A stretch of DNA of 64,000 nt, from assembly GCF_009914755.1 (NCBI RefSeq), contig NC_060928.1; one strand, 5' to 3'. Every line of letters starts with the position of its first letter. Positions within the stretch are counted from its first letter, which is position 1. Source of the DNA: the human T2T-CHM13v2.0 reference genome, Homo sapiens. Made by a program: the position numbers and the translations under genes. The notes under the pieces are model-generated. The model was given only the letters and a program-made list of their open reading frames with translations. It was not told where the DNA came from and ran no database searches. Positions 1 through 64,000 of the stretch are shown here, one piece after another.

Positions 1-15
1 CTATAGAGACAAGAG

Positions 16-296
16 TTTTTTTTTTTTTTTTTTTTTTTTTTGAGACGGAGTCTCGCTCTGTCGCCCAGGCTGGAGTGCAGTGGCGCAATCTCGGGTTCAA
101 GCGATTCTCCTGCCTCAACCTCCCAAGTAGCTGGGACTACAGGCACGTGCCACCACACCTGGCTGATTTTTTGTATTTTTAGTAGAGATGAGGTTTCACC
201 GTGTTAGCCAGATTGTCTCGATCTCTTGACCTCGTGATCTGCCCACTTGGCCTCCCAAAGTGCTGGGATTACAGGCGTGAGCCACCATGCCCGGCC
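16..296 (-). mobile_element. Alu (S/Y) with internal deletion
   Basis: Poly-T then Alu antisense consensus. Confidence 0.95.
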
Positions 297-560
297 GAGA
301 TATTTAATTTTAAAGTAAGTTAGAAACAGCATACACATGCTATGTATACAGCTTCATTAAATTGCCACATATTCCTAATTCTTTACTAAGAACGCCTCTA
401 TAATAAATTTGCTGATTTCTATTGATCAACTTTTAGTCTTTTTAGCCATAAACTTTTCAGATAATATTAATTTAGTTTTACCTTATTATAAACCTTACTT
501 TATGTGAAGGAGTGGGGAAGAAGGGCGTCTTACGATAAAGAGAATTTTAAAAGAATATAG

Positions 561-1187
<627 letters not shown>

Positions 1188-1644
1188 TAATGAATCAAAC
1201 TAGTCATTTCATTCATTAAAAATGTGTAAAATGTGTGGGTTCCAAGTCATTTGCATCAAATGCAAACAACTAATAACTGTGTATTTTTGTGATTAAGAGC
1301 AAGATAATCTTAGATTCACAGCTCTGGCACTGATTAGCTATGTATAAATAAATTACTTTAGTCTCTGAATCTCAGAATTTGCATCTCTAAACTGTGAGTT
1401 AAAGTTCCTATGTCCTAGGTTCTTAAACAAAATAATGCAACTAATCTCCTAACATATTGCTTGGTAAATAGAAAACATTCAGTATATGAAAAGAAGAATG
1501 TTCCACTAACGTAGGATATACAATGGAAGGAACTCCAAACCCATAGGCAATTATAAAAAACAGTCAGATGCTCTTGAGGAACATATATTAGCTAGTTCAT
1601 AATATCTGTAGAATTTATTTTACAGCTTTGTCACTAACAGTTAC

Positions 1645-1734
1645 CTGCGAGATTGTCAAGCATGAAGTTCAGTAGCTTTCGGGTTCCATCTGGGTCCTGG
1701 TATAAGTTGAGAATATCCTGTGATAAAGGATTGC
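1645..1734 (-). CDS. CNOT6L: CNOT6L coding exon (exon 5, 90 nt): (G)NPLSQDILNLYQDPDGTRKLLNFMLDNLA
   Basis: Read manually. Acceptor tgtcttctgctttag|GC, donor GCAG|gtaact, phase 1-1; continues LKGNPL motif of the last LRR. Confidence 0.96.
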
Positions 1735-2495
1735 CTAAAGCAGAAGACAAAAATAAAACCTTTAAAACTTATAACTGCAAGGCAAGACAGAAATGTATAC
1801 TATAAAATAAAATACTAATTTCTTAAATTCAATTTCTTAAATTGAATTCTACTATATTTAATCTATTATATACATTTAAAAATGTATGTGTAAATAAATA
1901 TTTTCTTTAAGAACTCTAAAATTTGGGCTTGTCCAAAACATATATACACATATACATAAAAGCATATATATTAATCATAGTCAATTCTGAAGTAATATCA
2001 CAACCTGGCACCTTGAAGTAATCCTATAGGTTCTACATTAATCTTTGAAAACCTGCATTTATCTTTTAAGACCACAGACAAACTCAAATAGCCATATAGG
2101 AGAAAGAATGAGTGATATCTTAAAAAAGAAGGGTCTTCGTAGACTATTTATATTACATATAGGGAAAACAAACGTATTTCAAGTAAGAAGAAAATGTGTT
2201 ACCAAGATATGTGAGTGAAATGTGAGAAGAAAAGAATTTTGTTATAACAGTAATTAGGAATGTGTGAGTACTAAGAGTACAGATTTATCATACATCAAAG
2301 AACACACTATTGGTAACAGACTATATAGTCCCTTAAGAAATAAAGGAGGTATTCATTAAGACAAGCATGCAACAACAGTCTAGCATCCAAATTTGAAAAA
2401 ATAAAAACCAAAGAACTTCCAAAATTGAAGGTTCTGTTAAATAACAAATCAACCAAACCTTCAATGCAACACATACCCACCAGCACAGCTACAAA

Positions 2496-2909
<414 letters not shown>

Positions 2910-4066
2910 TGACTTGCAAGTGAGAAGAGGAAACTTCCTAGGGTGACGGAAATATTCTATCTTGATTTAGGTGCTGGCTATTAAGGTGTATACCTTTGTC
3001 AAAATTAGTGAAACTGGATTTTAAATATTTGGATATTTTACTGAATGTAATTATAACTCCAAGTACTAGGGGGAAAAAACTCTTGATGAATGAGTTAGGC
3101 AGCAGATTAGACACAGCTGAAAAGAAAATCAGTCATCAAGAAAAACAGATTCAAAGAAAATTATCCAAAATGCGTCACTGAGAGTCACAAAGATGGAAAA
3201 CATAAGACAGTAAAAGATACAGAAGTTAGAATACTATATGAAATTGGAGTTCTAGAAAGAAGAACAAGACTTAAGTTCTGATCCAACATGTAAAGATTTT
3301 AAAAGCTGTCACTCCTGTCCTCACAATTGAGGTTATAGGACAAACTGCTGTCCCAAACACAAACAAGCAGATACAGAGAATCACAACTTACTGGCAGCAG
3401 AAGTCCACAGCTAGAACTAGAACTAGAACACTTTAAAGTGTAACTGACAAATTACTGGAGGCTCCATGTAGATTAGCTTGAGAGTTAAAAACTCCAAGAG
3501 GGCCTAGTCTTAGGGCATTCCCACACTTTCCTAAGTTTTACTTCCACGAGTCTTACTATAAAGACTGGAGAAAAATCTCCTCATTCTTCCAAAAGGGGGC
3601 AAGAGAAAGTAATGTTCTCCTTAGTAAGTACTATCTTCAAAGGAAACTATTTTACCAGAATCTAAGTTTTCCCAAAGCTTAACAGACCTAGAGTAAGATA
3701 AATGCCCTCTCTAGACTTTGACATCAAGTAGGGAAATAGTCAACTCTGGCTCACTAAGGCAGACCTAATTACAGGACTATAGGGCACTTCCTCCCCCTCC
3801 GCACCTTACCACTACATCAACACCTACAGCAAACAGTAAACATATTTAACTCCTAGCCAGAAAGAGAGATTAGAGAGAGAAGTGAGAAAAGGCAATATCT
3901 GAAGAGGAAAGGCTGCAAATTTTCAAAAACCAGTTTTTTAAATAAATAAACTGATACAAGATGCACAATATATACAAAGAAGTTTATGAAAGGATTTCAT
4001 TTAAAAACAGATTATAGTGCAAACTAGAAAATGACAAACAGAAGACTTTAAAACGAGATGGGTTGT

Positions 4067-4400
<334 letters not shown>

Positions 4401-4870
4401 TCAAAAGAATAAACAGGAGAATGACAAGTGTCAGCAGCGACAACAGGAGCTAGAATACAATAAAATAGTATCCCCAAAGAGTTACACGAATTGTAATTGA
4501 GACTTCAAACACTCCTATGGTTACTGACAGAAAAAAGCACACAAAAAATTAGTAAGGTTGAAAAACAGAACACTATCAACCAACTTGGCCTATTATTTAC
4601 ATAATACTCCACTCGGAAACCAAAAAATATGCATTCCTTCCAAGTGCACATGAACATTCACCAGTGAGACCATATTCTGGGCCAGAAAACAAACTGTAAC
4701 AGATTAAAAAGGAAATAAAATCATACAAAACATACAGTTATGGCCTAATAAAACTAGATACCAACAGACAAATACCCAGAAAGTTCCCAAATATTCTGAA
4801 ATTAAACATCACACTTCCCAATAATCCATGAGCCAAAAAGGATGTCACCAGGAGATTTTTTAATGTTTTA

Positions 4871-5170
<300 letters not shown>

Positions 5171-5509
5171 TATAATTAAATGCTTTGAGTTAAAATGGAA
5201 ACATGACACTATCAAAATTTGTAGGATATGGAAAAACCAGTTTTTAGAGGGAAACTTACAGCTTTAAATGCTGATATTAGAAACAAAAAGATCTAAACTC
5301 GATAAGAACAAATGAAACCCAAAGCAAGCAGAAGAAATAAGAGCAGAAATCAATAAAATTTAAAAAAAAAATACCGAATTCAAAACGTGGCACAGTTTGA
5401 AAAAGAGGCAATAAAACTGATACATTTCTCTTTGACCAGAACGAAAAGACACAAATTATAAATATCAACAATGAAGGGACAGCCAAAAAGACAGTAAAAG
5501 GAAAGGAAA

Positions 5510-5789
5510 TTTTTTTTTTTTTCAGACTGGAGTGCAGTGGTGCAATCTGGACTTACTGCAAGCTCCGCCTCCCAGGTTCACGCCATTCTCCTGCCTCGGC
5601 CTCCTGAGTAGCTAGGACTACAGGTGCACACCACCATGCCTGGCTTTTTTTTTTTTTTTTTTTTTTTTTAAGGAAGAGACAGGGTTTCACTGTGTTAGCC
5701 AGGATGGTCTTGATCTCCTAACCTCGTCATCTGCCCACCTCGGCCTCCCAAAGTGCTGGGATTACAGGCATGAGCCACTCTGCCCAGCC
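5510..5789 (-). mobile_element. AluY-like, deleted near its 3' end, expanded middle A tract
   Basis: gcaagctccgcctcc, cacgccattctcc; TSD ggaaaggaaa. Confidence 0.93.
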
Positions 5790-8700
5790 AGGGAAAGGAA
5801 ATATTAAGAAAACTATATGTGTGTAAATTTAACAACTTAGAAGAAATGGACAAATTCCTTGAAAGACAGAAACTACCAAAGCTCACTCAAAATGAAATGG
5901 ATAGAAAACATCAGCAAAAATGGCAGAGTAAAAACCTCCAAAAATGTGCTGCTCTGTACAAGCAACGACGACCAAAAAATCCAAACAAACAAACAAAACA
6001 AAACAAAAAAGTTGTCAGAATCAACTATTTGAGAACACTGAGAATTAACCAAATTAGTGCAGGAGAATCAACCAAATGACTGCAGGAGAAAGCTGACATG
6101 GCTATAGGGGAAAAAAAGAAAAAGGTGGGAGGATAACCTTAATGACCTGTATCTACAAAAGAAATTGATGTAGAAGTTAAAAATGTTTCCATAAAGAAAA
6201 TTCCAAGCTCATATGGTTTTATTGGAAAATGCTACCAATCATTTAAGAAAGCAGTAACAGAAACGTTTTGAGTTCTAAAGCATTCTGAAAACTCTTCCTG
6301 AAAATAAAAGTAATAGCAACAACTTCCAGAGAGTATTTGTCCATATTCAACTTGCATTAATAACAAAAACCATTCAGCAAATGTGGGGAAGAAGGAAAAA
6401 TTATTTAACCTGAAAGGATATCTACCAGAAATCTACAGTTAACATTAATGGTGAAAGATAATGCTTTCCCCCTAAAATCAAGAACAAGGTAAGGATGTGC
6501 ACCATTGTCACTTCTATTCAATATAGTACTAGAGGTCCTAGCCAATGTGATAAAGCAAGAAAAAGGAAATTAAAAATACATATCAGAAAGGAAGAAATGA
6601 AACTGTGTTCACAGATCAAGAGTTCGTAAAAAGCTCCAAGAAAAAGTAAATTTACAAACATCACAAGAGACAAGCCCAATACAATTAAATATCAATTGTA
6701 TTTAATTCTATACAATGAATAACTGAAAATTTAAAAAGCAGTACCATTTGCAATAGCATAAAAAATCAAGTAAGTAGATATACATCTAGCAAAATATTTA
6801 CAAGATCTATACCCTGAAAACTACAAAACTTTATTTGAAAATAAAGCAAAGAAGATCTGTGTAAATGAAGAGCTATACTGGAGTGAAAGACTCAGTATTA
6901 AGTCTCAAGATTAAGGTATTGATTATCCACAAACTGATCTGTATATTCAACATAATCCCATGACAAATTTCAGCAGGATATTTTGCATAAATCATAAGTT
7001 CATTCTAAAATGTATATGAAAATGCAAAGTATCTAGAAATGTCAATGCAACTTGGAAAACTATGAACAAAGTTTGGAAACTTATAATCCCTGTATCATAG
7101 CTGATCATAAAACTACAACAATCAAACATTTTGATATTAGCATAGAACAATGGGACAGAATAGTGTGTTTAGCAGTAGATCCACACATATTTGGGCAACT
7201 GAATTTTGACAAAGTTGCAAGGAAAATCCCATGTAGAAAGTATAATCTTTTCAACAAATAGTGCTAGAATAACTAGACATGCATATGCAAAATAATAAAC
7301 CTTGTGCCGTATATAAAAATTAACTCAAAACAAACCATCAACCTAAAGGTAAAATCTAAAACTATAAAATTTCAAAAAAACAAATTTGCCTTCATTTCTA
7401 TTGTTAAGTAATATTCCATTATATGGATGTGCCACAGGTTTTATACACACAACATGAATGAACCTCAAACACATTATGCTAAACCAAAGAATCCAGACTC
7501 AAAAGGTGACATACTGTATGTTCCAATATATGACATTCTGGAAAAGTAGTTGTCAAGGGCTGAGAGAAGAAGGTATTGACTTCAGCAGGCATAAATGAAT
7601 TTTGGAGAGTGATGGAACTGTTCTATTTCTTGACTGTGGTGCTGGTTATGCAACTACATGTCTGTCAACATTCACTGAACTATACACCAAAGAGGTAAGA
7701 ATTTCACTATGTATAAATAGCAGGTCAATTTTTAAAGTTACTTTAAAAGTAATCTTTAAAAAAATATATTCAAGGCACCATTTCAAGAATAAACACAAGG
7801 AGTCTAGAAACAGAATAGAGCAATTTCAAACGAAGAGAAAGTAAATAGAATGAAAAATATGGGAAAAACCTACTTTTAGAAAAGCGAGGAAGCAGAAAAA
7901 AATTACCCACAGTGGAATCAAAAGGTAGGACAGCAATAACAAAAATACCAATAATTATATGTAAGGCAACTGGTCTGAACCCACATTAAAAACAAAGAGT
8001 AGAATGGATTAAAAACAAAGTCCAGCTATATACTATTTATAAGAGCTATACCTAAATGTAAGCACACAAAAGGTTGAAAGTAAATGGATGAGAGAATATA
8101 TACTAGACAAACATTAACCAAAAGAAAATTGGCATAGCTATATTAGAAATACAGACTATAAGAAAAAATCCTAATAAGAAGCTCAGTACCTAGTATTGGG
8201 TTCAATTCACCAAAAGACACTAGCATCATAAGATTATAACAATATTAAGTGGGAACTACCTAATAAAATAAACCCAAGATATGTAGAGCAAAAACTGACT
8301 GAACTACATAAGAAAATAAACAATTCCATTTTAATGGAAATTTTAACAAAAATACAGAAAAAGCCAACAGTCAAAAATTTCTAAAGACATAGGAAATCTG
8401 AGAAATACAACTTACAAATTGAACTAATGGACAAATATATAAATCCTGTGCCCAACAATTAGAGAAAAGAAATTCTTTTCAGATACAGGTTGAACATTTA
8501 CAAAAACCAATCATATACTATGCCATAGGGCAAGAATCAACAAATGTCACAGAACTGGTTCATTAGTCTATAATGCAATTAGGTTTAAAGCTAACAATAA
8601 AAATAAATTTAAAATCACATGCATGGAAATTTTAAATAATATTTTAAATAACCGACAAGTCAAGGAAGATATAATAACCCATATTAAAAATACTTAGACC

Positions 8701-9230
8701 GAAACAGTAATGAAATACTTCCTATCAAAATAGTGTATGCAACAAAAAAGTAGCCAAACAGGCAAAGCTGTAGCCTTAAATGCTTATATTTGAAAGTATG
8801 TAAATCTATAATCCAGTATAGGTACACATTTATCTCAACTTCCAGAACCAAACAATGCATAGTTGCCACCAACATATACTGATGCCTTTAGCATAGTTGA
8901 GTTCTGCTGTCTTGTTAGAACCAGAAGAAGCTCCACGGTAATATGGAATTAAAGGCATAATAATCTCCACATTTTAAGTATCACAGTCTAATACCAGCTA
9001 AACAATAGCTGGAAACGGACTATGAATATATAGATAATTATATAGTAACTATATATGAATCACTTTACTAATATATTGCATGTATTGGATGTCATATTCC
9101 AGAAAAAGATAATAAAATTAGATAAAACATGTAAATCTAAATATGAATAAATCGTATGTCCCATTTAAAAAGAGAAAAGGGAAAATATCAGAGATGATCC
9201 AACAAAATTGACTCATTAACAGAAATTTCT

Positions 9231-10154
9231 TGGCTCTCTGCCTATGGAGTAGTCATTTTATTTTATTCCTTTACTTTCCTAATAAACTTGCTTTCACTTT
9301 ACCGTATGGATTTGCCCCAAACTCTTTCTTGCAGGAGATCCAAGAACTGGAATTGGGACCCCTTTCCAGTAACATCTTTCTGGCAAACCATGGAAGCAGT
9401 AATACTGAAAAGACCCCTGACCCAAAGGAAAATCATCTGCGCACAACAGCAATCGGCCAACTTTAGGTATCACCTTTTGTCAGAACTCGGAGTTATGAAT
9501 GGCTCTCAACATACTGACGCTTTCTGACTGAGCTCCTCTCTACCCCAAATACAAGAGACCCTAAAAGTTAGAAAGGAATATCATCGCCCCTGTTCAGCAT
9601 GAAGAAGTTACAGAAGATGCACTCTTGTCCCTCTGCAACCCTTAGGATTAAAGGTTCTCTTATAAAAGGGAGCAGAGAAATGTCAGAGTTCTCTGAACCA
9701 GAGCAACTCTATCTTGAGTAGGGGCTGGGTAAAATAAGACTGAGACCTACTGGGCTGCATTTCAAGATGGTTAAGCATTCTAAGTCACAGGATGAGACAG
9801 GAGGTCAGGACAAGATACAGGTCATAAAGACTTCGCTGGTAAAACAGGTTGCATAAAGAAGCCGGCTGAAACCCACCAAAATCAGGATGGCAGTAAGAGT
9901 GACCTCCAATCGTCCTCACTGCTACACTCCCACCAGCTCCATGACAGTTTACAAAGGCCATGGCAATGTCAGACAGTTACCCTATATGGTCTAAAAAGGG
10001 GAGGCATGAAAAAATCACCCCTTGTTTAGCATATAATCAAGAAATAACCATAAAAATGGGCAACCAGTGCCCTAAGGGCTGCTCTGCCTATGGAGTAGCC
10101 ATTCTTTTATTCTTTTACTTTCCTAATAAACTTGCTTTCACTTAAAAAAAAAAA
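9231..10154 (+). mobile_element. MER41A-like ERV1 element in processed (R-U5/internal/U3-R/polyA) form
   Basis: 9681 onward matches remembered MER41 start TGTCAGAG..GAACCAGAGCAACTC..; 9231-9374 matches LTR 3' end (..GGGACCCCTTTCC.GTAACA); about 67-nt R repeat at both ends; A11 tail. Confidence 0.85.
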
Positions 10155-10431
10155 TTTCTCAAAAGTTCTCATAACTAAAATACATTGAAATAGTAGTTAA
10201 CATCTTCTCAATGAAAACAGAAAACACCAGGCAATGACAGTTTTACAGGACTGTTTTACCAAGATTTCAAGGAATACATTAATTCAATTTTACATAAACT
10301 CTTTCAGAGAACTGAATAATACAGAATTTTCCCCACTGCTTCTACGGTCATTATAAACCTTAGATACACATGCATGAAAGACACAGGTCTACTTTATTCA
10401 TGAACATACACAGAAAAATCCTTTAAAAAAT

Positions 10432-10881
10432 TGTTAGGAGAATCAGTCTACTATGGGCCTTGTGCCTCCCTCTGCATTCTTGGTTAGTGTGACTGATTCC
10501 AAGGGTTATCTGTCTCTTGATACTGAGTAATTTCTATAATTACTTATATAGGCAACTAAACAGGTCAAGGCAACCCATCATTACTATCATGTAACTGTTA
10601 CCCTGGGGAAGCAAGACTAGTAGCTTTTCGCTATTTTGCTACAATATTTGCTGCTTACTTAAAAAGTGCTGGACCCCAGACCTGGATTACTCAATTGCAT
10701 GCAATACAAACTGACTGTGTACACAGCCTGCATCTGGGCCCATTTTGTAGCTTGAGTAATAATGTTCTTTTTCTCTGACCCAGGAATCTTATGTCTTCTG
10801 CCACCATCCATGAACCAGTAACTGCCTAACTTATGAGCTTTTAAGTAGGGTAAAATCTCAAAGCCTTTACAGTTCTAGACA
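10432..10881 (+). mobile_element. Solo ERVL-type LTR, LTR47-like
   Basis: TG...CA termini; end gtagggtaaaatctcaaagcctttacagttctagaca resembles remembered LTR47 3' end; interrupts L1 ORF2 sequence. Confidence 0.6.
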
Positions 10882-11412
10882 GATATTTATCAAATTAAAT
10901 CCAAAGTATGTAACAACATGACTAAGTTGAGTTTATCTCAGCAATGCAAATTTGTTTAAAATTGGAAAAAAAAGTGTGTGTATGTATATGTATATATATA
11001 TTTTACCATACATTTACCTTATTAACTTTTGATGAGAAAAATAATATAATCATCTCTACAGGAGAAAAGTACTTGATAAAATATCTGAAAATGAACTAGC
11101 AAAGTAGGAATTGAAGGAAACTTCTAAAATCTAAAAAACTTTTTTAACAAAAACATACAGCAAGTATCATTCTTAATAAAAACTATTAGAAGCAGTCCCT
11201 TTAAAACTGGAAACAACAGAAGTACGCCCAGTATTAATGCTTCCACTCAACATCATATGAATTATCCTAGAGTCAGTGCATTAAAATAAGAAAATTAAAT
11301 ATGTAAGAACTGGAAAAGAAAAAAAAAGCCATAATTTTCAGCAGATGAAATGATTACTGCATGTAAAACTCCAAAAAATTTGCAGACAAGTTTTTAGAAG
11401 AATGAGAGTTTA

Positions 11413-11912
<500 letters not shown>

Positions 11913-12469
11913 CTAGAAATAAGTCTAACAGATGTACTTGATTGGTGTAGAAAGCTATAAAATTTTATTAGAAGACATTAAATAAATGGACAAAGAGCCC
12001 AAATTCATGAATAGGATGATTGAATACAATTAAGATGTCAATTCTTCCTAAATTGATCCAGACAGTCAATGAAATTCCAGAGTTCAAACAGAGTTTTTCA
12101 TGAAACTTAACAAGCTGTTTCTTATGTATGAGGAAGAGCCACGGTGCCCAAATTGTCAAAACACTGCTAAAGAAAAATGTGAGGAGACTTTCAAAACCAG
12201 GTATCAAGTTTTAATATAAAGCCATAATAATTAAGACAATATGCTAATTGGTACAAGGTTAGACAAATTTACTACTGGAAAGGAAAAAAATTCCCAAAAT
12301 AGACCTAGACATGGTTAATACACAAGAGAAGTGACTTTACTGATCACTGAGAAAAGGAAAAACTATTCACTAATGATGTTGAGACAACTGGTTACTCATA
12401 GGGAAAAAACAAAATTAAATTCCTCACCAAATTAGACCCCTCATACTATATTTAAAAATCAGTTACAAG

Positions 12470-12775
12470 GGCCAGGTGCAGTGGCTCACACCTGTAATCC
12501 CAACACTTTGGGAGGCTGAGGCAGGTAGATCACCTAAGGTCAGGAGTTCGAGACCAGCCTGACCAAGATGGTGAAAACCCGTCTCTACTAAAAATACAAA
12601 AACTAGCTGGGCATGGTGGCGGGAGCCTGTAATCCCAGCTACTCAGGAAGCTGAGGCAGGAAAATTGCTTGAACCCAGGAGGCAGAGGTTGCAGCAAGCT
12701 GAGATTTGCACCATTGTACTCCAGCATGGGCGACAGAGCGAGACTTTGTCCCCAAAAAAAAAAAAAAAAAAAAAA
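12470..12775 (+). mobile_element. AluS
   Basis: Alu consensus; TSD aaaaatcagttacaa. Confidence 0.95.
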
Positions 12776-12937
12776 TCAGTTACAAATGAATTAAAGAATT
12801 AACTGCGAAGAGCAAAACCTCAAAACCTTTAAGATGATACAAGAGAATATATTTCTGATCCGGGAAGGGCAAGATTTCTGTTATTAACAACACACAAATG
12901 TACTAACTACAAGAGAAAAGATTTTAAAACTCAACTA

Positions 12938-13265
<328 letters not shown>

Positions 13266-15447
13266 TTCTACTCATTAAAAAGATACCAGAAAGAAAAACA
13301 AAAGGAAAAGCCATAGAGTGGGAGAAGACACTTATAACGCAAAATAGAAAAAAGAACTCCTCCAATTCAATAAGAAATCATCAAATAGAAAATAGGCTAA
13401 AAACATCAACAGTAATTTCAAATAAATATAATAGCCAACAGACACATGAAAAGATGCAAAATCTTACCAGCAATTAGGAAAATGTAAATTAAGAGTACAG
13501 TTAGAAACTCATACTCAATAACTGACAAAACTTAAAAATCTGACAATATCAAGTGTTGGAGAAAAGACTGAAAATGAAAACTGTATTATTTTGAGTAGAA
13601 TCTTTTAGTACAACCACTTTGTAAAACATTATGGTATTGCCTAAAAAAAACCTAAGGATGTACAGACCTCTACATCCCAATTCCACTCCTATGAAGTATA
13701 TCAGGAGACATGTATGAGTCTGTTCATGGCTGTACTGCTTATAGTAGCCAAAAACAAAAATGGAACCAACCTAAATATCTACAGCAGAATGAGTGAATTA
13801 TAGCATATTCACATATCAGAATACAATACAGCAGTAAAACAAAGAACTGTCATTAGATGTATGCATCAACATGGCTGAATCATAAAAACATAAGGCTGAA
13901 TAAAAACCAAGTCATAAAAATTACATTCAGTAGGATTCCATTCATAAAAAGGTTAGAACACCTTTAACAGATGCATACATAACCCCAATATCTAAATTCA
14001 GGGTAGTAGTAACATCTGGGAGAAAGACATAATCGTGAAAGAAAACGCAGGAAACATAAAAGGTATAGGGGATCTATAATGACAAGGTGTGTTTGTGCCT
14101 ATTTCCCCATAATCTCACCAACAGGGCTATTTTGTCATATTTTTTAAATTCTCCCAATCTGATAGGTGAAAAATGTAATTGAATATAATTTCAATTTGTA
14201 CTATTATTATGCATAAGGCTGATCAGGTCCAATTTTAGACCTCTTTGTACATCATCTGGTACGAACTATTAATATGTTCTCTACTAGACTGTTCTTTTTC
14301 TTATTGATTTTTAGAAGCTCACATACAACACAAAAATAAGTATTTTGCCTCCTATATAAATGAAAATTATATTTCCCAGTGCATTTTTTTAAAACAGGTA
14401 TTTAAAATATTGGCTAATAGGAGAATGACTATTCATTTAATTATTTTCTTTAAAATGCATGTTAATTATTCTTTTATATTATATTTCAAGAATAAAACAA
14501 ATTTACAAAGTAAAAGAAAGTCTTCCACTGACATGGTCCATAAACAGACCAAGTAATCCTTGGAAGAAAGCTAGAAATTTTCAAAATTAGTGAGGTCCTA
14601 CATATTTTTATGACCTGGGACATCAATTTTTATTGCTCAAGGACAACTTGTTGGCCCATATGTCGGATAAAGTATTGCCTTACACCTTAGGACATGAATT
14701 CTAAATTCTTTTAAAATAACTGTATGAGAATTGCTTCTACTTATGCCTTTTCTTCATAAAATTAATACATTTTTATTTTTCTAAGTGACTTCACAGAACA
14801 CTTCCAACTTACTAGACTGGCGGTGTCTGTGTCTATAGTTTTAAAATTGGCCTTCTTATCCTAATTCCTCAAATAACTTACTCTCCACGCTCTCCTCAAA
14901 TCTCAAAATAAAATTTCTAAAAATTAGCTTGTTGAGCCAGCATGACCCAAATCATTACTAAAATTTCAGTATCTGAGTTTCAAAGGAGGAAAAGGATATA
15001 GAGAAAAAAAATCTTCCAGTTTCAAGACAAAATGTCTCAGAAGCAGTTCATTCTCATTGTTTAACTATATCACAGTGCTATTTCAAATGTTCCATTCCAT
15101 TTTTTTGACATAAAGTACCATAATATGGCTAATAAAACTGACTTTGAAATTATTTCAAATTTTACCTTCCTAAGAATATAAAACTACCATTCATTAGCAA
15201 CACTGTATCCCTTCAATTGCTTCAAAAGCCACTCCTGCTATTACCATCTTAAACTTTTTTAAAAGGAAGAGATCTGGTTTTCTGGATCACCTTGGAAAGT
15301 GACACTGACAAAAAACTAAATAGACTCTCAAAGAAGTTTAGAAAAGGGCTACATATAGGTACTTACCATATAACAAATTGAAATTTAATAAAAAAGAATT
15401 TAACCACAGGCATAAACAAAGCTAAGTTACAGTTCGTGAAGCAGAGC

Positions 15448-15525
15448 TGGTGTCTGACTTGATAGATTTTAATGAATGTAAATCAGTGGTGTCTGACTTG
15501 ATAGATTTTAAAGAACGTAAATCAG
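15448..15525. repeat. Tandem duplication, 2 x 39 bp, 2 mismatches
   Basis: tggtgtctgacttgatagattttaa(t/a)gaa(t/c)gtaaatcag at 15448 and 15487. Confidence 0.95.
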
Positions 15526-15793
15526 TAGACAAAATGCCACTAGAATCGAAGGCCAGCCAAAGACAATCGTTTGGAAAACTACCATTTTAACTAGAAAAAC
15601 TGAATGAAGGACTAAGGAGATAATATTCAAAATTACTCATTCAGTTGATACTTAGTACAAATTTTCTGGAAACATGCTTGTACTTGAGATAATATGAAAC
15701 AGTTATGAAAGAGTAAGAAATACTAACAGTTGCTTTTTCAGGAATGTTTCTAATACAAAGGGTAAGTCCACTGGATTCAACAGTAAATTATTC

Positions 15794-16096
15794 GCCCTGC
15801 ACAGTGGCTCACGCCTGTAATCCCAGCACTTTGAGAGGCTGAGGTGGGCGGATCACCTGAGGTCGGGAGTTCAAGATCAGCCTGACCAACATAGAGAAGC
15901 CCCGACTCTACTAAAAATACAAAAAATTAGCCGGACGTGGTGGTGCACGCCCAGCTACTTGGGAGGCTGAGGCAGGAGAATCACTTGAACCTGGGAGGCG
16001 GAGGTTGCCGGGAGGCGGTGGTTGCAGTGAGCCAAGATCATGCCATTGCACTCCAGCCTGGGCAACAAAAGTGAAACTCCATCTCAAAAAAAAAAA
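15794..16096 (+). mobile_element. AluS with internal 17-bp duplication
   Basis: Alu consensus; TSD agtaaattattc. Confidence 0.95.
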
Positions 16097-16993
16097 GTAA
16101 ATTATTCATTTGTCATTGATATGCTTTCTATCAATATCGGGAAGAAGAAAACAGCTGTTAGTGAGGAATAGACTTGCACCTACTCCAACTCTAGCTGAAT
16201 GGCTATTTCAGCTACATAAGAATAAGACTGAGCATAAAGAAAATGAGGTGAAATGTCTCAACAGTACAATTTCAAATGCCTTGGGTTAATCCTCAATCCT
16301 TAGGAAAATATTTTAGATATAAGTACTTTCCCTCTCTACTTCATATGTGATTTAAAAAATCAATAAAATCCTACAAAGAAACTATAACACAAGATTCAAA
16401 CCATTCATATAATTGTCTAATTTATGAAACTGAATAAGGAAACCTAATTATCATGTGTTATTTCAACCAATAAAATCAGCATTCTTTCTATTCTTATTCA
16501 AATTTCATTCTTAATGATCCATTATATAACAAAAGCAAATGCAGGCAGAACATTATCATGGAAACTAAAATAGTCTTTGAAGAAGGAAAATAAAATCTAT
16601 GAAAGTGTATACTTTACAAGGCTTTGACTGATGTTTATTCCTCATGAGCACAGAAGAAAATGTTTAACTAATACAGAACATTTGTATTTGGTCCTATTAA
16701 TTCATAAATAAACTCTTGTATGCTATGCCATAAGAGAAAATTACACAAATTTCAGTGTTTCTATGAATTGAGTATGCCTTTCATCCCAAATTAACTGAGA
16801 AAGATGGTCAGAGAAGCATGCATTTTGGACTAACACGTTACCTAGAATAATTTACTTAATAGGTACAGCTAATTTTACTATTATAATGTTTTCTCTCCTG
16901 TAATCACATCAGTGCTATTTTATCTACCATGTCAAAAGCTAAACATGAGGCATTCTGGCTGAGGTTTAGACTATTATTAGGTAAAGTAATCCC

Positions 16994-17209
16994 TTTTTTT
17001 TCTTGAGACGGAGTTTCGCTCTTGTTGCCCAGGCTGGAACACAGTGGCGCGATCTCGGCTCCCCGCAACCTCTGCCTCCTGGGTTCAAGCGATTTTCCAG
17101 ACCCCCAAGTAGCTGGGATTACAGGCATGCACCACCACACACGGCTAATTTTGTATTTTTAGTAGAGACAGGGTTTCTCCATGTTGGTCAGGCTGGTCTC
17201 AAACCAGCC
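16994..17209 (-). mobile_element. AluS lacking most of the left-arm 5' part
   Basis: Alu antisense consensus; gta.tcccttttt on both flanks. Confidence 0.93.
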
Positions 17210-17395
17210 TAGTATTCCCTTTTTTTTTTTAAGTGTTAATTTAAATTATCTCTTCTGAGAAAGTTCAGTTTTATAGAAAAATTAAAGGTAAGATACAAAA
17301 ACAACCAAAAAATTTTCCCCTTACAAGTTTGTTAATATGATGGCACATATTGAAATCTTCAAGTTCAATTTGATACTTAAAGAACTACTTTCTTA

Positions 17396-17737
<342 letters not shown>

Positions 17738-17835
17738 TCACATTCTAAAACTCATACTAAAACTTGACCTTTTTAAAGGCCAAAATGCTCTTTAAAAGGC
17801 TCAGAATACCTCAAAACTGTTTAAAAATCACTTAC

Positions 17836-17921
17836 CTTTCAAACCTAGAGTTTGTAGCTGGAAGAGCCGACCAAGTTCATAAGGCAAAACCCGTAACAGA
17901 TTGTTATTTAAAAGCAATTCC
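17836..17921 (-). CDS. CNOT6L: CNOT6L coding exon (exon 4, 86 nt), LRR: (R)ELLLNNNLLRVLPYELGRLFQLQTLGLK(G)
   Basis: Not in the ORF track; read manually. Poly-T tract then aaaacag|G acceptor, AAAG|gtaagt donor, phases match flanking exons. Confidence 0.96.
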
Positions 17922-19284
17922 CTGTTTTAAAAAAAAAAAAAAAATTAGTTTAATATACTAAGTTTTATTAACATCTGTATTTGCCATTCTTAAGGCTCCT
18001 TCTAACATACTATGAGTGATTGTTTATATTCAAGGCACATTTCTATGTGCTCATCCAAAAACATTGCACAATATAAAAGTACTACAAAATGTGCAATTGC
18101 CACAACTATTAACAATGGTTCTATTTCTAGGATTTACTCATTTGCTAGCTCACATTAAAGTTGGAGGTGTAGGAACTGCATATCATTCTCAGGCTAAATC
18201 TACCCCCTTTTTTCTCACCCAAAATGCCTATCAAATGCAAATGCGACAGATATCCTTAGCAGCTAAACAACAGATATCCTTGAAACTCGTCTAATTAATA
18301 GAAAAAAGTACAAATTTTTACACAAACTTCAGGAATAAACTGTAATTAGTAGCCAATCACCGGTATCTCTTTTTAAGTAACTGAATACTACTCTAATCAC
18401 ATCAAAATACTAAGAAAACAAACCAAAAATTTAATAAAAATAAAAAGAATAAGAAACAACAGGTGAAGTATATTAAAGAAGACAAAAGAAAATGTGAAAA
18501 GATGAAAAAATATACTATGATCAACAATCACTGACATGAAACATAAATATTAAAATAAAGCATAGATAGTACAGACAAGAATAGGATAGCATAAATAAGA
18601 TCTAACTTTATGATTGTGAAATTTTGAGCAGCCTATAGGAAAAAAATAGCATCCTCATTAGTGGATGACCAAAAGTAAAAAAAGCAAGTAAAGGATAGTG
18701 AAGAACAAGATTTTAAAACAATATGTTTAAACACGTGACAGCAATTTTTAAAAATTATTACTCAACAGATAATCATTGGAAACATTTAGATAAGATCTTA
18801 AGATTCCTGCAAAATTTTTTTAGAATTTCTTTAGGGAATTTTTAAAGAATCCCTAAAAATTAGAAATAAATCCATTTCATCAGGTTTTAAGGTTTCCTTA
18901 AGGAGCTGTATTATGAAATATAAATATTCTTTGACTCATATAATAGAGATATGTTCTTGTAAGTTTTATTCATCAGCAAATCTTCATTTTTCAAGTACTT
19001 CTAATCAGTCTTATCATATTGGATAATGAGACTTACTATTTTAGCCCCACCCCACCTCAAGTTTGTCAAGGAAACTGGTAATACAAGCACACTCTAATTC
19101 AGGAACCTCCAAATTTAAAGGAAAAGAAATGTTCAACGGAGGCCAACTCAAGCACTATGCTTAGACAGTTTATATAATTTGATAGTTACAACACACAGAA
19201 ATCCTACTGTAATAAAGTAACATCCCCTCATTTTCTTAAATTTAGAATTTTATATAGTGAGTCATGTCTGTTTTATTTCCTCAC

Positions 19285-19471
19285 CTGAGAGACACCATGT
19301 TTCCTAGTTCTGCTGGTAAACTTCTGAGTTTATTGGATGACAGATCCAGGTAAACCAGATTATGAAGCTTGGCAATATCAGGTGGAATGCGACTAAGGTA
19401 ATTGTCATTTAGGTGCAGCGCTGTCAAGTGTGTCAATGACCAAAGTGATGTACTTAGGCTCCGCACTCTAC
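19285..19471 (-). CDS. CNOT6L: CNOT6L coding exon (exon 3, 187 nt), leucine-rich repeats
   Basis: Acceptor gccttttag|GT, donor CTCAG|gtgagg. Phase 1 in, phase 2 out. RVRSLSTSLWSLTHLTALHLNDNYLSRIPPDIAKLHNLVYLDLSSNKLRSLPAELGNMVSL shows LxxLxLxxNxL repeats. Confidence 0.97.
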
Positions 19472-19747
19472 CTAAAAGGCAAAATACTGAAGTGTAAAAA
19501 AAAACCCCAGGCCCAAGATGACACCTAAACTACAACGACTGAAAAGTGGTAAGAGAGGCTGCAAATACACATGGATATTGTATCTCTGACATTTTAATTT
19601 TTTATTTAATGCCATTTGATTGCTTCCAAACACACCTGGCCCTCCTTTACGTTCATGCCACTTTCACCTGACAACCACTCTTTCTCAAGAACCTTCTATG
19701 TATTAAATGAGAAGTGGCAAAATGTGGAAACCCTTGGAGTTTAACTG

Positions 19748-19952
19748 AGTAGTTCTCAACCAGAGGCAATTTTGTTTCCTCAAAGGATTTTGGAATGCCT
19801 GGAGACATTTTTGGTTGCCACAACTGAAGGGGTACTACTGCTATCTAGTGAGTAGAGGCCAGAAATGCTACTAAATATCCTACAATGCACACAACAGGCC
19901 TCCACTATTATCCAGCTCAAAGTGTCAGTAGTGCCAAGGCTAAGAAACCCTA
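19748..19952 (+). mobile_element. MER20 (hAT-Charlie) DNA transposon fossil
   Basis: agtagttctcaacc ... ggagacatttttggttg.cacaactg ... atctagtgagtagaggccag ... gagaaaccct-like end. Confidence 0.8.
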
Positions 19953-20164
19953 GATTAACTTAGTAAGATCTGCTCATATTCATTCTTTTGACTACCAATC
20001 ATCCATCCACCCAGTTACCTTTTAGCTAAATGTGCAAGTAATTCTTGCTATTGACATTACAATGTGGGGTTTAACTCTTCCAAATGAATGCCTACTGGGG
20101 AAAAAATGGCATTTTATATATAATCTGTATTATACCAATTCATAAAAGAAAAATACTTATATTC

Positions 20165-20590
20165 TATTTTTAATAACTTTAAATTTTGTAATAATTTTAG
20201 ATTTACAGAAAAGTTACCAAGATAACACAGAGAGTTCCTATATACCCCTCCTTCAGCTTCCCTAACATTAGAATCTACATCATCACCATGGTACATTTGT
20301 CAAAACTAGGAAACCAACACTGGTGCATTACTACTAATTAAACTCTAGACTTTACTTGGATTTCACCAGTTTTTATACCTTTTTGTTCCAGATTCAACGC
20401 AGGCTACCATTTTGCATTTAGTTACCTCTCCTCAGTCTCCTCTGGTCTGTGACAGTTTCAGCCTTTGTTTTACATGACCGTGACAATTTTGAGTATTAAT
20501 CAAGTTAGGTATTTTGCACAAGGTCCTTTAGCTTGAGTTTGTCTGATGTTTTTCTCATTATTAGACTGGAATTATGAGTTTTTAGGAATC
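20165..20590 (-). mobile_element. L1MC/MD 3' end fragment
   Basis: ttttagatttacagaaaagtt..aagata..acagagagttcc.atataccc. Confidence 0.7.
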
Positions 20591-21025
20591 ACATTCTATT
20601 TTACCAAATCCTAAACAGGTATTAAGGTCCTGTAACACAGTTATTATATATTTATTAGAATAAATAGCTTCCAGGTTTCCTTCTTTGCCGACACTGAGAT
20701 AGGAGGATGGCAAAGATTTCAATTTGCAAAAATAATTACTCTGAAATAGCCTAAACAAAATCTATTATATCAAAGAAACTGGTTTTACTTAGAAACTAAA
20801 CTCCCCATATCCTCAATTCCAGATGCTTGCTCAATGTAATTAATCTCAAAAAATGGAAACAAAGATATTCAGTCACACATAAAACAGAAAACACTAGTAT
20901 CTTACCATCTTGTAGTTTTTCAATGAGTCCATCTAATTAAAAATGTACAACAAAAAATATAGCAATACTCAACTTTTGTATTATCACTATTACATTCCAG
21001 ATTAAATGCTTCAGATTCCACTCAC

Positions 21026-21147
21026 CCGAGATTTCTAATTCTGCCCAGTGAGATTTTTTCCCATTGGCTACCTCCTCTGCTGACATGATGGTATAAATTC
21101 TGCGAGGATCTGGAGGATCATATTTTTCCTTTGGCATCCCTATTAGT
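21026..21147 (-). CDS. CNOT6L: CNOT6L coding exon (exon 2, 122 nt): (R)LIGMPKEKYDPPDPRRIYTIMSAEEVANGKKSHWAELEIS(G)
   Basis: Acceptor (t)13aaacag|A at 21148/21147, donor TCGG|gtgagt at 21026/21025. Peptide recognised as the CNOT6L N-terminus (YDPPDPRRIY and SAEEVANG distinguish it from CNOT6). Internal ATG at 21137-21135. Confidence 0.97.
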
Positions 21148-21629
21148 CTGTTTAAAAAAAAAAAAGGAGGAGATCAATAATTATTATAGTCTTACTTTAA
21201 AAAAAGAGAAAATAGGATGGTAAACTCCTTTTCTCTCCCATTACCAGTCTAGTAAGTCATTTTATACTACAAATTCTCACTTGCAGAAAAAGAAAACACA
21301 CACATTATCTGCAGTATGCTAGGATCTTGCAGGAACTCATTATCAGATGCCTAAGGGAAAATGCAAATAAGCAACAGCACTGGACTTTGCAATGAACATT
21401 ATGGTTGCTTCCTAACTCCTTCCCTTCATTTAGCTGCACTGCTTTCCCACACAGCAGTTTCGTGAATGGACTCTGACTAGTCTAAGAGAATAAGGTAATT
21501 CTATCCTCCTTTCCTCAGTGATATTCAGATATCCCATGCCTAAGACAATCAGCACATGACATTCCCCTTGCAGAGATTTAGTTCAGGAGTATCTAATAAT
21601 CACAAAACCGCAGAACTCATTCTATGTTT

Positions 21630-21907
21630 ATAGGAGAAGCAGGCTTCTCTCTCCTGCTGGTCATAAACAAAGAAGAATACAGCCCAAATTGCTGCTGGCA
21701 GCCACGCAACAACGATAAGGAAAGTCAGCCATGGAAGGCAGAGTCTGGAAAACAGAAAAACAAAGGCAGGGTCCTCACTGAATGACACCTGTAGCACACC
21801 CAAATACTGGCCTTTTCTGATACACAAGCCAATATAGTTCTCTTACTGTTTAAGCTACTTTGAATTGTGTTTTCTGTTACTAGTAATCAAAAGTGTCCTA
21901 ATTAGTA
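21630..21907 (+). mobile_element. MLT1-type MaLR LTR fragment
   Basis: 3' end tgtttaagctactttgaattgtgttttctgttactagtaatcaaaag resembles MLT1 consensus. Confidence 0.55.
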
Positions 21908-21919
21908 TGAGTACATATC

Positions 21920-22100
21920 TTAGTTTGCCTGGGTCAGTCTTGGTTTATATCTGTTGTTCTGAAGCAATTATTATTATCATCCCTTTTCATGCTCAAAAGA
22001 GTCCAATTTGGATGAGTTACATGGCCACCCTAATCAAAACTAGCACAGTCATGTGTGGTTTAACAAAGACATGTTCTGAGAAATGCATTGTTAGGCAATC
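21920..22100. mobile_element. MER94-like hAT fragment followed by a Tigger3/MER47-like fragment
   Basis: gtttgcctgggtcagtcttggtttata ... atggccacccta; then cagtcatgtgt ... ttctgagaaatgcattgttaggcaat. Confidence 0.5.
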
Positions 22101-23160
22101 CAAACGTTGTTATGCAGCACATAACTATACTGTGCCATCTTCCTGCTATAACTGCCAAAATAATCACTGAACAATCATCAATGATGACCAGCTAGACATA
22201 AAACTCATCAAATGTGCTATGTATGAAGTAGGTGACAAATGGCTCTAAAGGTAACCTTATTCAAGGGGTCCAATATAAGAAGTACTGCTTGGTACTAGAC
22301 AGAAAATAAAATCCAGTTCATATCTAACAAGAATAGCAAATGACACAATGTCCTGAGCCTAAATTAAACTCCTGCATGCTTTCAATAAATTGCCACATAG
22401 TATTTATATTGGGTTCTTTGCTCATATATTAACATATATACACACACCCCAAAACCAAGTGTCTGAATCTGGAACTGTTTCCAAGTAAAGTTTAGAACTT
22501 ATATCCCAAATTGAAGAGTTGCTTTCAGGTCATCTGAAATTTGTAACATATAGAGATTAAAGAAAAAAGAGATATTCTATCATGTAATAAGAAATCAAAA
22601 AGCTAGTTTATAAGAATGCAATCAAAGTTTCCCATACTATCACTTTCTCTCACATTTCTAAAGGGAAAATAGTCATTCCTTTCCACTTACTTAAAGGAGC
22701 AAAGAGAAAGTTTTCCATATCTGTTCATATGTTAACAGTAATTAGTTTCCAACTTTCCAGGTTAAGCTCTTCAACTCTAATCTTACACAATTTGGGCGAT
22801 GCTAAACCGTATTTTATTTTCCATAAATGTCTTAGAACTTCATATAGCACAAAGAATATGATCATTTTCCGCAGGAGAAAAATTTGATTTCTACCATATT
22901 CAGCCTATATATAATACTTCTGAAAATAAAGTTTTTAGGTAACAAGGTTTTCAGAATTTCTGCTGGACACCATAAGGCACACATGTCTCTTTGGGTACTT
23001 TTGGGTAATAATAAAAGAGTCTACAAAAAAATACAAGATTAAGCAAAGCCAAATCAAATAGATCTAGATCCAAAGACACACTACATAATTCATTACCTAC
23101 AATGAGAATGGGTAAAACACCCTAAATTTTCAAAAACATAGGTTTCACTAATTTTAGATC

Positions 23161-23487
23161 TTTTTTTTTTTTGAGACGGAGTTTTGCTCTGTCGCCCAGG
23201 CTGGAGGGCAGTGGCGTGATCTCGAGATCTCGACTCACTGCAACCTCTGCCTCCCAGGTTCAAGTGATTCTCCTGCCTCAGCCTCCTGAGTAGCTGAGGT
23301 TACGGGCGCGTGTCACCACGCCTGGCTAATGTTTGTATTTTTAGTAGAGATGGGGGTTTCACCACGTTGGTCAAGCTGGTCTCGAACTCCTGACCTTGTG
23401 ATCCGCCCGCCTTGGCCTCCCAAAGTGCTGGGATTACAGGCATCCCAAAGTGCTGGGATTACAGGCGTGAGCCACGGCACCCAGCCC
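23161..23487 (-). mobile_element. AluS with internal 25-bp duplication
   Basis: Alu antisense consensus; TSD aattttagatc. Confidence 0.95.
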
Positions 23488-23519
23488 AATTTTAGATCAT
23501 TTTTATAAAACACAGGGCA

Positions 23520-23877
<358 letters not shown>

Positions 23878-24436
23878 TTAATCACGGCTCCCACTAGATG
23901 GTATGTTCCTTAAGGGGACTATGTTTCTGTGTGGAGGCATATTCTTTTTATATCTCTATACAGTTCCCGCCACATAGGAAGCACATAACATGTATTTGTG
24001 GAATGATCAATGATCATATGCTTTATAATCCTAAAATCTGCCACCTTCCTCCCTTCCTACTCATCTCACAGCCAATTAACACCCAATGCTTTTCTAAAAA
24101 TTGATACAAAGAAATGGTAATTTATCCACATGTTCAATTTTCCCAGATATTTTTAAAATCTAAATAGAAAATTAATAATTACCATCTTTTCTGGTGCTCC
24201 AATTCTAATCTCTAAAACAGATATTATATAGAACTAGATTTCTATTTTTTAATTCTTCATGTTTCAATCTTTGTAAGTCCATTAAAATTATGAAATCTCT
24301 TCCTTAAAAAAAAAAGCTCCATAAAATGTTTACCAATATCTATAATATGTAAAAACCAAAGTAAGATCAATACTGCCATATTAGGGGTCAGAGGTCTCTT
24401 TTGGATTTGATTAGGATGCCAATAAAAATGACCAAA

Positions 24437-24738
<302 letters not shown>

Positions 24739-25574
24739 CAGAGAACTCAATTTCAGGAAATTAACATTATTAAACCTTTCCATTCAGCTTTATTTTCCCC
24801 TCTCAGGTCTCGGCATCAACTTTCCACCTTGTAGGCATACCACAAAAATCTATTTCAAAATAACTTAAAATTATGAAATAAATTATTCAAATGTAATTTA
24901 AATCTCTAAATGTGACACTGCTCATGTGGCTTCAAACAGTCTCATATACAGCTCAGTTCAAGACTTAAATACTGAGTGATTAACATTTTTCATCCAAGAA
25001 AGAGAAATGTTTTATTTGGGAAAACACAGCACAGTTAATTTCTTATCTTTAATTTCAAACTAATGAAGAGGCAGGTTTTTGAATTAGTTTTTCCAAGAGT
25101 TTCTAATTTCTACAACAACTTACATAGATTCTCAAAAGATCCTCCCATTACATCAACCAAATTTATACTGGGAATCCTGATTACATAACAAAGCCTGTTA
25201 GCAACACCTTTCCAACTTTGCCATCTAACTCCATTTCAACAGTACGAAAAACACTCCACTTAGTTTCCCAAATACTACACAAGCTGCTTTGAGTCTGCCA
25301 TCCATTCACTCTTTATTTCTTAGCGTGTCTCCTACAAAGGCCTCAGAGACTCTGAGTAAAATTTCTGAGAGTAACCATCAGTCCTAGATAAGGAACCCGA
25401 TTTTCTCCTACTTCTTATATACTCCTTACATTAAAAAGTTTTAATCTCCATCACCAAAGGCTGATTAAACACTACCACAGGGTGAAGACTTTAATAAATT
25501 TGTCTTTGGTTCTATTAAACAAAAGCTTCAGATAAATCTGTAAAATACTGACTTCATAGGAAACGTATTTCAAA

Positions 25575-25740
25575 GCTGGGCACAGCAGTATACTCCTGTG
25601 GTCCCACCTAGTTGGGTGGCTGAGGTGGAGGGATCGCTTGCAGCTAGGAGTTCAAGGCCATTGTGCACTATAATCACACCTCTGAATAGCCACTGCACTC
25701 TAGCCTGGGCAACACAGCAAGACCCTGCCTCTAAAAAACA
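25575..25740 (+). mobile_element. FAM (fossil Alu monomer, 7SL-derived)
   Basis: Monomer retaining the 7SL segment tgaatagccactgcactc. Confidence 0.8.
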
Positions 25741-25748
25741 TAAAAAAA

Positions 25749-26130
25749 CATGCAGCCATAAAAAAGAGTGAGTTCATGTTCTTTGCAGGGACATGGATGA
25801 AGCTGGAAGCCATCATTCCCAGCAAACTAACACAGGAACAGAAAACCAAACACTGCATGTTCTCACTCCTAAGTGGGAGATGAACAATGAGAACACATGG
25901 ACACAGGGAGGGGAATATCACACACCAGGGCCTGTCAGGGGGTAGGGGGCAAGGGGAGGGAGAGCATTAGGACACACACCTAATGGATGCAGGGGTTAAA
26001 ACCTAGATGACGGGTTGATAGGTGCAACAAACCACTATGGGACATACATACCTATGTAACAAACCTGCATGTTCTGTACATGTATCCCAGAACTTAAAGT
26101 AAAATTTTAAAAAACATTAAAAATAAAAAA
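25749..26130 (+). mobile_element. 5'-truncated L1PA 3' end inserted in the tail of a fossil Alu monomer
   Basis: gcagccataaaaaaga.tgagttcatg..ctttgcagggacatggatgaagctggaa ... tatcccagaacttaaagt; aaaaaacat repeated on both sides. Confidence 0.92.
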
Positions 26131-27088
26131 TATTTAATGTATTTTAGGGGGTTTTTGTATTTTAGTTTTTTAATTTATAAGCAATATTATATGTAACGCT
26201 AGGTCTGCTTTGCACAGAAAAATTTAAATTTAGAGTTTCCAAAACTGCAAATAAATCTACGTAACATGCTATTTCAATGAAAGGTATATTTTAAAACTAC
26301 ATATGAAATACATACAAATATACTATTGTTAACCCCAAATCTCAAGTTTTATATGTAGCACTAGGAAAATAAAGTAGCATAACTCCCCCTGAAAAAACAA
26401 GCTGGCCAAATCAGGGCAAACTGGTAAAAGCTAGAACTAAGCTTCTGTAAATACTGGTCATCTAAAGTAGCTTACAAAAAACAGATGCCTCTATAGCGTA
26501 TGTAAAGATGTAAGTCCTATAGTGTTAAATTACAGTTTCTCTCTTATCACCCTAAGTGTAAGGTCATTTTATCTCAGTCTGTAGTTTGGCACAATTAATG
26601 TTATTTCATTTAGGATTCAGACTAAAAATCCTACAAGCACCAGAGTGCTTCATAATGAATCAGACTGCTAACTCAATGAAATCTCACCCAAAATACAAAT
26701 CACTAATCATCTCAACAATAGTTTGCAAAATCAATCACAGGCAGAGACACAGATGCTGGCAGAGTTCCTAAAATTGAAAAAACACAAAATTAAGCCTATA
26801 TGAGGCTTAATTTAGAGTTCAGAGTAAATATCAATAACTTATTCCATTTTACACATTCTCATATAAATCTGTCTTATATTGGCATTTATTCCCAAAAGTT
26901 ACGGAAGGGAAAACATGTTTTTTTGTGTCTTACTACATACTCATCTTAATAAATAACTATCCTTCCCATCTGGTCTTAACCATTATGAGCTCCCTTCCTG
27001 AGAAAATGTGTCTGTGTTTATCTTGCTTAACAAAGCAAATAACTCTTGCACTGTGCCATTTTTGAAGTTTCTATTTCCTTATCAATAT

Positions 27089-27531
27089 CTTTTTTGTTGT
27101 TGTTGTTTTTAGACAAGGTCTCACTCTGTCACCTAGGCTGGAGGACAGTGGTACAATCATAGCTCATTGCAAGCTTGAAATCCTAGGATGAAGTGGTCCT
27201 CCCTCCTCAGACTCCCCAGTAGCTGGGACTACAGGCACATGTTATCACACCCAGCTAATTTTATTTTATTTTTTTTTTTTAGTAGAGACAAGGTTTCACT
27301 ATGTTGCCCAAGCTGGTCTTGAACTCCTGCCCTCAAGACATCCTCCTGCCTTGGCCTCCCAGTGCTACTAGGATTACAGGCATGAGCCACAGTGCCTAGC
27401 CTTTTTTTTTTTTTTTAAAGAGACAGTGTCTACCTATGTTGCCCAGCCTGGCCTCAAACTCCTGGGCTCAAGCAATCCTCCTGCCTCAGCCTCCCAAGTA
27501 GCTAGGACTACAGGTGTCACCACTACAACCA
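27089..27531 (-). mobile_element. AluJ plus adjacent Alu monomer
   Basis: Alu antisense consensus 27089-27401, monomer 27402-27531. Confidence 0.9.
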
Positions 27532-29259
27532 ACTATAGTATTTATTTTTAACTATACACAACTATTAATCATTACAACTGTCATACTAAATTTGTACTTC
27601 ACCTGAATGGGATAAGCAGCTGATACTACAAAAACTGCCCCTAGCAAACTATACTGCATATAGTAAGATCATATTGACAAAATTAAAGATTGATGGCAAT
27701 CACAAGAGCTTAAATGATGCCCTGGGATAAAGAACAATTTCATTAGCAACCCCATTCCATTTCCATACCAAAGGCCTGTGGATGGCATTTGTCTTTCTTT
27801 AATTATACATTCAACTAAAGTCCATAGATTATAAAATAATGCAAACATTTTTTTAAAAAAGACTTAATTCCAAGTGTTCATGACATCTCCAGCTCTGTGA
27901 CCACTCAAAAAAAAAAAAAAAAAAAAAAACACATGTTTTATAATGGCAAAGTCACTCATCATTATTGAAAAAAATAACCTTCAGACTTTTGAAGTCTAAT
28001 GTTTCTGACCAGTTTAACATTTATTCAAGAAATATTTATTGCATGCCTATTCCTTACGACATTTACTGTACCAAGCACTAGGGTGCTTCAATAGTGAACA
28101 AGTTGGACATTGTCCTTACCCGCATGGAGCATATACTGTTTTCACAGCACTACTTGAAAAAGAAAAGCTATACAGTATTTTGCTTTTCAATAATTCTGCA
28201 AGGAATTTGGCATTTCTTGTTACTACTTCCTTTTTCTCCCTCATCAGGTAGTTGCATTGTTCTCTACTGTCACTACTCTAAAATAAGTAGAACAACTAAA
28301 GGGAAAATAAAACATCCTTATCACAAAGGATGAGGGTGATGAATAACCGATAACCTCTGGCATGGTCAAGAATAGGTGGAGAGAACAGAGTTCCCAGGAC
28401 AAGAATGAGAAGTTTTAAATGGCCTAATATTGGGGAATGGGACTGAAGATAATAAGTTAAACACATACTAGTACATTTAACTTAAGATGATAGCAACTGG
28501 TTTCCTAAATCAGTGATAATATTCTTTTCTACAATCCTTGCTAGCAAACCAAATAATTAGATAACCCAAGGAACAAGGAAATACTTGGATTCAATATGTT
28601 TTATTTCTAGTCAGTTTATTCTTGGGGCTCTATTTATTAAATATATTAAATTTATTAAATATATTAATATTTAATATATTAAATATATCTCAAGTCAAAC
28701 ACTAGTTATCTGTGCAAATAAAATGCATAGGCATATGTGGCAATAAAGTCCCTAGATGAATATGAGAAAACGTTATTGGTTGTTATACATCTTTCCAAAG
28801 GTAATCCGAAGATAACTTTACGGCAATCCAGAGATAACTTACAGGAAGCTTCTGGCTCTGGAAAGCGATGAGGGCATAGTCTAATCGTCAGTTACAGTAC
28901 TACCAGGAGGAAATAAAGGAGAAAGAAATCGAATACAATTCCTTTTCTGCATATTTAAAACTTTTTCCCATATCTGAGATACAAGACAACAGCAGCAGCA
29001 ACAACATGAAACATACATAAATACTAAAATAAAAAACAGAGACCAGACCTGGGGTTATAAATCAATCACTTCAAAATTTCAAAAATAATGCTACTATAGA
29101 CATGTTTCATTTTATTTCATTATCAATATGGACAACTTAAGCTTATGATTTTCCTCCCAGAATTCCAAATTAAGTCTTAGTCTCCACCTAACAATTACAA
29201 TGCTTTAATGCCTTGCATTTAATGCCTCCTACTCATCTAAAGATACTGAATATAATCTA

Positions 29260-29542
29260 TTTTTTTTTTTTTTTGAGACTAGGTCTCACTTTATCACCCA
29301 GGCTGGAGTGCAGTGTGGTGCAGCCTCAACCTCCTGGGTTCAAGTGATCCTCTCACCTCAGTCGTCTGAGTACCGAGGACTACAGGTGCACGCCACCACC
29401 ATCCAGCTAATCTTTGTATTTTTTTGTAGAGATGGGTTTCACCATGTTGCCCAGGCTGGTCTTGAACTCCTGGCCCAAGTGATCTGCCCACCTCAGCCTC
29501 CCAAAGTGCTGGAATTACAGGTATGAGCCACTGCACCCAGCC
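29260..29542 (-). mobile_element. AluJ
   Basis: Alu antisense consensus with short deletion. Confidence 0.92.
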
Positions 29543-29679
29543 TTCTTTCCACTTTTTTGATTTAGTTTCTGTTTTCTTTCTCCTCTGATACGTACATTTT
29601 CATCTTTTTTAATGAGTATCAACTTCCTTTTCATCATTCTTGGCTTAAGTCATCTTTTACCTCTTCTTCTGTATATTTC

Positions 29680-30520
29680 CCCATGCAGAAATCAAGTTAA
29701 TTCTAAAATTTATACGGAAAGACAATCTAAAATAGCCAGTACACTTCTGAAAAAGGTATAAACATAGATGTGCACGCTATCTGATTTCAAGACTTACTAA
29801 AACTACAGTAATCCAGAGAGTTTGGTATTAATGAAAGAAGACACACATAGTTCAATGGAACAGAACTGAGAAGCTGGAAATAGACCCACATACATGGTCA
29901 ATAGATTTACAACAAAAAGGTAACCATAGAGAAAGCACAGATTTTTCAACAAATGGTGCTAGAACAATGGTATATCCATATGGAAAAATAAATAAACAAA
30001 CATCAATCCATACCTTGCATCACAAAGTAAACTTACAAGGACCATGAGCTTAAATATAAAACCAATAACTATAAAACATCAGAAGAAAACATCAGAGAAA
30101 AGTTTTGTGGCCTTGAATTAGGCAAAGATTACTTAGATATAACATAAAAAGCATGATCCATAAAAGAAAAAACACTAATAAACTAAATTTCAAGAAAAGT
30201 TAAGACTTCTGCTCTTTGAAATTTGAAGGAAAAGACATGTCAGGGTTTAAGAATAAATATTTGCAAAACACGTATCTGAAAAAAAAACACTCCAGAATAT
30301 ATAAAGAACTCTCAAAACAAAATAATAAAGCAATCTTATTTTTTAAATTACCAAAATATTTGAACAGATACTTCAAAGAAGATACACGGATAGCAAATAA
30401 GCACATGAAAAGATGCACAACATTAGGCATCAGTGAAATACTAAAAACCACAATGAGATATCGCTACACATTAGAAGGATTAAATTTAATAAATGACAAT
30501 ATCTAGTGCTGACGAAGATT
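29680..30520 (+). mobile_element. Old L1M ORF2 fragment
   Basis: ttttcaacaaatggtgctagaacaa; KEDTRIANKHMKRC peptide. Confidence 0.75.
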
Positions 30521-30757
30521 TGGTCTGCATGCACACGCACAAAACAAGGGGGATTAAAAGAAAACTTGTCTCAAAGTGCCACAGTGCTGAAGTAGAAGAG
30601 ATGATGCAAGACTTCCATGAAGAGGTGACACTAAGCTGAATCTTAAAGAATGAACAGGAATCAGTATTTCCCTCAAGGAAGGGGGTTGTAGGTGTGGTAG
30701 GGACAGACAAAGCGAAAATAAAAGCATAAGCAAAGACACATAAATAAGAAATAACAT

Positions 30758-31240
30758 GGCCGGGTGCGGTGGCTCATGCCTGTAATCCCAGCACTTAGGG
30801 AGGCCAAGGAGAGTGGATCACCTGAGGTCAGGCGTTCAAGACCAGCCTGCCCAACATGGTGAAACCCCGTCTCTACTAAAAATGCAAAAATTAGCTGGGC
30901 ATGGTGGCGGACACCTGTAATTCCAGCTACTGGGGAAGCTAACGCAGGGGAATCACTTAAACCCGGGAGGCAGAGGTTTCAGTGAGCCAGTATTGCACCA
31001 CTGCACTCCAGCTGGGGCAACAGAGTGAGACTCCCTCTAAAAAAAAAAGAAAGAAAGAGAGACAGAGAGAGAGAGGAAATAACATGAGGATGCTGAGCAT
31101 AGTGGCTCACACCTGTAATCCCAGCACTTTGGGAGGCTGAGGTGGAAGGATCGTGCTTAAGTCCAAGAGTTCAAGACCAGCCTGGTGGCACAGTGAGACC
31201 CTGTCTGTATTGCTAAAGAAAATAAAAGTAAATTAAAAAA
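30758..31240 (+). mobile_element. AluS (30758-31075) followed by a left-arm monomer (31091-31240)
   Basis: Alu consensus; gaaataacatg on both flanks of the dimer. Confidence 0.92.
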
Positions 31241-31243
31241 AAA

Positions 31244-31534
31244 TTTTTTTTGAGACAGGGTCTTACTCTGTCACTCAGGCTGGAGTACAGTGGGATTGTC
31301 ATGGTTCAATGGAGTCTTGACCTCCTGGGTGTTAAGTGATTCTCCCACTTTAGCCTCCCAAGTAGCTGGGACTATATGTGCATACCACCCCACGCCTGGC
31401 TAATTTTTGTATTTTTTGTAGAAGCAGGATTTCACCACATTCCCCAGGCTGGTCTTGAACTCCTGAGCTCAAGTGATCTGCCCACCTTGGCCTCCCAAAG
31501 TGCTGTGATTACAGGTGTGAGCCAAGGCCTGGCC
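31244..31534 (-). mobile_element. AluJ
   Basis: Alu antisense consensus. Confidence 0.92.
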
Positions 31535-31667
31535 TAAAAATATTTTTAAAAAAGGAAACAATATGAGGAGAGAGGCTGTTCACAGGGGTTGCTGAAAAAT
31601 ATCACCAGAGTCATGGAGAGATGATGTTCTATATGTAAAGATAGAAAGCTTCAAAAATCTGCTTCTA

Positions 31668-32087
<420 letters not shown>

Positions 32088-33205
32088 TCATTCGCTTTTA
32101 TTTTCCTCTACTCAACAACATTGCTTCTAGTTACACATCTGAGTGGGCCTATATCCTCTAATGATTTAGCTATCACATTATTAAAGACATTACAAATGCC
32201 TTAAAATCCCTGTACTTATATTAAATATAAAATACTCTTGTCACTTGCCATCATAAAAGCAAACTATAGCATGGCGTTTCAATGTCATTACACTTACCCC
32301 CAGTTTCTCAGCATACACAATTATAATCACTAGTGTAGTGAAGAGATTCATTCAGTTAGCACAAGACTCAAATCTAAAATGTGTACTCAAACTCTTCTTT
32401 GAAACTCAGAGAATCCACTTAAAGGAGACTACACTATCTATTTCTAAATTTGGGATTCTTTAGGTGCAGCAAATGATGATGACAATAATCACCATCACTG
32501 CAACTACCAACTACTAGCTACTACATATAAGTTATTTACCTAACTTTATTTCACTTAATTAATTTCTCCCAACAATCTTGTAAGCAGGTATTACTATTCC
32601 AATTCTAGCATTCAGAAAACTGTAATATAAAGAGGTTTAGAAGCTTGCTGGCAAGCAGCAGAACTGGAATTCTAATCCAATTCCACTACATTGATCTGCC
32701 TCAGATATACGCCTTCAATAAATCCTTTGTCTTTAAAGTTTGAAAACCCTCAAAATGATCTCCAATACTAGTATCATAAATCTGAAAATCTACTTTCTTT
32801 GACCAAACTTCTTTTTTGTTCCAATATTAGTGGGAAATCTACATTCCACAATTTGGCAAAAAGTAAGTTAAAATAGCTCGATCACATTCCAAGATTTAAT
32901 GAATATATTCAAGATTTAATTTTTTTGCATACTAAGGTAAAATGTAAGCGAACAGTTTTTTAAAAACTTGGATGGGAAAAGATCTCTTCAGGCAGGAATC
33001 CAAAAATAGAAACATAAAAAGACATATTTATATGATTATCTAAAAATTCAAACCTCCTGTACATTATACAAGACAAAATGAAAAGCAAGTAAAATACGGA
33101 AGATATGTATGACATGCATGATAAGGTTAACAGTTTTAAACATGCTAAGAGATTACATAATACCTTTTTAAATGAGAAAGAACATATTATAATAATAGGC
33201 AATTC

Positions 33206-33634
<429 letters not shown>

Positions 33635-34186
33635 CTAAGCCTAAAGACAAGAGTTTATTCTCAACAATAAGGTAGTTAAATAAAATACAGCCATATCTAT
33701 ATGGCAGTACAAGTCTCCTTTCTCTCTTTTCATAAGTAAATAAATTGATTTAAATTTTCCACCAACTCCCCTTCCACACATCACTAGTATTTCACTACAA
33801 TGAAGATAATGTTTTCAATTTTTTAATTTTAAGCAGCTAAAACTGGTATGCTTGAATGGGATGGACTTTAGGCCAAAACAGAATAAGGTAAACACAGAAT
33901 GATTCAATGCAGAGCTGTCTCCCAAACTGTTAAATTATTTAGCTAATCATACAGCTCTTAGTCAAACCCAAAGTGATAGTAAACCCTCTAACTGCTTGTT
34001 TTCAAGGAAAAACTTAAGATATCCTACAAACTGACTATGCTGAGTACACAGCTCCCCCCACGCTCCCCCCAACCCCGCCCCAATGCAATCATTTAGTCAA
34101 CTCAATTTTCTCATTAACAAAATGTTCAAATACAATGCAAGGAACTTTTAGCCAAAGGGGAAAAAAAAGTCAGTCTTTTTTTGTTT

Positions 34187-34726
34187 AGCACATTGGGAGG
34201 CTGAGGTGGGAGGGCTGTTTGAGGCCAGTAGTTCAAGACCACCCTGGGCAACATGGCAAGACCCTGTCTCTACAAAAAATAAAATTAGCTGGGGTGGTGG
34301 TGCATGCCTGTAGTCCCGGCTACTCAGGAAGATTCCTTGAGCCCAGGAGGTTAAGGCTGCAGTGAGCCATGATCATGCCACTGCACTCCAGCCTGGGCGA
34401 CAGAGGGAAACCCCGCCTCAAAAAAAAAAGCCAAGCATGATGGATTATGCCTGTAATCCCAGAACTTTGGGAGGCAGAGGTGGGCAGATGGCATGAGCTC
34501 AGGAGTTTGAGACCAGCCTGGGCAACATGGCAAAACCCTGTCTCTACAAAAAATACAAAAATTAGCTGGGCATTGTGACATGTGCCTATGTTCTCAGCTA
34601 CTTGGGAAGCTGAGGTGAGGGGATTGCTTGAGCCCAAGAAGTGGATGCTGCAGTGACCGGTGATTGTGCCACTGCAGCCTAAGCGACAAAGCAAGACACT
34701 GTCTCAAAAAAAAAAAAAAAAAAAAA
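34187..34726 (+). mobile_element. Two tandem AluJ elements
   Basis: 34187-34429 (5'-truncated) and 34430-34726. Confidence 0.92.
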
Positions 34727-34779
34727 ATTCATTCCCATCTGCTTAATACAACATACAAATTTTTAAATATAAAGCATGC

Positions 34780-35380
34780 CCTAAAAATCCTCTGTGCTCT
34801 GCCTATTTATCATTCCCTCTCCCCCTCCCCCTGGCAATCACTCATCTTTTTGCTGCCTCCATAGTTTTGCCTTTTCCCGAGTGTCATTTAGTTGGACTCA
34901 TACGGTGTGTAGTCTTTTCAGATTGGGTTCTTTCATTTAGTATTATGCATTTTAAGTTTCCTCCATGTCTTTTCATAGCTTGATAGCTCATTTCTTTTTA
35001 GCACTGAATAACACATCACTGTCTGGATGTACCACAGTTTATTTATCCACTCACCTACTGAAGGACATCTGGGTTGCTTCCAAGTTTGGACAATTATGAA
35101 TAAAGCTGCTATAAACATTCATGTGCAGGTTTTTGTGTAGACATAAGTTTTTTATTCATTTGGGTAAATACCAAAAAGCATGATGGCTGGATCATATGGT
35201 AAGAGTATGCTTATTAGTTTTGTAAGAAACTGCCAAACTGTCTTCCAGATTAGCTATATTATTTTGCATTCTCACCAGCAATGAATTCCCATTGCTCCAC
35301 ATCCTCCTTGGCATTTGGTGTTGTCAGTGTTTTGGATCTGGCCATTCTAAAAGGTACACTGGTATCTCATTGTTGTTTAC
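34780..35380 (-). mobile_element. L1MC-type 3' fragment
   Basis: MFIAALFIIVQTWKQPRCPSVGEWINKLWYI is the L1 ORF2 C-terminus. Confidence 0.85.
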
Positions 35381-35451
35381 AAAGGATTTTTTAATTAAAA
35401 AATAAAAAGGCATTTGACTATATTTGAAGATATGCAAAAAACTTTCCCCAC

Positions 35452-35708
35452 TTTTTTTTTAATTTTGAGACGGATTCTTGCTCTGTCGCCCAGGCTAGAG
35501 TTCTCCTGCCTCAGCTTCCCAAGTAGCCAGAATTACAGGTGCCCACCACTGCGCCTGGCTGATTTTTTTTTTTTTTTTCATTTTTAGTAAAGATGAGGTT
35601 TCACCATCTTGGCCAGGCTGGTCTCGAACACTCCTGACCTCGTGATCCACCCGCCTCGGCTTTCCAAAGTGCTGGGATTACAGGCATGATGAGCCACTGT
35701 GCCCAGCC
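35452..35708 (-). mobile_element. AluS with large right-arm deletion
   Basis: caggctagag joined directly to ttctcctgcc. Confidence 0.92.
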
Positions 35709-35741
35709 AAAACTTTCACATTTTTAAAAACAATCTTTGTT

Positions 35742-36025
35742 AGCCAGGTGCGGTGGCTCATACCTGTAATCCCAGCACTTCGGGAGGCTGAGGCGGGCAG
35801 ATCACTTGAGGTCAGGAGTTCCAGACCAGACTGACCAACATCATGAAACACCGTCTATACTGAAAATAAAAAAATTAGCCAGGCATGATGGTGCACACTT
35901 GTAATCCCAGCTACTCGGGAAGCTGAGGCAGGAAAATCACAAACCCGGGAAGTGGGAGCTGCAGTGCGCCAAGATCGCGCCACTGCACTCCAGCCTGAGC
36001 AACAAAGCCAGGCTCCGTCTCCAAA
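35742..36025 (+). mobile_element. AluS followed by (ATC)n
   Basis: Alu consensus. Confidence 0.94.
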
Positions 36026-37188
36026 TAATCATCATCATCATCATCTTCAGCATCATCTTTGTCATATTTCTGATAGCCTAGCATGTTATCAACATTGAGA
36101 AAGCTATATATTACCTAAAGATATCTGCAAACTATCAAGATAAGTAACAAATGTGTACGGTTAAAAAAAAAAGCAAAGATTAATAAAATGAGAAAATACT
36201 GCCAAGTAGAGGAAGTAGTTTAAGAATACTTACAGATTCACAAAATAAATGGGTATGTAAAAAGTTCAGTGTCCATTTAAACATCCATATTTTCTTTGAT
36301 CAAAAGCAGAACATTTATGGTTTTTTGTAAAATGTTTTGTTATTATAAGCCTAATACTAATGCATATAATTTCTCTAAGGCTCATTCTTCTGTTGTACTC
36401 ATGATATTTTTCTAAGTTTTTTTTCATATTCTGATTGAGAAAAATTAATCTGATTTTGCTTGGGTATTATTTAAACAACAAATGGTAGGTATTTTTGACT
36501 GTAAATCACTCACATACCCATAATATTTTAAAAATCATTTGGTATTGTGAAAAATATTCCGATAAGGAAAACCTTGCATCTAAAGGAAACACTGCATGTT
36601 CTTAATTTATAGATTCAAGACCATATTCCTCCCAGAGAATATATATGTACATATATATATACTTGAAGCATAAATATATTCAAAAGCATGTTTAAAAACA
36701 AGGATACTTTACACTGTATTTACTCATCAGCTGTTCAATAATTTTAAATTCAAATAAAATTACCCAGAGTTACTTTACTTTGTTTAGAAGTGCCTAAAGG
36801 TCATTTATAAATGCCCATGGATAACAGATTATCCCCAAGCAGTAATATCCTGTCTTGAGATACAAAATACTTGTTTTCCCAACAACCTCTAGGCATAAGA
36901 TAAATAGAATCATTAGTAAGTAAGCTATGTCTCTTCTTTTTGAAACCAAAGTGCAATGACATATAAAAAAGTATAGATTTGGGTGCTGTTAACCACCGAT
37001 AACCTCCCTAGGTGCCTACATCCATGGCAACTATAGAGGCAAAAATTCTATACTTTAAGCCATCAGTTTGAACAATCAGCAAATTAAAAAAAATACAGAC
37101 GCCCTTATTGACCAATCCCAGTGGCAGCAACTAAATCAAGTAGCTATGCTAAACTGAAAATATGAGAAAAATATATTAAGTAAAATTA

Positions 37189-37512
<324 letters not shown>

Positions 37513-37601
37513 TTAGTAACTGTCATGGCTCTCTCCAAGAAATACTAACATAACAAATCACAGTTTTCTATGGCAGCACATACTGAAGTCCCCTCTAAAA
37601 A

Positions 37602-37822
37602 AGTGACTCTCGACCAGATGTGATTCTGCCCCTCAGGAGACATTTGGCAATGTTTAGAGATGGTTTTGGTTAACACAACTTGGGTGGCTTGGCAGGGGTG
37701 CTACTGGAATCTAGTAGGCAGAGGTCACAGATGCTGTTAAACACCTACAGAACTCAGGACAGCCCCCACAACAAGAAATATCTTGTCCCAAATGCCAATG
37801 GTGCTAAGGTTAAAAATCCCTG
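37602..37822 (+). mobile_element. MER20 (hAT-Charlie) DNA transposon fossil
   Basis: gacatttggcaatgt.tagaga ... gtgctactggaatctagt ... ggacagcccccacaacaagaa. Confidence 0.8.
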
Positions 37823-38615
37823 CACAAATATGACCTAAGCATGAGTCCAGAGTATAGTATCCATTGAAAAAAGCATTTAGAAAATCAAGTACCATGCAAA
37901 GAAATCATTGTCAGAGAGAAATGAAAAAGCCAGAGGTTATGAATTGTATTTATTTCCAAATTCTTCGTAAGAGATGATGATATTCTAGCCATCAAAAGTA
38001 TCTCTGGATGCTGAGAAGCAGACAGCTATTCCACCAAAGGCTGAGCATCCCAGCAATTTCCAACTGGAGACAAATAATAGGATATAACTATCATTCAATG
38101 AGCACCAACCATGTGACAAACATTATCCATAGTGTTTTACGCGTCAGTAATCACAACTTTTAAGTTGGAGGTGCTTTAATTATCTTTATTTTAGAGTGGC
38201 ATAAGCGCATTCTGAAATTTGCCTCTGGTCACATGGTTAGTGGGTGGCACAGTGGGATTTAACCCAAGCAGTCTGGCTCTACAGTCCCAGCAGCAGAGAC
38301 TACATCATGCTGCCCCCGTCTCTTATGATGGACTTGGAAAACTCTGAGGACAGAGCAGGAGAACAGAGAAAAACTTGACAGGAATTCTGGGCATTTCCCT
38401 GAGTACTAAGCAGCAGCCACTGATTTCTGAGTGTTGGGTAGGGGAGCTGAGAAAGACATGGCCAACATGATTACTACAGAAACTGCTCAAGATTAGAAGA
38501 CAGATAAGCTTTCTATGCAGTAAGAGTGTACAGGTATATGCGTTATAAATTTTACTAAAATGTCTCCCATGAAACTTAAAAATTGTAAAACAATTTTTGT
38601 TAATTTTATATAGCC

Positions 38616-38951
<336 letters not shown>

Positions 38952-39693
38952 TTATAGTCTTATAGTCTGGTAGTTCTCAACCTTGGTTGGCCTTTATGGA
39001 AGAAACAATACCAATTCCACATAAAGTCTTCCATAAAGTTGAGGCAAACATTACCCTAATATCAAATGAAACAAGAGTGCAAGAAAACTATGGACTTCAT
39101 GAACATAAATGCAAATAAAGTCTTTTTTGAAGTTTAGCAAATTAAATCCAGCAATATAAAAAAAAGAGTGATCCATCATTATACCAAGTGGTGACTACCC
39201 CAGTAATGCAAGCAAGGTTGATTTAACGTTCAAAATAATAAAAACCACCTATTAAGAAACTTAAAAGAATACACATGATCATCTCAATAGATACATAAAA
39301 AGCATCTGAAAAATCCAATGGCCATTCCTATTTAAAAAGAAAACCTTCATTTAAAAAATAAAAGTGAATTTACTTAGCCTGATAAATGGCATCAATGAAA
39401 AATCTATAGCTAACATTAATGGTGAAATTCTGAATGCTTTTCTCCTAAGATCAGAAACAGGGCAAGGATGTTAGCTCTCACTTCTATTGAAGTTTACACC
39501 AGACACCAGAAGTTCTAGCCCATGCAATCAAGCAAGAGAGAAGATATAAAAGTCATGGAGACTGGAAGGAAGAATTAAACTCATGTTTATTCACAAACAA
39601 TAAATTATATATATGTAAAAAATCCTATAGAATCTACAAAAAATCTAACAGAATTAATGAATAGATTTAACAGGTAACAGAATACAAGATTAA

Positions 39694-40066
<373 letters not shown>

Positions 40067-40143
40067 AGTAAAATTTTTTAAAGTATCATTTACAATGACA
40101 TAAAAAAATAGAGATTAATATGAAAACAGATGTGCAAACCAGT

Positions 40144-40537
40144 TGACATGGTTTAGCTCTGTGTCCACACCCAAGTCTCATGTCCAGTTGTGGTTCCTAG
40201 TGTTGGAGGAGGGGCCTGGTGGGAGGTGACTGAATCATGGGGACAGACTTCTCCCTTGCTGTTCTCATGACAGAGTTCTTAAGACAGCTGGTTATTTGAA
40301 AAGTGTGTGGCACTTCCCCCTTCACTCCTGTTCTTTCTGTCTCTCTCCTGCTGGCCTTGTGAGGATGTGCCTGCTTCCCCTTCACCTTCCACCATGATTG
40401 TTAAGTCTTCTGAGGCCTCCCCAGAAGCAGAAGTCTGTACGGGGCCCACAGAACCATGAGCTGATTAAGCCTCTTCTCTTTATAAATTACCCAGTCTCAG
40501 GTATGTTTTTACAGCAGTGTGAGACTGGACTAATACA
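40144..40537 (+). mobile_element. MST (ERVL-MaLR) solo LTR
   Basis: tgacatggtttagctctgtgtcc ... ataaattacccagtctcaggt ... gactaataca; perfect 5-bp TSD ccagt at 40139-40143 and 40538-40542. Confidence 0.9.
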
Positions 40538-40724
40538 CCAGTACACTGGAAACTATAACACATTACTGAGAAAAATTAAAGAACTAAATAAATGAAGACA
40601 TACCTTATATTCATGGGTCAGAAGAATCAATATTAAGATGTTATTCTTCCCCAAATGATCTACAAATTTAACACAATCCCAGTGAAATACCTAAGGTGGT
40701 TTTTTTTTATTCATTGAAAGTGAT

Positions 40725-40901
40725 CTTTTTTCTTTCCTTTTATCTTTAATAATTTCAGCTTTTATTTTAGATTCAGGGAGTACACATGCAGGCTTGTTAC
40801 ATGGGTATATTGCATGATGCTGGGGTTTAGGGTATGAATGATGGCATCACCCAGGTAGTAAGCATAATACCTAACAGGTAGTTGTTCAGCCCTGTTCCCC
40901 T
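40725..40901 (-). mobile_element. Short older L1PA 3' end
   Basis: ttttattttagattcaggg.gtacacatgcagg.ttgttacatgggtatattgcatgatgct. Confidence 0.8.
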
Positions 40902-41030
40902 CATGACATTTTTTTTTTATAGAAATTAACATGCTTATTCTAAAATATATATGGAAATTCCAAGGGCCTAGAAAAGCTAACGCTGAAACAACTTTGAAAA
41001 AGAAAAATAAAATTGGAGGATTTACACTAT

Positions 41031-41405
41031 TGATATGGTCTGGCTCTGGGTCCCCACTCAAATATCATCTCAAATTGCAATCCCTATGTGTTGGGGGAGG
41101 TGCTTGGTGGGAAGTGATTGAATCATGGGGGAGGACTTCTCCCTTGCTTTTTCTTGTGATAGTGAGTTCTCATTAGAGATTGTTGCTTGAAGGGGATGTG
41201 TGGCACTTCCCCCTACACTCTCTCTCCTGCTCTGCCATGCTAAGACATGCTTGCTTCCCCTTCACCTTCTGCCATGATTCTACGTTTCCTGAGGCCTCCC
41301 AGTCATGCTTCTTGCCTGCGAACCAGGAGTCAATTAAACTTCTTTTCTTCATAAATTACCCAGTCTCAGGTATTTTTTACAGCAGTGTGAGAACAGACTA
41401 ACAGA
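41031..41405 (+). mobile_element. MST (ERVL-MaLR) solo LTR
   Basis: tgatatggtctggctctg ... ataaattacccagtctcaggt ... gactaacaga; TSD actat/actac. Confidence 0.88.
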
Positions 41406-41546
41406 ACTACGTAATTTCAAGAGTTATTACAAAGCTTCAGTAATCATGGCAATAAGGTACTGACAAAGATTAACATCAAGAGAACAGAGTCTAGAAACAA
41501 ACACAAACATACATGGTCAATTAATTTTCAACAAAACTGCCAAGGA

Positions 41547-41850
41547 CGCCAGGTGTGGTGGCTCATGCCTGTAATCCCACCACTTTGGGAGGGCAAGGAA
41601 GGCAGACTGCCTGACCTCAGGAGTTCGAGACCAGCCTGGACAACATGGCAAAACCCCATGTCTAACAGAGAAATACAAAAAAATTAGCTGGGCATGGTGG
41701 TGTCCCTGTGGTCTTAACTACTTGGGAGGCTGGGATGAGAGGATCACTTGAGCCTGGGAGGTCCAGGCTGCAGTGAGCCATGATGGTGCCGCTGCAGTGA
41801 GCCGTGATGGTGCCACTGCACTCCAGCCTGACAGAGGAAGACCTTGTCTC

Positions 41851-41879
<29 letters not shown>
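41547..41879 (+). mobile_element. AluJ with internal 24-bp duplication
   Basis: Alu consensus; TSD aaaactgccaagga. Confidence 0.94.
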
Positions 41880-41881
<2 letters not shown>

Positions 41882-42004
41882 GCCAAGGATATTCACTGGG
41901 GAGGATAATCTCTAACTAATAGTGGTAGAGCAATTAGATTACCATATTTTAAACAAACGAACCTCAAACTTTACCTCATACTATATAAAAAAAAAACAAA
42001 AACA

Positions 42005-42592
42005 CAGTAGCCCCCCATCTCTGTCCCTTATCTACAGTTTCACTGCAGTTTGTAACCTGTAGCCAACAGGGTCAAAAGATATTAAATGGAAAATTCCAGA
42101 AATAAACAATTCACAAGTTTTAAATTGTGTGCCAGTCTGAGTAGTGTGATGAAATCTCCTGCTGTCTCTTTCAGTCCTGCTTGGACATGATTCATCCCTT
42201 TGTCCAGCATATTCACACTGTTTAGTATACCTGCCTATTAGTCAATCAGTATCTATCTCAGTTATCAGACTGTCAGTCTCACAGTGTGTTTAAGAAACCC
42301 TTATTTTACTTAATAATGGCCCCAAAGCACAAGAGTAGTGATGCTGGAAATTCAGGTATGCCAAAAAGAAACCATAAGGGGCTTCCTTTTTAAGTGAAAT
42401 GGTGAAAATTCTCAATTTAATAAGGGAAGAAAAAAATCGTATAGTGAGGTTGCCAAAATCAATGGTAAGAATTAATCTTCCACCTATGACATTGTGAAGA
42501 AGGAAACAGAAATTCATGTGGTAACTGCAGTTTTAGGCATCCACTGAGGGTCTTGGAATATATATCCTCCACAAATAAGGGTGGGACTACTC
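42005..42592 (+). mobile_element. MER44 (Tigger7-derived) DNA transposon fossil inserted in L1
   Basis: Terminal inverted repeats cagtagcccccc..ccttat / ataagggtgggactactc; attaaatggaaaattccagaaataaacaattca core. Confidence 0.8.
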
Positions 42593-42796
42593 TATGTTCA
42601 ACATGGATCACAGGCCTAAATTTAAGAGCCAAAATTATAAAATATCTAGAAGAAAACACAGGAGAAAACCTTGGTGACTATGAGTTTCGCAAGGATATCT
42701 TCAACACCAAAACAAAAGCATGATCCATAAAACAAAAAATTGATAAATTAGACTTTCAAGAACTTTTGCTCCTTGAAAAACATTATTAGGAAAATA

Positions 42797-43075
42797 GGCT
42801 AGGCATGGTGGCTCCTGTCTGTAATCCCAACATTTTGGGAGGCCAAGGAAGGAGAAGCACTTGAGACCAGGAGTTCAAGACCAGCCTGGGCAAATATAGC
42901 AAGACCCCGTCTTTACAAAGTAATACAAAATCAGCCAGGAGCCTATAGTCCTAGTTACTCAGGAGGCTGAGGCAGGAGGACTGCTTGAGCCCAGAGGCTG
43001 CAGTGAGCTATGATCGTACCATTGCACTCCTGCCTTGACAACAGATTGAGATCTTGTCTCTAAAACAAATAAATA
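42797..43075 (+). mobile_element. AluJ
   Basis: Diverged Alu consensus. Confidence 0.9.
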
Positions 43076-43455
43076 ATTTTTTTAAAAAAAGAAAATAACC
43101 CACACACTGGGAAAAAATATTTACAAATCATGTATATGATAAAGAATGTATATCCAACATAAAGAACTGTCAAAATTCAGTAATAAAAAAAATTTCTAAT
43201 GGGCAAAACATTTTAATAGACACTTCACCAAAGAAGATATATTGATGGTAAAAAAGTACATAAGATGCTTTAGTCATTAGAGAAGTGAAAATTAAACCAC
43301 AATGAGATTCTACTCTATACTTTGGCCTATTAGAATGGCTAAGTTTTTAAAAAACCGAGCCAAGAAAACAACCGGAACTTTCATACACTAAAGATGAGAA
43401 TGCAAAATGCTACAACTTTGGGAGAAAGTTTGAAGGTTTCTTAAAAAGGTAAACA

Positions 43456-43747
43456 GGCCAGGCACGGTGGCTCACACGTATAATTGCAACACTTTGGGAG
43501 GCCGAGGTGGGAGGATTGCTTGAGCCAGGAGTTCAACATGAGCCTGGGCAACATAGTTAGACCCCATTTCAATTAAAAAAAAAAAAATAGCCAGGCATGG
43601 TGGTGTGCACCTGTGATCCCAGCTACTAAGGCAGCCGAGGTAGGATTGCTTGAGCCTGGGAGGTCAAGGCTAGAGTGTGCCATGATCACACAACTGCATT
43701 CCAGCCTGAGTGAAGGAGCAAGACCCTATCTCAAAAAAAGAAAAAAA
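43456..43747 (+). mobile_element. AluJ
   Basis: Diverged Alu consensus. Confidence 0.92.
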
Positions 43748-43899
43748 GTTAAATATGCAGCTACCATATGACCCAGACATTCCACTCCTAGATATTTACC
43801 CAAGATAAATGAAAACATTTGTTCACCCAAAGATTAAACTGAACTCAAATGTTCTTAGAGCTTTATTTATAACAGCCCAAAACTGGAAACTGTTGAACA

Positions 43900-44477
<578 letters not shown>

Positions 44478-44960
44478 GGAACATGTTCAGACCCAAACTA
44501 AGAAGTTGCAAGGGTACCTGTAAAAGGATCACATATCATCTATTATAAGCCAAGTGTATGAGAGCTCTTTCATTCAAAGTAACAAATCCTCTAGAAAAAG
44601 TAGATTTAGTCCATGTTTTAATGTGGAAAAAAACTGAAGTAACATTCTAACACTTCATATGAAATCCTTCATCTTTTTCCTTTTCCTACCTTCCAATTTC
44701 GGGCTCTGCCTCTCTGGTAGTACATGGCAAATCCAAGAATTGAGTATTTTTTCACAAATTTAATATCTGTTTATATAAACAATCACCTGTACATAAAACT
44801 AAGCATGTTATACTCCATCAAAAAAAAAAACTAATTCAAGAAATTGGTTTTAATTACCAGAAAACTGAACTTGATAGTATCAAAAACTGAACTAATGAAT
44901 CCTTTTCATAAAGCTAATTACTTTAGCTTTTCTATTTCTTCAGGAAAATATTTTAAATTA

Positions 44961-45290
<330 letters not shown>

Positions 45291-45870
45291 GTCTTGTATA
45301 CAAAGTTTTGAACAATATGAAAGTCTGAATAGCTGTAACAGCCATCCCATACTTTTGAACTGAACCAAATTATACAATATTTTAATGTTAGATAAACATA
45401 AAAGATGTGTAAAGAGGTGTTAAAACTAGTATGACTATTCTGAGAAGCAGGGTTTAGAATGTGTATAAGCCATATCTGAAATCTACAAGTCTCCATTAAA
45501 AACAGTAGAGTAAAACAGAAAAATCTTAGTAGCCCAACTGTCTGAAATAAAACTTGATAAAGTATAAAGAAAAGCTCCATCCAGGAGAGGGTTCCAAGGT
45601 ACCAACATCTTAATTACAAAAGGATGTAAAAGAAAGTTAAGGCCAATGCTGACTCACACTGATCCAAAACAACTAGCATTAAACAAAGAGCTAACCCTTA
45701 ACTTTTTGGCATGAATAAAATGCCTACAAAAGTATCCACTCTACTCATATAAATGACTGCCAAGAAGGTGGTGCTTTGTATTGAGCAGAAAGGTTAGAAG
45801 GGAAAGGGTGTCAACTTTAAAATTGCTCCTAAAATAGTTGATTAGAAGGATAAAGAACAAGAGAACTTAC

Positions 45871-46053
45871 AATGGCTTTGAGTCAAGCTTGGTTCCAGGA
45901 AAAGGATACTCTGATCCTACGTGAAAGCAAAAACCAGCCACTGAAAAGTAGACACCCAGATTTTGCCAGCAGAAGGAAGAGTATTGTTCATTTCCCACAA
46001 AGGTAGCAGAGTCTTTAACTTCAATTCCTAGGTTTTCCTGGCAAATAGATACT
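45871..46053 (-). CDS. Candidate alternative cassette exon of CNOT6L (183 nt, phase 2-2, no in-frame stop)
   Basis: Acceptor gtttgctttgttgcttttgcag|A, donor CCATT|gtaagt; reading frame equals ORF 45867..46094; no obvious repeat origin. Usage not provable from DNA. Confidence 0.5.
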
Positions 46054-46499
46054 CTGCAAAAGCAACAAAGCAAACTAAATATAATGCTCTTCACAATTTC
46101 AATCCTGCACTCACAACGCCAGCTTCACAAACTCATCAAAGGTCACAGAGGAGCTAATTTCCTGTTTTGTTACTTAAAACTCATTACCTTCCTCCTGAGC
46201 TAACCAATACAGAATAATTTCCTTCTTGTTTTGAAGCTGACAAAATAATGACAGTATACATGTAACATACCAAAAAAAATTTTTAGACAGTTACTAAGAG
46301 TCAAGGAATACAGTTTGATATAATTTTCTGAAAACAAATTGCACAGAATCCATGTCTATTATTACTCCACTTGAGGAATATTTATTTTTCTTAACAAATT
46401 TTAAAACCTTTATTTTGAAGTTATTTTACCAGAAGATAAAAATTGGGGGGGGGGGGGGAGAATGAAACATTTTATAAATATTTATCAAAAACCCATTAT

Positions 46500-46655
46500 A
46501 AGCCATGCACCTTGCATGTGCCTGTAGTCCCAGCTACTCAGAAGCTGAGGCAGGAGGACTGCTTGAAGTCAGGAGCCCGAGGCTATAGCAAACTATGGTC
46601 ACATCTGTGAATAGCCACTGTATTCCAGCCTGGGCAATATAGCAAAAACTATGTC
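46500..46655 (+). mobile_element. FAM (fossil Alu monomer)
   Basis: Monomer with ctgtgaatagccactgtattccagcctgggcaa. Confidence 0.78.
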
Positions 46656-47389
46656 CCCCTGTCCTAAAATCCTCATAGTCCAGGAAACAAGATGAGAAAA
46701 ATGTAAACAATGACTACCATGTTGTAAACATTTATTTCCCATTTCTTTCTAAAATGTATTTAAAGTTGCTTTCCCCAAAAGAAATATAACAGTTTATACA
46801 TAATTTTAATTTAGTGAAGAATATGTGTAAATTCCATTAAAGTCCATTATAATGCTACTAAGAAGATTCCAATGGAGCAGTAGTTCTAATACAGGTTGAT
46901 GATTGTGAGGTGTGTTACAAATACAGTAATTTGTAACTATTAATAGTAAAAATTACCTAAATTTATGTACACCTTATACATACAATATAAATATACTGTA
47001 TGTCAGCATTGATTCTCTATCCTCTTACCAGTATTCCAACAATAAGAAGAGTAGAGTTACAACTATTTCTCCCAAATATTACAAATCATGATGGATACAT
47101 GTTGCATATGCACATATCCTTTAGGTATGTTATATAGGTTTTAGTCTTCTTTGTATTAAAATATGCCTCTTATCATGCTACTAAAAAATGTTTTCATTAA
47201 ACATAAATTACTTCCTAATTACTAAATGAATTTTCAATCTCCTTTTCAGACAGTACTCATCCCACATGGCTTCTCTGACTTTGAAAACTAAGGGCAACAT
47301 TATTTCTTGAAACTTTCCCCTCCCTTATCTTCTGGACCAGATTTTAACTAGACTGATAGAAGATGGAGTTTATGGGTGAGAGAGAAAAG

Positions 47390-47625
47390 AAAACATGCAC
47401 TGAACACCCAGTATGTGGCCAGATGGTATGCTAGAGAATTTGAATTATTGCATTTAACTTAACCAAAAGCATAGACCCTAATTATCAACTATCATTTTAC
47501 AGATGAGGAAGGTGAGATACAGAGAAGTTGTGCAGACATCTAACACCTCACAGCTAGTAAGTGGCTAGACGGGAATCTGAACATAGTTAAGACCAACTAC
47601 AAAAACCAAGCTTCTACTAAATCAT
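47390..47625 (-). mobile_element. MIR
   Basis: cattttacagatgaggaa..tgag..acagagaagtt; cacagctagtaagtggc. Confidence 0.75.
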
Positions 47626-48378
47626 GCCAAATTTTAGACATTCCCAGAAGAAAATGCGGAGAAAATATTTTATAATCTTGGGGTGCAGAAAACTTATTCT
47701 AAGCAAGGCAAAGACCTTTTATAAGGAATGATAAACAGTATTTTAAAAATTTAATGTCTATAAGGCAAAGAGCAAAGTCATAAACAAAGTCAAAATACAA
47801 ACAAGAAACTGGAACAAAGTCTCTGCAATATTGATAATGAGCAATAAGGTAATGTTTCTAAAATGTAAACAGCTATTAACAAAGTAATAAGAAAAACAGA
47901 GACACCCAATAGAAAAATTTAGGGTAAAGGTCATGATCAGGCAAATCACAAAAGAATGCAGTGGCCAAAAAAAATGTGAAAAAAAAAATTATCTCCACTA
48001 TAATTAACAAATTCCAAAATTTAAAATATGTATGACTTTTTGTTATTAAAATGACAAAAATTAATTATGTGAATATGAGTTTGAGAAAATAAGCATACAT
48101 CACACAATTGTTGGGAGTAAAATTTTATAAAACATTTCTAAAGGGCAATCTGACAAGATGTATCAAATATTAAATGTGTAATTACTTTGATCCAGCAATT
48201 CCTTTCCTAAAAATTTATACTTTAAAAAAGTGTGCAAAAGGTGTTTATACAAGTTTTTTCACTGCATTAGTGTTGATAATCATCAAAAATACAGAAATGA
48301 ATTGTCAATCAACAGGGGACTGAATGACAGGACATCAATAAAATGGATTACAATGAAGCCATTAAAAAGCAGGAGGTA

Positions 48379-48733
<355 letters not shown>

Positions 48734-48883
48734 TCAAAAAGTTAAAACACAGAAATACGTATGACCCAGCAATTCCACTCTTAGGTATACACCCAAGAGA
48801 AATGAAAACATACGTCTTCACAAAACCATATACATGAATTATTTATAATAACCAAGTATGTATAATAATATATTGTTCACTCA

Positions 48884-49221
<338 letters not shown>

Positions 49222-49699
49222 CTACAACATGAATCTTGAAAATATTATGCTAAGTGAAAAAAGCAGACACAGTCACATATTATATGATTCTACTTATATT
49301 AAATGACTAGAAGAAGCAAATCCATAGAGACAGAAAGTAGACCAGAAATTGTCAATGGATGGGGTAACTGGAACTAACTGACATAAAATATGAGGTTTCT
49401 TTTGTGGGTGATGGAAATGTTCTGGAATTTGCTTGTAGTGGTGGTTGGCAACATACTGAATGTACTAAAACCACTAAAATATACACTTTAAAATGGTGAA
49501 TGTTTGTGTTATGTAATACATATCTCAACTTTCATCCTACAATTTTTTAAAGCATGAGGTGTATTTATTAATGAAAAAAGATGTTTTCAAATGAAAAAAA
49601 AGCAAATTTTTAAAAAAGTATACACAGTATGAACCTATTTTAGTTATGTTTTTGTGGTTATGTAAGTATATATTGACCAGAAACAGGTAACAGTACTAC

Positions 49700-49920
49700 C
49701 ACTTAGCCTTGAACAACATGGGTTTGAACTGCACAGGTTCACTCGTGGAGATTTTTTTTAACCAAACACAGATGGAAAATATAGCACTTGTGAGATGAGA
49801 AACCCATGTATATAGAGGGCCAATTTTTCATATACATGGCAGGACCTGAGTATGTATGCATGGATTTAGGCATACACAAGGGTCATCGAGCCAATCCTCT
49901 CTATACCAAGAAACTACTGT
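49700..49920 (+). mobile_element. MER8/Tigger2-derived DNA transposon fossil
   Basis: ccttgaacaacatgggtttgaactgcac start; aatcctct.tataccaag...actgt end. Confidence 0.7.
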
Positions 49921-50875
49921 CTATATTATACTGCTAACAAGCTTGATCGCCATGAAGCAGGATAACCAGAAAATTATGCGTTTTATTACCATTTGAATTT
50001 TTTTTTACAAAGAGTACATATTATTTCCCAAAACAGACATGATGCAATAAAAATACTACCATCTGCAAAGAAAAGTACATTACTATGACAAAAATACACA
50101 GAAGAAGAGTAAAACAGGAGCTAGTACAAGCAAAGGTAATTAACCTAGGTTCCATAAATCTCAGGAAACCTGTGAATTTATATAGAAAAAAAATTACATC
50201 ACCATTTTCACTAATCTCTAAAATTTTCACACAAACCTAAACAATCAACCATAATAGTATTAGCAGTACCTGTGATTTCTGTCACTAACAGAAGTACATT
50301 TTCATTTCATATTATAGTTGTTACAGAAATCTCAAAATATCTATATGTACCAGTATTACAAAATTATGGTAGCTATTAGACTCATTGCAAGACGTTACTT
50401 AACAGTATTAGTAGAGAAGCATATATATTACTATATCATATTTTGGCATTTCAATATAACAAGTTCCTTTCAAGTCCTATTTACTTTATTTCACTCATTT
50501 AAAATTGTCATTCTACATTGGATTCACAGCCTTCTCCAGACTGAAAAAAGGTCCACAGCACCAAAGATTAAGAATCCATGAATTAGCAACAGGAAGGGAA
50601 ACCAATCATAAGAGTATTCTAATTATTCAAGCATAAAGTAAGCAGAGCCCAAATTCAGGCAACGATAGAAATCACTCCAATAGAATTCACAGTAATCAAT
50701 TTAACCAACAAAAAATACACAATTTCCTTCCTTGACCTGCCTCTTCCGTTTTTCTCATTCGTCTCTGACTTCCTCATAGTCAATCATTGACTTATCACTT
50801 TATATTTTAACTTTTTTTAAAAGGCCTCCTTCTTCCCAGTCCCATCTCCTCAACTGATGGTGAATACCTCAACTA

Positions 50876-51195
<320 letters not shown>

Positions 51196-51801
51196 GATTA
51201 ATTTCAAACTGCCACCAACCTGTTCAAAATCATTCCATGGTTCCCAATGTCTTTAATAGTAGTACTGATAATTATGATATTCTAGAGCTACATCTTGCAG
51301 TATCTATTAATCAAAACAATTGTTTAGGTAATGAATGTTCTATAAAATACCTAAAGCAATATTACAACATACAATTTGTGTATTAAGAGAACCCAAGTTA
51401 TGGATTTAAAAAACACCTGCTGCTCTAGAGTTGAAAGCTTTGTATCAATGACTCCAGAACAAAATTAAAATTCCTTACCAAGATATTCAAGCCCCTCCAC
51501 GATCATTCTCCAATTTGCCTTATTAACCTCATGTTCCCACTCGAGCCCTAGAAGTTAACCAGAAATTTACTTACTTTCCCACTCACCACCACCCCTGAAC
51601 CTGGACTCATTTTTCTGCAACTATAGATCTGCTGATATGATTTCCATGTCTGTAATGCCATTTAATTATTCATTCATTTAATAAACACTTTCAAATTCCC
51701 AACTATATGCCAAACTCTGTATTAAGCCCCTACTATGTATCAAACACTTGAGCTACAAAGGTAAGGCATATATCATCTATGCCCTTAAAAACCTCACAAT
51801 C

Positions 51802-52054
51802 TTTTGTATTTTTAATAGAGAGGGGATTTCACCATGTTGGCCAGGATGGTCTCGATCTCCTGACCTGGTGATCCGCCTGCCTTGGTTAGCTGGGCATGGT
51901 GGTGTGTGCCTGTAATCCCAGCTACTCGGGAGGCTGAGGCAGGAGAATCGCTTGAACCAGGGAGTCAGAGGTTGCAGTGAGCCGAGATCGCGCCACTGCA
52001 TTCCAGCATGGCGACAGAGTGAGACTCCATCTCAAAAAAAAAAAAAAAAAAAAA
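51802..52054 (+). mobile_element. Alu with inverted left arm (51802-51885 antisense, 51886-52054 sense), followed by a monomer fragment 52066-52152
   Basis: Strand switch at ccttgg|ttagctgggc. Confidence 0.9.
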
Positions 52055-52726
52055 TCCTACAATCTAAGGCTACAGGGAGAGGATCTGTTGAGCTCAGGAA
52101 TGCAAGGTCAGCCTGGGCAACATAGCAAAATCTCCATCTCTTAAAAAAAAAACTCACAGTCTAACGCAAAACGGAGACATAAACCCAAGTTAAACACAAG
52201 GCAATGTAGTAAGTGTTATGAATGAAGAATGCACAGAATGCTAGAGGAGCACAGAAAAAGTTCATAAAGCAAGGACTACAAGTACCAAGTAAGGTTTCCC
52301 AAAGTAGGAAGTACCAGAGGCAGATTATTAAAGAAATCAATGAGGTCATAAAGTATAAGGTATTGTAGGCATATATAAAGCACAGACCACGCTGTAAGTC
52401 ACTCACTACAGCTAGGCTAGGGAATATGTGAGAGAGAGTAGTAACAAATACGAAAACTAGAAAAGTAAGCAAAGACAAGATCATCAAGGGCCTTACACAT
52501 AATGCTAAGAAATTTGCATCTTATTTAAAAGTAATAGGAAGCAGCAAGATATCTTAGGAAGTACACAGGTTTAGGTATTCCAATGGCCTCAATCTGTCAC
52601 TTACTTGACCTTCATCAAATCTGCCTCTCTAAGCTTCAATTTCCTCAACTGTGAAGTAGAAATAATATCAACTTTACCAGGATTGTTACAAGAAGAAATG
52701 AGTTAGTTCACGTAAATCTCCTTGCA

Positions 52727-53283
<557 letters not shown>

Positions 53284-53779
53284 CCCACAGTAGGTAACCA
53301 GAAAACAGTAACTATTATTATTAAAGGACTGTAAGCAGAGAATTTAAGCAATGTGGGATGAATTTTACAAGGATTTCTCTGGTGACAATGTGTACAAAGG
53401 AAAAGATGTTAAAGGAGATATAATGGAAGTTGTAGACTAGCAAGGAAGATATTACAGTAGTCTATTAATTTTTTCCCTGCCTTTTTTCTCATCATAAAGG
53501 CAAGAGCAACATCTATCTCCTCTCTTACTTATCCCTGTAGTTTAAAATCCATATGTACTCTGTATGTCATAGCACTTAATGTTAGTCACTTAGCATATTC
53601 TGCCTTCACCTGTTTACTAGATCCAGACTTAAACATCCTATAAATGTAAGCATTATAGTATAAGAGTGTTTTAAATTCAAATAGATCTGGTTGTAATCTT
53701 GGGCACGTTAATTAACTTCTTTCCTAATAAGAAACAGTAATAGTGTACGTGTATTGTTTTTTAGTTTGGTTTTTTACTA

Positions 53780-53960
53780 CAGATGTGCCAGGTAGTGTCC
53801 TAAATACTTTACAGGACTACATCATTTAATCCTCACAAAACTCTACGAGATAAGGAATATTATCTCCCTATTACAGATGAGAAAACTGAAGCATAGAGAA
53901 GTTAAATGAGTTTCCGTAGAGCTGGAAAGTGGAGGACCCAAGGCTCACTTTCTTAACCAG
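53780..53960 (-). mobile_element. MIR
   Basis: catttaatcctcacaa; ttacagatgagaaaactgaagcatagagaagttaa. Confidence 0.75.
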
Positions 53961-55264
53961 CTTCAGAATGAGAATCATACTGCCTCTCTCATAGGATTTT
54001 CATGAAGAATAATTTAGATTACACATTTAAAGGGAAGGAGGGGAGTGGCTTTTCACATTCCTTGGTACTCAGTAGTCAAAAAAATATTAGCTCCATTCCC
54101 TGGTAGAAAGATTATTCTACATTTCTTTTTATTCCCCAGAACCCTGAATACAATAGTCTATAACAAATAGAAGCTTAATAAATATTAATTAACAGGTTAT
54201 ATTTTGGTGATTCAAATTCTGACAGTGTTTCAAGGCTACCATTCTGTATATAACTCACATTATGTTGTTTCATAAAATTATATGTAGATATTGCAGAAGA
54301 TTGTACTAAATATGAACCTATAGAAGAATATACCCTGTTAAGTAATTTCTGAGTTTTGCTTTGTTAAATATGATAAACATTATGATCAGAAAGCAATGGA
54401 TATATGAGATTCCAACAAAGTCTTTGTATAGAGAGACATTAAGGTTGGGATATACTAAATTTAGTTCTATTCTTTTAGCAGTATTTGTAGCTGGTATTAT
54501 GTAACTCTAATTTATGTTACTCATTTAGGAAATCTATTTAAGTAATATGGGAAAGAGAAAAATAGAGTTTAAACTTTAAGATTAGAGAGGGAGGTTCTCT
54601 CTGCAAAAGATGAATATAAGGAACATAAAGTGTTTTAATCTCTATTTTGTGTCACCAATTTCAATTGTTAATAAATGAAAACAATATTTGAAAGCCCCAA
54701 ATTACCAGGCATCTATTCAGTACAAATGACGAGTTTCTCATTTGTCTTATTTATTAGACTACTTATTTCTTTAAAAATAATAATAAATTGTATCTGTATC
54801 AAAATTTTAAAGCGGACTAAAAAGAATGAAAACTAATAAACCTGTTACAAAACAAAAATTCTATTACCACTTTCCAATTTCACCTGTTAACAGGAATATT
54901 CTTAGCTAAACTCAAAGTTATCTTAACTTCTGAGAACTATACATGAAAGACAAAAATAAAAATTTTTAAAAATATTTATCTGATCAGAATGTGGATGCAT
55001 GGGAACACAATTAAAATTTCAAAAAGTAAACAAAGGGTAATCACCACATCAAAGTGAAACACAACTTTACCTTACTGAGCAAAGTTTCATATGAAATTTG
55101 TTAAATTTTTTAGAAAATTATAAAGAAAACTTGTAAAAACAAAGCCATTGATGCTGAAATGTTTAGGGTGGGAGAATGTCAGCTGACAGCTAGATTCAAA
55201 GTACATTAAACTAAACATAAAATTTTTTATTAACCATACCCCCAATATGGCAAAGGTTTGCTTA

Positions 55265-55790
55265 CTTTTTAAATTTTTTAATTGGCACATAATTGTATAT
55301 ATATATGGGATACACAGTGATGTTTCCATACATACAATGTGTAGCGATCAGATCAAGGTAATCAGCATATCCATCATCTCAAACATGTATCATTTCTTTG
55401 CATTTGGAACATTCAATATTTTCCTCCTAGCTATTTGAAACTACATAATAATATTGTTAACTATAGTCATCCTACAGTGCTACAGAACACTAGAACTTAC
55501 TCCCCCATCTAGCTATAATTTTGTACCCTTTAACAATCTCTCTCCCTAGCCCTCTTCCCCCTACCCTTTCCAGCCTCTAGAATCCTCTTTTCTACTTTTT
55601 ACTTCTAAGAGATCGACTTTTTTTGGCTTCCACCTAGAAGTGAGAATACGTGGTGTTTTACCTTTCTGTTCCTGGCTTATTCCACTTAACACAGTGTCCT
55701 CTAGTTCCATCCAAGTTGCCAAGAATGACAGGATTCCATTCTTTTTGAAGACGGAGTTCATTCTTTATGGCTGAAGTATTCCACTGTGTT
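55265..55790 (-). mobile_element. L1MA 3' end fragment
   Basis: ataattgtatatatatatgggatacacagtgatgttt; ATWMELEDTVLSGISQEQK. Confidence 0.85.
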
Positions 55791-56028
55791 CACTTCTTTG
55801 TAAGTCCATGGTTGGCACTTCATTTATGATTTAGTATCTTCTCTGATGCCCTCCAAACCTAGCTATCAAGCTATTCAGTAAGAAATTCTCCACACAATTT
55901 TTAGTATTTTTCAAAAGAAAGGATACTTCCACTGCTCAAAAAATCTTAATTATACAGATCAGTAAAAGATTAAGTGCTCTCCAAATGTGCATGTGGACTG
56001 ATGGGAAGATGATTAAAGATCAAGAAAG

Positions 56029-56435
<407 letters not shown>

Positions 56436-56922
56436 CTAATCCACATTTCACAATTCTCTCAAAACTCAATCCTAACACTCTCTCACAAACACACACACTC
56501 ACACAAACAAACACTCAACAATCTAGGAAATGAACTTCCTCAACCTGATAAAGGCTATTAATGAAAAACTTATAGCTCACTACTTTCCGCACACTGCCTG
56601 CCTATGGGCTAGCCTTTCTCCGCAAGGAGCAGTTTAAAAAAAAAAAAAAAAAAATCACAGCTAACATCTACTTAATGGCAGAAGATGGAATGTTTTCCCC
56701 CTAAGACTGGGAACAAGACAAGGATTGCTGCAAGTCAAGTGACTTCTCTTGACATTTCTTTTCAGTAATGTTCTGGAGGTTCTATCCAGGGCAATTAAGC
56801 AAGAAAAGGAACTAAAATGCATCCATATTGGAAAAGCAGAATTGAAACTTCATTTGTTTGCAGGTGACATGATATTTGTATGTAGAAAATCTTATGGAAT
56901 CCACTTAAAAACTATTAGAACT

Positions 56923-57218
56923 GGCCGGGTGCAGTGACTCACACCTGTAATCCCTGCACTTTGGGAGGCTGAGGCAGGTGGATCACGAGGTCGGCAAGAC
57001 CAGCCTGGCCAACACAGTGAAACCCCATCTCTACTAAAAATACAGAAATTAGCCAGGCATGGTGGCAGGCACCTGTAATCCCAGCTGCTCAGGAAGCTGA
57101 GGCTGGAGAATCACTTGAGCCCAGGAGGCAGAGGTTGTAGTGAGCCAAGACAGCGCCATTGCACTCCAGCCTGGGCGACAGAGTGAGACTCCATCTCAAA
57201 AAAAAAAGAAAAAAAAAA
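56923..57218 (+). mobile_element. AluS
   Basis: Alu consensus; TSD aaaaactattagaact. Confidence 0.95.
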
Positions 57219-58035
57219 CTATTAGAACTAAGAAATTCAGCAAGGTTGGAGGATACGAGATCAACAAACATAAATCAAGTGTATTTTTATGCACTTGTCA
57301 TGCAAAAACCCCCCAAATTTTTTTTAATTCCATTTACAATATCATCTGGAAGAATAAAATACTTGGGAAGAAATGCAGCAACAGAAGTATGAAACTTATA
57401 TTCTGAAAACTATGAAACACTGTTGACACTTAAAGACGATCTAAATAAATAGAAAAACATCCCATGTTCATGGACAGGAAGCCCTAATATTCAGATGGCA
57501 ATGGTCCCAAAATTGATGTACAGATTTAACACAATCCCCATCAAAATTCCAGCTGACTTCTTTGCAGAAACTGACAAGCTGATCCTAAAATTGATATGGA
57601 AACACAAGAGATTCAAATAGCCAAAACAATCTTGAAAAAGAAAAAAAGAGTTTTTCATTTTTTCTTCTCAAAAGGAAAAACTTTGAGAGGTTTGAGGACT
57701 CAGACCTCTCAATTACAAAGCTACAGTAGTCAAGACCATACTAGTATAAGGATAAACATATAAATCAATGAAATAGAATTAAAAGTCCAGAAATAAATCC
57801 TCCACACTTACAGTTAATTAATTTTGGACAGGGGTGATGATACAATTCAATGGAGAAAGAACAGTCTTTTCAATAAATGGTACTGGGGCAACTAAGTACC
57901 CACAGGCAAAGAGATATTAGACTTCTACAACAGACCATGTACAGAAATTAATTCAAAATGGATCAAAGATCTAAATGTAAGAGTTAAGGCTATAAAACTC
58001 TCAGGACAAAACAGGGAAGTAAATATCTGTGGCCT

Positions 58036-58125
58036 TAGATTAGATATATTAGATAGATAGATTAGAAATAGATTAGATATAGATTAGAAATAGATAGATA
58101 TATTAGATAGATTAGCTAGATTAGA
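58036..58125. repeat. Degenerate (TAGA/TAGAT)n expansion inside L1
   Basis: Directly visible. Confidence 0.9.
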
Positions 58126-60362
58126 AACAAGAAGTCATTATTTCTTAGATACGACACCAAAAGCACAGCAAAAATAGTAACAAGAATTTCACTTCATCAA
58201 GCTAAAAACGTTTGTGCCTCAAATGACACCATCAGGAAAATGAAAAGACAACTCACAAAATGGAGGAAAATATTTGCAAATCATATATAAGGGACACATC
58301 TAGAGTATAAAAAAGACTCTTACAACTCAATAATTAAAAAACTCATTATAAAAATGGGCAAAGAATTTGAGTCTTTTCACACACTTCTCTCCAAAGAGGA
58401 TATACAAATGTCCAACAGCACATAAAAAGCATCATTAGCCATCAGGGAAATGCAAATCAAAACCAGGATCAAATCACACCTGCTAGAAGAACTATGATGA
58501 AAAAAGGAGATAATAACAATTGTTGGCATGAAGTGGATAAATCAGAGCTCTCATACACTGCTGATGGAAATGTAAAATACTGCGACTGCTTTGGAAAGCA
58601 GTCTAGAAGTTCCTCAAAAGTTTAAACACAAAGTGGTATATGTTCCAGCAATTCCACTCTTAGGTACACACCCAAAAGAATTCAAAACATACATACATAA
58701 GAACTTGTACATGAATGTTCACAGCGGCATGATTTATAATGATAGCCAAAAAGTCTATGTCCATCAGCTCATGAATAAGATAAATGTGGTGTATTCTTAT
58801 GCTGACATACTATTCAGCCATTACAAGAATGAAATACTTGCTATGACACGGATGAACCGTGAAAACACGGTAAGTGAAATATGCTTATCATAAACGACCA
58901 TATATTAAGATTGCATTTGTACAAAATGTCCAAAATTGGCCAAATCTATAGAGAAAGGAAGTAGTAATTGCCTAGAACTAGGGGCATAAGAGAATGAAGG
59001 GTGACTCTTGAAAGATACAGGATTTATATTTTAGGTAATGAAAATGTTCTAAAATTAACTATGGTGATGGTTGCACAATTGTTAATATACTAAAAACTAC
59101 TGAGTTGTACAATTTAAATGGATACTTCTAAGGTATCTAAATTATACCTCATAAAAGTTGTCCAAAAAAAAGCAACCCTTTAAGTAATTCCTGACCCAAT
59201 TGACATTCCATTTTATGTCTCAGAATGTCTATAAACAGTTTATATCATATTGACTTGCACTAGTTCATTTGTTTTGAAATAAATAAATTACATGCTTTAT
59301 TTCCCTTACTCACAAACTATAAGCCTCTACATCTTTCATACTTCTCTTTAGAACTGGGTACAATAATAGGTGCACAGTGGGTCCTCAGATTAGGTTTTCA
59401 ATTTTCAAGATGCAAGATGTTAGAGAAGTATTTACCATGGAGAAGTTAACCAGACTATTCCAAAATCTTCCCTTTGGGAAATAAAGAGATTATATATAAC
59501 TCCCCAGAAATCCCTAACCAAACTCTTAGAATAAAAAATAAGTAAAGGTGACACAGAGCTGAAGTTTCACATTATAATAAACCTGCACAATCATAGAATA
59601 AATTGTGATTCAATTAAAGTTGTCCAGTGATAAAATACCAATTACTGTATTAGAGGTCCAGTGTCAGTGCAGTTAGTAAAAGAAAGTTGTAGTATTTTCA
59701 TCACAAAGCATGAGCACAAATTAATAATTAAGCCTCTGTTGTTTACTTGATGATTTTATTGGTCTTTCTGGGTTAAGGCTCACATGTATTAATTTTAATA
59801 ACTTTAGAATTATAAAAACTGCAGCAACAAACAAGAGAATATGGTAAGGTCCACCTAAATGAGATTTCCCTCAAAGTATAAAGTAATCTTCATCACCTAT
59901 CCCAATAACAGAGGAAGAAAATTCAAAAAATGTGTTTCCTATGAAACTATACCCAGAAACTGAAATTCAGAGTTTTGTCCTACTGATCTGAACTGATTTC
60001 AAAATACAAAGAGAAATAACTCAAACTGCCAGAACTCATTAAAGCACAATGACAATCAATAACTGGATACTACAGGAGAGACCCACTAAAGGTTACAGAA
60101 TCCAACTGTAATGTTCTCTGAAAAATTTATATCTTTAAATAGTTACAGAAACTCACTTGTCATTTAAGCCCCTCAGTGATGAGAGCTTCCCCCTCCCACT
60201 CCTGTGACTCTTCCCTCCTTTCTCCTCTCCCCACCACTCTCCACTCACACCCAATTTTACTCTTTGAAGATGGAAAGCAATTCCTAACTATCATAATTCA
60301 CCTTTTGGATGTAATTTCATAAATATATGCTAACATCTAAAATAACACCATGAAATGCCCCT

Positions 60363-60767
60363 TGTAGCAGAGATGGCCAAGCTTTCCACCTGCCAGGGAC
60401 ATTTCCCACTCCCCTTGCATTCAAATAAGACTCTGTGACAAATCTTGCCAATAAAATTTGGAGGAATGTTTGTCATTTAAGTCTGGAGTTTCTTAAGAAA
60501 TGGTCTTCAGGCAATAGGGAGGACTCCAAGGCCCTAAGAAATGGTGGAGTCACAAGATCTAAGTTGTATGAGTCCCTAAACAACATAAGAGGAAAGCCAC
60601 AAGAAACCTGCTAACCAGGAGCACCTGCACTGGAACTGTCATGAAAGCAAGTAAACTGTCATGAAAGCAAGTAAACATCTGCACTGGAACTGTCATGAAA
60701 GCAAGTAAACTTCTTTGAAATTTTGGAATGTATTTATTACTCTGATTAGCATTACCCAAAGTAATAC
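60363..60767 (+). mobile_element. MLT1-type MaLR LTR with internal duplications
   Basis: tgtagcagagatgg start, atggtggagtcacaagat core, ends gtaataca. Confidence 0.55.
60622..60710. repeat. Compound tandem repeat: 20-mer x3 within 35-mer x2
   Basis: aactgtcatgaaagcaagta at 60634, 60654, 60688. Confidence 0.95.
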
Positions 60768-63299
60768 ATACAGAAATTCCTAAGTATTCCAATTCTCCCA
60801 AATTAAAGACATTAATAACAGATATTTTGGAAAGATTGCTTAAAAGCCCATTTAAGTAACATTAACTTTTAAAATCTAAACAAGTTTCCACCTTGATTTT
60901 GTTGTAACATAATTCCTTTAGTCTAAATAATAACCTTAGTACTTCCACTTCATATCCAAATATCTTTATAGTTCAATATCATCTGTTTTCATGATTACTA
61001 CAGGGAAATGTTCTTCCCAATTCTCCCAAATTAAAAAATATATATATAAAGTCTTTTAAAATAATTCATAAAGTCCAATGAAAATTACTTTACCAAATAC
61101 TAAATAAGAGCAGATTCATTTCTATTTCTTTGTTTCTAAGGTATTAAAAAGTATCATTTATAGTTTTAAGGTAAGAATTATTCCTTTAAATATAACCACA
61201 TGGCAGAAGATTCTGTTCAATGTAAATACACACTCCCACAACACACACTTTAAGAAAATCACAATTTGCATTCTAATAGTTGCCCCTAGTTATTTATAAA
61301 AATTCAAGCCCCTCAATGATGAGAGCTTCCCCCTCCCCATCCTGTGACTCTTACCTTCACAGAAATTTTTATATAAAAATATGCATAAAAGCTATACTGA
61401 ATGTGTTGAAATTTTAGTTTGAATTTTAGAAAATAATATTTTTTAAAGCTTATCATTATTGATACAAATAAATTACGTAAGCCCTACTGGGAAACCCGGC
61501 ATTTGTAAATAGGGCCATGACAAACTTAAACCAATCAAACTCCCACATTCTCTGTCCTGTCTTTTCCCAAAACAAAAAGAAAACCATCTTTATGTTAACT
61601 TTTCTGTTATCTTTACCTTAAATTCCATACCTCTCCATGACATTATTTTTTCCACACAGCAGTTAAAATTTAATGAACACATTTCCTACTCCAGAGAAAA
61701 TAATAAAAATGGAAAGTTATTGAAAATTAAGTGGACAGAGGATTTTACCTTATATTCAGAGAAATATTCTAAGAAGTTTTATTTACCAAATCAGTCAACA
61801 TGAGCTAGCATTTTTCGTAGCATTTAAACTTTGGGGATCTATCTAAATTTTGGTTCCTTGATCCTTTTTAATGTTTAACTGTATTGAAACATACATGTGC
61901 TATATAGAGGTTGAAAATTTTTTTCCAGGGCTACAAAACGAAAATCATAAAGAATAATGAAACTGAGAGATGGTCTATTTGAAAATATGAAAAAAAAATT
62001 AAGTATGACTATTTTTATAAATAACTAGGCTATTTTAATGACTATTTTTATTATTAGAAAAAAACTTCTTATATACATTAAAGTTTATATATATACCTTT
62101 TGTATACTGAAGGGCTCTGAAAGATTCCATTGTCTTTTTTACGTTATAGTTACTTAATATTGCTCTAAATAATTAATCATATTTGTGTTTGCAAAGGTTC
62201 TTCAATGCCCATAGTCAGGGCTGCAGGAGGCAGAACTAAAATTTAACTAAGCATCTACTACATGCCAAACATATGTTTTCTCATTCTATTCTCAAAACGA
62301 CCTTACTATAAAGGTATTAGCTGTGACTGATAAAACTGTGGCTTATAGATATGTTACCTAAGGTCAAACAGCTAAGGAAAAATCACACAGCTGGGAGGCT
62401 AACTGAAGTCTGTAAAACAAGTCCTTTTCCCACTAACTACGTATGTTAAATTGTTTTTCCAGTAGTGGTAATAGAGAACAGCTCTTCGCCCCTCCTTCTC
62501 TTCCCTCCACTTCCCCGTGAACAGCATACACTATTTCTTTGTGAGACCAGGTGCAAAGAGCAATCTCTGGCCATGACACAGAGTACGGCCTACAAGGATC
62601 GAAACTGTATTATGCTTTTATCCACAGCACGGTTCTAGCTAAATGATCTAACTACATACAAATGTAATGAGGTTGGAGTAGAAAAGCACATTAGCAAATA
62701 ATTATCCAAATGCCATTTGTATTTGGTTCTGAAATGTACTGTAGACCTATTGGCAGCAGGTTTATCTTTACAACTGGGTTTTGCTTAGGCTATTCTCAAA
62801 ATAGCTTTCCAGCAGCACATACTGAGTAGACAACAGAGGTTGCTTGATCTAGTTTTTGGAGACTGAGGAAAACATGTTTGTTGAGCCTATCTTGATTGAC
62901 AAGATAACTAGAGGCAATACGGTAAAATGTAACACTGTGCTTCCAATGTGTACAAACGGCTCAGCTAAACTCCCTGAACACAATCCACCTAAACAGTCTA
63001 AGCTCAATAGCCGACCGAGTTAAGCAGGATGACAGCTCCAGTAACTTCCTCTTCCTCACCCAGCTCCTCAGCTCGGCGGCGCGTACACGCCTCTCCCCCT
63101 AGGAGGCAGGATAAAACAATTTCAAATGCACAAAATCCATCCAATCCCACAGGCCAGGAAAGCCAGTTTCCCTTTCTTCCTCAGCCCTTCCAAGAAAATG
63201 TTTGTCTAATTAAAAAAAAAAAAATCTTACCAACGGCAAAGTATTTGCAACAAAAATCCAAAATATTTACTCAGTCCCTCCACACAGCCTTAGGGGAAG

Positions 63300-63805
63300 G
63301 ATGAAAAGAAGGGAACACGACACCGCGTATTCCCAAGACTGACTGTTCTGATTCACTTTCCTCCCTCGGGTCCCACAGCCGGCCGGGCGAAGGCTTGCAG
63401 TTGGAACGCCAAAATAAGCCTTCGCCTCTCAGGAGACGCGGAGGCGGCCACGGCGACGGCAATCGGCGAGTCCCGCCTCCGACCCTCACCTGCCCAGGCC
63501 TGAGGCAGCGCCGTGGGCTCGCGCGGGCTCGCCGTCCCGGGAGGCGTCCGGGGAGGTGGGCGGGCGCCCAGGCAGTTAGGCCGCGCTGCAGGCCGGCGCG
63601 CTTCCTGCCGCGGCCGGGGAACGGCGGCCCCGGGATCAGCGGCGCGGCACCGACCAGCAGCTCTCCCAGCCCCGCTGCCGCGCGTGTGCCGCACTCACTC
63701 AGCCCTCCCCGGCCGGCCCCCTAGGAGCAGCTCTCACCTGCCAGGCTCGGGAGCCGCAGCCACAAAGCGGGAGGGACACGCCACTCTGGGGTCCCGGCCC
63801 CGGGC

Positions 63806-63863
<58 letters not shown>

Positions 63864-64000
63864 CGGAACCTTCGCCCGCCTCTGAAGAGACGCGGGTCAG
63901 CCCCGCCGCCCCCTCCAGTCACCCGACACACACCCACTCGCCGTGGGTCCTCGGGCCGCCTCCCCGCCCGCCAAAGTCCCAACTCGCACACCCACACGCA
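63300..64000. promoter_or_regulatory. CpG island at the CNOT6L 5' end (continues past window), with minus-strand splice donors CAG|GTGAG at 63738/63737 and 63490/63489
   Basis: Abrupt switch from AT-rich, CpG-poor intron to very GC-rich, CpG-dense sequence upstream of the first coding exons; GC boxes (ccccgccc, gggcgg). Confidence 0.9.
63814..63861. repeat. Perfect (AC)24 / (CA)23 microsatellite
   Basis: Directly visible. Confidence 0.98.

What the first reader, a model, noticed from the sequence alone, without database searches (positions are those of the whole stretch)
9221..10159. MER41 retrovirus RNA copied as a processed pseudogene, apparently from a short spliced transcript
Seen: the LTR halves are in RNA order, not provirus order. 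The element starts at R (9231), runs through U5 to ..gtaaca (9374), a PBS-like tggcaaaccatggaag (9381), only about 300 nt of internal sequence, a polypurine tract (9664-9680), then U3-R from tgtcagag (9681), AATAAA (10125-10130) and an A11 tail 13 nt later (10144-10154). R is duplicated (9231-9299 vs about 10077-10143), and the equivalent of the 5' end lies about 28 nt after the TATA-like ataaaaa at 10050, where transcription should start. Flanks share aaatttct (9223-9230, 10152-10159) and old L1 sequence continues on both sides. Known: this anatomy is the signature of L1-mediated retroposition of ERV mRNA, well described for HERV-W. Inference: the internal part is a leader spliced near ctttag|gtatca (about 9466/9467) to a 3' acceptor, so this is a fossil of a non-coding MER41 subgenomic RNA that records its TSS, splice and polyA sites, and may belong to an under-described SINE-like family.
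Basis: partly seen in the sequence, partly recalled or inferred. Interest (0 to 1): 0.8.

Follow-up and report, generated by a model that had tools for sequence, protein, structure and literature searches.

The report
L1-made retrocopy of spliced MER41 RNA
This 0.9-kb stretch in a CNOT6L intron is a dead DNA copy of a short spliced RNA from the ancient MER41 retrovirus, pasted in by the LINE-1 machinery, and it belongs to a large and apparently undescribed set of such copies.

Summary
Window 9231-10143 reads R-U5-PBS-leader / 3' internal-PPT-U3-R, followed by an A11 tail, and is flanked by aaatttct on both sides. The splicing inference holds. In unspliced genomic copies the leader is followed at exactly this point by GTAAGT (20 of 21 leader loci). 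The downstream part is preceded by a pyrimidine-rich ...CTTCCAG (26 of 29 loci). Seven other loci carry the same junction. The six examined start at R, and four show A-tails with target duplications of about 9-17 nt.

The same donor is also joined to a second acceptor about 1.1 kb further upstream in 10 more loci. Spliced junctions occur only in copies that lack U3 (0 of 10 versus 7 of 13, p=0.007). Genome-wide, 348 MER41-type R ends run straight into an A-run, against 1823 that continue into U5.

Two claims were not supported: old L1 in the flanks, and a self-propagating SINE-like family. A review calls HERV-W the only HERV group mobilised by L1, and six literature searches found no description for MER41.

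The parts
9223..9230 (+). 5' copy of the target-site duplication (aaatttct)
   Evidence: Read; found as repeat D3. The same 8-mer lies at 10152-10159.
9231..9299 (+). R region at the 5' end. It starts at the transcription start and has no U3 before it.
   Evidence: Repeats D1 and D2; 63 of 71 columns identical to 10075-10143. Fourteen other leader loci start within a few nt of the same point without U3.
9300..9374 (+). U5, ending ..gtaaca
   Evidence: In 22 of 29 3'-end loci this sequence follows R in full LTRs.
9381..9398 (+). Primer-binding site of the tRNA-Arg type, decayed at CpG sites and carrying small insertions
   Evidence: Gapped alignment to the 18-mer quoted as tRNA-Arg-complementary in PMC11905727: 12 identities over 16 aligned columns, with two 1-nt gaps. 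Other copies give up to 17 identities of 19 columns. There is no ungapped match within 3 mismatches.
9375..9466 (+). End of exon 1 (spacer, PBS and leader). The last base before the splice junction is 9466.
   Evidence: In 20 of 21 unspliced leader loci the homologous position is followed by GT(A/G)AG.
9467..9680 (+). Exon 2: the last 214 nt of the ERV interior, ending in the polypurine tract (9664-9680)
   Evidence: Thirty-nine of 39 non-self top genome hits begin to match within a few nt of 9465 (query positions 230-242). Upstream of that point 27 of 29 loci share intron-like sequence, and 26 of 29 have AG directly before (A/G)TATCACC.
9681..10076 (+). U3 of the LTR (starts tgtcagag; TATA-like ataaaaa at 10050-10056)
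   Evidence: A more distant LTR copy starts matching at 9681 (L009 second LTR). A 24-nt stretch of the published MER41B-like motif matches exactly at 10016-10039.
10077..10143 (+). R at the 3' end, with AATAAA at 10125-10130. It ends at the polyadenylation site, with no U5 after it.
   Evidence: The same end..CACTT followed by an A-run, occurs 348 times in the genome.
10144..10154 (+). Poly(A) tail (A11)
10152..10159 (+). 3' copy of the target-site duplication. Its first three A's overlap the tail.

Best explanation
Window 9231-10143 is a processed pseudogene of a MER41-group endogenous retrovirus.

Proposed history:
1. A provirus elsewhere in the genome was transcribed from its 5' LTR, starting about 27 nt after the TATA-like box.
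2. The RNA was spliced from the major donor, about 90 nt past the PBS, to an acceptor 214 nt before the 3' LTR.
3. It was polyadenylated 13 nt after the AATAAA in R.
4. The roughly 0.9-kb RNA was reverse-transcribed and inserted by the LINE-1 machinery through target-primed reverse transcription. This left an A-tail and a short target duplication.

The copy landed antisense in a CNOT6L intron. It lacks a 5' promoter and was dead on arrival.

Shown: the RNA-order anatomy, the exact coincidence of the break with donor and acceptor motifs, and the existence of sister copies with tails and duplications.

Inferred: that L1 was the enzyme, that the copies arose independently from proviral RNA, and that the event dates to about the time of the family's activity in early simians.
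For: 1. Anatomy. The order is R-U5-PBS-leader-3' interior-PPT-U3-R-A11 with flanking aaatttct. There is no U3 before the element and no U5 after it.

2. Donor. In 20 of 21 unspliced leader loci the leader end ...CTTTGG is followed by GT(A/G)AG(T).

3. Acceptor. Thirty-nine of 39 non-self top hits match the window only from about 9465 on. In 27 of 29 loci the sequence upstream of that point is shared interior sequence. In 26 of 29 it ends ...CTTCCAG.

4. Same junction elsewhere. Eight junction-spanning rows among 40 scored, self included. Six fetched copies all read ...TGG|ATA(T/C)CA... A 21-mer junction pattern gives 12 genome hits, of which 8 are these copies and 4 are chance.

5. Sister copies. 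All six examined start at R without U3. L034 has A23 and a 16-nt duplication, L037 A11 and about 17 nt, L051 a short A-rich tail and at least 9 nt, and L056 A15 and about 10 nt.

6. Splicing goes with loss of U3. Zero of 10 unique U3-bearing 5' ends are spliced, against 7 of 13 unique R-start ends (Fisher p=0.0075).

7. Family-wide L1-type ends. Seven of 29 3'-end loci stop at ..CACTT plus an A-rich tail. Genome-wide there are 348 such ends (control 1) against 1823 that run on into U5 (control 0).
Against: - The target duplication is only 8 nt, and 3 of those are indistinguishable from the tail.
- The target (cag|aaatttct) is A/T-rich but is not the canonical TT|AAAA.
- The window's junction reads AG|GT, whereas the other seven copies read GG|AT. 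This needs two later substitutions, or one substitution plus a G-variant of exon 2 as seen in L003 and L005.
- One sister copy (L032) shows no tail, and one (L033) stops matching at window position 9853, so its 3' end was not seen.
- No orthologous empty site could be examined, because no other primate genome is on hand.
- The claimed continuity of an old L1 across the site was not found.
- The tree of 45 copies is an unresolved star (2 of 42 inner branches well supported). Independent origin of the eight copies is therefore not shown.
Confidence: 0.9

Rival explanations
1. The eight same-junction copies are a self-propagating, SINE-like retroposon family. One spliced retrocopy became a master gene and bred the others.
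For: Eight loci share one junction. On the tree the label 'spliced A' needs only 2 changes, and one origin is not excluded by supported branches.
Against: - The copies begin at R and have no promoter upstream. Their only U3 lies at the 3' end and can drive just R plus downstream DNA.
- The tree is star-like with terminal branches near 0.09. The spliced copies sit among unspliced ones.
- The same donor is also found joined to a second acceptor in 10 further loci, and unspliced R-start copies exist. That pattern fits sampling of a provirus's whole mRNA set better than a single master.
Confidence: 0.06
2. It is an eroded provirus or mini-provirus. A normal retroviral integration later lost its interior, the U3 of its 5' LTR and the U5 of its 3' LTR through deletions.
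For: Internally deleted proviruses are common. No empty-site check could be made here.
Against: - It would need three deletions that end exactly at the transcription start, at the GT/AG pair and at the poly(A) site.
- It would also need an A11 run and an 8-nt flank repeat instead of the 4-bp duplication reported for MER41-type ERVs (Table 1 in PMC11905727).
- All of this would have to recur in seven other loci.
Confidence: 0.02
3. A spliced viral RNA was packaged and was reverse-transcribed and integrated by the retrovirus's own enzymes.
For: Spliced retroviral RNAs are occasionally packaged (general knowledge, not tested here).
Against: Retroviral reverse transcription rebuilds full U3-R-U5 LTRs at both ends and leaves no A-tail. 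None of the seven class-A copies examined, window included, has a full 5' LTR.
Confidence: 0.02

Closest known systems
HERV-W (HERV17/LTR17) processed pseudogenes made by LINE-1
   Same: The anatomy is the same: the 5' LTR is reduced to R-U5, the 3' LTR is reduced to U3-R, and there is a poly(A) tail. Passages of PMC5016936 and PMC6995185 describe this. MER41-int is listed in the same HERVW9 group as HERV17 (passage of PMC5753468).
   Different: This is a different ERV group with a different LTR. A review states that HERV-W is the only HERV group mobilised by L1 (PMC5537654, abstract and a passage). The founding paper (Pavlicek et al. 2002) is not held, so I know it only from recall and could not check whether it examined MER41.
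HERV-W processed pseudogenes that lack the pre-gag region (putative intron)
   Same: These are retrocopies that record a splice of the viral RNA, with donor and acceptor motifs at the edges of the missing part (passages of PMC6995185).
   Different: There a short leader intron is removed and gag-pol-env remain. Here almost the whole interior is removed, leaving a 0.9-kb RNA with 214 nt of interior. A second acceptor is also recorded in other copies.
Ordinary processed pseudogenes (retrocopies) of cellular mRNAs
   Same: Intron loss at GT-AG, an A-tail, variable target duplications, no promoter, and dependence on L1 (general knowledge; passage of PMC5753468).
   Different: The template is a retroviral transcript, so the copy carries LTR halves in RNA order and a U3 with a TATA-like box at its 3' end.
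SVA / SINE-R type composite retroposons
   Same: ERV-derived sequence that is moved by L1 (general knowledge).
   Different: Those are serially amplifying families with their own transcription. Nothing here shows serial amplification.

Membership tests
L1-made processed pseudogene of an ERV transcript (HERV-W type) | The 5' end lies at the start of R, with no U3 | tested here: met
   The window starts at 9231. The 60 nt before it are unlike the U3 ends printed for 11 U3-bearing copies.
L1-made processed pseudogene of an ERV transcript (HERV-W type) | The 3' end lies at the end of R, with no U5, followed by poly(A) | tested here: met
   A11 follows ..cactt at 10143. In 22 of 29 other loci U5 follows the same point.
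L1-made processed pseudogene of an ERV transcript (HERV-W type) | Target-site duplication of variable length, longer than the retroviral 4 bp | tested here: met
   An 8-nt repeat in the window, with 3 nt ambiguous. Sister copies have repeats of about 9-17 nt.
L1-made processed pseudogene of an ERV transcript (HERV-W type) | Insertion at an L1 endonuclease-type target (TT|AAAA-like) | tested here: inconclusive
   The window's target is cag|aaatttct. Three of five duplications seen begin in an A-run. The sample is too small to test a motif.
L1-made processed pseudogene of an ERV transcript (HERV-W type) | Colinear with a mature RNA, with the intron removed at GT..AG | tested here: met
   Donor GT(A/G)AG in 20 of 21 unspliced loci. 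AG before exon 2 in 26 of 29 loci.
L1-made processed pseudogene of an ERV transcript (HERV-W type) | Empty site in species that diverged before the insertion | not testable with these tools
   Only the human assembly is held.
MER41 LTR / MER41-int (Repbase, Dfam) | Alignment to the curated MER41A-G and MER41-int models | not testable with these tools
   No Dfam or Repbase library is on hand.
MER41 LTR / MER41-int (Repbase, Dfam) | Carries sequence published as MER41B-like | tested here: met
   Twenty-four contiguous nt of the 26-nt MEME motif M2 match exactly at 10016-10039, with 0 matches in 100 shuffles. The motif comes from Table 1 of PMC2897888.
MER41 LTR / MER41-int (Repbase, Dfam) | High copy number, and a tRNA-Arg-type PBS as in the HERVW9 group | tested here: met
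   4236 first-look candidates for the element; 1823 plus 348 R-end matches. The PBS aligns to the tRNA-Arg 18-mer with small gaps. Which subfamily (A, B...) was not determined.
SINE-like, serially amplifying retroposon family | Own promoter, or descent of copies from copies (shared diagnostic changes, a nested tree) | tested here: not met
   There is no promoter 5' of R. The tree is star-like and the spliced copies do not form a supported clade, though a single origin is not excluded.

The most novel reading that the evidence does not exclude
The MER41-group retrovirus, not only HERV-W, was mobilised wholesale by LINE-1 in early simians, leaving hundreds of retrocopies (348 polyadenylated R ends). 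These fossils preserve its transcript map: one start site, one major donor, at least two acceptors, possibly a doubly spliced form, and one poly(A) site. The short 0.9-kb RNA would then be a regular subgenomic product of this gamma-like virus, either regulatory or encoding a small protein. A 73-codon frame from U5 across the junction is still open in 2 of 6 copies. It would not be a splicing accident.
Probability: 0.3. Interest if true: 0.7.

Novelty: new member of a known kind. Interest (0 to 1): 0.6.

Why it matters
Reviews of the field state that HERV-W is the only human ERV group whose transcripts were moved by LINE-1 (PMC5537654). The copies found here show the same process for a second, much more numerous LTR family:
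- R-start copies, both spliced and unspliced, with A-tails and long target duplications.
- A genome-wide count in which 348 of 2171 R ends run into an A-run.

This has three practical consequences.
1. Many annotated 'MER41' pieces would be promoterless retrocopies rather than integrations. That matters for studies that treat MER41 LTRs as interferon-responsive enhancers, or that date them by LTR divergence.
2. The retrocopies fix the start site, splice sites and poly(A) site of a virus that was active in early simians. RNA from such a virus can no longer be sampled.
3. L1 activity and its choice of templates at that time can be compared between two ERV groups.

Tried and rejected
- **L1 in the flanks.** BLAST of 830 and 850 nt of flank against about 300 kb of held genomic DNA and the rest of the window gave 0 hits. 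Genome searches gave 15 low-identity hits for the left flank and 3 for the right. Fifteen stop-free frames gave no L1 domain. The claim is left open.
- **More same-junction copies.** A shorter junction query found no new ones. The four extra 21-mer pattern hits proved to be chance, with no flanking homology.
- **Coding content between the two acceptors.** Fourteen stop-free frames of at least 40 aa from two copies gave no Pfam family at E<=0.1 except one weak chance-level hit. Whether the upstream acceptor once served env is unknown.
- **Tree to decide one or many origins of the spliced copies.** It was unresolved.
- **Ungapped PBS match to the tRNA-Arg 18-mer.** None within 3 mismatches. A gapped alignment does fit.
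- **Pavlicek et al. 2002.** Not held.
- **Further loci.** The copy at C20:47.07 Mb and the new class-B loci are therefore known only from search tables.
- **Rejected readings.** The first genome search showed 680-nt matches starting at 9465, and I briefly read this as a longer LTR starting there. I rejected that reading because the copies share sequence upstream of that point.

Full report
**What is in the window**

- The element starts at 9231, directly after aaatttct (9223-9230).
- R runs to 9299 and U5 to ..gtaaca (9369-9374).
- A PBS-like tggcaaaccatggaag starts at 9381.
- A purine tract (9664-9680) precedes tgtcagag (9681), where U3 starts.
- ataaaaa lies at 10050, 27 nt before the point that corresponds to the element's first bases.
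- AATAAA is at 10125-10130 and the match to R ends at 10143.
- A11 follows (10144-10154), and aaatttct recurs at 10152-10159.

The repeat finder returns the two R copies as 42 nt at 95% and 27 nt at 89%. A global alignment gives 63 identical of 71 columns. The hub's gene table puts the site in the CNOT6L intron between exons at 1645-1734 and 17836-17921. The gene is on the minus strand, so the element is antisense to it.

**The break at 9466/9467 is a splice junction**

*Acceptor side.* A search of the window's own assembly with the whole element produced 4236 first-look candidates, of which 40 were scored.
- All 39 non-self top hits matched only from query positions 230-242, about window 9465, to the end of R, at 83-87% identity.
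- At first this looked like a longer LTR. The 60 nt upstream of the match are, however, homologous among 27 of the 29 fetched loci. L007 shares only the last 10 nt or so, and L021 shares none.
- In 26 of 29 loci this shared stretch ends ...TTAATCTTCCAG directly before (A/G)TATCACC. The exceptions are L021, L024 and L030.
- That is interior proviral sequence ending in a pyrimidine-rich 3' splice site.

*Donor side.* A search with U5 plus leader (316 candidates, 40 scored) gave 29 loci.
- In 21 of them the leader end ...CTTTGG is followed by intron-like sequence.
- Twenty of the 21 read GT(A/G)AG, mostly GTAAGTGG. L085 is degenerate.
- The window therefore lacks exactly what lies between a consensus donor and an acceptor.

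*A small discrepancy.* The window's junction reads AG|GT, whereas the sister copies read GG|AT. This needs two later substitutions, or one substitution plus the G-variant of exon 2 seen in L003 and L005.

**Sister copies**

- A 185-nt query across the junction (366 candidates, 40 scored) gave eight rows that span it, self included, and 32 rows that match only the 3' half.
- Six of the seven other copies were fetched. All read ...TGG|ATA(T/C)CA.. at the junction. All match the window's element from its first bases (9230-9238) onward.
- A 21-mer junction pattern with up to 2 mismatches hits 12 places in the genome. The reversed control hits 77, so the count alone means little. Eight of the 12 are these copies and four have no flanking homology.
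- A shorter junction query found no further copy. Eight is therefore a lower bound.

The ends of the six fetched copies:

| Copy | 3' end | Target duplication |
|---|---|---|
| L034 | A23 | 16 nt, 2 mismatches |
| L037 | A11 | about 17 nt |
| L051 | short A-rich tail | at least 9 nt |
| L056 | A15 | about 10 nt |
| L032 | no tail seen | none seen |
| L033 | match stops at window 9853, so the 3' end was not seen | not seen |

All six start at R, with unrelated and mutually different flanks. The seventh copy, at C20:47.07 Mb, is known only from the search tables.

**The wider family**

*Other junctions at the same donor.* Among the 29 leader loci, four (L076, L083, L084, L089) join the same donor to a different sequence, AGTCAAGAAAAC... 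L083 and L084 are a duplicate pair.
- In unspliced copies that sequence lies about 1.1 kb upstream of the first acceptor.
- It is preceded by ..GCTGATCCTTTGTTTTGTTTTTCAG. In 21 of 35 loci AG falls exactly at the projected boundary.
- A junction query for this second class gave 10 spanning rows of 40 scored. These include the query itself and the duplicate pair.
- With L045 that makes 10 distinct loci.
- A 21-mer pattern gave 32 hits against 11 for the control.
- Two further R-start loci (L068, L073) carry other joins at the same donor.

*Splicing and loss of U3 go together.* The 5' ends of the 29 leader loci sort as follows:
- 11 have U3 (10 unique).
- 14 start at R (13 unique).
- 2 are cut by Alu.
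- 2 (L063, L072) share a different upstream sequence.

None of the 10 unique U3-bearing copies is spliced, against 7 of the 13 unique R-start copies (Fisher p=0.0075). That is the pattern expected if mRNAs were retro-copied, and not if proviruses suffered deletions.

*3' ends.* Seven of 29 loci stop at ..CACTT followed by an A-rich tail, and 22 run on into U5. Genome-wide, with up to 3 mismatches:
- The last 20 nt of R followed by seven A's occur 348 times, 46 of them exactly (control 1).
- The same 20 nt followed by the first 7 nt of U5 occur 1823 times (control 0).

The two patterns differ at five positions, so they should not overlap. About 16% of R ends of this LTR type are therefore polyadenylated ends.

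**Which family, and how old**

No Dfam or Repbase library is on hand, so the MER41 label rests on indirect tests.
- A 26-nt MEME motif that Schmid and Bucher describe as resembling MER41B (PMC2897888, Table 1, seen as a passage) matches the window over 24 contiguous nt at 10016-10039, with no match in 100 shuffles.
- The PBS aligns, with small gaps and CpG-type changes, to the 18-mer that Frith quotes as tRNA-Arg-complementary (PMC11905727, passage; alignment). There is no ungapped match within 3 mismatches.
- Kojima lists MER41I (MER41-int), with MER41A, B and D-G, in the HERVW9 group beside HERV17 (PMC5753468, passage). I did not determine the subfamily.

A tree of 45 copies of the shared 680 columns is a star. 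Only 2 of 42 inner branches are well supported, and the median terminal branch is 0.09.
- The window's branch is 0.094. This fits one burst of activity and the age class of the family.
- Frith places the family in the common ancestor of simians (passage).
- The five spliced copies on the tree do not form a clade, but a single origin is not excluded.

**Mechanism**

The best reading is L1-mediated retroposition of a spliced, polyadenylated proviral RNA.
- Shown: the RNA-order anatomy, the motif-exact break, the tails and duplications, and the link between splicing and loss of U3.
- Inferred: that L1 supplied the enzymes. The target here, cag|aaatttct, is only loosely like TT|AAAA, and five duplications are too few to test a motif.
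- Also inferred: that each copy is an independent event.

A self-breeding SINE-like family is unlikely, because the copies lack a 5' promoter. An eroded provirus would need three motif-exact deletions repeated at eight loci. Retroviral integration of a spliced RNA would have rebuilt full LTRs.

**Coding potential**

In the window the longest ATG frame has 73 codons (9306-9527). It starts in U5 and crosses the PBS and the junction. The same frame is open in L051 and broken in the other four copies. I see no reason to call it a gene, but I cannot exclude one.

No Pfam family was found in 14 stop-free frames from the 1.1 kb between the two acceptors in two copies.

**Comparison with what is in print**

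- The kind is known from HERV-W: 135 of 213 loci are L1-made pseudogenes with R-U5 and U3-R ends (PMC5016936, passages).
- A few HERV-W pseudogenes lack a putative leader intron (PMC6995185, passages).
- Six full-text searches found no description of MER41 processed pseudogenes or of spliced ones. The terms were combinations of MER41, PRIMA41, MER41-int, processed pseudogene, retrocopy, L1-mediated, spliced and subgenomic.
- Limits of this check: subscription papers are mostly not searched, Pavlicek et al. 2002 is not held (known to me by recall only), no supplements were read, and the Repbase and Dfam notes could not be seen.

I therefore rate the finding a new member of a known kind, of moderate to good interest. 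The single locus is ordinary once understood. The family-level picture behind it does not seem to be in the literature I could reach.

**Not confirmed**

No empty-site test was possible.

Noticed in passing
L076, L083/L084, L089, L045; also C1:214825295, C11:118886659, C17:49841789, C21:31156648, C6:12612838 (search tables only): A second class of spliced retrocopies. The same donor is joined to an acceptor (..TTGTTTTGTTTTTCAG|AGTCAAGAAAAC) about 1.1 kb upstream of the window's acceptor. There are 10 distinct loci.
   Followed up: partly
L095 (G000:C6:112131960-112132350): A three-part copy: leader, then about 125 nt starting at the upstream acceptor, then the window's exon 2. The second break lies 3-4 nt before a GTGAGT seen in most of the 36 unspliced copies printed, so 4 nt are missing relative to a clean splice. 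This is either a doubly spliced RNA with a small later deletion, or a deletion.
   Followed up: partly
whole assembly G000: Census of R ends of this LTR type: 348 run into an A-run (46 exact matches of 27 nt) and 1823 continue into U5. This suggests several hundred L1-type retrocopies, most of them probably 5'-truncated. Their target duplications were not examined.
   Followed up: partly
L068 and L073: Two R-start copies carry other sequences directly after the same donor. The two share a 101-nt piece that also occurs in L023 and L025. These may be further splice forms or rearrangements.
   Followed up: no
L063 and L072: The same R-U5-leader-donor is preceded by a mutually homologous sequence that is unlike the U3 of the other copies. 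This may be another LTR subtype with a shared R.
   Followed up: no
L075, L081, L003: A short-leader variant in which about 35 nt before the donor are missing (..CCAAAGGCTAACTTTGGTAAGT). L003 also has a partly duplicated leader and about 200 nt of unrelated sequence before the upstream-acceptor exon.
   Followed up: no
window 9306-9527; L051: A 73-codon ATG frame from U5 across the PBS and the splice junction is open in the window and in L051, and broken in L032, L034, L037 and L056.
   Followed up: partly
window 8830-9129: The left flank holds a low-copy repeat. It matches 15 other places at 66-78% identity, several of them near the starts of contigs 13, 15, 21 and 22. It ends about 100 nt before the insertion site.
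   Followed up: no
window 9990-10015 versus L037: By eye, the window's U3 lacks a stretch that L037 has just before the MER41B-like motif, which includes TTCTGGAAA (printout). The window's LTR may therefore belong to a subtype without that GAS-like site. Not tested.
   Followed up: no
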